A stretch of 64,000 nucleotides of DNA from positions 2,563-66,562 of the forward strand of contig WYBJ01000316.1 of the NCBI GenBank assembly GCA_011525945.1. The letters run 5' to 3'. Each line of letters opens with the position of its first letter. Position 1 is the first letter of the stretch. Shown one piece after another: positions 1 to 64,000 of this stretch. Origin of the DNA: Burkholderiaceae bacterium (GTDB lineage Bacteria > Pseudomonadota > Gammaproteobacteria > Burkholderiales > WYBJ01). The notes under the pieces were generated by a model. The model was given only the letters and a program-made list of their open reading frames with translations, did no database searches and was not told where the DNA came from. The position numbers were made by a program, and so were the translations under genes.

Positions 1-1
1 A

Positions 2-367
2 AGACTCGATGTGTTCGTGAGCGAACAGGGCGTGCCTGAGGCGCTGGAGTGGGACTGCCTTGATCCGACCTGCCGCCACGTCGTGGCCGAATCCGCCACC
101 GGTGAAGCAATCGGTACGGGGCGACTCCTTGGCGACGGCCGCATCGGCCGCATGGCGGTCGTCCGATCGTGGCGGCGTACCGGAGTGGGCAGCGCGCTGC
201 TCGCACAATTGATCGCGATGGCGCGTGAACGCGGCGATCGGCTCATCGCGCTGCACGCGCAATCGTACGTGGTCGATTTCTATCGCAGGGCCGGATTCGA
301 GGCGATCGGCCCGCAGTTCATGGAAGCTGGAATTGCGCACGTTGAAATGCGCATGCCGGCGAACTGA
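2..367 (+). CDS. GNAT family N-acetyltransferase (5' end outside window)
   Basis: The frame is open to the window edge (codons from nt 2: RLDVFVSEQGVP...). IGRMAVVRSWRRTGVGSALL...FYRRAGFE is the GNAT acetyl-CoA-binding core. Track ORF 11..367 starts at an internal GTG. Confidence 0.8.
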   Translation, partial: RLDVFVSEQGVPEALEWDCLDPTCRHVVAESATGEAIGTGRLLGDGRIGRMAVVRSWRRTGVGSALLAQLIAMARERGDRLIALHAQSYVVDFYRRAGFEAIGPQFMEAGIAHVEMRMPAN

Positions 368-389
368 CGCGGGCCGGGCCGCGCCCGCG
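368..389. terminator. GC hairpin between convergent GNAT and NRDE genes (weak terminator candidate)
   Basis: 7-bp stem c368-g389 ... c374-g383 with an 8-nt loop, starting 1 nt after the GNAT stop. It is followed by aaagtcttt, so there is only a weak T tract. Confidence 0.3.
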
Positions 390-448
390 AAAGTCTTTGT
401 GGTCGCGGGCCGATGACTTGCGAGCGCGGATCTGCGAGTGCGTTCGGC

Positions 449-1258
449 TCAGGGCGGATGCTGCAGTTCGGAGGATGCGGGCAGGTGGCCGCGCGCGAGC
501 TCGAAATGGAGCGTGCCCTCTCCGAGTGGCTTAGCGAAGGGACCGAAGCGGCGCTCTTGAATTGACACTTCGCCTTGCTCAGTCACGACGATCACGGTAG
601 AGGCGCGCGTCCCATAGTGATCGGCTGCGATGAACGGCGGCGACAGCGCGCGGTTGCGGTCGGGCCCGATATCGGCGTCGGGCAACTCGGCATCCGCAGG
701 TCGTGTCGCATCGCGTAACCGCTCGAGGAGCGACGCGATGATCGAACCCGGCGAATTGGTCGGCAGGCGCTCCAGGTACTTCCGTCCGAGCGAAACCTTC
801 GGCCACGGCGTATTGAGCAGGTGGTTCGACACTCCATGCACACCAGGATCGATGGCGCGCGCGCCGCCGTCACGATTCGACAGGTAATGGACCGCGTCGA
901 GATCTCCCACCAACAGGTTGAAGCCGTTGTAGTCGTGCGCCCCCGGTTCGATGCTGGCCAGATACTGCTCCGGTGTCATCGCACCCACGAGGTAGTCGGA
1001 CACCAGTCGGCCGCGCGAACGCGCGTCGGTGCGATAACTGCCCGGTTGACGGTAGTTCGTCAATGCAGCCCATCGACCTTCCCTCGTGATGCCAAGCCAT
1101 GTGCCGCCGGCTTCCAGATCGCGTCCACCGGCCACCTGCGGTGCGTCGGGCCAGAAGCCCAGTGCCGCGCTGCGGCGCTCATAACGTTCGTCGCGATTGG
1201 CGGCGATGATGAGCGGAAACCCGCGATGGTGGTGAAGCGAAAAAAGGATCAAGCACAT
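449..1258 (-). CDS. NRDE family protein (TANGO2-like, DUF833)
   Basis: 269-aa track ORF. The N-terminus MCLILFSL...PLIIAANRDE carries the family-defining NRDE motif, followed by GGTWLG. Confidence 0.8.
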   Translation of the reverse strand: MCLILFSLHHHRGFPLIIAANRDERYERRSAALGFWPDAPQVAGGRDLEAGGTWLGITREGRWAALTNYRQPGSYRTDARSRGRLVSDYLVGAMTPEQYLASIEPGAHDYNGFNLLVGDLDAVHYLSNRDGGARAIDPGVHGVSNHLLNTPWPKVSLGRKYLERLPTNSPGSIIASLLERLRDATRPADAELPDADIGPDRNRALSPPFIAADHYGTRASTVIVVTEQGEVSIQERRFGPFAKPLGEGTLHFELARGHLPASSELQHPP

Positions 1259-1261
1259 GGC

Positions 1262-2386
1262 TCAGTGTGCACCCGGAAGCACATAGGGCAGATCCAGGCG
1301 CTGCAGGCTAGGACCGTCGATCTCGCCGAGCCGCAGTTCGGCTTGCTCGGCCAGATCGAGGTGAATACAGGCCAGAACGTCGAAACCGCCACCCGGGGTC
1401 GTGGCTGCGGCGAGCACGGTGCCGATCGGCTGATCGGGCGAGCGCGTCGCAAAGATCGACTGTGCCGCTGCGGGCATCTCCTGCGTTTGTCCATGCAGCA
1501 AGAGTGTGCGTCGCTTGATTTCGCCACGGTACTGCGTACGCGCGACGATCTCCTGCCCGGGATAGCAGCCCTTGGTGAAGCTGACGCCGCCAAGGAGATC
1601 GTAGTTCAGCATCTGCGGTACGAACTGGTCCCGAGTCTGCTCCACGATCTCGGCGATGCCGCTGCGAATCGAAGCCCATCGCCATGCCGCGCCGTTGCCG
1701 GCCTTGGCGCCGGCCGTGCACAGGCGCTGCCAGCACGAAACGGCGTGATCGGCCGCAGTAAACAGCAATTGAAAACGCGCCCCCGGCAACCGCAACGTCG
1801 CGTCGGGGGCGTGCGGAACATTCGCCGCGGCACGAGCAACACCGAAATCGGAATCCGGCAAGGCGATTCCCGCGGCCTGCAAGGTCTCGGCCGCGCCCGC
1901 GCCCGTTACGCCGATGCAGATGAAGCGTTCGCTCACCGTGCAACGCACTTTCGAGCGCAGCACGAACACCGCCAGTCGCTTGGCGATGCTCGCGTGTGCC
2001 GACGCGGGCAGCTGCAGCACGAATCCCTCCGGCGTGCGCCACAACAGCAATGTGGCCAGCACGCGGCCCTTGGGACTGCTGAAAGTCGATAGCTGTGCGC
2101 GATCGCTGCCGAGAGCGCGTACGTCACTGCTCAGCTGGCCGTGCAGGAAGATTTCGGCGTCGGGGCCGGTCACTTCGATCACGCCGCGGTCCGCCGTAAG
2201 GTCACATACGAGGCAACCGTCGCGTATGAATTCAAGCTCGGATGCGGTTGCTCCGGGACACGAGGTCGCGGCCGAGGGCTGAGACACCAGGAACCGGGAC
2301 CAGTCCGATTCGATCGCCTGCGACGCGTGTGTCGGATCAGAGGGTGTCGCTGTTGCGCTGCACATGTCGCCGATTATACGCCGCAA
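1262..2386 (-). CDS. ygfZ: Folate-binding tRNA-modification/Fe-S cluster repair protein YgfZ (CAF17 family)
   Basis: C-terminal FTKGCYPGQEIVARTQYRGEIKRR signature of YgfZ and a GcvT-like fold pattern. The start is uncertain (alternative ATG at 2365). Confidence 0.8.
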   Translation of the reverse strand: MRRIIGDMCSATATPSDPTHASQAIESDWSRFLVSQPSAATSCPGATASELEFIRDGCLVCDLTADRGVIEVTGPDAEIFLHGQLSSDVRALGSDRAQLSTFSSPKGRVLATLLLWRTPEGFVLQLPASAHASIAKRLAVFVLRSKVRCTVSERFICIGVTGAGAAETLQAAGIALPDSDFGVARAAANVPHAPDATLRLPGARFQLLFTAADHAVSCWQRLCTAGAKAGNGAAWRWASIRSGIAEIVEQTRDQFVPQMLNYDLLGGVSFTKGCYPGQEIVARTQYRGEIKRRTLLLHGQTQEMPAAAQSIFATRSPDQPIGTVLAAATTPGGGFDVLACIHLDLAEQAELRLGEIDGPSLQRLDLPYVLPGAH

Positions 2387-2502
2387 GCGCTAGCCCATCG
2401 GTCCGATGGCGGGACACTGTTCTGCCGGCGAACGAGCGGATATGCTAGAGCCATATCGCCCGGTTTGGGGAGTACCGGACCATCCAACGGCTGCGCACGA
2501 AG

Positions 2503-4638
2503 ATGACGCCATCGTCGAATCTGGCCATCGCGCCCGAGTCTTTCTTCTGGTCGCTGGAGACGATCAGCAGGGAATTGCGTGTGCCGTTTTCCCGCGCGCT
2601 GCTGTTGCAGCGCTTTCCGCCACCCTACGACATTGCCGCGATCCAGACCGCGGCGCGTGCGATCGGCGCTCGGGCGGAGCTCGATAAGGTAAGCGTGGGC
2701 GAGATGAGCACGCACGAGTCCGCCTGCTTCGCACTCGTGCGTGCTCCATGGCGGCGCTCCGACGTGCCGACACCGGCAGTTACCGTCGCCGGACCAGATG
2801 CCGAGCTGCTGCGCCTGATGCGCGTGGAACGCGTCGAGAACGACAACGTCGTGGTGCGAGAATGCGACTCGGAGCCGGTCAATCTGACGCTGCAGGGCTT
2901 CAGTGCGGTTTATACCGGGTATGCGCTCAGGACCGAAACCGGCGCCCCGCATGCGCAAGTGGCGTTTGACATGGAGACGCCACCTCGGCCATTCGGACTG
3001 CATTGGTTCGCACGCGAATTGCTGCGCTATCCGGGCGTGTGGCGCGATGCGCTGCTCGCCGCGCTATTCATCCAGTTGATCGCCTTGCTCGTGCCGCTGC
3101 TCACGCAGGTCGTCATCGACAAGGTCATCACGCATCACACGCTGAATACGCTGCTGGTTATCGTCGTGGCACTGGCAGTCGCGACGGCGTTCTCGGCTGC
3201 GCTTTCCTGGATTCGTCAGCATCTCGTCCTGTACACGGGGACGCGCATCGACTCGGTCCTGGGCGCGCAGGTGTTTTCGCATCTGTTGCGATTGCCCGCG
3301 CGCTACTTCGAGCATCGCAGCACTGGCGTGCTGGTCGCGCGCCTGCACGGCGTGGAGACAATACGTGAGTTCCTGGCCGGCGCGGCGCTCACCCTTGTGA
3401 TCGACCTGCCGTTCATGTTCGTATTTGCCGCGATCATGTACTACTACAGTCCGACGCTGACCGCGATCGCACTCGGAGTCCTGGCACTGCTGCTTGCGTT
3501 GAGCCTTGGGGTGACACCCGTTTTGCGCCGCCGCATCGATCGCCAGTTTCTCAAGGGCGCGCGGCATCAGGCGTTCATCACCGAATACCTGGCCGGCATC
3601 GAAACGGTCAAGTCGCTGCAGCTCGAGGGTCGTCTGGAGCGGCGCTTCGGGCGCCTGTTCGCCGACTACCTCGCCGCCGGACTGGCTGCGCGTCAGCTTG
3701 GCAACACGGTGCAGACGCTCGCCCATGCGCTGGAACAACTGTTGTCGGCTGCGATCCTGTGCGTCGGGGCGTGGCTGGTGATTGCGGGCACGGACCTGAC
3801 CATCGGCGGCCTGGTTGCAATGCAGATGTTTGCCGGCCGGCTGACCGGTCCGATGCTGCGCGTGGTGTCGCTGTGGCAGGAATTCCAGCAAGTGCACGTG
3901 TGCGTGCGGCGGCTCGGCGACATCATGGACGTGCCGGCCGAGCCGGTCGCGGCGGCGCCGGCGCGTGCAGCCAATGGCTCCGGCCGGCTCGAGCTGCACG
4001 AGCTCGGTTTTCGCTACGGCGGCCGGCCGTGGCTCATACGCGATCTGTCGTGTGTCATCGATCCCGGACAGTGCGTCGCATTGGTCGGCGCCTCGGGTAC
4101 GGGCAAGAGCACGCTCGCGCGGCTGTTGCAGGGTTTCTACCTGCCCACGGAGGGATACATCGCCATCGACGGCGTCGACATCACACACATGGCGGTGAAT
4201 GAGTTGCGCGGCTACTTCGGCATGGTGCCACAGGAGAGCCGGTTGTTTTCAGGCACGGTATTGCAGAATCTGCTCGATGCCAATCCGGGCGCCTCGTTTG
4301 GTGATGCGGTGGCGGCGTGCGAGGCGGCGCAGATTCATGCGATGATCGAGGCTATGCCACAAGGATATCTGAGCGTGCTCGGCGAGGCGGGAACGGGGCT
4401 CTCCGGCGGGCAGAAACAACGCCTGGCGATCGCCCGGGCGTTGCTCAAACGCCCACGCATCCTGATCTTCGACGAAGCTGCATCGAGCCTCGATGCCGAT
4501 CTCGCCGCAATGCTCATCGAGACCATCAACGGCCTGCGCGGTGCGGTGTCGATTTTGTTCATCGCGCACGAGTGCCCGCATGCCTTGCGGTGCGACCGGG
4601 TGGTGCAGTTGCCTGTCGGCCAGCACGCTCGTGTCTAA
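2503..4638 (+). CDS. Type I secretion system permease/ATPase, HlyB family, with N-terminal C39-like (non-catalytic) domain
   Basis: 711 aa. It has a HlyB-like TMD (WFARELLRYPGVW...QVVIDKVITHHTLNTL...RLPARYFEHRSTG), Walker A GASGTGKST, signature LSGGQKQR and Walker B ILIFDEA. No Cys occurs in the first 74 residues, so the N-terminal domain is C39-like rather than an active peptidase. Confidence 0.9.
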   Translation: MTPSSNLAIAPESFFWSLETISRELRVPFSRALLLQRFPPPYDIAAIQTAARAIGARAELDKVSVGEMSTHESACFALVRAPWRRSDVPTPAVTVAGPDAELLRLMRVERVENDNVVVRECDSEPVNLTLQGFSAVYTGYALRTETGAPHAQVAFDMETPPRPFGLHWFARELLRYPGVWRDALLAALFIQLIALLVPLLTQVVIDKVITHHTLNTLLVIVVALAVATAFSAALSWIRQHLVLYTGTRIDSVLGAQVFSHLLRLPARYFEHRSTGVLVARLHGVETIREFLAGAALTLVIDLPFMFVFAAIMYYYSPTLTAIALGVLALLLALSLGVTPVLRRRIDRQFLKGARHQAFITEYLAGIETVKSLQLEGRLERRFGRLFADYLAAGLAARQLGNTVQTLAHALEQLLSAAILCVGAWLVIAGTDLTIGGLVAMQMFAGRLTGPMLRVVSLWQEFQQVHVCVRRLGDIMDVPAEPVAAAPARAANGSGRLELHELGFRYGGRPWLIRDLSCVIDPGQCVALVGASGTGKSTLARLLQGFYLPTEGYIAIDGVDITHMAVNELRGYFGMVPQESRLFSGTVLQNLLDANPGASFGDAVAACEAAQIHAMIEAMPQGYLSVLGEAGTGLSGGQKQRLAIARALLKRPRILIFDEAASSLDADLAAMLIETINGLRGAVSILFIAHECPHALRCDRVVQLPVGQHARV

Positions 4639-6010
4639 CCCGGGAATCGAGCGCGAGCCGACCGCCCCGCGTTCGCGCGCGCGGGGGGCGGGTTACGATT
4701 ACGAGGCATTCACACCCGACTACCTTATCGCGCTGGCGCGGCCGCCATCGCCGCTGCCACGAGTCACGCTGTACCTAATCGCCGCCATTCTTACGGCCGC
4801 TGCCGCCGCCGTTGTCTACGGCGAGATCGATGTCGTCGCGGTTGCACCCGGCAAGCTCGTACCGCAATCGCTGCTGCGCATCGTGCAGCCCTCCGACGCG
4901 GGTGTGGTGCGCGAGATCCTGGTGCGGGAAGGTGAGGCTGTGGTCGAAGGACAGGTGCTGTTCCGGATGGACACCGAGTTGTCCGAGGCCGATGCTCGCA
5001 TCCTGGAGACCGAGATCGCGTTACGCCGTCTGCAGATCCGGCGGATCGATGCAGAAGCCGCCGGGGGCGCGTTCGATCGCATGGCCGATGATCGAGACGA
5101 TCTCTACGTTCAGGTTCAGGCTCAATTCAACGCCCGGCGCCGAGCGTTCGAGGATTCGCTCGCCGCCGAGCGCTCCGTTCTGGCGAAGGCGCACGAGGAT
5201 CTGCGTACGGCGCAGGAGATCGAAGCCAAACTCAAGCGCACCGCTCCGATTTACGTCGAGCAGGAAAAAGCATGGGAGAAGCTCGCGCGCGAGGGTTTCG
5301 CCGGCAAGCTGCTCGCATTGGAGCGACGCCGCAGCCGAATCGAGAACGAGCAGGACTTGCAGGCCCAACGCGCTGCTGTCATGAGCTCCCGTGCCGCCAT
5401 TGCGCTTTCGGAGCGACGCATAGCGCAGCTCGCCTCCAATCACCGCCGCGAGCTGAGCAACGAGCGTCTTGAGGCACAGGCGCAGCTCGAGCGGTTGCTG
5501 CAGGATATGGCAAAGCAGACGCATCGCAGCGACCGGCTCGAACTGCGCGCCCCGACCGCCGGTGTGGTCAAGGATCTCGCGACCCATAGCACGGGTACGG
5601 TAGTGGCGCCTGCGACCATCCTTGCCACTATCGTGCCGCGCGGCGAGCCGCTGGAGGCCGAAGTGTGGGTGACTAACCTTGACGCCGGGCAGGTGGCGCC
5701 TGGGGCGTCGGTACGACTGAAGCTCGCCGCCTTCCCTTATCAGCGTTACGGTATGCTCGAGGGCATCGTGCGCCACGTGAGTGCGGACGCGACGGAGCGC
5801 CCGGACGCCGCGAACCCGGGCGCCACGGCGCTTTACTACCGTGCCCTGGTCAGTATCGATGCAGCGTCGGCGCGGGTCGGCCTTGAACCGCAGCGACTGG
5901 TCTCGGGCATGCAGCTCGCCGCCGAGATTCACCTTGGCACGCGCACCTTGCTTGAGTATCTGCTCTCGCCGCTGCGGCGCACTCTGAACGAAGCGGGACG
6001 CGAGTCGTGA
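4631..6010 (+). CDS. HlyD family type I secretion periplasmic adaptor (membrane fusion protein)
   Basis: One N-terminal TM segment (VTLYLIAAILTAAAAAVVY), then GKLVPQS...VQPSDAGVVREILVREGEAVVEGQVLFRMD, a long coiled-coil and a C-terminal beta-barrel ending LLEYLLSPL. The track ORF starts at 4493 inside the ABC gene. GTG 4631 (8-nt overlap with the ABC stop) is the likely start, but this is uncertain. Confidence 0.85.
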   Translation: MSNPGIEREPTAPRSRARGAGYDYEAFTPDYLIALARPPSPLPRVTLYLIAAILTAAAAAVVYGEIDVVAVAPGKLVPQSLLRIVQPSDAGVVREILVREGEAVVEGQVLFRMDTELSEADARILETEIALRRLQIRRIDAEAAGGAFDRMADDRDDLYVQVQAQFNARRRAFEDSLAAERSVLAKAHEDLRTAQEIEAKLKRTAPIYVEQEKAWEKLAREGFAGKLLALERRRSRIENEQDLQAQRAAVMSSRAAIALSERRIAQLASNHRRELSNERLEAQAQLERLLQDMAKQTHRSDRLELRAPTAGVVKDLATHSTGTVVAPATILATIVPRGEPLEAEVWVTNLDAGQVAPGASVRLKLAAFPYQRYGMLEGIVRHVSADATERPDAANPGATALYYRALVSIDAASARVGLEPQRLVSGMQLAAEIHLGTRTLLEYLLSPLRRTLNEAGRES

Positions 6011-6492
6011 TGCTGCGCGGGGCGCGCGAGATCCCATCTTTGCGTCTGGAGTTGCACGCATCGCGCGCGCTCGGGTGTGCGCTTATGCTGGCGCATACGG
6101 CCGCAGCTGGCGCAGACATTTTCGCTGTGCCGGGAGGATTGCTGTGCGCACTGGCGAGTGCAGCGCTCGCCGCAAGCCTCTGGCGCACACTCAGACGCCA
6201 CGCGCTGTTGATTGATCCCGCAGCGGTCGTCGAGCTCGACTTTCGGGGCGAGTGCGAATGCTCGATTACGCGCCTTGATGGCAGCCAGATCGTGTGCCAG
6301 GTGCAAGGCTCAACCTATGCGACGTGCTGGCTTGTCGTGCTGCACCTGCAATCGCCGGATCGCCGCCTGCCGCATCAAGTCGTGCTCGCCCCCGATAGCG
6401 TTGCGTCCGATCGGTTCCGGCGCCTGCTGGTGCGACTTCGTTGGGCGAGCCCGTACGATGCGCGGGTGAGGTCACGGGATGCTCCGCTATAA
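6007..6492 (+). CDS. Small two-TM membrane protein, YgfX/CptA-like (DUF1434-like)
   Basis: 161 aa. The ATG overlaps the HlyD stop (ATGA). The pattern resembles E. coli YgfX: SLRLELHASR, two hydrophobic segments, then a soluble part ending WLVVLHL...RRLPHQVVLAPDSVASDRFRRLLVRLRW (compare the YgfX ...LWLAADSM...WRDLRRIL tail). The assignment is from remembered family features only. Confidence 0.5.
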   Translation: MMLRGAREIPSLRLELHASRALGCALMLAHTAAAGADIFAVPGGLLCALASAALAASLWRTLRRHALLIDPAAVVELDFRGECECSITRLDGSQIVCQVQGSTYATCWLVVLHLQSPDRRLPHQVVLAPDSVASDRFRRLLVRLRWASPYDARVRSRDAPL

Positions 6493-6501
6493 TCGCCGCC
6501 C

Positions 6502-7260
6502 ATGCTGGGGATAATCGGTGGCAGTGGAGCGGGGAGGTTGGCGGCGCTGGAGGGCGAGCGCCTGCAGGCGATCCGCACGCCGTTCGGCGAGCCGTCCGCG
6601 GCGCTCACGTTCGGACGGCTGCAAGGCCGCGACGTCGTCTTTCTTGCGCGTCACGGTGATGGCCACACGATTCCACCGCACGCGATCAACTATCGTGCCA
6701 ACATCTGGGCACTGGCGCACGTTGGGGTGGGTGCAATCGTCGCCATCGCGGCGGTCGGCGGCATACGCCGCGATCTGGCCCCGGGTACGATCGCCGTTCC
6801 GTCTCAGATCATCGATTACACCTACGATCGGCAAGCCACGTTCTTCGACGGCCGCGCGGGCGAAGTCAGGCACATCGATTTCACCGAACCGTACACGGGC
6901 TGGCTGCGCGCAGCACTGCTGCGGGCCGGGCGCGATGCCGCAGAATCGATCATCGACGGCGGCGTCTATGCCGCCATGCAGGGTCCGCGACTCGAAACTG
7001 CGGCCGAAATTGATCGCCTGGAGCGCGATGGAGCCGACATGGTTGGCATGACGGGCATGCCGGAAGCGGCGCTTGCACGCGAAGCGGCGCTGTCGTACGC
7101 GACACTGGCGGTGGTGGCGAACTGGGCGGCTGGTCGCGCCCCGGGGCGCTGCGAAATCACGCCCGCCGATATCGACACAGTGCTCGAGGGTGCGATGGCG
7201 CGCGTGGCGAGGGTTGTGCTGCGTGTCGAGGTGCACGGTGGCAATCAGAGCCGTACTTAG
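6502..7260 (+). CDS. MTAP-family purine nucleoside phosphorylase (S-methyl-5'-thioadenosine/thioinosine phosphorylase)
   Basis: MLGIIGGSG...FGEPS...[22 protein letters not shown]...MTGMPEA motifs of the MTAP/PNP family. The gene starts 9 nt after the preceding stop. Confidence 0.85.
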
Positions 7261-7771
7261 GATGGGCGACCCGCTCCTACTGGAGCGATCGCGCGAGGTC
7301 ACCCGGTTCGGCACGGCCGAGCTCGATGCGCTTCTCACCGACATGCTCGATACGATGGAAGCGCTGAACGGTGCCGGGTTGGCGGCCCCGCAGATCGGAG
7401 TGCTGCTGCGGGTTGTCATCTTCGGCGTGAAGCGAAATCCGCGCTACCCCGATGCCGAGGAGGTGCCGTACACGGTACTCATTAATCCCGAGCTACGGCC
7501 CCTGGGCGAGGACATGGAAGAAGGCTGGGAGGGGTGCTTGAGCGTTCCCGGCATGCGCGGGCTGGTGCCGCGCTACCGGCGCGTCTCTTACAGGGGCTCG
7601 GATCAGTACGGCAGCCCGATCGAGCGCGACGTCACACGGTTCCATGCGCGCGTGGTGCAGCACGAATGCGACCACCTCGATGGCATCCTCTATCCGATGC
7701 GCATGCCGGATTTGCGTAACTTCGGCTTCACCGAAGTGTTGTTCCCGGGCGAAGCGCCAATCGAGGAGTGA
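7238..7771 (+). CDS. def: Peptide deformylase
   Basis: Motifs [16 protein letters not shown] and QHECDHLDG. The track ORF (7073) is an out-of-context extension. GTG 7238 gives the typical N-terminus (M)[14 protein letters not shown] and overlaps the upstream gene by 23 nt. ATG 7262 is an alternative start. Confidence 0.9.
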
Positions 7772-7797
7772 CGCACCTGGCGTTATGTGCCTTGCCG

Positions 7798-10398
7798 CTA
7801 CTCGATCTGCAGCGCTTGCAGCAGCTCGCTTTCCAGACGCACGCTGGTACGTGCATCCTTGAGCGCCGCGCCGGTAATGAGGAACGTGTCCTCCACGCGC
7901 TCGCCCAGGGTATTGATCTTGGCCGAATGCAGGTTGAGATCGTAGCGCACCAGCACCAGTGCGATGCGATAGAGCAGCCCGGGCCGGTCGCTTGAAATCA
8001 CGCTCAACACCGTGTAGGTTCCGCGCTCGTCGGGTTGCAGTTCGATTTCCGGGCTGATCGGAAAGTGGCGCACCCGACGGCTTAACCGGCCGCTCGCGGG
8101 CGGGTCCAGCGGCGCGCGCTGTTCCAGGCGTTGTGCCAGCTCGTGCTCGACGTAGCTCATCACGTCGCGGTAGCTCGTTGCGTCGCGCTCGTTCGGATCG
8201 AGGATGATGAAGCTGTCCAGCGCGTAGCCGTGGCGCGTCGTGTGGATCTTCGCCTCGGCGATGCTGAAGCCCGCGCGGCTGAAGAAGTGGCAGATACGCG
8301 CGAACAGCTCCTCCTGGTCGGGTGTGTAAATCAGCACCTGCAGGCCTTCGCCGTTCGGCGCCAGGCGTGCCTTGACGATCGGGACGGCGCTCTCCACGCG
8401 GTAGTTGAGCAAACGCGTGTGCCAGGCGATTTCCTGCGCTTCGTGACGCAGGAAGTACGACGTGTCGAGCTGCGCCCAGAGTTTTTCATGTGCGTCGTCG
8501 GGAATCGTATCCAGCCGCAGGCGCGACAAAGCCTCGGCTTGGCGCATTTCCACGCTCGATTGTCGCGACACGTGCTCACCCGCCAGCACCCGCCGCGTGG
8601 CCCAGAACAAGTCCTCCAGCAACTTGGCTTTCCAGCCGTTCCAGACCTTGGGGCTGGTGCCGCGGATGTCGGCCACGGTGAGCAGGTAGAGCGATACGAG
8701 ATGCCGGTCGTCACCGACCAGACAGGCGAATGCGCGCACCGTCGCGGGATCGTCGATGTCCTGCTTCTGGGCCGTTGCCGACATGCGCAGGTGATGACGC
8801 ACCAGCCAGGCGACCAGTTCGATATCTTCGGCGCAAAGGCCGTGGGCACGGCAAAAGCGCCGGGCGTCGGCTTCTCCGAGTACCGAATGATCGCCACCGC
8901 GACCTTTGGCAATATCGTGGAATAGGCCTGCGAGGTACAGCACCTCGGGGCGTTCGAGATCGCTGATGAGACGGCTGCAAAGCGGGTACTCGTGCGCGAG
9001 CTCGGGCACCGTGAAGCGCCTCAGATTGCGCACGACCTTGAAAATGTGCTCGTCGACCGTGTAGACGTGATAGAGGTCATGTTGCATCTGACCGACGACG
9101 CGGCCGAATGCCGGAATGTAGCGGCCGAGAATACCGTACTCGTTCATCCGCCGAAGCTCACGGATGAGCCGGGGATTACGCAGGATGGCCATGAAGCGGG
9201 CGCGATTGAGCGCATTGCTGCGAAACGCCGCGTCGATGCGACGGCGAGCCCGCCACAGTGCGCGCAGCGTACTTGCCCGCATTCCTTTAAGCTCGTGATG
9301 CTCCTGCAATAGCGCGAAGCATTCGAGAATCGCTGTCGGTTCGCGCTCGAACAACTCCTCGGTCGCCGACTCCAGCAGCTCGTTGCGCACGCGGAAGCGC
9401 TCGTTCAGCACCCGTGGTGCTTCGGTGCGCTGCGGGAAGATGCGTGCAGCCACGTTCTGATGCACGATGGTGTTGAGCTGACGCACGGCGTTGGCGGTGC
9501 GGTAGATCGTTTGCATGAGCTGCTCGCTTGCACGCCGGACCGTGCGGTCTTCCAGACCCAGCTCGCGCGCGAGCTGGGTCTGGTAGTCGAACAGCAACCT
9601 GTCCTCGCGCCGACCCGCCAGGTAGTGCAGACGGATGCGGATGTCGCTCAAGCAGCGCTCGAGGTGTTCCAGTTGACGAGCCTCGGCCGAAATTACCAGG
9701 CCGCTTGCAATCAACGCTCGCCAGGAGTTGCCGAGCTTGGCTGCGCGCGCGATCCATAGGAGGTGATGCAGATCGCGCAGGCCGCCGGGAAACTCCTTCA
9801 GATTCGGCTCGAGATTGGTGTCGACAAAACGTTCGTGCCGCTGGCGTTGCTCGAGCTGCTTCGCTTTGCAGAACATCTGCGGGTCGAGTGCGGCCTGGAA
9901 CTCGAGCCCGAAGCGACGAAAAAGTTGCCGGTCGCCGCAAAGCCAGCGTGCCTCAAGCAGGCTGGTCTGCACGGTGATGTCCTGCGCCGACAGTTCGACG
10001 CATTGCTGCGGTGTACGTACGCTGTGGCCGACTTCGAGTCCGATGTCCCAGAGCGTGCCGATCAGGCGTCCGATGCGCGGATCGTGCGCCGATGATTGGT
10101 CGGAATCGACCAGGATCAGCAGGTCGATGTCCGAGCATGGGAACAGCGTCCCGCGACCAAAACCACCGACGGCGACCAGAGCGCTGCCTGCGGGGTGTGA
10201 CAGCCCCCGCCATGCCTGTATCAGGACGCGGTCGACCAGACGGCGGTGCGCGATGAGCATGGGCCGAGGCGCGGCGCGGCGGCTATACGCCGCACGCAAT
10301 TGTTCTCTGCCTTGCTTGAGTCTGCGCCGCAGCAGCCCGACCTCGCCCTCGGCGCCGGTAGCGACGACGTCATCGTCGAGCGCCGGCGTTTCGGTCAT
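7798..10398 (-). CDS. glnD: Bifunctional [protein-PII] uridylyltransferase/uridylyl-removing enzyme
   Basis: 866 aa with a nucleotidyltransferase N-terminus (GGFGRGTLFPCSDIDLLIL), an HD domain (LFHDIAKG) and two C-terminal ACT domains. There is a 4-nt overlap with the upstream map gene. Confidence 0.95.
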   Translation of the reverse strand: MTETPALDDDVVATGAEGEVGLLRRRLKQGREQLRAAYSRRAAPRPMLIAHRRLVDRVLIQAWRGLSHPAGSALVAVGGFGRGTLFPCSDIDLLILVDSDQSSAHDPRIGRLIGTLWDIGLEVGHSVRTPQQCVELSAQDITVQTSLLEARWLCGDRQLFRRFGLEFQAALDPQMFCKAKQLEQRQRHERFVDTNLEPNLKEFPGGLRDLHHLLWIARAAKLGNSWRALIASGLVISAEARQLEHLERCLSDIRIRLHYLAGRREDRLLFDYQTQLARELGLEDRTVRRASEQLMQTIYRTANAVRQLNTIVHQNVAARIFPQRTEAPRVLNERFRVRNELLESATEELFEREPTAILECFALLQEHHELKGMRASTLRALWRARRRIDAAFRSNALNRARFMAILRNPRLIRELRRMNEYGILGRYIPAFGRVVGQMQHDLYHVYTVDEHIFKVVRNLRRFTVPELAHEYPLCSRLISDLERPEVLYLAGLFHDIAKGRGGDHSVLGEADARRFCRAHGLCAEDIELVAWLVRHHLRMSATAQKQDIDDPATVRAFACLVGDDRHLVSLYLLTVADIRGTSPKVWNGWKAKLLEDLFWATRRVLAGEHVSRQSSVEMRQAEALSRLRLDTIPDDAHEKLWAQLDTSYFLRHEAQEIAWHTRLLNYRVESAVPIVKARLAPNGEGLQVLIYTPDQEELFARICHFFSRAGFSIAEAKIHTTRHGYALDSFIILDPNERDATSYRDVMSYVEHELAQRLEQRAPLDPPASGRLSRRVRHFPISPEIELQPDERGTYTVLSVISSDRPGLLYRIALVLVRYDLNLHSAKINTLGERVEDTFLITGAALKDARTSVRLESELLQALQIE

Positions 10399-11207
10399 CG
10401 TTCACTCGCTGTCGTGGAATCGGGCGCAGGCGGAGTTCCCGCCGATACCGTCAGCACCTCGTATCCCGCCGCGGTGACCAGTACCGTATGCTCCCACTGC
10501 GCCGACAGGCTGTGATCCTTCGTAACCACGGTCCATCCGTCGGCGAGCTGGCGCACGTCCGGTCGGCCGGCGTTGATCATCGGTTCGATGGTGAAGATCA
10601 TGCCGGGCTCGAGTCGCATTCCACTATGCGGCCGACCATAGTGCAGGATCTGAGGCTCTTCATGAAAGCGCCGGCCAATGCCGTGGCCACAGAATTCGCG
10701 CACGACCGAAAACCCCGCGTGCTCGGCATGGGTCTGGATGGCATGCCCGATGTCGCCGAGGGTGCCGCCGGGCCGTACCGCGCGGATGCCAAGCCACATG
10801 CATTCGTACGTGACCTCGCATAGCCGGCGCGCCTGAATGGGCGGTTCGCCGACGTAGTACATGCGACTCGAATCACCGTGATAGTCATCGGCGATGACGG
10901 TTACGTCGACATTGATCACGTCGCCAGTCCTGAGCTTCCTATCGCCCGGCACGCCATGGCAGACGACGTGATTGACCGAAGTGCAGACCGATTTCGGAAA
11001 CGGTTTGTAACCGGGGGGGGCGTAGTTGAGGGGGGCCGGGATCGTGCGCTGAGTCTCGGTCATATACTCGTGGCAGAGCCGATCGATTTCGTTGGTCGTG
11101 ATACCTGGCCGGATATACGGCCCGATGTAGTCGAGAACCTCGGCAGTGAGTCGACCGGCGAGGCGCATCTTCTCGATCTCGGCGGGGCTTTTGATACTTA
11201 CGGCCAT
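10395..11207 (-). CDS. map: Type I methionyl aminopeptidase
   Basis: 270 aa with IKSPAEIEKMRLAG..., VCHGVP, DVTV..DGYHGDSS, FCGHGIG and FTIEPM metal-ligand motifs. Confidence 0.95.
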   Translation of the reverse strand: MAVSIKSPAEIEKMRLAGRLTAEVLDYIGPYIRPGITTNEIDRLCHEYMTETQRTIPAPLNYAPPGYKPFPKSVCTSVNHVVCHGVPGDRKLRTGDVINVDVTVIADDYHGDSSRMYYVGEPPIQARRLCEVTYECMWLGIRAVRPGGTLGDIGHAIQTHAEHAGFSVVREFCGHGIGRRFHEEPQILHYGRPHSGMRLEPGMIFTIEPMINAGRPDVRQLADGWTVVTKDHSLSAQWEHTVLVTAAGYEVLTVSAGTPPAPDSTTASER

Positions 11208-11313
11208 GATGGGTGTTGGGAAACAAAAAACTATAGACCAAGCGCCGCGAATGGTGCAATGCCGGCGGACATCGACGTCGGGCCCGCAAGCGCGTGTTTT
11301 CCTGTTCCGGGCA

Positions 11314-11342
11314 ATGGCACACTGAGCGCAAGCTGCTATACT
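11314..11342 (+). promoter_or_regulatory. Candidate sigma70-type promoter for rpsB-tsf
   Basis: atggca (11314-11319), a 17-nt spacer, then tatact (11337-11342), about 130 nt upstream of the rpsB ATG in the map/rpsB divergent region. This is a hexamer match only. Confidence 0.25.
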
Positions 11343-11472
11343 GCCAGGTTAATTCGTCCGCCTCTGCACTTATGTCGCATGCGGGCGGAAATCGGACTTC
11401 CGGCCGCATTGGGGTGCCCGCGTGCGGGTTCTTGTGCCGGGGGTGACTGCCAACCCTGATTTGGAGCAACGA

Positions 11473-12222
11473 ATGTCCGTCACGATGCGTGAAATGCTCG
11501 AGGCCGGTGTGCACTTCGGCCATCAGACGCGGTTCTGGAACCCGAAGATGGCGCCGTTCATCTTTGGCAGCCGCAACAAGATCCATATCGTCAATCTGGA
11601 AAAAACCTTGGTGATGTACAACGAGGCCCTGACCTATGTGCGTCAGTTGTCGGCCCGTCGCGGCACCGTCTTGTTCGTCGGCACGAAGCGGCAGGCGCGC
11701 GACACTATGCGCGAGGAGGCGATTCGCTGCGCCGCGCCCTATGTCGATCACCGCTGGCTAGGCGGCATGCTCACGAACTACAAGACCGTGCGCCAGTCGA
11801 TCAAGCGCCTCAAGGATATGGAGGCGATGGTCGAGGACAAGTCGACCGACAAGTTGTCGAAAAAAGAAGGTCTGCAGTTCCAGCGTGACATGGCGAAGCT
11901 CGAACGAAGCCTCGGCGGGATCAAGGACATGTCGTCACTGCCCGATGCGATGTTCGTGATCGACGTGGGCTATCACAAGATCGCCATTCAGGAAGCCGCC
12001 AAGCTGAGTATACCGGTCATTGCCGTGGTCGACACCAACCATACGCCTGACCGTGTCCAGTACGTCATTCCAGGCAACGACGACTCGAGCCGCGCGATTC
12101 GACTGTATGCCCGTGGGGTGGCGGACGCGGTTATCGAGGGTCGCAGCATGGTAAGCCGCGAGCCGGTCGGGGACGAATTCGTTGAAGTCGAGGCCGAGGA
12201 AGAAGCGGGTGAGGATCGTTAA
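11473..12222 (+). CDS. rpsB: 30S ribosomal protein S2
   Basis: [27 protein letters not shown]-terminus with GGAG 7 nt upstream of ATG 11473. The track ORF begins earlier, at 11422. Confidence 0.97.
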
Positions 12223-12389
12223 TCGGCCTTCGGCAAATGCTTGATAGCCCGCGTCGTACCGGCGCAATCGACCCGGCGCACAGGCGCGCGCAGAGCGGCA
12301 GGCGACCTTTCGGGTGCTTGCCGATCGTTCAATAGGACACGCGGTCGGCCACAGCGGTCGGCGCGAGTTTCATGCGAATCGGAGTGGAC

Positions 12390-13271
12390 ATGGCAGAGAT
12401 CAGCGCATCGATGGTGAAGGAACTGCGCGAGGCGACCGGCCTCGGCATGATGGAGTGTAAGAAGGCGCTGACCGAGGCAGGCGGGGATTTCAAGAAGGCC
12501 GAAGAGATCCTGCGCATCAGGAGCGGCGCGAAAGCCTCCAAGGTGGCCGGACGCGTTGCCGCTGAGGGCGCTATCGCGGCGCACGTGAGCGCCAGCGGGC
12601 GCGAGGGCGCCCTGGCGGAGGTCAACTGCGAGACGGATTTCGTCGCCAAGGACGCTGCATTCATGCAATTTGCCCGCGTGGTGGCGCAGGCCGCGGCCGA
12701 GCAGGGCATCGCCGACACCGAGAAGCTCAGCCAGCAGCCGTTACCAGGCGGCGAGACGGTGGAAGCCGCACGCCGGGCGCTCGTCTCAAAGCTGGGCGAG
12801 AATATGAATGTGCGCCGCCTTGTTGCCGTGAAGGCGCAAGGCAGGCTCGCATCGTACCTGCACGGCACGCGTATCGGCGTGCTGGTCGACTACAGCGGCG
12901 GCGACGATGTCCTGGGCAAGGACCTGGCCATGCATATTGCCGCGTCCAGGCCCGTTGCGCGCACGCGCGAGGACGTACCCGCGGAGTTGCTCGAGCGCGA
13001 GCGGACGATTGCGCGCGCACGCGCGATCGAATCGGGTCGCCCGGAGAATCTGCTCGACAAGATCGTCGACGGTGCGGTAAGCAAGTACCTTGCGGAGGTG
13101 ACCTTGCTGGGCCAGCCGTTTGTGAAGGATGACAAGCAGACGATAGAGAGGCTGCTGAAGAACAAAGGGGCGACAGTGCACGCGTTTTACATGTTCGTCC
13201 TCGGCGAGGGCATCGAGAAGAAGAAGTCGGATTTCGTCGCGGAGGTCATGGCTGCAGCGGGCCACGCGTGA
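12390..13271 (+). CDS. tsf: Translation elongation factor Ts
   Basis: [30 protein letters not shown]-like N-terminus with GGAG upstream of ATG 12390. Confidence 0.97.
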
Positions 13272-14071
13272 ACTCAGATATCTCGCTCGTGCAGGCACGC
13301 GGTGCCGATGCGCCGGCAGCTCCGGCGGGGCGACCGGCGGCGTTTCGTCGCGTTCTGGTGAAGCTCTCGGGCGAAGCCCTCATGGGTGGTGACTCTTATG
13401 GCATCAACCGCGGCGTAATCGAGCGCGTCGTGGATGAGATCGCAGGGGTCGTCCGCCTCGGCGTGGAAACGGCAGTCGTGATCGGCGGCGGCAACATATT
13501 TCGCGGTGTCGCGCCGGGTGCCGCGGGAATGGACCGGGCAACGGCTGATTACATGGGCATGCTGGCCACGGTGATGAACGCACTGGCGCTACAGGATGCG
13601 ATGCACCGCGTGGGTCTCGTAAGCCGTGTGCAGTCGGCGCTGAACATCGAGCAGGTGGTCGAGCCTTACATCCGCGGCAAGGCGATGCGCTACCTCGAAG
13701 AGGGCAAAGTCGTGATCTTCGCCGCCGGCACCGGCAATCCGTTCTTCACAACCGACACCGCGGCGGCATTGCGCGGCATGGAGATGAACGTCGACATCGT
13801 GCTCAAGGCCACCAAGGTGGACGGCGTGTATACCGACGATCCGAAAACGCATCCGGAGGCGATGCGCTACAAGCGGCTCACCTTCGATGAGGCAATCCAG
13901 CGCGACCTGCGCGTCATGGATGCTACAGCGCTCACGTTGTGCCGGGATCAGAAGCTGCCGATCAACGTGTTCAGCATTTTCAAGGCGGGCGCATTGCGCC
14001 GCGTGATCACCGGCGAAGATGAGGGAACCCTGGTCACTTGGAATTCGGAGGTGCGTGATGAACGTCGCTGA
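13268..14071 (+). CDS. pyrH: UMP kinase
   Basis: [11 protein letters not shown]...GGGNIFRG...[11 protein letters not shown]...[19 protein letters not shown]. The GTG start overlaps the tsf stop. The exact start is uncertain. Confidence 0.93.
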
Positions 14072-14618
14072 CGTGCGCAAGTCCGCAGAGCAGAGAATGC
14101 ACAGGAGCATCGATGCGCTGAAGGCCGACCTCGGCAAAGTACGCACGGGTCGCGCTCATACGGGGCTGCTCGATCACATCGTAGTCGATTACTACGGTAC
14201 CCCGACGCCGATACCGCAGATCGGAAGTGTGAGTCTGCTTGATGCGCGCACGCTGGCAGTTACGCCGTGGGAGAAGAAGTTGTTGCCGGCGGTGGAGCGG
14301 GCGATACGAGACTCCGATCTGGGGCTCAATCCGGCTTCCGACGGCGAGCGGGTGCGCGTTCCCATGCCCCCCCTGACCGAGGAGCGGCGGCGTGATCTGA
14401 TCAAGGTCGTGCGGCACGAAGCGGAGAATGCCAGGGTGGCCGTGCGCAATATTCGACGCGACGCAAATACGCATCTGAAGGACATGCTCAAGAAGAAGGA
14501 AGTTCCGGAGGATCAGGAGCGCAAGGCGCAGGACGACGTGCAAAGGCTGACCGACCGCTTCGTTGCGGAGATCGACAAAATCCTGCAGCAGAAAGAAGCG
14601 GATTTGCTTGCCGTCTAG
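14058..14618 (+). CDS. frr: Ribosome recycling factor
   Basis: [34 protein letters not shown]...[12 protein letters not shown] 14058 overlaps the end of pyrH. Confidence 0.95.
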
Positions 14619-14644
14619 GCGACTCCCAGGGAGGGCCGTTCGTT

Positions 14645-15427
14645 TTGTTCAAGAGCACGACGCTTTCGATACCCGAGGTTGGCCCAGTGCCTCGGCATAT
14701 CGCCATCATCATGGACGGCAACGGGCGCTGGGCACGCAATCGACACTTACCCCGGGTAGCGGGGCATCGCAAGGGCGCGGACGCAGTGCGCTCTACGGTG
14801 CGTGGCTGCGCCGAACGCGGAGTTGAGTTCCTGACGGTGTTCGCCTTCTCCAGCGAGAACTGGCGCCGACCCGCCGAGGAGGTTTCGTTCCTCATGGACC
14901 TGTTCGTGACCGCGCTCGAGCAGGAAGTGGCGAAGTTGCATGAGAATGGCATCCGCTTCCGCGTGATCGGCGAACTGAGCCGATTTGAACCCCGTATTCA
15001 GGCGCTGATCCGCGAAGCCGAGGCGCTGACTGCGGCCAACACTCGCCTCACTCTGACCGTAGCCGCCAACTACGGAGGTCGCTGGGATTTGATGCAGGCG
15101 GTCGAGCGAATGCTGGCAACTCGTCCTGAGCTTGCTCGCGGATTCAGCGAGCATGATCTAGGTGCACACCTGGCCATGAACTATGCACCGGAACCGGATC
15201 TGTTCATTCGCACCGGCGGGGAGCAGCGCATCAGCAATTTTCTGCTCTGGCAACTTGCGTATACGGAGCTCTATTTCACCGACACGCTGTGGCCGGATTT
15301 CGATGCGGCGGCGTTGGAGCGCGCGATTCAGTCATACCGCCAGCGTGAGCGGCGTTTCGGCCGCACCAGCGAGCAGTTGATTGACGAGGTGGCGCCCCGG
15401 CTGCCTCGGCTAGCGGGCAAAGGATGA
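14645..15427 (+). CDS. uppS: Ditrans,polycis-undecaprenyl-diphosphate synthase
   Basis: [26 protein letters not shown] and [23 protein letters not shown] motifs. Confidence 0.95.
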
Positions 15428-16236
15428 ACGTCGTACCGTCCTCCGTGCTCGTTCGCCGCATAATCACCGTAGCGATCATCCTTCCTCTCTTTCTCGTCGC
15501 ACTGTTCTGGTTGCCGCGCCCGCTTTGGGGTGCAACCATGCTGTTTGTGGTTGTGCTCGCGTGCATCGAGTGGGGCGCATTGACCGCGCTCGCGCCGCGT
15601 GCTCTGGTCGCGTTCACCTTGCTAGTTGCAAGTGCCTGCGTGGCAGTGGCATGGCTGCGAGCGGCCGGCGGCGCGCTGGTGCTCTGGGCCGCGATTGCGT
15701 TCTGGCTCGTCGTGGCTCCCCTTTGGCTGCGACGTACAATCCCGGCCAACTCGCTGGCACTTGCGCTGGCGGGGGCGATCGTGCTTGTGTCCGCCTGGTA
15801 TTCGCTGTACCTGCTGCAGGAAGCGGCAGGGCGGCTGCTTGCACTGCTGGGCGTGGTGTGGACAACCGACACCGCGGCCTACTTCGTAGGACGAAGTTTC
15901 GGCCGTCGCAAGCTCGCGCCCAGCATCAGTCCAGGCAAGACGTGGGAGGGTGTGTTTGGCGCGATTGCCGCAGTCGGCGTGTATTATGGATTGTTGTGGT
16001 GGCTATGGGCGCCCGCATTTCTTGCCGGGCATCGTGCGGCCGACCTCATCCTGGTAGCGGGGATGCTGGCACTGAGTATAGAGGGCGATTTGTTCGAATC
16101 CTGGGTCAAGCGGCGAGCAGGCGTCAAAGACAGCGGCAGGATGCTCCCCGGCCACGGCGGGGTGCTGGATCGAATCGACGGCCTGGTGGCGGCGTTGCCG
16201 CTTGCGGCGCTCGGCTCGGTCATCGCTTCGAACTGA
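15424..16236 (+). CDS. cdsA: Phosphatidate cytidylyltransferase
   Basis: Polytopic membrane protein with SPGKTWEG and D.F.S..KR...KDSG..LPGHGG.LDR signatures. ATGA overlap with uppS. Confidence 0.93.
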
Positions 16237-16249
16237 GCGGAAGCGCATC

Positions 16250-17470
16250 ATGCAGGCAATTACTCTACTCGGGTCGACCGGCAGTATCGGTACCCACGCG
16301 CTGGCGGTCATATCCCGGCATCCTCAGCGCTATCGCGTAGCCGCGTTGAGCGCGCACACGCGCACCGATACGCTCGTGCAGCAATGCTTGCAGTATGCGC
16401 CCTCCTACGCCGTGCTGTCCGATCCGACGGAAGCCGAGCGTGCGCGCCGGCGGTTGCGCGATGCCGGCTGCGAGTGCACCGTGCTGTGTGGTCAGGACGG
16501 CCTGCGTCAGGTGGCGACCTTACCCGAGGTCGATGTGGTCATTGCCGGTATCGTCGGCGCCGCCGGATTGCAATCGGGGCTGGCCGCAGTGCGGGCAGGC
16601 AAGCGCGTATTGCTCGCCAACAAGGAGGCGCTGGTAGTAGCAGGCGAGATTTTCATGGCCGCCGTTCGTCAGCACGGCGCCACGCTGCTGCCGCTCGACA
16701 GCGAGCACAATGCCATTCACCAGGCGTTACCGCGTGATTTCGCGGGCGACCTCGATGCGGTTGGTGTGCGTCGCATCGTGCTGACCGCATCCGGCGGTCC
16801 CTTCCGCTTGCTGCCGACCGAGGCGCTCGAGGCGGTGACGGCGGAGCAAGCGTGCGCGCACCCGAACTGGGTCATGGGGCGAAAGATCTCGGTCGACTCC
16901 GCGACCATGATGAACAAGGGCCTGGAGGTGATCGAAGCGCACTGGCTGTTCGGGGCGAAGGAAGCGCGGATCGGCGTGGTTGTGCATCCGCAGAGTATCG
17001 TGCACTCCATGGTCGAGTATCGGGATGGTTCGACCATTGCACAGCTCGGTCAGCCCGACATGTGCACCCCGATTGCCTACGCGCTTGCTCATCCCGAGCG
17101 CATCGATGCCGGCGTCGAGGCGGTCGACCTTACCCGGGTAGGACGTCTGGATTTTCACGCCCCCGATCCGGAGCGTTTCCCTTGCTTGCGGCTGGCGTAC
17201 GCGGCGCTGCGTGAAGGCGGTACTGCACCAGCAGTGCTGAACGCGGCCAACGAGGTCGCCGTCGAGCGTTTCCTTTCTGGCGAAATTCGCTTTCCGAGCA
17301 TCGCTCGTCTTACCGAGGATGTGCTCGGTCGGGTCGCGTCGAGCGACGTGACGAGCCTGGAGACGGTCCTCGCCGCTGACAGCCTGGCGCGCGAGCATGC
17401 GCAGCGCTGGTCCGTGCAGGCAGTCACGCGATCGGTAGGGCTACCCGCCTATTCATCCTCCTCCGCCTAG
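16250..17470 (+). CDS. dxr: 1-deoxy-D-xylulose 5-phosphate reductoisomerase
   Basis: [31 protein letters not shown] and [23 protein letters not shown]. The track ORF starts upstream, at 16202. Confidence 0.95.
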
Positions 17471-17474
17471 GATC

Positions 17475-18839
17475 ATGACGCTGCTCACAACACTGGTTGC
17501 GTTCGTCATTGCGCTCGGTTCGCTCATCCTCTTTCACGAGTTGGGCCATTATCTGGTCGCGCGCGCTCTGAACGTCAAGGTGCTGCGATTCTCCATCGGT
17601 TTCGGGCGCCCCCTGGTCAGCCGCACTTACGGCATCGACCGGACGCAATGGGTGATCGCTGCGTTTCCGTTCGGAGGCTATGTCAAGATGGCGGATGAGC
17701 GCGAAGGGCAAGTTGCCTCGGAGGATCTGCCGCGCGCGTTCAATCGCCAATCGGTTTACCGGCGTTTCGCCATCGTCGCCGCCGGACCTATCGCCAACTT
17801 CCTGCTCGCGATCGCGATCTATTGGCTGCTGTACATGTCGGGCATGCCGGGGCTACGCCCGATCCTGGACGAACCTCCGCCCGGGACTGCGGCGCACGCG
17901 GCGGGCTTCCACGAGGGCGACACGCTGCTCAAGGTCGGGGGCGAGCCGGTTGCCACTTGGCAGGATGCGCGCTGGGAATTGCTGCGCCACGCGGTGAATC
18001 AGGCGACGGTGAAAGTCGAAACGAGGGACCACAAGGGCTACATCGAAGTGCACACGCTCGACTTGTCGAGTCTCAGCAGCGAGGATCTCGACAGTGATTT
18101 TCTGCGTGCTGCCGGTCTGCTCCGATTTAACCCGCCTCTTGCGCCGGTGCTGGGCAAGGTGGTCGAGGGTGCGCCTGCGTACAAGGCGGGGCTGCGCGAG
18201 GGAGACCGCGTGCTCGCGATCGACGGCGTCGCGGTGAACCGCTGGCAAAGTGTGGTCGCCGCGGTGCGCGATCGCCCCAGCGCCACCCTCGTGCTCGACG
18301 TGGAACGCGGCGGTACGCGCTTGCAGGTGAAGGTCACCACCGAAGCGGTGGACGAAGGCGGCCGCACGATTGGCCGTATGGGCGCAGCGCCGAAAGTGGA
18401 TCCGCAATCGATGCGCGCCGCGCTCACTGAGGTCCGTTACGGGGTGGGCGAGAGCCTCGTGCGTGCGATCAGCAAGACGTGGGAGACGTCGCTATTCAGC
18501 CTGCGCATGCTTGGCAAGATGGTAACGGGACACATCTCTTTGAAGAATCTGTCGGGTCCGCTGACGATCGCCGATTACGCCGGTCAATCCGCACAGGTTG
18601 GTTGGATCGCCTACCTGAGCTTCGTTGCATTGATCAGCATCAGCCTGGGCGTGCTCAATCTGCTGCCTGTGCCGTTATTGGATGGCGGACATTTGATGTA
18701 TTATACGATCGAAATTCTAAAGGGCAGGCCGGTCTCCGAGCGTGCCATGCAGATCGGTCAGCATGTCGGCATGGCAGTGCTCTTCAGCTTGATGCTTCTT
18801 GCCCTCTTCAACGACGTGAACCGGCTCATCAGCAACTGA
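17475..18839 (+). CDS. rseP: Site-2 (RIP) zinc metalloprotease RseP
   Basis: HELGHYLVAR zinc motif, two PDZ-like regions, and a C-terminal NLLPVPLLDGGH motif. Confidence 0.93.
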   Translation: MTLLTTLVAFVIALGSLILFHELGHYLVARALNVKVLRFSIGFGRPLVSRTYGIDRTQWVIAAFPFGGYVKMADEREGQVASEDLPRAFNRQSVYRRFAIVAAGPIANFLLAIAIYWLLYMSGMPGLRPILDEPPPGTAAHAAGFHEGDTLLKVGGEPVATWQDARWELLRHAVNQATVKVETRDHKGYIEVHTLDLSSLSSEDLDSDFLRAAGLLRFNPPLAPVLGKVVEGAPAYKAGLREGDRVLAIDGVAVNRWQSVVAAVRDRPSATLVLDVERGGTRLQVKVTTEAVDEGGRTIGRMGAAPKVDPQSMRAALTEVRYGVGESLVRAISKTWETSLFSLRMLGKMVTGHISLKNLSGPLTIADYAGQSAQVGWIAYLSFVALISISLGVLNLLPVPLLDGGHLMYYTIEILKGRPVSERAMQIGQHVGMAVLFSLMLLALFNDVNRLISN

Positions 18840-18845
18840 ACCAGA

Positions 18846-21116
18846 ATGCGATTTTTGCGTTTGCTGTTGCTTGGTGCGCTGCTGATGGGCTCCAGCCTGG
18901 TGCATGCGTTGGAGCCCTTCGTCGTGAAAGACATCCGCGTCGAAGGCATTCAGAGAACCGAAGCCGGAACGGTATTCAGCTACTTGCCGATCAAGGTGGG
19001 TGAGACACTCACCGAGGAAAAGGCCGCCGCCGCCATCCGCGCACTTTATGCCACCGGGTTTTTCCGGGACGTGGTGCTCGAGGTGGACAATGGGGTCCTG
19101 ATCGTCACGGTGCAGGAACGGCCAAGTATCGCGCAAGTGGACTTTACCGGGGTGCGCGAATTCGAGCCCGACCAGCTCAAGACAGGGCTCAAACAGGTGG
19201 GGCTCACCGAAGGTCGGATCTTCGACCGCTCGCTGCTGGAGCGGGCCGAGCAGGAACTCAAGCGCCAGTACGTGAGCCGCGGCAAGTACGCCGCCACCGT
19301 TACGACGACGGTCACGCCGCTGGAGCGCAATCGCGTCGCGATCAACTTCGCGGTCGACGAGGGCGATGTCGCCAAGATCCGTCAGATCAGCATTATCGGG
19401 GCGAAGGCATTCTCGGAAAAGGAGCTCCTGAGCCAGTTCGTGTTGCGCACCCCGGGGCTCATGACTTGGTTCTCGAAGCACGATCAGTATTCGCGCCAGA
19501 AGTTGCAGGCCGATCTCGAGGCGCTGCGCTCGTTCTACCTGAACCGTGGCTTTCTTGATTTCAACATCGACTCGACCCAGGTATCCATTACGCCCGACAA
19601 GAAGGACGTCTACATCACGATCGGCATCACCGAGGGCGAAAAATTCACCGTCTCGGACGTGCGCCTAGCCGGAGAATTGCTGCTTCCCGAGGCGGAGTTG
19701 CGCAAACTGATCACGATCAAGCCGGGCGACATTTTCTCGCGCGAGGAGCTGACCGCGTCGTCCAAGGCGATTTCGGACCGACTCGGCAATGAAGGCTACG
19801 CGTTTGCAAATGTCAACGCCGCACCCGAAGTGGACCGGGCCAAGCGTCAGGTCGCGTTCACTTTCTACGTCGACCCGGGAAGACGCGTCTACGTCAGACG
19901 CATCAACATCATGGGCAACACGAAAACCCGCGATGAAGTGATTCGCCGCGAGATGCGCCAGCTCGAAGGCGCCTGGTATTCGGCGGAGAAGGTTGCGGAA
20001 TCCCGCAGTCGTCTCGATCGGCTGGGTTACTTCAATGACGTCGCGGTCGAAACTCCGAGCGTCGCGGGAACGACCGACCAGATCGACGTCAATGTCACGA
20101 TCAACGAGAAACCGACCGGAAATCTCCTGGTCGGGGCGGGTTTTTCCAGCAACGAAGGTCTGGTCTTGTCGGGCGGAGTCACCCAGACCAACGTGTTCGG
20201 CTCGGGCAATCACCTGGGTCTGCAGATCAACACCAGCAAGGTCAACACGATCTACTCCTTGTCGGTCACCGAGCCCTATTTCACGGTCGACGGCGTGAGT
20301 CGTGGTTTTGATATCTACAAGCGCGATATCGATCCCACCAAGATCAACTCGGGGCGCTGGCGCACCTCGACACTCGGCGCACAGTTGCGCTTCGGCGTAC
20401 CCATCACCGATGTGGATACGATCAACTATGGGATCGGTGTCGAGCGCACCGAACTGAACGTATTCAGCGACAGCCCTCAGCGTTTCATCGACTTCGTCGA
20501 TATTTACGGCGAGACCAATTCCACCCTGCTCGGTACGATCGGCTGGTCGCGCGACAATCGCGATAGCCTCATCTATCCGACCAAGGGTCGCATGCAAAGG
20601 CTGTCGCTGGAGTCCGGCCTGCCGGGGGGCAGTCTGCGCTACTACAAGGCGTCCTATCAGCACCAATGGTATTGGCCGCTGACGCGGTACTATACTCTGA
20701 TGTTGAACGGCGAGATCGGCGTCGGGGACGGCATCGACAGGCGGCCGCTGCCCTTTTTCAAGAACTTTTTCGCGGGCGGCGTGAGTTCCGTGCGCGGCTA
20801 CGAGGCGAACAGCCTGGGACCCAAGGATTCGAACGGTGATCCGATCGGAGGCAGTAAGCGTACCGTTCTCAACGCCGAGCTGATGTTTCCGTTCCCCGGC
20901 CTCGAGAATGACCGCTCTGTACGGTTGAGCGCGTTTACCGATGCCGGCATGATCGCAGACAAATTTTCGACCGAAGAGTTTCGCGGCTCGGTGGGAGTGG
21001 CTGTCCTCTGGGTGTCGCCACTGGGGCCGCTGAAGATCAGTGTCGCACAGCCCTTGAACGACAAGTCGGGGGACAAGATACAACGTTTCCAATTCACCTT
21101 CGGCGCCTCATTCTGA
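18846..21116 (+). CDS. bamA: Outer membrane protein assembly factor BamA
   Basis: 756 aa with a signal peptide, five POTRA-like repeats (IRVEGIQRTE..., INIMGNTKTRDEVIRREM...) and an Omp85 barrel ending FQFTFGASF. Confidence 0.96.
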   Translation: MRFLRLLLLGALLMGSSLVHALEPFVVKDIRVEGIQRTEAGTVFSYLPIKVGETLTEEKAAAAIRALYATGFFRDVVLEVDNGVLIVTVQERPSIAQVDFTGVREFEPDQLKTGLKQVGLTEGRIFDRSLLERAEQELKRQYVSRGKYAATVTTTVTPLERNRVAINFAVDEGDVAKIRQISIIGAKAFSEKELLSQFVLRTPGLMTWFSKHDQYSRQKLQADLEALRSFYLNRGFLDFNIDSTQVSITPDKKDVYITIGITEGEKFTVSDVRLAGELLLPEAELRKLITIKPGDIFSREELTASSKAISDRLGNEGYAFANVNAAPEVDRAKRQVAFTFYVDPGRRVYVRRINIMGNTKTRDEVIRREMRQLEGAWYSAEKVAESRSRLDRLGYFNDVAVETPSVAGTTDQIDVNVTINEKPTGNLLVGAGFSSNEGLVLSGGVTQTNVFGSGNHLGLQINTSKVNTIYSLSVTEPYFTVDGVSRGFDIYKRDIDPTKINSGRWRTSTLGAQLRFGVPITDVDTINYGIGVERTELNVFSDSPQRFIDFVDIYGETNSTLLGTIGWSRDNRDSLIYPTKGRMQRLSLESGLPGGSLRYYKASYQHQWYWPLTRYYTLMLNGEIGVGDGIDRRPLPFFKNFFAGGVSSVRGYEANSLGPKDSNGDPIGGSKRTVLNAELMFPFPGLENDRSVRLSAFTDAGMIADKFSTEEFRGSVGVAVLWVSPLGPLKISVAQPLNDKSGDKIQRFQFTFGASF

Positions 21117-21147
21117 CCATGCTGCCGCTCGTCCGAGGAGATAGACC

Positions 21148-21648
21148 TTGAACGCCGCTCGTCTGATGTTCCTGCTGGCTCTGCTCGGCCTGCCGCTCGC
21201 GGCATCGGCAGCGGAGCTCAAGATCGGTTTCCTCGATGCCGAACGCATCAACCGCGAATCGGCGCCGGCAATCCGCGCGAGCAAGGAGCTGGAACGGGAA
21301 TTCGCGCCGCGCATCCAGGAGCTCCAGAAGATGGAGCGCCAGCTCAAGGACGCTCAGGCAGCCTTGGAGAAAGACGCCATGACCATGAGCGAAAGCGAGC
21401 GCACCCGGCGCGAGCAGGAACTCGTGCGAAACAACCGTGAGTTCCAGCGTGCACAACGCGAATACCGAGAGGATCTGAACACGCGCCGAAATGAGAAGCT
21501 GGCCGATCTGTTCCAGCGCGCCAACAAGGTGATCCAGCAGATCGCAGAGGCGGAAAAGTTCGATCTGATCCTGCAGGAGGCGGTTTACCGCAGTCCGCGC
21601 ATCGACATCACCGACAAAGTTCTGAAGGCCCTCGGCGAGCTCAAGTAG
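21148..21648 (+). CDS. skp: Periplasmic chaperone Skp (OmpH family)
   Basis: Signal peptide LLGLPLAASA/AELKIG followed by a lysine/glutamate-rich coiled-coil, located between bamA and lpxD. TTG start with GAGGAG 7 nt upstream. Confidence 0.88.
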   Translation: MNAARLMFLLALLGLPLAASAAELKIGFLDAERINRESAPAIRASKELEREFAPRIQELQKMERQLKDAQAALEKDAMTMSESERTRREQELVRNNREFQRAQREYREDLNTRRNEKLADLFQRANKVIQQIAEAEKFDLILQEAVYRSPRIDITDKVLKALGELK

Positions 21649-21681
21649 GCCCCCGTCAGGACCGGTGTCCGGAGCGCGTCG

Positions 21682-22761
21682 ATGCGTCCAGCCGCCCGCT
21701 CGTTCGTGCTGGGTGAACTGGTTGATCTGCTCGGCGGCGAGCTGGAGGGCGATGCGAACTTGCGAATTACGCAGGTGGCGCCGCTGGAATCAGCCGGTCC
21801 CGAGGACATCTCGTATTTTGCGGCCGAGGCGTACCGGAGGGATCTCGATGCGACACATGCCGGCGCCGTCGTGCTGCATCCTTCGAACGCGCGGCCCGGG
21901 CTGAACTGCATCTGTACGCCCAATCCGCTGCTGTATTTCGTTCGCCTGATGGCGCTGTTCCACCCCGAGCCGGAAGTCGCTGCCGGCGTGCACCCGATGG
22001 CCTGGGTGCATCCTCAAGCTAGCGTGGCAACCAGCGCCGAAGTGGGGGCGTTCGCAAGCGTGGAGCAGGGCGCGCGTATCGACAGCCGGGCTCGCATCGG
22101 CTCGGGCTGCCGAATCGGCCATCATGCCGAGATTGGCGAGGATTCCGCACTCCATGCCAACGTAATCGTTTATCCACACTGCATCGTCGGCAAGCGGGCT
22201 GTACTCAACGCCGGCTGCGTAATTGGTTCGGACGGCTTCGGCGGTGTGCTGGATCGAGGCCGCTGGGTGAAAATGCCGCATCTTGGCCGAGTCGTTCTGG
22301 GCGATGATGTCGAAGTGGGCGCCAATACCACGATCGATCGGGGTGCCATGGGTGACACGATATTGGGCAACGGAGTCAAGCTCGATAACCTGATCCAGAT
22401 CGCGCATAACGTGCGCATCGGCGATAACACCAGCGTTGCCGCTTGCGCTGGCATAGCCGGAAGCGCCCGCATCGGCGCCAACTGTGTAATCGGAGGCAGC
22501 GCGGATATCTCTGGCCATCTGCACTTGGCCGACGGGGTGCAGATCTCGCCCTCGACCATGGTCGGACGCTCCATCGAAGTTCCGGGCCGTTATACCGGAA
22601 TATTTCCGTGGAGCGAGCATCGTACTTGGTTGCGAATCGCGGCTGCGTTGCGTCGCCTCGGCGATCCGGGTGTCGCGGACAGAAAGCGTCCTAGACGAGA
22701 ACGCTCGCGCGAAAGCGCACAGCACGTACAAGAAGAGCGAGACGATGATGGACATCAATGA
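21682..22761 (+). CDS. lpxD: UDP-3-O-acylglucosamine N-acyltransferase
   Basis: Left-handed beta-helix hexapeptide repeats, an LpxD-type N-terminal domain and the skp-lpxD-fabZ-lpxA context. The charged C-terminal tail overlaps the fabZ start. Confidence 0.93.
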
Positions 22762-23191
22762 GATCCTGAAGTATCTGCCGCATCGTTACCCGTTCCTTCT
22801 GATCGACCGGGTGGTCCGGCTCGAGCCAGACAAGACCATCGTTGCGCTGAAGAACGTGACGATCAACGAGCCGTTCTTCGTCGGCCACTTCCCCTACCAC
22901 CCGGTGATGCCCGGAGTGCTCGTGATCGAGGCTATGGCGCAGGCGGCCGCAGTACTCACCTTTCGCAGCAACAATCACCTGCCGGACGACAAGTCGATCT
23001 ATTACTTTGTCGGTATCGACAACGCGCGCTTCAAGCGTCCGGTCATCCCGGGCGATCAACTCATGCTGCACGTCAGCATCACGCGTGCGCGTGAAGCTCG
23101 CGGCGGGCTGTGGAAGTTCAAGGCCGAGGCACGGGTCGACGCCAACCTGGCGGCCGAAGCCGAGTTGCTTTGCACGCTGCGCAACCTCTGA
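22745..23191 (+). CDS. fabZ: 3-hydroxyacyl-ACP dehydratase FabZ
   Basis: [23 protein letters not shown]...FFVGHFP..PVMPGVL.IEAMAQ. The track ORF begins at 22670. Confidence 0.95.
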
Positions 23192-23217
23192 GCGTCCACG
23201 GGACGAGGCGCAGGCGC

Positions 23218-24000
23218 GTGGCGAAAGATGGCATTCACCCCAGTGCCCTTGTCCACCCGGGGGCGCGGCTAGGTGAAGGTGTGTCGATTGGCGCATTCAG
23301 CATCGTCGATGAGCACGTCGAGGTCGGCGCCGGCACCCGTATCGGCCACCATTGCGTGCTGACCGGCCACACCCGCATCGGCCGCGACAATCGCGTCTAT
23401 CACTTCGTATCGCTCGGCGAAGCGCCGCAAGACAAGAAGTATGGCGGTGAGCCTACGGCGCTCGAGATCGGCGATCGCAACACCATTCGCGAGTTCGCCA
23501 CCCTCAACCGCGGCACGGTGCAGGATGCAGGTGTCACCCGGCTCGGCAACGACAACTGGATCATGGCGTACGTCCATCTTGCACACGATTGCCAGGTCGG
23601 CAACGCCACCATCTTCGCCAACAACGCGCAACTCGCCGGGCATGTCCACATTGGGGATCATGCCATCCTCGGCGGCTTCACCACCGTGCATCAGTTCTGT
23701 CGCGTCGGGGCGCACGCAATCACGGGTCTGAGCAGTGTGATCGTGCACGACGTGCCACCTTACGTCACGGCAGCCGGCAATCCAGCAGCCGCCCATGGTA
23801 TCAATAGCGAGGGCCTGCGCCGGCGCGGCTTCTCCGCGGCCGCGATCGATGGCCTGCGACGGGCCTACCGCACACTATACAAATCCGGGCTGACGCTGGA
23901 CGAGGCTAGACGCGCGCTCGCCGGGCAGGTCGAGGCGCTGCCGGAGCTGCGGCTGTGGCTCGATTTCTTGTCGGTATCGAACCGGGGGATCGTGCGCTGA
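23218..24000 (+). CDS. lpxA: Acyl-ACP--UDP-N-acetylglucosamine O-acyltransferase
   Basis: (M)AKDGIHPSALVHPGARLGEGVSIGAFS hexapeptide repeats and a C-terminal helical domain. GTG 23218 was chosen as the start; the track ORF begins at 23110 inside fabZ. Confidence 0.93.
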   Translation: MAKDGIHPSALVHPGARLGEGVSIGAFSIVDEHVEVGAGTRIGHHCVLTGHTRIGRDNRVYHFVSLGEAPQDKKYGGEPTALEIGDRNTIREFATLNRGTVQDAGVTRLGNDNWIMAYVHLAHDCQVGNATIFANNAQLAGHVHIGDHAILGGFTTVHQFCRVGAHAITGLSSVIVHDVPPYVTAAGNPAAAHGINSEGLRRRGFSAAAIDGLRRAYRTLYKSGLTLDEARRALAGQVEALPELRLWLDFLSVSNRGIVR

Positions 24001-24001
24001 C

Positions 24002-25165
24002 ATGACGTCAGTGGCGCGCGCAGCGACCGTTGCCATTGTCGCCGGCGAGGCTTCCGGCGACCTGCTCGCCGCCTCGCTCGTGAACGCGATGCGCGCGCTC
24101 GATCCCGGTATCCGTTTCTCCGGCGTGGCGGGGCCGCGCATGCAGGCTGCAGGCGTTGAATGCCTCTACCCAGTGGAGAAGCTCGCTGTGCGCGGTTACG
24201 TGGAGGTGCTGCGGCACTTCGTCGAGATCGTCGGCATCCGCCGGGCGCTGCGCGCGCACTGGCTGCGCGAGCGGCCGGATCTGTTTATCGGTGTGGATGC
24301 TCCGGATTTCAATTTTTCGCTGGAAGCTGACTTGCGTCGCAGCGGCATTCCGACGGTGCACTACGTCAGTCCGTCGATCTGGGCATGGCGAGCGCAGCGC
24401 ATGAAGAAGATCCGCAAGGCCGTGACACACATGCTCGCGCTGTTTCCGTTCGAGGCGCCGCTGTACCGACGGGCCGGCGTGCCCGTCACGTATGTGGGGC
24501 ATCCGCTGGCCGATCTGCTCCCCGCTCAGCCCGACCGACTGGCGGCGCGCGAGCAGCTGCGCCTGCCGAGCGAGGCCACGATCGTGACATTGTTGCCGGG
24601 GTCGCGCGAATCCGAGTTGCGAGAGCACGCGCGTCTATTCGTGCGAACCGCAAGTCTGATCGCGGCACGCCGTCCCGATGTGCTGTTTCTCGTGCCGCTG
24701 GTGAACCGGACGACACGGGTGCTGTTCGAGTCGGCGCTTGCGATCGACGGCGCGCCAGGCCTCGAAGTGCAGCTCCTGTTCGGCCATTCGCACGAGGCTT
24801 TGACCGCAGCCAGCGTCGGTCTAGTGGCGTCGGGAACCGCGACGCTCGAGGCGGCGCTGCTGGGCTGCCCCATGGTGATCACATATCGTGTGCCCGCGCT
24901 CACGTACCGCATTATGTGGCCGCAGCGGCGCCTGCCCTATATCGGGCTGCCCAATGTCCTGGCCGGCGAGTTCATTGTCCCGGAACTGTTGCAGGACGAT
25001 GCGACGCCCGAGAACCTCGCCCAGGCATTGCTCAATCTGATCGCCGATCCGCTGATACAACGGCGCGTGGAGGCGCGCTTTGCAGCACTGCGCACGGGCT
25101 TGCGTCAAGGCGCGGCGAATACGGCTGCGCGCGCCATCATGCCGCTCCTTGCGCGCCGTACATGA
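24002..25165 (+). CDS. lpxB: Lipid-A-disaccharide synthase
   Basis: 387 aa with [28 protein letters not shown] and VGHPLAD motifs. Confidence 0.93.
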
Positions 25166-25746
25166 GCGCAGTAGCTGCGATCGTCTGCGGTGTCGACGAA
25201 GCGGGCCGTGGACCGCTGGCTGGGCCCGTGTATGCCGCTGCCGTTGTCCTCGGCCACTGTGTGCGAATACGCGATCTGGCCGACTCGAAGCTCCTTACGG
25301 CAGAAGCGCGCGAATCGGTGCGGGCGTGTATCGAGCGACGCGCGGTCGCTTGGGCGGTGGCGAGTGCCTCGGTGGAAGAGATTGACCGCATGAATGTCTT
25401 GCAGGCGACCTTGCTCGCGATGCGCCGGGCGGTACAGCGGCTGGCATGCACGCCGACGCAAGTTCTGGTGGACGGCTTGCACTGTCCGGCGCTCGACTGT
25501 CCTGTGCGCCCTGTCGTGCGCGGCGACGCCACGGTTAAGGAAATCTCGGCTGCCTCGATTCTCGCCAAGACCTCTCGAGATCGCTACATGGTCGAGCTCG
25601 ACAGCGTCTATCCCCAATACGGGTTCGCGCGCCACAAGGGTTACTCGACACCGGGGCATCTGGCTGCGCTGCGTCGGTACGGCGCGTGCCCGCATCATCG
25701 GCAAAGCTTCGCGCCGGTGCGCGAGGTCTTATACTCGCTTTTCTGA
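25162..25746 (+). CDS. rnhB: Ribonuclease HII
   Basis: [25 protein letters not shown] and ASILAK motifs. The ATG overlaps the lpxB stop (ATGA). This is the last 194 codons of track ORF 24385..25746. Confidence 0.93.
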
Positions 25747-25832
25747 AATGGGGGCGATGTGAACCTGTTCGGCGAGGGGTAGACTTTTTTTGCTTCCCGC
25801 ACGAAGGACATCGCGTGCTGGGATCGACCGCG

Positions 25833-25874
25833 AGACGAATCGGCGCCAGGCGCCGGCCGCGCGGCGATTCGTCT
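25833..25874 (+). promoter_or_regulatory. Perfect 10-bp inverted repeat upstream of the CopD-like gene
   Basis: agacgaatcg (25833-25842) and cgattcgtct (25865-25874) flank a 22-nt GC-palindromic spacer. The element lies 27 nt upstream of ATG 25901 and just before the GGAGG RBS. Confidence 0.3.
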
Positions 25875-25900
25875 ACATTGTGCGTTCGGAGGCGCCAACG

Positions 25901-26356
25901 ATGCGCTTTGCCCTTCTGCTCCATTTGCTCGGCGCGGTCGTCTGGATCGGCGGCATGTTCTTCGCGTACGTGGCATTACGCCCGGCCGCGGCGCAGGCGC
26001 TGCAGCCGCCACAGCGTCTGGCGCTGTGGCGCGAGACGCTGGCGCGGTTCTTCAATTGGGTCTGGGTGTCGATCGCGGTGCTCTATATCACGGGAGTGCA
26101 CATGCTGTCTTCTGCTTACGGCTCGCACGCAGTGCCGATTTACGTACTGGCGATGGCGGCCATAGCTACCGTCATGAGCGTGATCTTCGCCTACGTCTAT
26201 TTCGCACCCTTTCGCACGCTCAAGCGCGAGGTCGAAGCGCAGAACTGGCCGATGGCCGGCGGTGCGCTCAATCGTATCCGGCAATTTGTCGCCACCAACC
26301 TGGTCCTGGGGTTGATCACGCTGGCGGTGGGCGTCGGGGGAGGGCTCCTCGGCTGA
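25901..26356 (+). CDS. CopD-like integral membrane protein (four predicted TM helices)
   Basis: MRFALLLHLLGAVVWIGGMFFAYVALRP... with GGAGG 8 nt upstream of ATG 25901. The hydrophobic pattern resembles small CopD-family proteins. The family call is tentative. Confidence 0.5.
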   Translation: MRFALLLHLLGAVVWIGGMFFAYVALRPAAAQALQPPQRLALWRETLARFFNWVWVSIAVLYITGVHMLSSAYGSHAVPIYVLAMAAIATVMSVIFAYVYFAPFRTLKREVEAQNWPMAGGALNRIRQFVATNLVLGLITLAVGVGGGLLG

Positions 26357-26393
26357 CTCGGGTGAGCGGCCTCGTCCTCGCGGCGCCCGTGTA

Positions 26394-27218
26394 ATGTCCG
26401 ATCTGCCGCATATCGGCTCGCGCAGCAATGCGCACTTTCGAACCGTGCGCGCCTTGGCCACGTCCGCGGCGCAGCGCCGGCGCAGCGGGCGTACGCTGCT
26501 CGATGGCGCGCATCTCGTGGCGGCCTATCTTGAGCGTGCGCGTCCGGCGTTCATCGCGGTGAGTGAAAGTATGTGCGGCGACATTGAAGTCCGCCAGATA
26601 CTCGAGCGCGCGCCCGGTGTGCCCTGCGCTCGTTTTTCCGACCTATTGTTCGCGCAGCTTGCGCCGGTGCGTGCGCCGACCGGCATCCTCGCCGTCATCG
26701 ATATCCCGCGAGATCCGCCCGCAAGGCCACGAGGATCGTTGCTCGTCATGCTCGACGCGATCCAGGATCCCGGCAACGTAGGCACGATCATTCGCTCGGC
26801 TGCGGCAGCCGGCGCGGATGCCGTCCTGCTATCGGCACAGTGCGCAGACGCCTGGGCGCCGCGAACGCTGCGCGCAGCCATGGGCGCGCACTTCGCGCTC
26901 GCCATTCATGTTCGATGCGATCTGGAGCGGGTCGCGCGTAACTTCGAGGGCCGGGTGATTGCGGCGGCGGGCCAAGGCGGAGCGGCCCCGCATGAGTTGT
27001 CACTACTCGGATCGATCGCACTGGTCTTCGGCAGCGAAGGCGCAGGGTTGAGCGAGCCGTTGGCAAAGGTCGCGCACGCTGTAACCTCGATTCCGCTTGC
27101 GCGCGGCGTCGAATCGTTGAACGTCGGTGCGGCGGCGGCCATCATCCTGTTCGAGCGAGCGCGACAGATCGCCATGACATCGCCGCTGCGCGGCAGCTCA
27201 TCCGCGCCTCAGCCTTGA
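26394..27218 (+). CDS. TrmH/SpoU family RNA 2'-O-methyltransferase
   Basis: LDAIQDPGNVGTIIRSAAAAGADAVLLS...FGSEGAGLS...IPL.RGVESLNVGAAAAIILFE SpoU motifs. Confidence 0.85.
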   Translation: MSDLPHIGSRSNAHFRTVRALATSAAQRRRSGRTLLDGAHLVAAYLERARPAFIAVSESMCGDIEVRQILERAPGVPCARFSDLLFAQLAPVRAPTGILAVIDIPRDPPARPRGSLLVMLDAIQDPGNVGTIIRSAAAAGADAVLLSAQCADAWAPRTLRAAMGAHFALAIHVRCDLERVARNFEGRVIAAAGQGGAAPHELSLLGSIALVFGSEGAGLSEPLAKVAHAVTSIPLARGVESLNVGAAAAIILFERARQIAMTSPLRGSSSAPQP

Positions 27219-27373
27219 ACCCGGGTTATGATGCCAGCGCTTGTTCTCGCTACTATACGCCTCGGTCCGATTGGGATAGAGGCGGACATGGTCAGGATCG
27301 GGGTCACGTCAAACGCGCAGATCGGGCGAGCCTGCGCCGAGCCGTTGCGGATTCGCGCGCCACAGCACGCGGC

Positions 27374-28213
27374 TCAGTACACGTGCCGGACGAGCCGTGT
27401 GTCGTGCAGGATTGTGGCGGCGATTTCCTCGATCGACTTGCGGGTGGTGTCGATGTAGGGCACGCCTTCCTGGCGCATCAAGGCTTCGGCCGCACGCACT
27501 TCGAATTGACAATTGGCGAGCGTCGAATAGCGACTCCCGGGGCGGCGCTCGTTGCGCACCACTTGCAGCCGTTCCGGCTGGATGGTGAGTCCGTAAAGCT
27601 TGCGTCGCAGGTTGTGCAGTTGCGGCGGTAGGGCATTGCGCTGGAAATCCTCGGCAACCAGCGGATAGTTGGCGGTGCGGATACCGTACTGCAACGCCAT
27701 GTAGAGGCAAGTCGGGGTCTTGCCGGATCGCGACACGCCGACCAGGACGATATCCGCCTCGTCCAGATCGCGGGTGGAAATGCCATCGTCGTGGCTCAGG
27801 GCGAAATTCACCGCCTCGATACGGTGGTGATAGTCACCCAGATTGTCGGCGCTGTGCGAGCGGCCGACCACGCGCGCCGATCCCAGTCCGAGTTCCTGCT
27901 CGAGGATCGCGATGAAGAACTGAAAGCAGTCGATCACGAGTGCGTTGGCGCCGATCAGCGCCTCTTCGATCTCCGCGTTCACCAGCGTGCAGAAAACGAG
28001 TGCGCGCGCACCGTCCTGCTCGGCCGCCTGATTGATCTCATGCACGAGCGCCTTGGCCTTGTCGATCGAATCGATGAAGGGCTTGGTGATTTCGGCAAAG
28101 CGCACGCCCTCGAACTGGGTGAGCAGGCTGTGCCCGAGCATTTCGCAGGTGATGCCGGTGCGGTCGGAGACGAAGTACGCGGTTCTTCGGTGCGCGCGCT
28201 CGCTCGTTTGCAT
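27374..28213 (-). CDS. ppsR: Phosphoenolpyruvate synthase regulatory protein (bifunctional kinase/pyrophosphorylase, DUF299)
   Basis: AYFVSDRTGITCEMLGHSLLTQFEG...LVGVSRSGKTPTCLYMALQYGIRTANYPL. The gene is divergent from ppsA. ATG 28213 was chosen as the start; the track ORF extends to 28285. Confidence 0.92.
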   Translation of the reverse strand: MQTSERAHRRTAYFVSDRTGITCEMLGHSLLTQFEGVRFAEITKPFIDSIDKAKALVHEINQAAEQDGARALVFCTLVNAEIEEALIGANALVIDCFQFFIAILEQELGLGSARVVGRSHSADNLGDYHHRIEAVNFALSHDDGISTRDLDEADIVLVGVSRSGKTPTCLYMALQYGIRTANYPLVAEDFQRNALPPQLHNLRRKLYGLTIQPERLQVVRNERRPGSRYSTLANCQFEVRAAEALMRQEGVPYIDTTRKSIEEIAATILHDTRLVRHVY

Positions 28214-28283
28214 AAGTTTTCGCCTCCGCAGGTCGAACGGGTAAAATATCGGCTTTCCCAACTGCTTACAACCGCGTCGCGCC

Positions 28284-32430
<4,147 letters not shown>

Positions 32431-32455
32431 TGTACGCAAGGACGGTTCGCGCACG

Positions 32456-34647
<2,192 letters not shown>

Positions 34648-34656
34648 ACCGCACAC

Positions 34657-34965
34657 ATGGCCGCACGACTGCTCGCGCTGGGGCTGATTGCGCTCGTCGC
34701 GAGCCTCCAGTATGGCCTCTGGCTCGGCAAGGGTAGCTGGCTGCGCGTGTGGGAAATCGATCGCAAGATTACCGAGCAGCGACGCAGCAATGACCAGCTC
34801 AGTGCTCGCAATGCCGCGCTCGATGCCGAGGTCCGCGATCTGAAAGAAGGGCTTGGTGCGATCGAGGAGCGAGCGCGCAACGAGCTCGGCATGATCCGTT
34901 CCGACGAAATCTTCTTCCAGGTGCTGGAGCGTGCCGATGGTGATGGCGCGCGCGCTTCCCGCTGA
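34657..34965 (+). CDS. ftsB: Cell division protein FtsB
   Basis: 102 aa with an N-terminal TM segment, then a coiled-coil ([31 protein letters not shown]). It lies directly after eno, as in many proteobacteria. Confidence 0.88.
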
Positions 34966-34983
34966 GTCCTAATCGGGATCGAC

Positions 34984-35853
34984 GTGGCCGCCATCATTCT
35001 CGACGGCAAGCAGCTCGCGCAAAGTGTGCTGACCGACCTTTTGCCCCGCGTGCGCACGCTCCGGGCACGAGGAATCGCGCCGAAGCTGACCGTGATGCGG
35101 ATCGGAGACGATCCCGCGTCAAGAAGCTACATCCGCGCCAAGATCCGAGCCTGCGAGCAGACGGGCGTCATGGGAGATGAGCTAGTCCTGCCCGCATCGA
35201 CGTCCCAAGCCGAGATCCTCGCCCGCCTCGACCGGCTCAATGCTGACCCGCTAGTGCACGGCGTTCTGGTCCAGCTGCCGCTGCCGCGCGCGGTGGACCC
35301 GCACGCAGTCGCGGCCCGCATCGCGCCAACGAAGGATGTGGATGGCCTACATGCCTGCAACCTCGGCCAGTTGGTGCAGGGTAATGCACTGCTGCAGCCA
35401 TGTACGCCAGCCGGCGTGCTGCGCCTGCTCGATGCTTACCGGATCGATGTGAGCGGCAAGCACGCCGTGGTGGTGGGTCGCAGCGAGATCGTCGGCAAAC
35501 CCATGGCACTGCTCCTGATCCGGCGCGACGCCACAGTCAGTGTGTGCAATTCGAAGACGCCCGACCTCGGCGTCTTCACGCGTAGCGCGGACGTGCTGGT
35601 CGTGGCTGCGGGTCGTGCGGGTCTGGTGCGAGCCGACATGGTGAAAGTCGGTGCCGTTGTGGTGGACGTCGGGGTGAATCGCCTGACGAGCGGAAAGCTT
35701 GTCGGCGACGTCGACGCTGCGGCTGCGCACACGGCAAGTCATCTTACCCCGGTACCGGGTGGTGTCGGACCGATGACTGTGGCGATGCTGATCGAAAACA
35801 CCGTGAACGCCGCCGAACGTGCCGCACCGGGTGGGCTGCAATCAACCGCGTGA
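34984..35853 (+). CDS. folD: Bifunctional methylenetetrahydrofolate dehydrogenase/methenyltetrahydrofolate cyclohydrolase
   Basis: IILDGKQLA..., YIRAKIRACE, VQLPLP, VVGRSEIVGKPMALLL and PVPGGVGPMT motifs. GTG start. Confidence 0.95.
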   Translation: MAAIILDGKQLAQSVLTDLLPRVRTLRARGIAPKLTVMRIGDDPASRSYIRAKIRACEQTGVMGDELVLPASTSQAEILARLDRLNADPLVHGVLVQLPLPRAVDPHAVAARIAPTKDVDGLHACNLGQLVQGNALLQPCTPAGVLRLLDAYRIDVSGKHAVVVGRSEIVGKPMALLLIRRDATVSVCNSKTPDLGVFTRSADVLVVAAGRAGLVRADMVKVGAVVVDVGVNRLTSGKLVGDVDAAAAHTASHLTPVPGGVGPMTVAMLIENTVNAAERAAPGGLQSTA

Positions 35854-35880
35854 TCTGACCCGCCCGTGCGGGCAACAGCG

Positions 35881-36009
35881 TCAGCATCGCATGGCGTTGG
35901 CGAAATCCAGTAGCAGAGCCGGCGCGAGATAAGCGCGGAATGCCAGGTACAGCACTCCGGCCAAGCCGATCATAAGGATCGCCCACACGATCTTCTGGGT
36001 GGTAAACAT
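35881..36009 (-). CDS. Hypothetical 42-aa single-TM membrane peptide
   Basis: MFTTQKIVWAILMIGLAGVLYLAFRAYLAPALLLDFANAMRC is the internal-ATG part of track ORF 35881..36171. Third codon positions are mostly G/C, like real genes here. No convincing SD is present and no family was recognised. Confidence 0.35.
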   Translation of the reverse strand: MFTTQKIVWAILMIGLAGVLYLAFRAYLAPALLLDFANAMRC

Positions 36010-36180
36010 CGTTTTGCCCGATCGTTCGTTGGATCGTAGCCGGACGATACCCGCGGACTGCACGTGTGCCAACCGTGACACGGGTACGCTGGCAGTAGGG
36101 CGGTCGTGAGTATGGGTTTCGTGCGTTCGAGCCTTGCTGGTATAGTCAAAAGGTACCTTCACTTCACACACCCGGCGGAT

Positions 36181-39100
36181 ATGCTATCACTTGCCTTCGA
36201 CCTCGCTTTCGAGGATCTCTACGCGCCGGACGGGCTGGCGCGACTCGATCGGAAGTTCCTCGATTATCTGTCCGAGCAAGCCCCGCCGCTCGCATCTCGC
36301 CTGCAATCGGCTCGTGCCGAGCCGGCGCTTCTCACGCGCAAGCAAGAGGCGGAGCTTCTGATCGAACTGGGGCCGTGCGTGGAAAGCTTTCTGGCCAGGT
36401 TGTTTGGCATCGAGGCCGAGCTCGTGGCGGCGAGGGAGGCGCACGCGCGGCTCGCTTGCCTGTACACGTGCAAGCGGCAGTTCGTACAGCGGCGCGCGGC
36501 AACCCGGGTGAAACCCCAGGAGGTCGTTGACTTCGACGCACCCGCGGCAGAGCGTGAGCTTGCCGCACGTTTCGGCGAGGCGTTCGAGGAGCTCGCTTTC
36601 GCCCGTCATGTGAGCGCTTGGCAGAGTGCACCCGACGCGCATAGCGAGGATCTCGACCTCGCGCTCAAGTACGCCGGCTGGGCCATCCATACCGAAGCGG
36701 GGCGGCATCGTCATCAGGCCGGCGTGTTGTTCAAAGTGCCGCGCAAACTCGATCCCCACCGTCTGGTGGCCGCGATCGAAAACGACCGCGCGGGATACAC
36801 TACCTATCACCTCGATCACATCCGTCGTCGAGAAGGCTTTCAGCTCACCGACCGCGGCACGGACCTCACCGGTGCGCTCGATCAGGCCAACTACTGCATC
36901 TGGTGCCACGAGCAGGGTAAGGACTCGTGCTCGCAAGGACTGCGCGAAAAGCCGACTGCCGACGGCGCCCCGGGCGCGTTTCGCAAGTCGGTGTTCGGCG
37001 TGTCACTGACGGGCTGCCCGCTGGAAGAGCGGATCTCGGAATTCCACAAGCTCAAGGTAGACGGCCGGCCGCTTGCGGCGCTGGCGATGATCGTGGTCGA
37101 CAATCCCATGGTTGCGGCAACTGGCCATCGCATCTGCAACGACTGCATGAAGGCGTGTATCTACCAGAAGCAGGAACCGGTCGATATTCCGCAAGCCGAG
37201 ACGCGCACGTTGAAGGACGTATTGCAGTTGCCGTGGGGATTCGAGATCTACGGCTTGCTCACACGCTGGAATCCGCTCAATCTGCGCAACCCCTACGCCA
37301 AAGCGCCCACGGGACGGCGCGCATTACTTGTCGGCATGGGGCCGGCGGGCTTTACGCTCGCCCACTATCTGCTCAATGAGGGACACACGGTGGTGGGCAT
37401 CGACGGCCTCAAAATCGAGCCGCTGCCGCCGGAGATCTCCGGGGTGGGTCTGGATGGTGCGCACGTATCATTTCGGCCCATCCGGGATGTGCAGGAGTTG
37501 TACGAGGAGCTGGACGAGCGCGTCATGGCGGGGTTCGGCGGCGTGGCCGAATACGGCATCACCGTACGCTGGGACAAGAACTTCCTCAAGATCGTGCGCC
37601 TGCTGCTGGAACGCCGGGCGCTGTTCGGCATGCACGGCGGCGTACGTTTCGGCGGAACGCTGAGCGCCGAAGGCGCGTTCGAACTCGGCTTCGACCATAT
37701 CGCCCTATGTGCGGGCGCGGGTAAACCGACGCTGCTCGACTTGCCCAACGGCATGGCGCGCGGAGTACGCACCGCCTCGGATTTTCTGATGGCATTGCAG
37801 CTCACGGGTGCGGCGAAGCGCTCGTCGATCGCAAGTATGCAACTGCGCCTGCCGGTCGTAGTGATCGGTGGTGGCTTGACGGCTATCGACACCGCCACCG
37901 AGGCATTGGCCTACTACCCGGTGCAGGTGGAGAAATTTCTCGAGCGCTTCGAGACACTGGCGGCAGAATGCGGCGAAGCGAAGGTGCGCGCGGCGTGGAA
38001 CGAGCAAGAGCGCATGATCGCGGACGAGTTCCTCGCGCATGCGCGCGCGATTCGCGCGGAGCGCGAATCTGCACGGACGCAGGGCCGGCCGGCACGTATC
38101 GTGGAGTTGCTGCAATCCTGGGGTGGCGCAACGATCGCGTATCGCCGCCGGCTGATCGACAGCCCTTCGTACACCTTGAATCACGAAGAAGTGGAGAAGG
38201 CTTTGCAAGAGGGGGTGCGCTTCGCCGCGGGCTTGACTCCGCTGGAGATCGAGGTGGACAGTCACGGGCACGCCAGTGCCGTGCGCATGGCGGTGCAAAC
38301 GCGATCTGATGACGGGCGCTGGCAGAAGACAGGCGAGACCGCCTTGCCGGCACGCGCGGTTCTGGTTGCAGCCGGGACGCAGCCCAACACCGTTCTCGCG
38401 CGCGAGGACGGCGCGCGCTTCAAACTCGACGGCCGCTACTTCCAGGCCTACGATGCCGGCGGCATGCCGGTGAGTCCCGAGCACAATGCAGCCAAGCCGC
38501 GCCAGGTACATGTGCTCATGAATCGCCAGGACGACGGCCGCTGCATGAGCTTCTTCGGTGACATGCACCCGTCGTATTTCGGCAACGTCGTGAAGGCGAT
38601 GGCGAGCGCCCGCCAGGGTTACCCCGTGGTCAGCCGCACGATGCTCGGTCGAGCCGCGGCTTCAGGTAAGGACGATGGCGCTTTTCTCGCCGTGCTCGCA
38701 CGCGATCTGCGTGCGCGGGTGAAAGAAGTGGTGCGGCTCACGCCCGATATCGTTGAGGTCATCGTACACGCTCCGGCGGCGGCGCGCGCGTTCAAACCGG
38801 GCCAATTCTACCGTCTGCAGAACTTCGAGGTACGGGCGGCGGAGGTCGAAGGTACGCGCCTCGCCATGGAGGGGCTCGCGCTCACCGGCGCCTGGGCGGA
38901 TGCAGCGAGAGGATTGGTTTCGACCATCGTGCTGGAGATGGGGGGGTCCTCCGATCTTTGCGCTCTGCTCCAACCCGGCGAACCCGTGGTGCTGATGGGA
39001 CCTACCGGATCGCCGACGCCGACGCCTGGCGGCGAAACGGTGCTGCTCGCGGGAGGCGGTCTGGGCAATGCGGTGCTGTTCTCGATTGGCCGGGCGCTGC

Positions 39101-39711
39101 GAGCCGCGGGCAGTCGCGTGCTGTACTTCGCGGGCTATCGGCGGCCGATTGATCGCTACAAGGTGGCGGAGATCGAAGCCGCTGCGGACGCGATCGTATG
39201 GTGCTGCGACGAGGCTCCGGCCTTCGAGCCTGGGCGCAGCCAGGACGCAACTTTCGTCGGCAACCTCGTTGAGGCGATGCATGCTTACGCGCGCGGCGAG
39301 CTCGGTCCACAGGCGGTGGCGCTCTCGGAGGTCGACCGTGTCATCGCGATCGGTTCGGATCGCATGATGGCGGCAATTGCGCGCGCGCGGCACGGCGTGC
39401 TCGCGCCCTACCTCAAGCCCGGCCATCTCGGTATCGGTTCAATCAACTCGCCCATGCAATGCATGATGAAGGAGATCTGCGGGCAGTGCATTCAGCCGCA
39501 GCGCGATCCGGCGAGCGGCCAGATCCGTTACGTGTTCACCTGCCTCGACCAGGATCAGCCCCTCGATCACGTCGACTTCGAGGCACTTCGCGAGCGGCTG
39601 GGACAGAACTCGGTGCAGGAGAAGCTGACCGCCCAATGGATCGATCGCTGCCTGCGCCGCGCGGGTCTGCGCGGCGCCGAGACGCTGGAGGGCGAGTTGC
39701 TCAGCGCGTAG
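36181..39711 (+). CDS. Multi-domain FAD/NAD(P)-dependent oxidoreductase: unknown N-domain + GltD-like (glutamate synthase small-chain-like) + PyrK/FNR-like module with C-terminal Cys cluster
   Basis: Cys motifs CIWCHEQGKDSC...GCPLEERISEF...ICNDCMKAC resemble GltD Fe-S sites. A Rossmann motif is present (LLVGMGPAGFTLAHYLLNEGHTVVGID). The C-terminal part has an FNR-like FAD region (FKPGQFYRLQ) and NAD region (LLAGGGLGNAVLFSIGRAL), then CMMKEICGQC...FTCLDQD. The start is uncertain (ATG 36181; alternatives ATG 36112 and GTG 36106). Confidence 0.75.
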   Translation: MLSLAFDLAFEDLYAPDGLARLDRKFLDYLSEQAPPLASRLQSARAEPALLTRKQEAELLIELGPCVESFLARLFGIEAELVAAREAHARLACLYTCKRQFVQRRAATRVKPQEVVDFDAPAAERELAARFGEAFEELAFARHVSAWQSAPDAHSEDLDLALKYAGWAIHTEAGRHRHQAGVLFKVPRKLDPHRLVAAIENDRAGYTTYHLDHIRRREGFQLTDRGTDLTGALDQANYCIWCHEQGKDSCSQGLREKPTADGAPGAFRKSVFGVSLTGCPLEERISEFHKLKVDGRPLAALAMIVVDNPMVAATGHRICNDCMKACIYQKQEPVDIPQAETRTLKDVLQLPWGFEIYGLLTRWNPLNLRNPYAKAPTGRRALLVGMGPAGFTLAHYLLNEGHTVVGIDGLKIEPLPPEISGVGLDGAHVSFRPIRDVQELYEELDERVMAGFGGVAEYGITVRWDKNFLKIVRLLLERRALFGMHGGVRFGGTLSAEGAFELGFDHIALCAGAGKPTLLDLPNGMARGVRTASDFLMALQLTGAAKRSSIASMQLRLPVVVIGGGLTAIDTATEALAYYPVQVEKFLERFETLAAECGEAKVRAAWNEQERMIADEFLAHARAIRAERESARTQGRPARIVELLQSWGGATIAYRRRLIDSPSYTLNHEEVEKALQEGVRFAAGLTPLEIEVDSHGHASAVRMAVQTRSDDGRWQKTGETALPARAVLVAAGTQPNTVLAREDGARFKLDGRYFQAYDAGGMPVSPEHNAAKPRQVHVLMNRQDDGRCMSFFGDMHPSYFGNVVKAMASARQGYPVVSRTMLGRAAASGKDDGAFLAVLARDLRARVKEVVRLTPDIVEVIVHAPAAARAFKPGQFYRLQNFEVRAAEVEGTRLAMEGLALTGAWADAARGLVSTIVLEMGGSSDLCALLQPGEPVVLMGPTGSPTPTPGGETVLLAGGGLGNAVLFSIGRALRAAGSRVLYFAGYRRPIDRYKVAEIEAAADAIVWCCDEAPAFEPGRSQDATFVGNLVEAMHAYARGELGPQAVALSEVDRVIAIGSDRMMAAIARARHGVLAPYLKPGHLGIGSINSPMQCMMKEICGQCIQPQRDPASGQIRYVFTCLDQDQPLDHVDFEALRERLGQNSVQEKLTAQWIDRCLRRAGLRGAETLEGELLSA

Positions 39712-40915
39712 TGACGAGCACCTGCGCGATCGAGCGCGCGACGTAGTCGACGTTCACCGTGCTGAGCGATGCGACGCAGACGCGCCCGCTATCGACCGCG
39801 TAGATCGCATGTTTCTCGCGCAGCGCGTGCACCTGCTCCTTGCTGAGCCCGGAGTAGGAGAACATGCCGCGCTGATCGAGTACGTAGCTGAAGTCGAAAT
39901 CGGCGCGCTGCTCGCGAATTTTTTCCACCAGCAGTCGGCGCATCAGCTTGATCCGCTCGCGCATGCCGCCGAGTTCCTGCTCCCAGAGCAGCCGCAGCTC
40001 AGGATCCGACAGTACCAATGCGGCGATTTCGCCACCGTGCGTTGGCGGGTTGGAGTAGTTGGTGCGAATGATGCGCTTCAACTGGCTGAGCACGCGCGCC
40101 GCCTCGTCTGCGGCTCCGGTGACGACACTGAGCGCGCCAACCCGTTCGCCGTAAAGCGATAGCGACTTGGAGTACGATCCGGCCGCGAAAACCGCCGGCA
40201 GCGCAGCGGCAAACAGGCGAACCGCGTATGCATCCTGTTCCAGACCATCGCCGAAACCCTGATACGCGATATCGAGGAAGGGCACGAGGGCTCGGTGCTG
40301 CACCACTTCCAGCACACGCTGCCACTGCGCTGGAGTGAGGTCGACGCCGGTCGGATTGTGGCAGCAGGCGTGCAGGACGACGATCGAACCTGCCGGCAAC
40401 TGCGCCAGCGCGGCCAGCATGTCATCGAAGCGGCAGCCATGCGAGGTCGGATCGTAATACGGGTAGGTATTGACCGTGAAGCCGGCATATTCGAACAGTG
40501 CGCGGTGATTCTCCCAGCTTGGGTCGCTGATCCAGACCTGCGCTTGCGGTTCGGCGCGGCGCAGGAAGTCCGCGCCGATTTTGAGCGCACCGGTTCCGCC
40601 CAAGCTCTGTACGGTGACCACACGCCTGTCGCGGAGCGCGACATGGTCGGCGCCCAGCAGCATCTCCTGCGCAAGGCGATCGTAGGCTGCAAGCCCGTCG
40701 ATCGGGAGATAACTACGCGGCCGGGCACGCTCGGCAAGCGCAAGCTCGGCGCGTCGTACGCATTCGAGCACGGGCACCTTGCCCGTGTCGTCGACGTAGA
40801 CGCCCTGACCGAGATTGACCTTGGCCGGGTTGGGATCGGCATTGAAGGCTTCGGTGAGCCCCAGGATCGGGTCTCGCGGCGCCATTTCGATTGACGCCAA
40901 GGAATATGAAGTCAT
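39701..40915 (-). CDS. Class I aspartate/aromatic amino acid aminotransferase
   Basis: APRDPILGL...KVNLGQGVY.DD.GK.PVL, PSWENH, HACCHNPTG and the SYSKSLSLYGERVG PLP-lysine motif. ATG 40915 was chosen as the start; the track ORF extends to 41056. Confidence 0.9.
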   Translation of the reverse strand: MTSYSLASIEMAPRDPILGLTEAFNADPNPAKVNLGQGVYVDDTGKVPVLECVRRAELALAERARPRSYLPIDGLAAYDRLAQEMLLGADHVALRDRRVVTVQSLGGTGALKIGADFLRRAEPQAQVWISDPSWENHRALFEYAGFTVNTYPYYDPTSHGCRFDDMLAALAQLPAGSIVVLHACCHNPTGVDLTPAQWQRVLEVVQHRALVPFLDIAYQGFGDGLEQDAYAVRLFAAALPAVFAAGSYSKSLSLYGERVGALSVVTGAADEAARVLSQLKRIIRTNYSNPPTHGGEIAALVLSDPELRLLWEQELGGMRERIKLMRRLLVEKIREQRADFDFSYVLDQRGMFSYSGLSKEQVHALREKHAIYAVDSGRVCVASLSTVNVDYVARSIAQVLVTTR

Positions 40916-41074
40916 GCGGGACGCCTTGAACGAGTGAGGCAGGGCTGCTAAGCGAAGCTCGGATTCTACCTGCGGTGCCGCACGCTGGAAATGGCGTATC
41001 GCGCGATGCGGCGGGCAGCGCGGATCGCGCCCATCGCTATGAGACAATGGCGTCACGATACTGCGAGGTTGCGA

Positions 41075-43153
41075 TTGAAGGTTTCCGAGCTACTGCCCGA
41101 GCCGCAGGCGGCGCCTGCCGCTGGGCTTCCGATACGCACCTTTCCCGGTAGCCCCTACCGCTTGCACCAGGCGTTCGAACCCGCCGGTGACCAGCCCGAG
41201 GCGATCGAGCGGCTGGTCGACGGCGTCAACGCCGGGCTCGCATTCCAGACGCTGCTCGGCGTGACCGGCTCGGGCAAGACCTACACCATGGCGAACGTGA
41301 TCGGCCGACTCGGCTGCCCGGCACTCGTCATGGCGCCCAACAAGACGCTCGCCGCGCAACTCTATTCCGAGATGCGCGAGTTCTTCCCGGAAAACGCGAT
41401 CGAGTACTTCGTCTCGTACTACGACTACTACCAGCCGGAAGCCTATGTGCCTGCGCGCGACCTGTATATCGAGAAAGACTCGAGCATCAACGAACACATC
41501 GAGCAGATGCGGCTCTCGGCCACCAAGTCGCTGCTTGAGCGTCCGGACGCGATCATCGTCGCGACGGTCTCGGCCATCTACGGTATCGGCGACCCGGTCG
41601 ACTACCACGGCATGATCCTGCACGTGCGCGAGCGCGAGCGCATCGGCCAGCGCGATATTCTCAAGCGCCTGACCGAAATGCAGTATCAGCGCAATGAAGC
41701 CGACTTCCGCCGCGGGACGTTCCGCGTGCGCGGTGACGTGATCGACGTGTACCCCGCCGAGAGCGCGGAGCAGGCGTTGCGGATCTGCCTGTTCGATGAC
41801 GAAGTGGAGATGCTGACGCTGTTCGATCCGCTCACCGGGCAGATTCTGCACCGTGTCGGACGCTACACCGTGTACCCGTCGAGCCACTATGTGACGCCGC
41901 GCGCCACGACCCTGCGCGCGATCGAGGCCATCAAGCTCGAGCTCGCCGAGCGACTGGAGTTCTTCCAGCGCGAGGGCCGGCTGCTGGAAGCCCAGCGCAT
42001 CGAGCAGCGCACCCGCTTCGATCTCGAGATGCTGAACGAGATGGGCTTTTGCAAAGGGATCGAGAACTACTCGCGCCCTCTGAGCGGACGCAAGGAGGGC
42101 GAGCCTCCGCCGACGCTGATCGATTACCTTCCGACGGGCGCACTCATGATCATCGACGAGAGCCACGTGACCGTCCCGCAACTCGGCGGCATGTATCGCG
42201 GAGACCGCGCACGCAAGGAGACCTTGGTCGAGTACGGCTTTCGGCTGCCGAGCGCGCTCGACAACCGGCCGCTGCGCTTCGACGAGTTCGAAGGCAAGAT
42301 GCTGCGCACAATCTTCGTTTCGGCCACGCCGGGTGAATACGAACGGCGCAAGCAGTCCCGTGTGGTCGAGCAGGTTGTGCGACCCACCGGGCTGGTAGAT
42401 CCCGTGATCGAGGTGCGCCCGGCAGCCACGCAGGTGGATGACCTCATGTCCGAGATCAGAGTACGAGTCGAGCACGACGAGCGGGTTCTGGTGACCACGC
42501 TTACCAAACGCATGGCTGAAGATCTCACTGAGTACCTTGCCGATCACAACGTGCGGGTGCGCTACCTGCACTCGGATATCGATACGGTAGAGCGGGTGGA
42601 GATCATTCGAGACCTGCGCCTGGGCGAATTCGACGTGCTGGTCGGGATCAATCTGCTGCGCGAAGGCCTGGATATTCCTGAAGTGTCGCTGGTCGCCATA
42701 CTGGATGCAGACAAGGAAGGGTTTCTGCGCTCAACGCGCTCGCTCATCCAGACGATCGGGCGGGCGGCACGGCACATCAATGGCACCACCATCATGTATG
42801 CCGATGTCGTCACCGACTCGATGCGCCAAGCGATCGACGAGACCGAGCGTCGACGCGCCAAGCAGCAGGCTTACAATGCCACACACGGTATCGTGCCGCG
42901 CGGAGTCAGTAAGCGCGTCAAGGACATCATCGAAGGCGTGTACGATGCCGGTGAATCGCATCAGCAGCAAAGAGCCGCCCAGGCGCGCAAGGTCTACGAG
43001 GCGATGAGCGAAAAGGAGCTCACCCGGGAGGTGAAACGGGTGGAGAAGGACATGCTGGAGGCTGCACGCCGGTTGGAGTTCGAGCGCGCCGCCGAGCTGC
43101 GCAATCGTCTCGTTCAGCTCAAGCGGCGGCTGTTCACCGAAGACGCGCCTTGA
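41075..43153 (+). CDS. uvrB: Excinuclease ABC subunit B
   Basis: [42 protein letters not shown], helicase motifs and a C-terminal UVR domain ([13 protein letters not shown]). The start is uncertain: TTG 41075 has GAGG 6 nt upstream; the alternatives are ATG 41039 and ATG 40991 (track). Confidence 0.93.
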
Positions 43154-43734
43154 TCCCGGAGCTGCTGCGCAACCTGTGGCCTTTTGGCGGCGCCGGGCGA
43201 GGCGATCGCATCGATTACCGCGTGTTGTTCGTCTGCCTGGGCAACATCTGCCGCTCACCGACGGCCGAGGCCGTATTCAGACAGCAGCTGCGCGGCGCAG
43301 GCCTTTCGGACCGGGTCGCGTGCGCATCTGCGGGCACACACGGTTTCAATGCGGGTGCCTCGGCTGATGGTCGGGCGCGCGCGGCGGCGCAGCGGCGAGG
43401 CTACGATATGTCACGCATGCGCGGGCGCGGTATTGTCGACGAGGATTTCGCACGCTTTGACCTAGTGCTGGCCATGGATCGGCAAAACCTGGCGGCCTTG
43501 CGTAGCCGCTGCCCCGAAGACAAGGCCGAGCGGTTGCGGCTCTTGATGGAATTTGCGCGCCGGCACGATGCGCTCGACATTCCCGATCCCTACTACGGCA
43601 ACGCCAAGGCGTTCGAGTTGGCGCTCGACATGATCGAGGATGCGTGCGAATCCCTGCTCGATCACGTCCGCAGTCGCCATCTCGCGACAACGGATGCGGT
43701 ACTGCCCGCAGGACCGCGCGCGCCGGGGGATTGA
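43150..43734 (+). CDS. Low-molecular-weight protein-tyrosine phosphatase
   Basis: [20 protein letters not shown]-loop (C-x5-R-S/T) and the DIPDPYYG motif. TTG 43150 overlaps the uvrB stop. The start is uncertain (alternative GTG 43222). Confidence 0.85.
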
Positions 43735-43738
43735 GCGG

Positions 43739-45001
43739 CTACCAGCGTGCGGCAAACTCGCGCAACGCGGGCGAAGCGCCGTAGACGGGGAAGTGGCCGT
43801 ACAGCAGAAGCTGCGCGCTACGCTCGTAGGCGACCGATGTTACGCGCAATCCGTTTGTTCCGACCGTGGCGCCGATACGCGCGCGCAGCACGCCGGCGGG
43901 GTTGCGCATGGCGACAGTGCAGATGCCGTCCATCTCACTTATCGCCGGCAGGCCGTGCGCCAGGGTATTGGCGACGGTGCCTGGCAGCAGGCAAGCCACC
44001 GCCAGGCAGCAGCCCCCGGTTACCGCCAGCGAACTGTGTGGCGACTGCGGCGTGAAGTAGCGCGCATTGATGTGCACGTCACCTTCACCGGGTGAGACCA
44101 GGCATACCTTCGGGACAGTCTCGCTGTGACTCAGATCGGCGGCGGTCATTAACGCGCCGCCGCGCCGGCGCAAACCCATCTTGAGGCCGGCAGCCACCCA
44201 GATTTCGCGCAACCGCTCCTTCAGCTTGCCATCGCGCGAGAGCTCATCGGGCGATTCCGAGCCTGTCTTGCCAACGTCGGTGGCCCGCAGAATCACCATC
44301 GGGACGGCGACGTCAACGCATGATACGTCGATCCCGCAAATCGGATCACTGGGATGGCAGGTTGGCAGCAATTTCCCGGTCTTGGCGCCCACGGGGTGGC
44401 GCAAAGTCAGCTCGACCCCCGGGAACTTGCCCATGACCCCGGGGATCTCGGTATCGGGCGGGATGAACGAGCTCGCGTCCGGCGTGCGCACCGTGGCATC
44501 GGTGGTGACACCGGTGTTGGTATTGAAGATGCGCACCGTCGTGCGCCCGGCTGTAGCCTTGATGAGCCCCGTTTCGAGCGCGTACATCGGCAGTGCCGCT
44601 GACATGTTGCCGCAGTTTACGCTCCAATCGATCGCCGCCTTGTCGGCGGCAAGCTGCGCCAGCGTACTGGTGATATCGGCATCGTTCGTAGACGAACGCG
44701 AGACGATAAACACCTTGTTGCTGGTAGGTGCGCCACGCCCAAGCCCCGTAGTCTGCTTGTTTCCACGCGTCTCGCCGCACGCCGGAACGCCCATGATGGC
44801 GCGAATTAACTCTTCCTTCAGCGACAGCTCCTCGGGAATGTGCTGGTGCCACAGCACGATCCCCGTGGAAGTGCCACCGCGCATGTAGTAGACGGGGAAC
44901 TGCGCGATACCACCGGTCGCACGCGGTACGAAATTCTCCAACTCGGGCGCAGGCAATCTTCCGGATGAGGCCGCAGACGGCAAAGGCGCAAGCGAACTCA
45001 T
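43739..45001 (-). CDS. PrpF family protein (methylaconitate isomerase / 4-oxalomesaconate tautomerase-like)
   Basis: YYMRGGTSTG near the N-terminus and NCGNMSAA, both typical of the PrpF/DUF453 fold. ATG 45001 is preceded by GGAGGAG. The track ORF extends to 45064. Confidence 0.75.
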   Translation of the reverse strand: MSSLAPLPSAASSGRLPAPELENFVPRATGGIAQFPVYYMRGGTSTGIVLWHQHIPEELSLKEELIRAIMGVPACGETRGNKQTTGLGRGAPTSNKVFIVSRSSTNDADITSTLAQLAADKAAIDWSVNCGNMSAALPMYALETGLIKATAGRTTVRIFNTNTGVTTDATVRTPDASSFIPPDTEIPGVMGKFPGVELTLRHPVGAKTGKLLPTCHPSDPICGIDVSCVDVAVPMVILRATDVGKTGSESPDELSRDGKLKERLREIWVAAGLKMGLRRRGGALMTAADLSHSETVPKVCLVSPGEGDVHINARYFTPQSPHSSLAVTGGCCLAVACLLPGTVANTLAHGLPAISEMDGICTVAMRNPAGVLRARIGATVGTNGLRVTSVAYERSAQLLLYGHFPVYGASPALREFAARW

Positions 45002-45091
45002 GGGCTCCTCCAAGATTGCGGATTGACGGCATAGTATAGCGATTGGCGCGCGTGCGTGGCGCACGGCGATGCGGACACGCAGGCCGCGACA

Positions 45092-45111
45092 GCAGGCCCG
45101 CGCGGGCCTGC
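45092..45111 (-). terminator. 20-nt perfect GC palindrome just downstream of rne (hairpin; possible terminator or processing site)
   Basis: gcaggcccgcgcgggcctgc at 45092-45111, 16 nt after the rne stop codon. No U tract follows it. Confidence 0.3.
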
Positions 45112-45126
45112 GAACCTTGATAACGG

Positions 45127-47976
45127 CTACTTACGTGTCTCGATCTGAACCAGCGGTTCGTCGTCGGGTGCGGCTAACGGCGGCCGCCTCAGCCGACGCT
45201 GTTGAACGGGCTCGTCCGTGGATTCGACCGGCTGCTCGGCCGCACGTCGAGCGCCGGGCGAGGTCTCGATCATCACCATGTCGGGCGGAAGCTCGAAGCG
45301 GCGCGGGATACTCGTTTCGCCGCCGGCGGCGTGTGCAGTCGCCGCGAGGCTTGCTCCGGTGCGCGCGGCGCCCGCTCGTTCGATCAGATTGACCGTGGGT
45401 TCGAGGGCGGGTTGCGGCCCTGTTTCGGCTGGTGCTCGTGCCACGGGCTGAGCCGCTTGCGCAAGAGGGTCGGCCGAGGCGGCGGCGATGGGTGCATCCG
45501 GATGTGCTACCGCGGGTGGCTTCGGCTGAAATGATTCTGAGGCTACAAGCGTTTCGCGGGTACTGTCGGCGGGTTCGAGCGCAGACTCTGCGGGGGCGGG
45601 GACTGCCTGCAGCGGCGCCGCACTGAGCGACGCTTCCGATCCGACAGTTCGTTCAATGACCTCCGTGGCCGCGGATTCCGGTTCGCTCGATACGCTCGTC
45701 TCACTTCGCGCCGGACCGGGGCGCTGCTCCACGGGAGGCTCCTGGCGATCACGACGCCCGCGGCGGCGGCGGCTGCGCGTACTGCTTTCGGACGTTCGCT
45801 CTTGCGCTCGTCCTTCAGCCGCGTCTTCGACGACAGCTGCAATCTGCGCTTGCGCGGCGGCGGAGTCGCGTTGCGACGGTCGGTTTGGCGTCTCGTCGCG
45901 CTCGCGACGCGGGCGACGGTCGTCTGGGCCGCGACGATTTTCGCCACGCCGCGGTCGTTGGTCGCGCGCCTGCTCGCTGCGGTTACGCTCCGGCCTGTCG
46001 TGGCGCCCGTTGCGATCACCGCGTTCACTGCGGCGGTGGCGTTCCGGTCGGTCGCCGTGTGCCGGTCGATCGCCGTGTGCCGGCCGCGCCGCTGGCTCGC
46101 TTGCAGGTACGACCTGCACGGGATGCGCCGGCATTTGCGCTACGCTCGCCGATGTTGCAGGTGTGGGTGCTTCCGTATCGTCCGTGCGCTTGAACCAGCC
46201 GAAGATCTTGCGGATGATCGACGGATGATCCTCCCCGGGCGTCGGTGCGGACAACAACGGTGCCGCTTGGGGCTCCGGTGCCGGCAGCGGAGCCTGCCGC
46301 TCGGGCGTGATGCCTTGTACGGCAGCCTGAGGACGTGGCGGCCGCGCCTCCTGTCCGGGGATGCGCAGCACGTCTTGCTCTTCCGGCACCTCAACCATCT
46401 TGTAGGATAGCGGCACTTCGCCCATCTCGTTCGCTTCGTCGTGTCGCACGCGCGCGACGGTGTAGTTGGGCGTCTCGAGGTGGGTGTTGGGAATCAGCAG
46501 GATGCCGACTTTGAGCCGTGCTTCGACGAGATGGATATCGTTGCGCTTCTCGTTCAGCAGAAATGTGGCGACGTCAACCGGCACCTGCGCATGCACGGCC
46601 GCCGTGTTCTCCTTCATCGCCTCCTCCTGAATGATGCGAAGCACATGGAGCGCGGTTGATTCGATCGACCGGATATGGCCCGTGCCATGGCAACGCGGAC
46701 ATGGCTGGTGGGCCGTTTCGCCCAGCGACGGGCGCAACCGCTGGCGCGACAGTTCCATGAGGCCGAAGCGCGATATCTTGCCCATTTGCACGCGCGCGCG
46801 ATCGTAGTGCAGTGCATCGCGCAAGCGGTTCTCGACCTCGCGCTGGTTTCGACTGCTTTCCATGTCGATAAAGTCGATCACGATCAGGCCACCCAGGTCG
46901 CGCAGGCGCAACTGACGCGCGATCTCTTCGGCGGCTTCGGCATTGGTGTTGAAAGCCGTCTGCTCGATGTCGGAACCCCGGGTTGCTCGGGCCGAATTCA
47001 CATCGACCGCCACCAACGCTTCCGTATGGTCGAGCACGATCGCCCCACCCGAGGGTAGCGCGACCTGGCGCGAGTAGGCCGATTCGATCTGGTGCTCGAT
47101 CTGGAAGCGCGAGAATAGCGGGATGTCGTCGCGATAGAATTTGACGCGGTTGATGTTGCCCGGCATGACCGCGGACATGAACGCACGTGCCTGGTCAAAA
47201 ATCTCCTCGGTATCGATCAGGATCTCACCAATCTCCTGATTGAAGTAGTCGCGGATCGCGCGGATGACCAGGCTGCTTTCGAGGAAGATGAGATAGGGCG
47301 CGGGATTTTGACGTTTGCGCTCACGTCCCTGGGATGACTGCGACTCGGCTGCAGGCGCATCCGGTTCGTCGCCGTAGCGCGCAGCGGCGGCTTCCTCGAT
47401 TGCGTGCCAGAGCTTGAGCAGGTAGCTCAGATCCCAGCTCAGCTCATCGGTAGTACGACCGATCGCCGCCGTGCGCGCGATGATGCTCATCCCGATCGGA
47501 ACCTCGAGTTTATCGAGCGCCTCGCGCAACTCCGTGCGCTCGTCGCCTTCGATGCGGCGCGAGACGCCGCCACCGCGCGGGTTGTTGGGCATGAGCACCA
47601 GGTAGCGGCCCGCCAGGCTGATGTAGGTCGTTAGCGCGGCGCCCTTGCTGCCCCGCTCGTCCTTGTCGACCTGAACGACCAGTTCCTGGCCCTCTCGAAG
47701 TGCGTCCTGGATGCGATTACGAGCGCCGTCGCCGTCACCGTTGAAATAGCTGCGAGCGACTTCCTTGAACGGCAAGAAGCCGTGCCGTTCCGCGCCGTAA
47801 TCGATGAACGCGGCCTCGAGGCTGGGCTCGATGCGCGTGATGACGCCTTTGTAAATATTGCCCTTGCGCTGCTCTTTGGCGGAGGACTCGATGTCTAGGT
47901 CGATCAGCTTCTGACCATCGACGATAGCGACGCGCAGCTCCTCCTGCTGGGTCGCGTTGAACAACATTCGTTTCAT
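45127..47976 (-). CDS. rne: Ribonuclease E
   Basis: [24 protein letters not shown]...[23 protein letters not shown]1/catalytic N-terminal half, the CPRCHGTG zinc link, and a long Arg/Pro/Glu-rich low-complexity C-terminal scaffold. ATG 47976 was chosen as the start. Confidence 0.95.
46050..46085 (-). repeat. Tandem 18-nt duplication inside the rne C-terminal scaffold (encodes RPAHGD x2)
   Basis: ggtcgccgtgtgccggtc / gatcgccgtgtgccggcc, with 16/18 bases identical. It lies in-frame within the Arg-rich segment. Confidence 0.7.
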
Positions 47977-48404
47977 CGTACTACCCGCTCCCGCGCCGAG
48001 CCCGGGAGGCAAGACCGAAGTGCTGTTGCCGAAACGCCAGCGGCAGCTATCCGTCGATCAGCGACTTGAAAGTGAATTCAGGCGTTGGGATCTCGCATGG
48101 AGATTGGACTGGATCGGTCTGCCGTTGGAATCCTGCCCGCATAGGTGGCAAGATCGGGGGGCGTATCTGGCGCGTTCAAAGTGTGTGTGCCGCTGCTTCG
48201 GGGTGAGCGGATGTAACCCGGTGTGAAACATGCGGCCGAACCGCGGTCAAGCGGACGTGGCGCCCATTCTCATCTTCTTGCGCGTCACATCGCTGTCGCC
48301 GGAAGAGCGTTACAGCCGAATGCCCCGTCGTGGCCTACCGCTCTGACTTGCTCGTCCGCCTGGCGCGATCGGCGCCGGGTGAGGCGGCGCTAGTATAGGC
48401 ATAA
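47977..48404 (-). promoter_or_regulatory. rne/rluC divergent control region containing a probable long rne 5' leader
   Basis: A 428-bp non-coding gap lies between the divergent rne and rluC genes. E. coli rne has a long autoregulated leader in the same arrangement. No boundaries or structure were verified here. Confidence 0.35.
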
Positions 48405-49352
48405 ATGAAGCGTTTGAGCAAAGATTCAGCAACCTGGGTAGAAGCCGACGAGACCGTTGCGGGGCAGCGTGTGGACAATATGCTGCTGCGGGTGCTAAGA
48501 GGCGTCCCGCGCCAGCATGTCTACCAGCTCGTCCGAACCGGCCAGGTTCGGGTCAATAGCGCCCGGGTAGAGCCGACATATCGCCTGCAAGCGGGTGACC
48601 GCATCCGTATTCCACCCGTACGGGTTGTGCCACGAGCGCCACCGGATACAGCTCGCGCGCCCTCGGCCCGGTTTCAGGCGGTTATCGTCCACGAAGACGA
48701 CTACCTGCTCGCCATCGACAAACCGGCCGGGGTTGCGGTGCATGGCGGCAGCGGCATTTCGCGCGGCGTCATCGAGGAGATGCGCCTGGCGCGGCCGCGC
48801 CTCAAGTTTCTGGAACTGGTGCACCGGCTCGACCGCGACACCTCCGGCATCCTACTGCTCGCCAAGAAGCGCACCGCCTTGGTGGCGCTGCATGCCGCCA
48901 TGCGCGCGGGCGCGGTGCGCAAGCTCTACACGCTTCTGGTCCAGGGCTTATTCATGCACTCCGTGCTCGAAGTCGACGTTGCGCTGGAGAAGTACCTGTT
49001 GCCGGGCGGCGACCGGCGCGTCAAGGCGGGCAGTCGGGGACTCGCCGCACGCACCGTGTTCACGTTCGGGCGTCACATTGGCGGTTACAGCTTGCTGCAC
49101 GCGGAGCTGGTCACGGGACGTACCCATCAGATTCGCGTGCACGCCGCGCACATCGGCCACCCCATCGCGGGCGACGACAAGTACGGTGATTTCGCGGCCA
49201 ACAAGGCGATCGCGCGCGAAGGTCTGAAGCGCATGTTTCTGCACGCGACCCGGATCGAGCTGGCCCATCCCGCAACCGGCGAACCGCTCGCTTTGCGCTC
49301 GCCGCTCCCGCCCGAGCTGAGCACCTTCCTCAATCGATTGGAACGGCCCTGA
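48405..49352 (+). CDS. rluC: 23S rRNA pseudouridine synthase, RluA family (RluC-like) with N-terminal S4 domain
   Basis: S4-like N-terminus (RVDNMLLRVL...VRVNSARV) and the catalytic HRLDRDTSGILLLAKK and TGRTHQIRVH motifs. The gene is divergent from rne, as in E. coli. Confidence 0.88.
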   Translation: MKRLSKDSATWVEADETVAGQRVDNMLLRVLRGVPRQHVYQLVRTGQVRVNSARVEPTYRLQAGDRIRIPPVRVVPRAPPDTARAPSARFQAVIVHEDDYLLAIDKPAGVAVHGGSGISRGVIEEMRLARPRLKFLELVHRLDRDTSGILLLAKKRTALVALHAAMRAGAVRKLYTLLVQGLFMHSVLEVDVALEKYLLPGGDRRVKAGSRGLAARTVFTFGRHIGGYSLLHAELVTGRTHQIRVHAAHIGHPIAGDDKYGDFAANKAIAREGLKRMFLHATRIELAHPATGEPLALRSPLPPELSTFLNRLERP

Positions 49353-49491
49353 GGCTGCGCCGGATGAGCGCGTCGTGCAGTGCGCGGGCCGGCGTGCCGT
49401 GGCGCGGCGCGAGCACCGGCAACGGCCGCAAGCTGCAAGGCGTTACGCGGTATACTGCGACTCTTTCTCGAAGGCCCCGCCTGTTCGACCT

Positions 49492-50466
49492 ATGCCACAC
49501 GATTCGCCGCCACCGGTCGCCGGAGAGCCTCACTGGGAGCGTGCCGCCCTGGAGAAAGTCGCGCTCGCGTCATTGCGCGAGCAGCAGCGTTCGCGCCGCT
49601 GGGGCATATTCTTCAAACTGCTTGGCTTCATTTACCTGTTCGCACTGCTGTTCGTCGCACTCGGTTGGCTCGGCAAGCGCGACGGCGTGTCGCCCGCTCG
49701 CCACACAGCGGTGGTCGAGATCAACGGCCTGATTGCGTCCGACCACCCGGGGGCGGCGGAGAACATCACGGCGGGATTGCAGGAAGCCTTCAAGGACAAG
49801 GCGACTCAGGGCGTGGTGTTGCGCATCAACAGCCCGGGCGGAAGTCCGGTGCAGGCCGCACAGATCAACGACGAGATCCGCCGGCTGCGCGAGAAGTATC
49901 CCAACACGCCGCTCTACGCAGTGGTGGAGGATATCTGCGCGTCGGGTGGCTATTACGTTGCGGCGGCAAGTGATAAGATTTTCGTCAACGAATCGAGCAT
50001 TGTGGGCTCGATCGGCGTACTGATGGACGGCTTCGGCTTTGCAACTGTGCTGGACAAGCTCGGCATCGAGCGACGCTTGTTGACCGCTGGGGAAAACAAA
50101 GGCTTTCTAGACCCGTTCTCGCCGCTACAACCGGCGCAGAAAGAGCACGCGCAGAAGATGCTCAATGCCATTCACCAACAGTTCATCAAGGTGGTGCGCG
50201 AGGGTCGCGGGAATCGATTGAAGGAGACCCCGGACACCTTCAGTGGCCTCATGTGGACCGGTCAGGAAAGCATCAATATGGGCCTTGCCGATGCGCTCGG
50301 CAGCGTCCAGTACGTCGCGCGCGAGGTTATCAAGGCTGAAGATCTGGTCGATTTCACCCCGCGCGAGAACATCGCGGAGCGCGTTGCCAAGCGCTTCGGC
50401 GCCGCCATGGCGCAAGCGCTGGTGCGAGCCGGCATGACGACATCGGGCCGCGTGATGCTGCACTGA
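49492..50466 (+). CDS. sppA: Signal peptide peptidase SppA, 36K type (S49 family)
   Basis: N-terminal TM segment (WGIFFKLLGFIYLFALLFV), then VVLRINSPGGSPV...ASGGYYVAAA.DKI...GSIGV. ATG 49492 was chosen as the start; the track ORF begins at 49375. Confidence 0.88.
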   Translation: MPHDSPPPVAGEPHWERAALEKVALASLREQQRSRRWGIFFKLLGFIYLFALLFVALGWLGKRDGVSPARHTAVVEINGLIASDHPGAAENITAGLQEAFKDKATQGVVLRINSPGGSPVQAAQINDEIRRLREKYPNTPLYAVVEDICASGGYYVAAASDKIFVNESSIVGSIGVLMDGFGFATVLDKLGIERRLLTAGENKGFLDPFSPLQPAQKEHAQKMLNAIHQQFIKVVREGRGNRLKETPDTFSGLMWTGQESINMGLADALGSVQYVAREVIKAEDLVDFTPRENIAERVAKRFGAAMAQALVRAGMTTSGRVMLH

Positions 50467-50498
50467 AGGCGCGGCGACGATCATCGGTGCGCCGGGGG

Positions 50499-51266
50499 TT
50501 ATTCTCGCTGTCTCGCTCGATTGCCGATTGATGCGACGGAGTTGCCGCCGTGCATACGTGCCGGGGAACCCAGCAAGAAAACGGTCGGACGCCGATTGAT
50601 GTCGGGGTGATCGGCGCGCCAGCGCTCGATGGTGCGCGTGACGACCGATTGCGTGGGCAAGGTTAAATCGCTTGCGAGGCAGAGCAGCGTTTCGGGTGCG
50701 CACACGCTAAGCAGCGCCTGCAACAGTCTGTTGTTCCGGTACGGCGCCTCGATCATGATCTGCGTCTCCTGGCGCTCGCGGGCAGCGTGCTCGAGGACGC
50801 GCAGGCTGCGCTCGCGTCGCGCGGCTTCCACCGGCAGATAACCCTGAAAGCGGAACCGTTGGCCGTTCAGTCCCGATGCCATCAACGCGAGCAGAATCGA
50901 GGATGGCCCCACCAGGGGTAGCACTCGAATCGCGTTCGCATGCGCCAAGCGGACCAGTTTCGCCCCAGGGTCGGCGACGGCGGGGCAACCGCAATCGGAC
51001 ACGACGCCAATATCGTTGCCGGCGAGCGCCGGCGCAAGTAGGCCGGGCAGGCGGCTTTCGGGCGTGTGCTCGTCCAGTACGTCGATATGAAGCTTTCGGC
51101 CGGCCAGCATAATCCCAGCAAGCTTCAGGAAGCGCCGTGCCTGCTTGGGCGTTTCGACCACCAGGTAATCGAGCCGCCGCAGGACGGCGAGCGTCGCGCT
51201 CGGCAGCGTCTCGATCGGCGCCGCATCGCCGAGCACGCTGGGCACGAGATATAGTGTCGCCGACAC
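50499..51266 (-). CDS. SAM-dependent tetrapyrrole-methylase-fold methyltransferase (RsmI-like)
   Basis: LYLVPSVLGD...DIGVVSDCGCPAVADPGAKLV...PLVGPSSILLALMASGLNGQRFRFQGYLP matches the RsmI/YraL-type fold. Confidence 0.75.
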   Translation of the reverse strand: MSATLYLVPSVLGDAAPIETLPSATLAVLRRLDYLVVETPKQARRFLKLAGIMLAGRKLHIDVLDEHTPESRLPGLLAPALAGNDIGVVSDCGCPAVADPGAKLVRLAHANAIRVLPLVGPSSILLALMASGLNGQRFRFQGYLPVEAARRERSLRVLEHAARERQETQIMIEAPYRNNRLLQALLSVCAPETLLCLASDLTLPTQSVVTRTIERWRADHPDINRRPTVFLLGSPARMHGGNSVASIGNRARQRE

Positions 51267-51295
51267 CGTGGTCGAAGGGGTGAAAATATCCGGAT

Positions 51296-51904
51296 TCAGA
51301 GCGGGCGCAGGCCCTCGGCTGCCAGCAGTTCGACCAGCGCGATCAACGGCAGGCCGAGCAGGGCAGAGGGATCATCACTGCGCACGCGCTTGACCAGAGC
51401 GATGCCGAGCCCTTCGATACGCGCGCTACCGGCACAGTCATAAGGCTGATCCGCCTGGAGATACTTCTCGATTACTTCCGGGGCCAGAACCCGGAAGCGG
51501 ACCTCGGTGGGCACCAGCGCGGTTCGTTCGCTCGCACAGGCGGCATTGTGCACGCACACCGCGGTGTGAAACACGACCGTTCGTCCGCTCATCGCCCGCA
51601 GCTGTGCAACCGCACCCGCATGATCGAGTGGCTTGCTGAACGAGCAACACCCATCGAGGCTGGCGACCTGGTCGGAGCCGATAATGAGGCTTTGCGGAAA
51701 GCGCGGTACGAGCGCACGTGCTTTCTGGCAGGCGAGCCGCATCGCCATGGCAGCGGGGGCTTCATCCACGAGCGGGGACTCGTCGATGTCCGGTGCGCAC
51801 ACGCTGAAGCGCAGCCGCAACTGCTCCAGCAGGGCTTTGCGATAACGCGACCCGGATGCCAGTACGAGTTCGTTCTCACTCGAAAACGTCATGATTTTTG
51901 ACAC
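51296..51904 (-). CDS. maf: Maf-like nucleoside triphosphate pyrophosphatase (YceF-type)
   Basis: LVLASGSRYRKALLEQL...GSDQV...YLQADQPYDCAGSARIEGLG. The gene is divergent from yceD-rpmF, as E. coli yceF is. Confidence 0.88.
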   Translation of the reverse strand: MSKIMTFSSENELVLASGSRYRKALLEQLRLRFSVCAPDIDESPLVDEAPAAMAMRLACQKARALVPRFPQSLIIGSDQVASLDGCCSFSKPLDHAGAVAQLRAMSGRTVVFHTAVCVHNAACASERTALVPTEVRFRVLAPEVIEKYLQADQPYDCAGSARIEGLGIALVKRVRSDDPSALLGLPLIALVELLAAEGLRPL

Positions 51905-51935
51905 GAATTCGCGAAGATAATATCATCGCCCGCCT

Positions 51936-52433
51936 ATGGCGGAGCAGGCGCTGATCGACGCCCTGAGGTTCGCGCGCGAGGGACAACGCCTTGTCGGCGA
52001 ATTGGATTTAGCGGCGATGCCGAGGCTACACGACAGTGTCGTCGAGGCGACCGGGCGCGTGCACTATGTGCTGAGCGGGCTGACCGATCGGAGTGGTGAT
52101 CCGGTTATCGAAGTGAACGTGCGCGGGACCATTCCGCTGCTGTGTCAGCGATGTCTCGAACGCATGGACTACGCACTGGACCGCACGACGCGGCTCGCCT
52201 TGGTGGCCGAGGTGGCGCGTTTGCCGGATGTGGCCGAAGAGGCGCCCGACACGGAGGCAATTGCAGCCGAGGACGTGTCGAACGTCGCCGACTTGATCGA
52301 GCAGGAGGTATTGCTCGGGTTGCCGTTGGCGCCGATGCACGCCCAGACCTGTATCGCGGCACGGATTGCTGACGACGCGAGAATCGAATCTCCTTTTGCG
52401 GCTTTACGGACACTGAAGCAGAAGCAGCGGTAA
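51936..52433 (+). CDS. yceD: YceD family (DUF177) large ribosomal subunit accumulation protein
   Basis: 165 aa with a CQRCLE...D.EA...ED cysteine/acidic pattern, located immediately upstream of rpmF. Confidence 0.85.
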   Translation: MAEQALIDALRFAREGQRLVGELDLAAMPRLHDSVVEATGRVHYVLSGLTDRSGDPVIEVNVRGTIPLLCQRCLERMDYALDRTTRLALVAEVARLPDVAEEAPDTEAIAAEDVSNVADLIEQEVLLGLPLAPMHAQTCIAARIADDARIESPFAALRTLKQKQR

Positions 52434-52486
52434 TTTTCTTGCGCGCCCTGCCGCGCAGGCCGATTTCATGAGATCAGGAGTCGTTC

Positions 52487-52666
52487 ATGGCAGTTCAACA
52501 GAACAAGAAGTCGCCGTCCAAGCGGGGCATGCATCGTTCGCACGATGCGTTGCCGCTACCAGGCCTGGCGGTGGAGCCGACCACGGGTGAAGTACACTTG
52601 CGTCATCATGTGAGTCCGACCGGATACTATCGCGGCAAGAAGGTGATCAAGACCAAGTCGGACTAG
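52487..52666 (+). CDS. rpmF: 50S ribosomal protein L32
   Basis: Not in the ORF track (59 aa). ATG 52487 to TAG 52664-52666 translates to [59 protein letters not shown]. Confidence 0.95.
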
Positions 52667-52693
52667 GGCGAGCGCTTCGCGACCAGGGCCGCG

Positions 52694-53710
52694 ATGGACG
52701 TCACGGTCGCAGTCGATTGCATGGGTGGGGACCACGGTCCTCACGTCACCGTTCCGGCCGCCATGGCGGCCATCGGCGGGCGCTCCGATGTCGACCTTGT
52801 ACTTGTCGGATTGCGCGATGCAATCGAGGCGGAGCTGAGGGCTCGCGGGGCGCAGCCGAGCACGCGGCTGCGCATCCATCACGCATCGGAAATCATTGCG
52901 ATGAACGAGCCGATCGCCTCGGCGTTGCGCTCGAAGCGCGACTCTTCCATGCGCGTCGCGGTCAATCTGGTGAAAAGCGGCGAAGCTCAGGCGTGCGTGA
53001 GCGCCGGCAATACGGGCGCATTGATGGCTGTCTCGCGCTTCGTGCTGCGCATGCTGCCCGGAATCGAGCGCCCGCCGATCGCAACCGTTCTGCCGACAAT
53101 GAAAGGCCATGTCACGGTCCTGGATCTGGGGGCGAACGTCGATTGCACGCCGCACGATCTACTGCAGTTCGGGATCATGGGTGCAACCTTGGTGTCCGTG
53201 TTGGAGCACACTGAGCGTCCGAGCGTCGGTTTGCTCAACATCGGCGAAGAAGACATCAAGGGCAATGACGTGGTGAAGCGGGCGGGGGATTTGTTGCGCG
53301 TGAGCGGGCTCAATTTCTACGGCAATGTCGAAGGCGACGACATCTACAAGGGGACGACCGATGTGGTCGTGTGCGACGGTTTCGTCGGTAATGTTGCGCT
53401 CAAGACCTCCGAGGGGCTTGCCCAGATGCTGAGCGTTTTTTTGCGCGAAGAGTTCACGCGCGGCCCGTACAGCAAGCTTGCCGCTCTGGTTGCGCATCCG
53501 GTCCTGAATGCGTTCAAGCGTCGCGTGGATCATCGCCGCTACAATGGAGCAAGTCTGCTGGGTCTGCGCGGGATTGTCATCAAGAGCCATGGATCGGCCG
53601 ATGTGGTCGCCTTCGAGCATGCGATCCACCGCGCCTCGGATGCCGTCCGCAACGGCCTGATGGCCAAGATCGCCGAGCGCATCGCCTTGGCCGAACGGGG
53701 TGCAGCGTGA
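52694..53710 (+). CDS. plsX: Phosphate acyltransferase PlsX
   Basis: [12 protein letters not shown]..., [10 protein letters not shown] and [15 protein letters not shown] motifs. Confidence 0.95.
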
Positions 53711-54672
53711 GTTTGAGTTATTCACGCATCGTTGGCTGCGGCGGCTACCTGCCGGCGAAGATCGTCAGCAACGACGAGCTCGCCCGTACGGTCGATACTT
53801 CCGATGAGTGGATCTTCAGTCGCACCGGGATCAAGCAGCGCCATATTGCAGCCGACGGCGAACTGACGAGCGACCTTGCGTTGGAGGCGAGCCGCAGCGC
53901 TTTGGCGGCCGCCGGGATTCCGTCCTCGGCAGTCGATCTGATTATCGTTGCCACAACGACACCCGACGTGATCTTTCCCAGTACGGCCTGCATACTGCAA
54001 GCGAAGCTCGGCGCCGGGACGGGCGCGGCATTCGACGTGCAGGCCGTGTGCAGTGGGTTCATGTACGCCCTGGCCACGGCCGATGCGATGATGCGCACTG
54101 GCGCCTTCCGCAATGCCTTGGTCGTGGGGGCCGAGATCTACTCGCGTATCCTCGACTGGAAGGATCGGTCGACTTGCGTGCTGTTCGGCGATGGTGCAGG
54201 CGCCATGGTGCTCACGCGCAGTGAGGCGCCGGGAATCCTCGGCAGCCGCCTGCACGCCGACGGACGTTATCGTGACATACTTGCCGTGCCGGGCAGCGTG
54301 CGCGGTGGCGAAGTGTGCGGCTCGCCTTACCTCACGATGGACGGCAATGCAGTATTCAAGTTCGCAGTCAAGGTTCTTGGAGAGGTCGTCGACGAGACGC
54401 TCGCCGCACACGGCTTCGAGCGCTCGCAGCTCGACTGGCTCATTCCGCATCAGGCCAATATCCGGATCATTCAGGCCACAGCGCGACGCCTGGGGATACC
54501 GATGCAGAAGATCGTCGTGACCGTCGACCGGCATGCGAATACCTCCGCTGCTTCCATACCACTGGCGTACGACGTGGCCGTGCGCGACGGGCGCATCCGG
54601 CCTGGACAGTTGGTGCTGATGGAGGGGGTGGGCGGCGGTTTTACCTGGGGTGCGGTGCTCGCCCGGGTGTGA
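53707..54672 (+). CDS. fabH: 3-oxoacyl-ACP synthase III
   Basis: TSDEWI..RTGI..R, the active-site region [16 protein letters not shown] and GGGFTWGA. The GTG start overlaps the plsX stop. Confidence 0.95.
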
Positions 54673-54679
54673 GATCACG

Positions 54680-55618
54680 ATGATGGCATATGCATTGATA
54701 TTTCCGGGTCAAGGTTCGCAGTCGGTGGGCATGATGAGCGGCTTTGCCGACAATGCCGCCGTGCGCGCGACCTTCGAGGAGGCGAGCGAGGTGCTCGGGT
54801 ACGACATGTGGCGGCTCGCCCAGGACGGTCCGGAGCAAGAGCAGAATCTCACCGTCAACACCCAGCCGTTGATGCTGACCGCCGGCGTGGCGGTGTATCG
54901 CGCATGGACACACGCAGGCGGACGCCAGCCGAGCGTGCTCGCGGGGCACAGCCTTGGGGAGTATTCTGCCTGGGTCGCGTCGGGCGCACTGCAATTTCGC
55001 TCTGCGCTGCCGCTGGTACGGCTGCGCGCGCTGGCGATGCAGGAGGCGGTGCCGGTCGGCACGGGTGCGATGGCCGCCATCCTTGGTCTGTCGGACGATC
55101 TGGTGGGAGCGGCGTGCGCCGAGGCGACGCAAGGCGAGGTGGTGGAGGCGGTAAATTTCAACGCACCGCAGCAGGTGGTGATCGCAGGCCATCGGGCCGC
55201 GGTCGAACGCGCCGCGGCGATCGCCAAGAACAAAGGCGCCAAGCGTGCGTTGATGTTGCCGGTGAGCGCGCCGTTTCATTCCTCTCTGCTTGCTCCCGCG
55301 GCGGAGCGCCTTGCGCAGGCATTGGCGCACATCGACCTGTGCGCCCCGAGCGTGCCGGTAGTGAACAATGTCGATGCCGCCGAGGTTGCTACCCCTGCCG
55401 AGATCCGCAGCGCGTTGGCTCGCCAGGCCTGTCGACCTGTACGCTGGGTCGAGAGTGTACGTCGCATCGCGGCGACACCGGTGCGTTGCATCATCGAATG
55501 CGGACCTGGCCGGGTATTGGCGGGATTGACGCGTAGGATCGCGCCGCAGGTGGAATCGGCCGCATTGACCGACGAAGTCGCGCTCGCGCAGGCGCACGAG
55601 ACGATGGCGCATGATTGA
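54680..55618 (+). CDS. fabD: Malonyl CoA-ACP transacylase
   Basis: MMAYALIFPGQGSQSVGM..., the GHSLGEYSA nucleophile motif and SAPFHSSLL. The track ORF starts at 54650. Confidence 0.95.
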   Translation: MMAYALIFPGQGSQSVGMMSGFADNAAVRATFEEASEVLGYDMWRLAQDGPEQEQNLTVNTQPLMLTAGVAVYRAWTHAGGRQPSVLAGHSLGEYSAWVASGALQFRSALPLVRLRALAMQEAVPVGTGAMAAILGLSDDLVGAACAEATQGEVVEAVNFNAPQQVVIAGHRAAVERAAAIAKNKGAKRALMLPVSAPFHSSLLAPAAERLAQALAHIDLCAPSVPVVNNVDAAEVATPAEIRSALARQACRPVRWVESVRRIAATPVRCIIECGPGRVLAGLTRRIAPQVESAALTDEVALAQAHETMAHD

Positions 55619-56369
55619 ACGATCCGCCATACCGCATGGCCATGTCGCGCTGATCACGGGTGCGAGCCGAGGCATCGGCCGCGCCATCGCTTTGGAGCTC
55701 GGGCGCCTTGGTGCCATCGTCGCCGGCACTGCGACCTCGGCGGCCGGGGCTGCTTCCATCGGCGACTATCTCGCCCAGGCCGGTCTGCGAGGCGCGGGTT
55801 TCGCCATGGACGTAACTCGCGCCGAGGAGGTCGAACGCGTATTCGCCGACGTTTGCTCGCAGTTTGGCGAGGTTACAGTTCTGGTCAACAACGCAGGGAT
55901 TACGCGTGACAATCTGCTACTGCGCATGCGCGAAGACGAATGGCAAACGGTGATCGATACCGATCTGACCGCCGCCTATCGCTTATGCAAGCTTGCGATT
56001 CGTCCGATGATGAAGGCGCGCTGCGGTCGTATCGTCAATATCGCATCGGTGGTCGGCGTCATGGGTAATGCGGGGCAGAGCAACTATTGTGCGGCCAAGG
56101 CGGGTCTGATCGGTTTCACCAAGGCGCTGGCACGCGAGGTCGGCAGCCGCGCGATCACGGTGAACTGCGTCGCGCCTGGGTTCATCGATACCGATATGAC
56201 CCGCATATTGACCGACGAACAGCGCGCGCAGCTCCTCGCTCACGTGCCGCTCGCGCGCTTCGGCGATGCGGCCGAGGTCGCGGCCTGCGTCGGATTCCTG
56301 GTATCGTCCGGTGCTGCGTATGTCACCGGATGCACGCTGCACGTCAATGGCGGGATGCTGATGGATTGA
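55611..56369 (+). CDS. fabG: 3-oxoacyl-ACP reductase
   Basis: ALITGASRGIGRAIA, NNAGITRD and the YCAAKAG catalytic motif. 8-nt overlap with fabD. Confidence 0.95.
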   Translation: MIERSAIPHGHVALITGASRGIGRAIALELGRLGAIVAGTATSAAGAASIGDYLAQAGLRGAGFAMDVTRAEEVERVFADVCSQFGEVTVLVNNAGITRDNLLLRMREDEWQTVIDTDLTAAYRLCKLAIRPMMKARCGRIVNIASVVGVMGNAGQSNYCAAKAGLIGFTKALAREVGSRAITVNCVAPGFIDTDMTRILTDEQRAQLLAHVPLARFGDAAEVAACVGFLVSSGAAYVTGCTLHVNGGMLMD

Positions 56370-56491
56370 GCATACGACGTGTCTGCGGTACGAACGGATT
56401 TGATAGAATCGATCGATTTGGTCGACTGCCTGCGGCGTGATCCGCGTCTGCAGGTAGGCTTTGCAGCAGATCTCATGAAAGGGGGAAGCCG

Positions 56492-56731
56492 ATGGAGAAT
56501 GTCGAACAACGCGTGAAGAAGATCGTTGCCGAACAGCTCGGCGTGAACGAGGCCGATGTCAAGAACGAATCGTCGTTCGTCAACGATCTCGGCGCCGACT
56601 CGCTCGACACCGTCGAACTGGTGATGGCTCTGGAGGAGGAATTCGAGACGGAAATTCCCGACGAGGAGGCGGAGAAGATCACCACGGTTCAGCAGGCGGT
56701 CGACTACATCAAGTCGCACGCAAGCAGCTAA
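56492..56731 (+). CDS. acpP: Acyl carrier protein
   Basis: 79 aa with the [20 protein letters not shown] phosphopantetheine attachment motif. Confidence 0.97.
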
Positions 56732-56773
56732 CCGCAGCCCTCGCAGCGCAGCAGCCACGCCATCGCGACCGTC

Positions 56774-58012
56774 GTGTCCCGCCGCAGAGTTGTCATAACC
56801 GGCATGGGAGTCGTCACGCCGGTCGGTATCGGGCTGGGAGAAACATGGCCCAGGATCGTCGGCGGCGAGTCAGGGATCACCCGGATCACGCACTTCGATG
56901 CGACGGCAATGGCCTCGCAGATTGCCGGGGAGATAAAGGCGTTCGACGTATCGAAGTATCTGCCGGCCAAGGAGGCGCGCCGGATGGACCGCTTCGTCCA
57001 TCTTGGACTGGCCGCTTCGATCGAGGCGATCGGCGACAGCGGGCTGGAGGTGACTGCCGCGAACGCCGAGCGCATTGGCGTCATCATCGGCTCGGGCATC
57101 GGTGGATTGCCGATGATCGAGGAAACCCACCGCGAGTACGTGAAGAGCGGGCCGCGCCGTATCTCGCCGTTCTTCGTGCCCGGCACCATCATCAACATGG
57201 TCTCGGGCAATCTGTCGATCATGTTCGGCCTGAAAGGTCCGAATCTCGCCGTGGTGACGGCTTGTACCAGCGCCGCGCACAGTATCGGCGAGGCAGGCCG
57301 GCTGATCGAGTACGGCGATGCGGATGTCATGATTGCGGGTGGTGCGGAGTCCACCGTATCACCGCTGGGGATCGGCGGATTCAGCGCAGCACGGGCACTC
57401 TCCACACGCAATGAAGACCCCGCGGGTGCGAGTCGCCCGTGGGACAGAGGCCGGGACGGGTTCGTGCTCGGAGAGGGCGCGGGTGTGGTCGTGCTGGAGG
57501 AGTACGAGCATGCGAAGCGCCGCGGCGCCAACGTCTACTGCGAGCTTGCAGGTTACGGCATGAGCGCGGATGCGCATCACATGACCGCGCCGTGCGAGGA
57601 CGGGGAGGGCGCGGCGCGCTGCATGATCAATGCGTTACGCAATGCCGGGCTCAATGCGGAGCAGGTGCATTACATCAATGCGCATGGCACGTCTACCGAA
57701 TTGGGCGACATCGCCGAGACGGTCGCAATCAAGCGCTGCTTCGGCCCTGCGGCGCAGAAAGTGGCAATCAGTTCGACCAAATCCATGACCGGGCACTTGC
57801 TGGGCGCCGCTGGAGGCGTCGAGGCCATCTTCAGCGTGCTCGCGATCCGCAACCAGGTGGTGCCGCCGACGATCAATCTCACCGATCCGGACCCGCGCTG
57901 CGACCTCGACTATGTCCCTAACGCCGCTCGCGACATGCGCGTGGACGTCGCGCTCTCCAACTCGTTTGGATTCGGCGGCACCAACGGCACGCTGGTCTTT
58001 CGCCGGATCTGA
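56774..58012 (+). CDS. fabF: 3-oxoacyl-ACP synthase II
   Basis: RRVVITGMG, the active-site [18 protein letters not shown] and [14 protein letters not shown] start. Confidence 0.95.
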
Positions 58013-58044
58013 TCGTTCACGATTCCGCGCTTGCGCATGCCGTC

Positions 58045-58857
58045 GTGATCCTCGTGGACGGACTCGTTGCCGATGGCCTTAGCCCGCTCGATCGCGGGCT
58101 TGCTTATGGCGATGGCGTGTTTCGCACCATGCGCGCCGAGTCGGGTCGGGTGCGGCTGTGGCCCGCACACTATCGCAAGCTCGAGCACGATTGCGCGCGG
58201 CTCGCGATCGCGTGTCCCGCGGCGTCGGTGCTAGGTGCCGATATCGAACGTATCCTGCGTGTCGAGCCCGATTGCAGCATGAAAATCATCGTCACGCGAG
58301 GGCGCGGCGGCCGCGGCTTCGCGCTGCCGGCGCGTGTCAAGCCAACGCGGGTGGTCGCAAGCTTTCCGCTGCCGCTGCCGCCAGCCGGCTGTGATGAGCA
58401 CGGTGTGCGCGTGCGCTGGTGCGACATACGCTTGGCCGAGCAACCGGCGCTGGCTGGCGTGAAGCACTTGAACCGATTGGAGAATGTGCTTGCGCGCAGC
58501 GAGTGGGCCGATCCCGCCATCGCCGAAGGCATCCTGCGCGATGGGCGTGGTCAGGTGATCGAGGGTACGATGAGCAACGTCTTTCTACTGGCGCGCGATC
58601 GGCTCGCGACGCCGGCGCTCGACCGCTGCGGCGTGGCCGGCGTGCAGCGCGAGCGGCTGATCGCGCTCGCGCAGCGCGTTTGCCGCGGCTGCGAGATCGG
58701 CCCGATCACGCCCGAGCGGCTGCTCGCGGCCGACCAGGTGTACCTCGTCAATAGCGTGATTGGCATATGGTGGGTGAGGGCGCTGGAGGCGCGCACCTGG
58801 CGGCGGAACGAGCTTACGCCGATTCTGCAAGCCGCCCTGCAGGCGGACGATGGCTAG
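58045..58857 (+). CDS. pabC: Aminodeoxychorismate lyase (class IV aminotransferase fold)
   Basis: DRGLAYGDGVFRT, GVKHLNRLENVLAR and E.TMSNVF motifs. Its position between fabF and mltG matches E. coli. Confidence 0.85.
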   Translation: MILVDGLVADGLSPLDRGLAYGDGVFRTMRAESGRVRLWPAHYRKLEHDCARLAIACPAASVLGADIERILRVEPDCSMKIIVTRGRGGRGFALPARVKPTRVVASFPLPLPPAGCDEHGVRVRWCDIRLAEQPALAGVKHLNRLENVLARSEWADPAIAEGILRDGRGQVIEGTMSNVFLLARDRLATPALDRCGVAGVQRERLIALAQRVCRGCEIGPITPERLLAADQVYLVNSVIGIWWVRALEARTWRRNELTPILQAALQADDG

Positions 58858-59872
58858 GGTGTGCGCGCGTACATGGGCGTGGTTCGGAGCGGGCATCGCT
58901 TGCGCAATCGCCCTCGCGTGTGCGTGGCTCGCCATGTTCGTCTGGCGCCCGCTCGATTTCCCGGGCGGGATGCGTGAGTTCGATATCGAGCACGGCGCGA
59001 GCTTGCGCACCGTGGCGCGACGCTTGCACCAGGCTGGCGTGTTGCCCGATGCGTGGCGCTTCGAACTGCTGGGGCGGATCGCCGGGCGCGATGCCGACTT
59101 GAAGGCGGGAAGTTATCAGCTCGATGCGCGCTGGTCGGCGCTCGAGTTGTTGAATGCAATCACCGGCGCTGCCGCGGTCCGCCTGGAGCGCATCGCGCTG
59201 GTCGAGGGTTGGACATTTCGCCAGGTGCGCGCCGCGCTCGACTCGCACCCGGCGCTCGAGCACCTGACGGCGACGCTGTCCGACGACGCGGTGCTGCTGC
59301 GGCTCGGCATCGAGCGGCCGAGCCCGGAGGGGTTGTTCTATCCGGATAGTTACTATTTTCCCAAGGGAACGGCCGATTACTCGGTACTGCGGCGCGCGGC
59401 GCTGCGCATGCGAGCGATGCTCGCGCAGCAGTGGGCGCAGCGCGACAGGGGATTGCCGCTGCGCGATGCCTACGAGGCGCTGATCGTCGCCTCGATCGTC
59501 GAGAAGGAGACTGCGCGCGAAGCCGATCGACCGCTCGTGGCCGCGGTGCTGCTCAATCGCTTGCGCAAGGGTATGCGCCTGCAGGCCGACCCGACAGTGA
59601 TCTACGGTCTGGGCGAAGATTTCGACGGCAACCTGCGCCGGCACCATCTGGCCGCCGACAATCCTTACAATACGTATGTGCGTGCGGGTCTGCCGCCGAC
59701 GCCGATCGCAATACCGGGTCTCGCCTCGCTCGTCGCGGCTGTCAAGCCGGCAGCTTCGGCTGCGCTGTACTTTGTCGCCCGCGGTGACGGCAGCAGCCAC
59801 TTCTCCGAGTCGCTCGATGAGCACAACCGCGCCGTGAACAAGTTCCAGCGCCAGTCCGGATCTGCTCGATGA
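58850..59872 (+). CDS. mltG: Endolytic murein transglycosylase MltG (YceG family)
   Basis: N-terminal TM segment, EGLFYPDSYYF, ASIVEKET and the LPPTPI..PG catalytic region. It overlaps the pabC stop. Confidence 0.9.
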   Translation: MARVCARTWAWFGAGIACAIALACAWLAMFVWRPLDFPGGMREFDIEHGASLRTVARRLHQAGVLPDAWRFELLGRIAGRDADLKAGSYQLDARWSALELLNAITGAAAVRLERIALVEGWTFRQVRAALDSHPALEHLTATLSDDAVLLRLGIERPSPEGLFYPDSYYFPKGTADYSVLRRAALRMRAMLAQQWAQRDRGLPLRDAYEALIVASIVEKETAREADRPLVAAVLLNRLRKGMRLQADPTVIYGLGEDFDGNLRRHHLAADNPYNTYVRAGLPPTPIAIPGLASLVAAVKPAASAALYFVARGDGSSHFSESLDEHNRAVNKFQRQSGSAR

Positions 59873-60474
59873 GCGGGTTATTCCTCACCGTCGAGGGCAT
59901 CGACGGAGCCGGCAAAAGCAGCTTCATCGGCTGGATCGAGCGCCGTCTGAGGGCCAAGGGGGCCGACGTGGTGGTGACGCGGGAGCCGGGCGGGACGGCT
60001 GTGGGTGAGGAGTTGCGGCGACTGATACTTAGCTTCGAGATCGATCCTGTGACCGAAGCGCTGCTCGTGTTTGCTGCGCGCAAGGAGCATCTCGTGCGTG
60101 TTGTCGTACCGGCACTGGAGCGCGGGGCTTGCGTCGTTTGCGATCGCTTCACCGACGCCACCTTTGCGTACCAGGGCGCGGGGCGCGGGGTCGACACCGG
60201 GTGGCTTGCGCAGTTGGAGATCTGGGTTCAGGCGAAACTGCAACCCGATTGCACGATTTTGTTCGATCTGCCCGTTGCTCTGGCCCGGCATCGCAGCGCG
60301 GCGGCACGCATACCGGATCGCTTCGAGGCGCAACAGGAGGCGTTCTTCGAGCGTGTGCGCGAGTGCTACCTCCTGCGTGCGGCACGCGACCCGGGCCGAT
60401 TTCGCATCATCGATGCGGCGCAGTCGATGACGCAGATCGAGGCGCAGCTCGAGGCGATCGACCTGCTGCGATGA
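59869..60474 (+). CDS. tmk: dTMP kinase
   Basis: FLTVEGIDGAGKSS P-loop, REPGGT and DRF.DATFAYQG motifs. ATGA overlap with mltG. Confidence 0.95.
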   Translation: MSGLFLTVEGIDGAGKSSFIGWIERRLRAKGADVVVTREPGGTAVGEELRRLILSFEIDPVTEALLVFAARKEHLVRVVVPALERGACVVCDRFTDATFAYQGAGRGVDTGWLAQLEIWVQAKLQPDCTILFDLPVALARHRSAAARIPDRFEAQQEAFFERVRECYLLRAARDPGRFRIIDAAQSMTQIEAQLEAIDLLR

Positions 60475-61490
60475 GTAACACCGTGTATGAGTGGCAGCAA
60501 GCCGCCTGGCAATTTAGCCGCGCTGCGCTCGCGCGCGGCGGGCATGCGCTGCTTCTGACGGGTGCGCGGGGCTGCGGCAAGCGCGATCTCGCATTGGCTC
60601 TGGCCGCGGCATACTTGTGCGATGCGCCGCGGTCCGACGGGCGTGCCTGCGGATCGTGCGAGAGCTGCCGCTGGCTCGCAGCCGGTTCGCATCCTGATTT
60701 CGCGCTGATCGAGCCGTTGATCGAGAGTGACGACGCCGAAGCCAAGGCGAGCGCGGCGACGAGACGCTCGAGCGTGATTACCGTCAACCAGATCCGCGAA
60801 ACGTGCGACCTCCTGGAGATCACGGCGCATCGCGATGCCGGCAAGGCGATCGTGATCCATCCGGCCGAGGCGCTCAATGCTGCCGCCTCGAATGCGCTGC
60901 TGAAGAGCCTGGAGGAACCACCGCCGCGAACGGTCTTTCTGCTCGTATCACATCGGCCCGCGCTCCTGCTGCCCACCGTGCGCAGCCGCTGCCAGTTCGT
61001 GCCGGTGCGCATTGCCGATCCGCTCTGCGCGCAGCGCTGGCTGGCAGCGAATACGCAATGCGAAGCTCCCGACCTGATGCTCGCCTTGGCGGGCGGCGCG
61101 CCGCTCGCCGCCGCCGCGATCGCCGCCGATCCCGCATGGACGCGCCGGAGCGGGTTTCTGCGCGCGCTCGGCGCGCCCGATGCCGATCCTGTGCGCATCG
61201 CCGACGTGTACCGCGACCTGGCACCGGCCCAGGTATTGTCGTGGTTACAGACCTGGACCTACGACCTCGTACAGTTCCGCTTCTGCGGGCGTACCCGGTA
61301 TCATCGCGACCTGGAATCGATTGCGGGCGGAATCGCCCAATCGCTGCATCCGATCGCGGCGACTCGGTTGCACCGGGATCTGGTCGCTTTGCAACGGCAC
61401 ATCAATCATCCCTTGAACGCTCGGTTGTTGGTCGAAGCCATGCTGATTGCGTATCAGCGGGCTGTCGCGCGAGATGTGACGTCGGCATGA
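60471..61490 (+). CDS. holB: DNA polymerase III subunit delta'
   Basis: HALLLTGARGCGKRDLALALAAAYLC...C.SCESCRW...HPDF...NALLKSLEEPP...SRCQ. The ATG overlaps the tmk stop. This is the C-terminal 339 codons of track ORF 60129..61490. Confidence 0.9.
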   Translation: MSNTVYEWQQAAWQFSRAALARGGHALLLTGARGCGKRDLALALAAAYLCDAPRSDGRACGSCESCRWLAAGSHPDFALIEPLIESDDAEAKASAATRRSSVITVNQIRETCDLLEITAHRDAGKAIVIHPAEALNAAASNALLKSLEEPPPRTVFLLVSHRPALLLPTVRSRCQFVPVRIADPLCAQRWLAANTQCEAPDLMLALAGGAPLAAAAIAADPAWTRRSGFLRALGAPDADPVRIADVYRDLAPAQVLSWLQTWTYDLVQFRFCGRTRYHRDLESIAGGIAQSLHPIAATRLHRDLVALQRHINHPLNARLLVEAMLIAYQRAVARDVTSA

Positions 61491-62269
61491 GCATGGATAT
61501 CGACGCGGGTTTGGTTGACTCGCACTGCCACATCGATTTTCCGGATCTCGCCGGCGACATTTCAGGTGTGCTCGAGCGCATGGCCGATAGTGGCGTTACG
61601 CACGCGGTGTGCGTGAGTGTCAATCTGCAGGATTTTCCACGCGTCCTGCGACTTGCACACGAGCATTCGAATATCTTTGCGAGCGCCGGGGTGCATCCTG
61701 ATCACAGCGGAGACGAGCCGTCGGAGTCGGAATTGCGCGCGGCGGCAAGCGACGGGCGCGTCATCGCGGTCGGTGAAACGGGCCTCGACTACTACCGCTC
61801 GAGCGGGGATCTCGAAGCGCAACGCGAGCGCTTTCGGCGTCACATTCGCGTTGCGCGCGAGATTCGCAAGCCGCTCATCATCCACTGCCGCCAGTCGGCA
61901 GACGATCTGCTGCGCATCATGCACGAGGAAGGTGCTCGTGAGGCAGGCGGCGTGATGCATTGTTTCACCGAGTCCTGGGCGGTGGCCGAGCGGGCGATGG
62001 CGATGAACTTCCACATTTCGTTTTCGGGAATCGTGACGTTTCGCAACGCCGAGACGCTGCGCGAGGTAGCACGGCGCGTTCCGCTCGAGCGTATGCTGAT
62101 CGAAACGGACTCCCCGTACCTGGCGCCGGTACCCCATCGGGGCAAGACCAACGAGCCGGCATTCGTGCGCCACGTCGCCGAGGCTATCGCGCGAGTGCGC
62201 TCACTTCCAGTGGCGCAGATCGCTGCCGCCACGACCGAAAATTTCAACCGGTTATTTCATGCATTCTGA
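61487..62269 (+). CDS. ycfH: TatD-family metal-dependent hydrolase (YcfH-like)
   Basis: LVDSHCHIDF, GVHP, IGETGLDYY, IIHCR, FSGIVTF and ETDSPYLAP motifs. The ATG overlaps the holB stop. The position after holB matches E. coli ycfH. Confidence 0.9.
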   Translation: MSMDIDAGLVDSHCHIDFPDLAGDISGVLERMADSGVTHAVCVSVNLQDFPRVLRLAHEHSNIFASAGVHPDHSGDEPSESELRAAASDGRVIAVGETGLDYYRSSGDLEAQRERFRRHIRVAREIRKPLIIHCRQSADDLLRIMHEEGAREAGGVMHCFTESWAVAERAMAMNFHISFSGIVTFRNAETLREVARRVPLERMLIETDSPYLAPVPHRGKTNEPAFVRHVAEAIARVRSLPVAQIAAATTENFNRLFHAF

Positions 62270-62276
62270 CGCCACC

Positions 62277-62918
62277 ATGTTGCAATTTAAACGTTTCCTT
62301 GTGCTTCTCTGCCTAGCGATCGGGATGCGCACCGCGCTCGCGTCCGATTCCTACGAAGCGATGCTTGCAGCCGTGAAGAACGGCGATGTGTCCGTAGTCA
62401 ACGAACTGCTGGCCAAGGGAATCGATGTCGACTCGACCGATCGAATCGGCAGCACCCTCCTGATATCGGCATCGAGCCTCGGGCAGCTCGACGTCGCCAA
62501 GGCGCTGGTAGCGCACAAGGCGAACCTGAATGCGCGCAATCAATACGGGGAATCGGCCCTGATGTCGGCAGCTATCCGCGGGCATCGTGGGCTGGTCGAA
62601 TACTTGCTCGCGAGCGGCGCCGAGGTCAATGCGCCGGGGTGGACGGCGCTCATGTTCGCGGCGGTGAAAGGACACGACGAAATCGCGCGCGTACTGATCG
62701 CGAAGGGCGCCAACGTGAATGCTTCATCCGAAAACGGCACGACAGCGCTCATGCTGGCTGCCAAGGAAGGCAATCTCGATACCGTGTTATTGCTGCTCGA
62801 GCGCGGTGCTGCGCCGAACTTGCGGAATCTCGCCGGAGCCACGGCGCTGGGACTGGCACTCGAAGGTGGCCGCAAAAACGTTGTGGCCGCATTGATCCGG
62901 TCGGGCGCCGAACAATGA
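62277..62918 (+). CDS. Secreted ankyrin-repeat protein
   Basis: Signal peptide MLQFKRFLVLLCLAIGMRTALA/SD, followed by about five ankyrin repeats (G.TALM.AA..G...VV..LL..GA..N). Track ORF start 62259 overlaps the tatD-family stop; ATG 62277 gives the canonical signal peptide. Confidence 0.85.
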   Translation: MLQFKRFLVLLCLAIGMRTALASDSYEAMLAAVKNGDVSVVNELLAKGIDVDSTDRIGSTLLISASSLGQLDVAKALVAHKANLNARNQYGESALMSAAIRGHRGLVEYLLASGAEVNAPGWTALMFAAVKGHDEIARVLIAKGANVNASSENGTTALMLAAKEGNLDTVLLLLERGAAPNLRNLAGATALGLALEGGRKNVVAALIRSGAEQ

Positions 62919-62930
62919 CAGGCTTCGGCT

Positions 62931-62957
62931 GCCAGCAGCGGGGCCTCCGCTGCTGGC
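62931..62957 (+). terminator. Perfect 11-bp stem / 5-nt loop hairpin after the ankyrin gene
   Basis: gccagcagcgg-ggcct-ccgctgctggc, beginning 13 nt after the stop codon. It is followed by AAAAC rather than a T tract, so an intrinsic-terminator function is unproven. Confidence 0.4.
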
Positions 62958-63093
62958 AAAACATGTCGCCTAATGTGTATTATGTCAAATGACAGATGCG
63001 CCGGATTTCCGCCATGTACTCGATCCCGGCGCCGTAGCACGGCCGCCATAGAATCGCCGGCGTCGCAGTTGTGAAATCAAGTCCGACAGGCCC

Positions 63094-63675
63094 CTAGGGG
63101 TTGCCTGAGTCGCCGTCGGCGCGCCGTGCGGCCACGGCTGCGGCAAACTCGCCCTGCACGGTCCCCAGCGTCTTGAGCCAGCGCTGACCACCGAATGTGA
63201 AGCCTATCCAGTACCCGAGCTCGACCAGTTCGGGTTCGGTGAATTCCGCATGCAGCGCCGACCATAGCTTGTCGTCGGCCTGCGCCGGGTCGTACATGAT
63301 CGCATCCGCATAGCGCAGAGCGAGCTTTTCGCGCGGGGTGAAGCGCGCTGACTTCTCGTAAGCCATCAGCTCGCTCATACGACTATCCGCCTCCCGCGCC
63401 GACCGCGCGGTGCCCTGATTACTTCAGTATCGGCACTCGACCGTGTAGGCGACATAGGCGCGCGTCAGCTCCTTCAGATCGTGCTCGAGTACCCCCGCGC
63501 CATCGTCGAACAGCATCTTGCGGGTGACGGTGAAAGAGCGCATGACATCGGGCTGATGCGCCCGGATCGCTTGATTCTCGGGACCCGGCCGACCGGCCGT
63601 AATAGCTTCCTGCAGCCACTCGCGGCATTGCGGGTCGGAAATGGCACTCGGATCGACGTAGCTGATGTGCGCCAT
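63094..63675 (-). CDS. Carboxymuconolactone decarboxylase/AhpD-like family protein with in-frame TGA (63424..63426): candidate selenoprotein (CxxU); alternatively a nonsense-disrupted pseudogene
   Basis: Track ORFs 63424..63675 and 63094..63378 share strand and frame and are separated only by one TGA and 15 sense codons. The merged 193-codon product has the CMD-family layout (MAHISYVDP...ECRY[TGA]SNQG...FTPREKLALRYADAIM...FTEPELVELGY). The TGA sits at the second Cys of the family's CxxC motif. Confidence 0.6.
63394..63410 (-). promoter_or_regulatory. SECIS-like stem-loop downstream of the in-frame TGA
   Basis: On the mRNA: UGA, 13 nt, then CCGCGC-GGUCG-GCGCGG (six G:C pairs, 5-nt loop with leading GGU). 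The loop starts 19 nt after the UGA. Confidence 0.45.
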
Positions 63676-63797
63676 GGACAGCTCCTCAGCGAGCTAGTCT
63701 ACCGCAGGGCGGCGTGTGGGGCACGCCGCGCAGCAATTGGACATCGTAACCGTGTTTTCTTAGACTGATCCTCTCGCGGACCTCGAGGGATGGATTC

Positions 63798-64000
63798 ATG
63801 AGCACAGGATTCGAAATCGTCAATCCGATCGCGCGGGTGTCGAGCGCGGACGTCGGCGCCGCTGCGGGCGCGAGGCGCGTCACCCAGGTCGAAGGCTTGC
63901 GCATCGGCCTCCTGGACAACGGGATGCCGCACGCGGTTGATTTTCTGACGCACCTGGGCGCGGCATTCGAGCGCCGCTACCGCACGCCGATCATCATGCG
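63798..64000 (+). CDS. Hypothetical protein, 3' end outside window (divergent from the AhpD-like gene)
   Basis: ATG 63798 lies 8 nt after GAGGGA and the frame is open for 67 codons to the window edge (MSTGFEIVNPIARVSSADVG...LRIGLLDNGMPHAVDFLTHLGAAFERRYRTPIIM). It is absent from the track because no stop is reached. Confidence 0.45.
   Translation, partial: MSTGFEIVNPIARVSSADVGAAAGARRVTQVEGLRIGLLDNGMPHAVDFLTHLGAAFERRYRTPIIM

Follow-up and report, generated by a model that had tools for sequence, protein, structure and literature searches.

An AhpD/CMD-fold gene of a Burkholderiaceae bacterium with an in-frame UGA codon predicted to encode selenocysteine

Introduction

Towards one end of a 64,000-nucleotide stretch of Burkholderiaceae DNA, referred to here as the window, two open reading frames follow one another in the same frame on the minus strand, with a TGA codon and a handful of sense codons between them. 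The question that they raise is whether they represent two genes, the remnants of one, or a single gene in which UGA is read as selenocysteine (Sec). An earlier note, made from the sequence alone, had favoured the last of these readings and had described the locus as a candidate AhpD-like selenoprotein with a C-x-x-U motif. The comparative data presented below, on family and alignment column, on the downstream hairpin and on orthologues, support that reading, and we consider it very probable from the sequence comparisons that 63094..63675 is one functional gene in which UGA84 is read as Sec at an active site of the AhpD/YciW type.

Results

The interrupted reading frame

The upstream frame, 63424..63675, encodes 83 amino acids and the downstream frame, 63094..63378, encodes 94; their starts are 297 nt apart, and the gap between them consists of one TGA (63424..63426) and 15 sense codons. 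Read through, they form a complete gene on the minus strand (63094..63675) of 193 codons including Sec84, with a TAG stop at 63094..63096 and a product of 192 residues. The frame relationship, the single TGA, the 15 intervening codons and the merged length of 193 codons had all been given in the earlier note and were verified here. Designation of this feature as an AhpD/CMD-fold (YciW-like) selenoprotein gene is based on its sequence, frame, family, fold and collinear orthologues. The ATG start at 63673..63675 is consistent with the N-termini of full-length homologues, and direct reading of the sequence places a Shine–Dalgarno-like GAGGAG (63682..63687, minus strand) 6 nt 5′ of it. The same gene is carried by contig JADZDQ010000031.1 of the NCBI metagenome-assembled genome (MAG) GCA_020850975.1.

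A scan for promoters and terminators gave no terminator and one weak promoter-like site, which is on the plus strand. When the whole window was swept for coding regions interrupted by TGA, the only finding besides this gene was the junction of two genes in the same frame behind enolase, which is trivial.

Family and fold of the merged protein

Residues 42–124 of the merged protein match the Pfam CMD family (PF02627) at 23.9 bits against a gathering threshold of 23, a marginal pass. The best NCBIfam match is to NF053654, ‘GroundWater_YciW, YciW-related (seleno)protein’, with which the alignment is collinear and nearly full-length, residues 1–159 lying on profile positions 1–158 of 179. The score for this match is 48.6 bits where 310 are required, which means that there is no model in the NCBI pipeline to annotate the gene as a selenoprotein. 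TIGR01926, also among the best matches, gives 30.8 bits, far below its curated cut-off of 81.8, and none of the NCBIfam (seleno)protein models reaches its cut-off with the merged protein, all scores being far below. We conclude that the protein is a member of a sister family of NF053654 and not of NF053654 itself, and that its relation to TIGR01926 is at the level of the superfamily only.

The AlphaFold model is all-helical with a pLDDT of 72, and it matches the AhpD/CMD-fold structures 3c1l, 2prr, 6ohj and 7xw1 at TM scores of 0.6–0.7. In a profile search the family also matches Bmp8, the C-T-Y-C of the family being aligned on the C-M-Y-C of Bmp8. The assignment to a CMD/AhpD-like family that had been made from protein length and motif order is upheld by the Pfam score just above gathering, by the YciW-related best match in NCBIfam and by these structural matches. 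Many of the Cys homologues bear the JGI label ‘alkylhydroperoxidase family enzyme’, which we take to be the product name of COG2128.

On the AhpD/CMD fold, the C-x-x-U motif of the merged protein, C81-R-Y-U84, falls at the C-x-x-C redox centre. The canonical AhpD catalytic set is CxxCxxxH. Here the His of this set is missing, and the position four residues beyond the second Cys is occupied by an invariant Gly88, so that the chemistry may differ from that of AhpD.

Codon 84 in the Sec and Cys clades

Codon 84 (63424..63426, minus strand), the second position of C81-R-Y-U84, is predicted to specify Sec from its alignment with Cys homologues and from the way in which TGA and TGC divide between clades. 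It is TGA in 62 of 62 other genomes and never TAA or TAG, so that with the window the count is 63/63; these genomes are species representatives whose proteins share 64–84% amino-acid identity, and most are labelled Burkholderiales or Betaproteobacteria. In homologues of the Cys type, mostly labelled Acidimicrobiia, the codon in this column is TGC at 13 of 13 loci. In full-length homologues, which are about 196 residues long, the column is occupied with hardly any exception by the second Cys of C-x-Y-C-S-N-Q-G, in agreement with the proposal that the TGA occupies exactly the position of the second redox Cys, and the two clades together provide the Sec/Cys pair looked for in a bacterial selenoprotein gene. 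The first residue of the motif, Cys81 (TGC, 63433..63435 on the minus strand), is the predicted resolving thiol; it is kept in all 61 Sec-clade sequences aligned and is invariant in the alignment of full-length homologues.

Truncated calls of 83 residues, at 78–89% identity, make up more than 120 additional protein clusters. Among 5.8 billion proteins searched, there was no Cys form above 65% identity. From these sequences Sec appears to be fixed across the whole of the sampled clade, which is labelled largely Burkholderiales. The only close Cys relatives are those mostly labelled Acidimicrobiia, and this would imply transfer between phyla, apparently between Actinomycetota and Burkholderiales, followed by conversion of Cys to Sec.

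The downstream hairpin

Shortly after the TGA lies a SECIS-type hairpin (63394..63410, minus strand), recognised by its fold, by the criteria for bacterial SECIS elements (bSECIS), by covariation and by frozen third codon positions. The 5′ arm CCGCGC (63405..63410) and the 3′ arm GCGCGG (63394..63399) close a GGUCG loop (63400..63404); from the TGA it is 13 nt to the stem and 19 nt to the loop, the whole element sits within codons 89–94 (T-A-R-S-A-R), and it folds at −11.6 kcal/mol. The 6-bp all-G:C stem, the loop and both spacings are as first described. The accompanying statement that GGUC occurs in the apical loop of the Escherichia coli fdhF SECIS is correct, and 5419 of 5426 E. coli genomes have this sequence within fdhF.

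The bSECIS consensus calls for an apical loop of 3–9 nt with G within its first two positions, a stem of 4–16 bp, a distance of 16–37 nt from UGA to loop and a minimum free energy (MFE) of −7.5 kcal/mol or lower (PMC13188914, Fig. 2A). All 63 Sec-clade sequences conform to this consensus in every respect, which bears out the earlier description of the hairpin as SECIS-like; their stems are of 5–7 bp, the spacing is 19–20 nt, the MFE ranges from −7.7 to −11.9 kcal/mol, and the loop is GUC, GGUCG, GGUCU or GGC, with a G within the first two positions.

Taken alone, the hairpin of the window is not beyond chance for GC-rich DNA, as a single-sequence fold of 61 nt gives −20 kcal/mol with z = −1.4, and 22 of 200 shuffled sequences fold equally well. 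Its significance derives instead from the comparative data. Compensatory double changes are present at three stem pairs (CG to UA or AU, GC to AU, and GC to AU), 97% of the cells in the stem alignment are paired compared with only 18–68% for slid control stems, the covariation score is reached by none of 500 shuffles, and RNAalifold recovers the same stem. Moreover, third-position variation at Ala90, Arg91, Ala93 and Arg94 is 0.00–0.03 against an average of about 0.30. No such hairpin follows the motif in the TGC orthologues, so that the contrast sought between the two kinds of orthologue is present, those with TGA keeping a covarying hairpin and those with TGC having none.

The stem overlaps the conserved peptide T-A-R-S-A-R, and part of its sequence conservation is accordingly at the level of the protein. 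Searching the whole window with Rfam at gathering thresholds gave no match; a bacterial SECIS hairpin of such small size could hardly be expected to attain the gathering score of any Rfam family.

A second TGA-containing gene next to the first

The window ends within a divergently oriented neighbour, of which it contains the first 67 codons (63798..64000, plus strand), identified through matches to the copy at locus L001, to Pfam and to NCBIfam. The full-length gene, taken from L001 (9878..8268), has 536 codons, and window positions 63798..63998 match its residues 1–67. Its in-frame TGA is at codon 99, in the motif V-U-G-G-C, some 92 nt past the end of the window. The protein contains a UGSC domain (PF24696; 122 bits against 25) and scores 86 bits with NF041046, ‘UGSC family (seleno)protein’, short of the cut-off of 125. 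A UGSC/Unknown_1 fusion is among the members of the UGSC-containing selenoprotein family (NF041046/PF24696; PMC2398784). The neighbour resembles this family in its UGSC domain, in the placing of its TGA at the first position of U-G-x-C, where the family has U or C, and in the conserved hairpin that follows; the TGA stands at this position in 19 of 19 metagenomic relatives and in locus L050. It differs from the family in the U-G-G-C form of its motif and in the fusion of a C-terminal domain of about 360 residues without a Pfam match. The conserved TGA of the adjacent UGSC gene is independent evidence that this genome decodes UGA as Sec.

Adjacency of the two genes, looked for with a regular-expression search and tblastn, was found only in the species of the window (loci L001–L010); at L050, a distance of 1.9 kb separates the gene from a UGSC gene downstream. 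There is no conserved gene neighbourhood across the relatives, which makes functional inference from operons impossible. The commonest neighbours there are TctC-family receptors, followed by oxidoreductases of the Zn-ADH type. TctC-family receptors are very numerous in Burkholderiales.

Other readings of the UGA codon

The alternative that survives best, though we consider it improbable, is read-through without selenium, in which the hairpin would stimulate a near-cognate or suppressor tRNA to insert Trp, Cys or Arg, or in which UGA would have been reassigned in this lineage. Structure-stimulated read-through exists in other systems, and Sec machinery was not seen in the 64 kb of genome and the short flanks of relatives that our scan covered: there was no tRNA, tRNA-Sec included, in the window or in 60 loci of relatives, and Pfam revealed no SelA, SelB or SelD among ten window ORFs chosen by size, which are housekeeping genes (rseP, dxr, bamA, pyrG, eno, ppsA, uvrB and others). 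TGA is nevertheless the commonest ordinary stop in the window, where it terminates 33 of 48 coding-like ORFs, and this argues that the code is not reassigned. The codon, moreover, stands at what is a redox Cys in homologues, a classic Sec/Cys pair, and is followed at fdhF-like spacing by a G-G-U-C loop of the SelB type, and the adjacent gene, whose (seleno)protein family is curated, also carries a TGA at a known Sec position.

We give less credence still to a split gene, in which an 83-residue N-terminal protein and a separate 94-residue C-terminal protein starting at Met100 would associate non-covalently and the hairpin would serve coupling or mRNA stability. Gene callers predict precisely such an arrangement, and Met100 is invariant in 61 of 61 sequences. 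Codons 85–99, however, are conserved in amino acid sequence with synonymous variation, which argues that they are translated; within them S-N-Q-G (codons 85–88) is invariant while variation at third positions reaches 38% (Asn86) and 30% (Gly88). Over such divergence a true stop should exchange with TAA or TAG, yet TGA is found in every one of the 63 sequences. A split would also cost the protein its second redox residue, present in all Cys homologues, and the hairpin matches the SECIS consensus.

To a pseudogene, in which a nonsense mutation would have turned TGC or TGT into TGA at the active-site Cys and the hairpin would be a coincidence, we attach very little probability. One base change suffices to convert Cys to stop, the single-sequence fold is not significant, and annotators call two hypothetical ORFs. 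Selection on the frame speaks to the contrary: there are no additional stops or frameshifts, with exactly one in-frame stop within codons 1–177 in 61/61 sequences, and dN/dS downstream of the TGA is 0.12, equal to the 0.12 upstream, at dS values of about 1.1–1.3. Equal purifying selection before and after the TGA excludes a pseudogene, and the frame remains open past the UGA under purifying selection, as in a selenoprotein. The occurrence of TGA, and of no other type of stop, at this codon in 63 of 63 diverged genomes and the compensatory changes and frozen synonymous sites of the hairpin lead to the same conclusion. The near-identical strains L001–L010 differ at no more than 10 positions in 882 nt and are too similar to be informative on selection.

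That the TGA of the window is an error of sequencing or assembly, in favour of which nothing specific can be said, is the least credible explanation of all, since 21 contigs, which stem from many independent samples and runs, one NCBI MAG among them, have the identical 83-residue product together with the 94-residue ORF, and the same TGA is present in 62 other genomes.

Discussion

Proposed decoding and function

The preferred reading is the recoding of UGA84 to Sec. The product would be an AhpD/CMD-fold, YciW-like thiol/selenol oxidoreductase with the predicted active site C81-R-Y-U84. The comparative data suggest that recoding is co-translational: a ribosome at the UGA would have a G:C hairpin of 6–7 bp with a G-G-U-C loop 19–20 nt downstream in the coding sequence, and SelB·GTP·Sec-tRNA(Sec) would bind the loop and deliver Sec, competing as it does so with release factor 2. 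In Mycobacterium tuberculosis AhpD the nucleophile is the second Cys of CxxC. By analogy, the selenolate of U84 may attack an oxidised substrate, which might be a hydroperoxide or a sulfenate or disulfide on a partner protein; Cys81 would resolve the adduct to form a selenenylsulfide, which a cellular thiol reductant would then reduce. The protein could, on the other hand, act with the UGSC fusion in a relay of two selenoproteins whose chemistry is not that of AhpD, for example reductive in the manner of Bmp8. A more far-reaching proposal, that these proteins form a distinct AhpD-fold subfamily outside the curated models, marked by C-x-Y-U-S-N-Q-G, by the missing catalytic His, by fixation of Sec and, in some genomes, by a redox relay with UGSC, seems to us rather doubtful.

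Annotation and significance

Gene callers close one ORF with the UGA and open another at the invariant Met100, so that two ‘hypothetical proteins’ appear in every gene call seen, and a search of 5.8 billion proteins brought up no Sec-clade protein called at full length. The expectation that standard ORF calling would split the gene is borne out both in the contig gene calls and in the more than 120 clusters of 83-residue fragments. The alignment assembled here could underpin a new model, with which no fewer than 62 species-level genomes would have their annotation corrected. The finding adds a clade of the AhpD fold, apparently fixed for Sec and with largely Burkholderiales or Betaproteobacteria labels, whose compact SECIS with a GGUC loop has strong covariation support, and it brings to light two predicted recoded genes adjoining one another in one genome. 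No new class of system is opened; the gene is very probably of the known AhpD-like (COG2128/YciW, CxxU) kind of selenoprotein. Since 2005, predictions of bacterial selenoproteins have counted the AhpD-like CxxU proteins among their most abundant families.

Comparison with known systems

The hairpin resembles the E. coli fdhF SECIS in lying within the ORF just 3′ of the UGA, in its GGUC apical loop and in its G/C-rich closing stem; the distance from UGA to loop is 18 nt in fdhF and 19 nt in the window. Unlike the fdhF element, that of the window is short (6–7 bp) and has neither a bulged U nor a long lower stem.

The protein shares its fold and the position of its C-x-x-C with M. tuberculosis AhpD, the Pseudomonas AhpD PA0269 (7xw1, 2ijc, 2o4d) and the debrominase Bmp8 (6ohi/6ohj). 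These are Cys enzymes with only 14–25% identity to the window protein, and Gly88 replaces the His of the canonical AhpD motif.

The literature (PMC1088965, PMC2398784, PMC9312934) confirms the view taken at the outset that selenoproteins of the AhpD-like CxxU type form a known class; metagenomes of the Sargasso Sea and of GOS were the source from which the family (COG2128/YciW, TIGR01926; CxxU) was predicted (PMC1088965, PMC2398784, PMC9312934, PMC13188914). The window protein is like this family in its all-helical AhpD/CMD fold, in the predicted Sec in place of the second Cys of CxxC, in the bSECIS hairpin directly downstream and in the existence of Cys-containing homologues. It is unlike the TIGR01926 family in its local motif, C-x-Y-U-S-N-Q-G, and in the missing downstream His, and whereas the known AhpD-like family came from marine reads, the Sec clade described here comes from lake, groundwater and other environmental assemblies with largely Burkholderiales or Betaproteobacteria labels.

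Gene organisation around the in-frame TGA

Reading the minus strand of 62900..64000, the ORF listing contains an 83-codon ORF (63424..63675) and a 94-codon ORF (63094..63378) in the same frame, separated by a TGA at 63424..63426 and 15 sense codons. Translated as one gene (63094..63675, minus strand; here the CMD gene), they give 193 codons, reading ...AYTVECRY[TGA]SNQGTARSAREADSRMSEL..., with a Shine–Dalgarno sequence, GAGGAG, 6 nt before the ATG. Every detail of this arrangement given in the earlier note was confirmed, as was its claim that ORF calling splits the gene: the identical 83-aa product occurs on 21 contigs, always with the 94-aa ORF next to it, and more than 120 protein clusters consisting of 83-aa calls matched this fragment at 78–89% identity, the named ones being from Burkholderiales or Betaproteobacteria MAGs. 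The 21 contigs derive from many independent sequencing runs and one NCBI MAG (GCA_020850975.1, 'Burkholderiales bacterium'), so the TGA is neither an error nor confined to one genome. The strains concerned are near-identical, with at most 10 differences in 882 nt.

The CMD gene converges on a 219-aa ankyrin-repeat ORF (62259..62918, plus strand; Pfam Ank_2, 146 bits), the N-terminus of which is hydrophobic and signal-like by eye; at L001, the locus of the same species in GCA_020850975.1, a 197-aa ORF is called in its place. Between the two genes lies a perfect 11-bp inverted repeat (62931..62957; minus strand GCCAGCAGCGG-AGGCC-CCGCTGCTGGC), which was not called by a terminator scan and has its T-run before the stem, not after it. 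No conserved gene neighbourhood was found around the CMD gene, the commonest neighbours being TctC-family receptors and then Zn-ADH-type oxidoreductases. A sweep of the window for a TGA between two coding-like segments gave one other match, at 34645, where the TGA of enolase is followed in frame by the next gene (ATG 34657); this is a trivial gene junction.

Codon 84 in homologous genes

Searching a collection of 5.8 billion proteins with the merged sequence gave full-length proteins of about 196 aa, those with taxon labels being from Acidimicrobiia. Since these reach at most 65% identity, the close TGA-bearing clade is nowhere in this collection called full-length. In an alignment with 27 full-length homologues, the TGA column coincides with the second Cys of C-x-Y-C-S-N-Q-G, which is nearly invariant.

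Scanning one genome from each species yielded 79 loci. An in-frame stop exactly at codon 84, after which the frame is open for about 100 codons, is found in 62 of them (64–84% amino-acid identity; most labelled Burkholderiales or Betaproteobacteria), while in 13, most of them with Acidimicrobiia or Actinomycetota labels, the column holds Cys. With the window included, the stop is TGA in 63/63 sequences, never TAA or TAG, and the Cys codon is TGC in 13/13. The scan was not biased towards TGA, because the sole search peptide spanning codon 84 was back-translated with Cys. The placement of the TGA at the second redox Cys is thus borne out by both the alignment and the Cys loci. Some loci (among L014, L022, L030, L040, L041, L049, L054, L056, L066, L069, L083 and L085) come from MAGs with odd titles, namely uncultured Streptomycetaceae, Streptomyces sp., 'Bordetella parapertussis', 'Chitinophaga pinensis' and Acidobacteriota. 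They are 64–83% identical to the Burkholderiales gene, and probably either carry wrong taxon labels or lie on mis-binned contigs.

Translation beyond the TGA

Met100 (63376..63378), where gene callers begin the 94-aa ORF, does not vary among 61/61 orthologues; it is probably a structural residue and, less likely, an internal start. Codons 85–88 (S-N-Q-G), lying between the TGA and the callers' ATG, are invariant as amino acids in the 61 collinear sequences, whereas variation at their third positions reaches 38% at Asn86 and 30% at Gly88. In the same sequences dN/dS is 0.12 for codons 2–83 and 0.12 for codons 85–177 (dS about 1.1–1.3), and each has exactly one in-frame stop. Equal constraint on either side of the TGA, the single stop and the retention of codons 85–88 therefore exclude a pseudogene, and a split gene yielding two polypeptides is strongly disfavoured. 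Nor has TGA been reassigned, since 33 of 48 coding-like ORFs picked in the window end in it. The comparative data support the view that UGA84 is decoded.

A SECIS-type hairpin

The hairpin CCGCGC/GGUCG/GCGCGG (63410..63394, minus strand) has its stem beginning 13 nt and its loop 19 nt after the TGA, with sequence, position and spacing as the earlier note stated. That note held its coincidence with a redox-Cys TGA to be unlikely by chance. Both features exist; the argument from a single sequence is, however, weaker than assumed, because the 61-nt fold has z = -1.4 and equally good folds occur in 22/200 shuffles. Taken alone, the hairpin is unremarkable in GC-rich DNA.

In an alignment of the 63 sequences over 54 nt surrounding the TGA, 97% of cells in stem columns 23–29 and 33–39 are paired, and two-sided changes occur at three pairs: 24–38, CG to UA (3) or AU (2); 27–35, GC to AU (1); and 29–33, GC to AU (4). 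The covariation score was reached by 0/500 shuffles, sliding the 3' partner reduced pairing to 18–68% with no compensatory changes, and RNAalifold found the same stem independently. In the compensatory events, one arm changes synonymously and the other alters an amino acid, for example ACC to ACU with CGG to CAG. At Ala90, Arg91, Ala93 and Arg94 the third positions, although four- or six-fold degenerate, vary by 0.00–0.03 against a gene average of about 0.30, which shows selection on the hairpin RNA itself. At the corresponding place in TGC-bearing orthologues no conserved structure was found, so that orthologues divide as the note had anticipated. Overall, the comparative data support a SECIS-type hairpin under selection.

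The published bacterial SECIS consensus has a loop of 3–9 nt, a stem of 4–16 bp, a UGA spacing of 16–37 nt, a G in the first two loop positions and an MFE of at most -7.5 kcal/mol (PMC13188914, Fig. 2A legend). All 63 hairpins conform, with stems of 5–7 bp, loops GUC, GGUCG, GGUCU or GGC, spacings of 19–20 nt and MFE values of -7.7 to -11.9. If the loop is counted with five nucleotides, 42 sequences have GGUCC, fitting the consensus N1-G-[G|U]-N-N2, whose N1 pairs with N2. The likeness to the GGUC loop of the Escherichia coli fdhF SECIS is valid: UGA, 18 nt and GGUC are present in fdhF of 5419/5426 E. coli genomes, compared with 19 nt to the loop here.

A second TGA-containing gene

Divergent from the CMD gene is a second, apparently recoded gene, which starts at 63798 on the plus strand, runs off the window end at 64000 and is complete at L001 (9878..8268, on the minus strand of that locus). 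It is called as two genes, of 98 aa and 414 aa. The shorter product, which has a Pfam UGSC domain, ends ...GFGV-TGA-GGC-GGC-TGC (V-U-G-G-C, TGA at codon 99), after which the frame runs on for 23 codons into the 414-aa gene, giving 536 merged residues. The merged protein matches PF24696 UGSC across the TGA (122 bits) and scores 86 bits with the NCBIfam 'UGSC family (seleno)protein' model, under its cut-off of 125. The UGSC domain is joined in frame to a second domain, about 360 aa long and without a Pfam match; directly downstream (L001 7222..8271, same strand) is a 349-aa paralogue of this domain, 33% identical to fusion residues 210–535 and likewise without UGSC domain or Pfam match.

In the fusion gene, a hairpin of 8 bp with a GUG loop begins 11 nt after the UGA. 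The TGA stands at the U of U-G-[S/G/A]-C in 19/19 metagenomic relatives, down to about 28% identity, and the hairpin is conserved in all 19 and in the UGSC-type gene of L050, a locus from another species of the clade (5254..5568; TGA at 5455, D-U-G-S-C), where the hairpin shows a compensatory exchange of G-C for C-G. Proteins containing UGSC have long been recognised as a predicted selenoprotein family (PMC2398784), and this conserved TGA provides independent evidence, at the sequence level, for Sec decoding in the genome. L050 is a second case of both predicted selenoprotein genes lying close, the UGSC gene being 1.9 kb downstream of the CMD gene; the two occur near each other only in the window's species and L050.

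Family, proposed mechanism and relation to known selenoproteins

The merged CMD protein barely reaches the gathering score of Pfam CMD (PF02627; 23.9 bits against 23) and falls below the cut-offs of NCBIfam NF053654 'YciW-related (seleno)protein' (48.6 against 310) and TIGR01926 'peroxidase-related enzyme' (30.8 against 81.8). Profile comparison with solved structures matched the Bmp8 debrominase (C-M-Y-C on C-T-Y-C), Atu0492 and PA0269. The AlphaFold model is all-helical (pLDDT 72), and Foldseek against the PDB gave 3c1l, 2prr, 6ohj, 7xw1 and 6e8l at TM 0.6–0.7. We conclude from these results that it is a divergent protein of the AhpD/CMD fold whose centre is of the CxxC type, and the family originally proposed stands. 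Canonical AhpD has the His of CxxCxxxH where this protein has Gly88.

In AhpD the nucleophile is the second Cys of CxxC. By analogy, U84 would be the nucleophile and C81 the resolving thiol, with the selenenylsulfide recycled by a cellular thiol system. The GGUC loop would be bound by SelB·GTP·Sec-tRNA(Sec), inserting Sec at UGA84. Neither the window nor 60 loci contained a tRNA gene, and ten window ORFs, chosen for sizes like those of SelA, SelB and SelD, are all housekeeping genes by Pfam.

Most genomes in which the Sec form was found are labelled Burkholderiales or Betaproteobacteria, and all gene calls seen mis-annotate it. The finding is correct and of use for annotation and will not surprise specialists: as the earlier note recognised, such proteins are a known class, AhpD-like (COG2128/YciW, CxxU), AhpD-like 2/CMD (PF02627, CxxU) and UGSC-containing selenoproteins having been predicted from marine metagenomes in 2005–2008 and standing in current reviews and databases. 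The CMD gene shares its superfamily and predicted way of working with the known AhpD-like CxxU selenoproteins; its product scores under the curated cut-off of each specific (seleno)protein model with which it was compared. The most fitting description is a further member, or an unmodelled subfamily, of the known AhpD-like selenoprotein kind.
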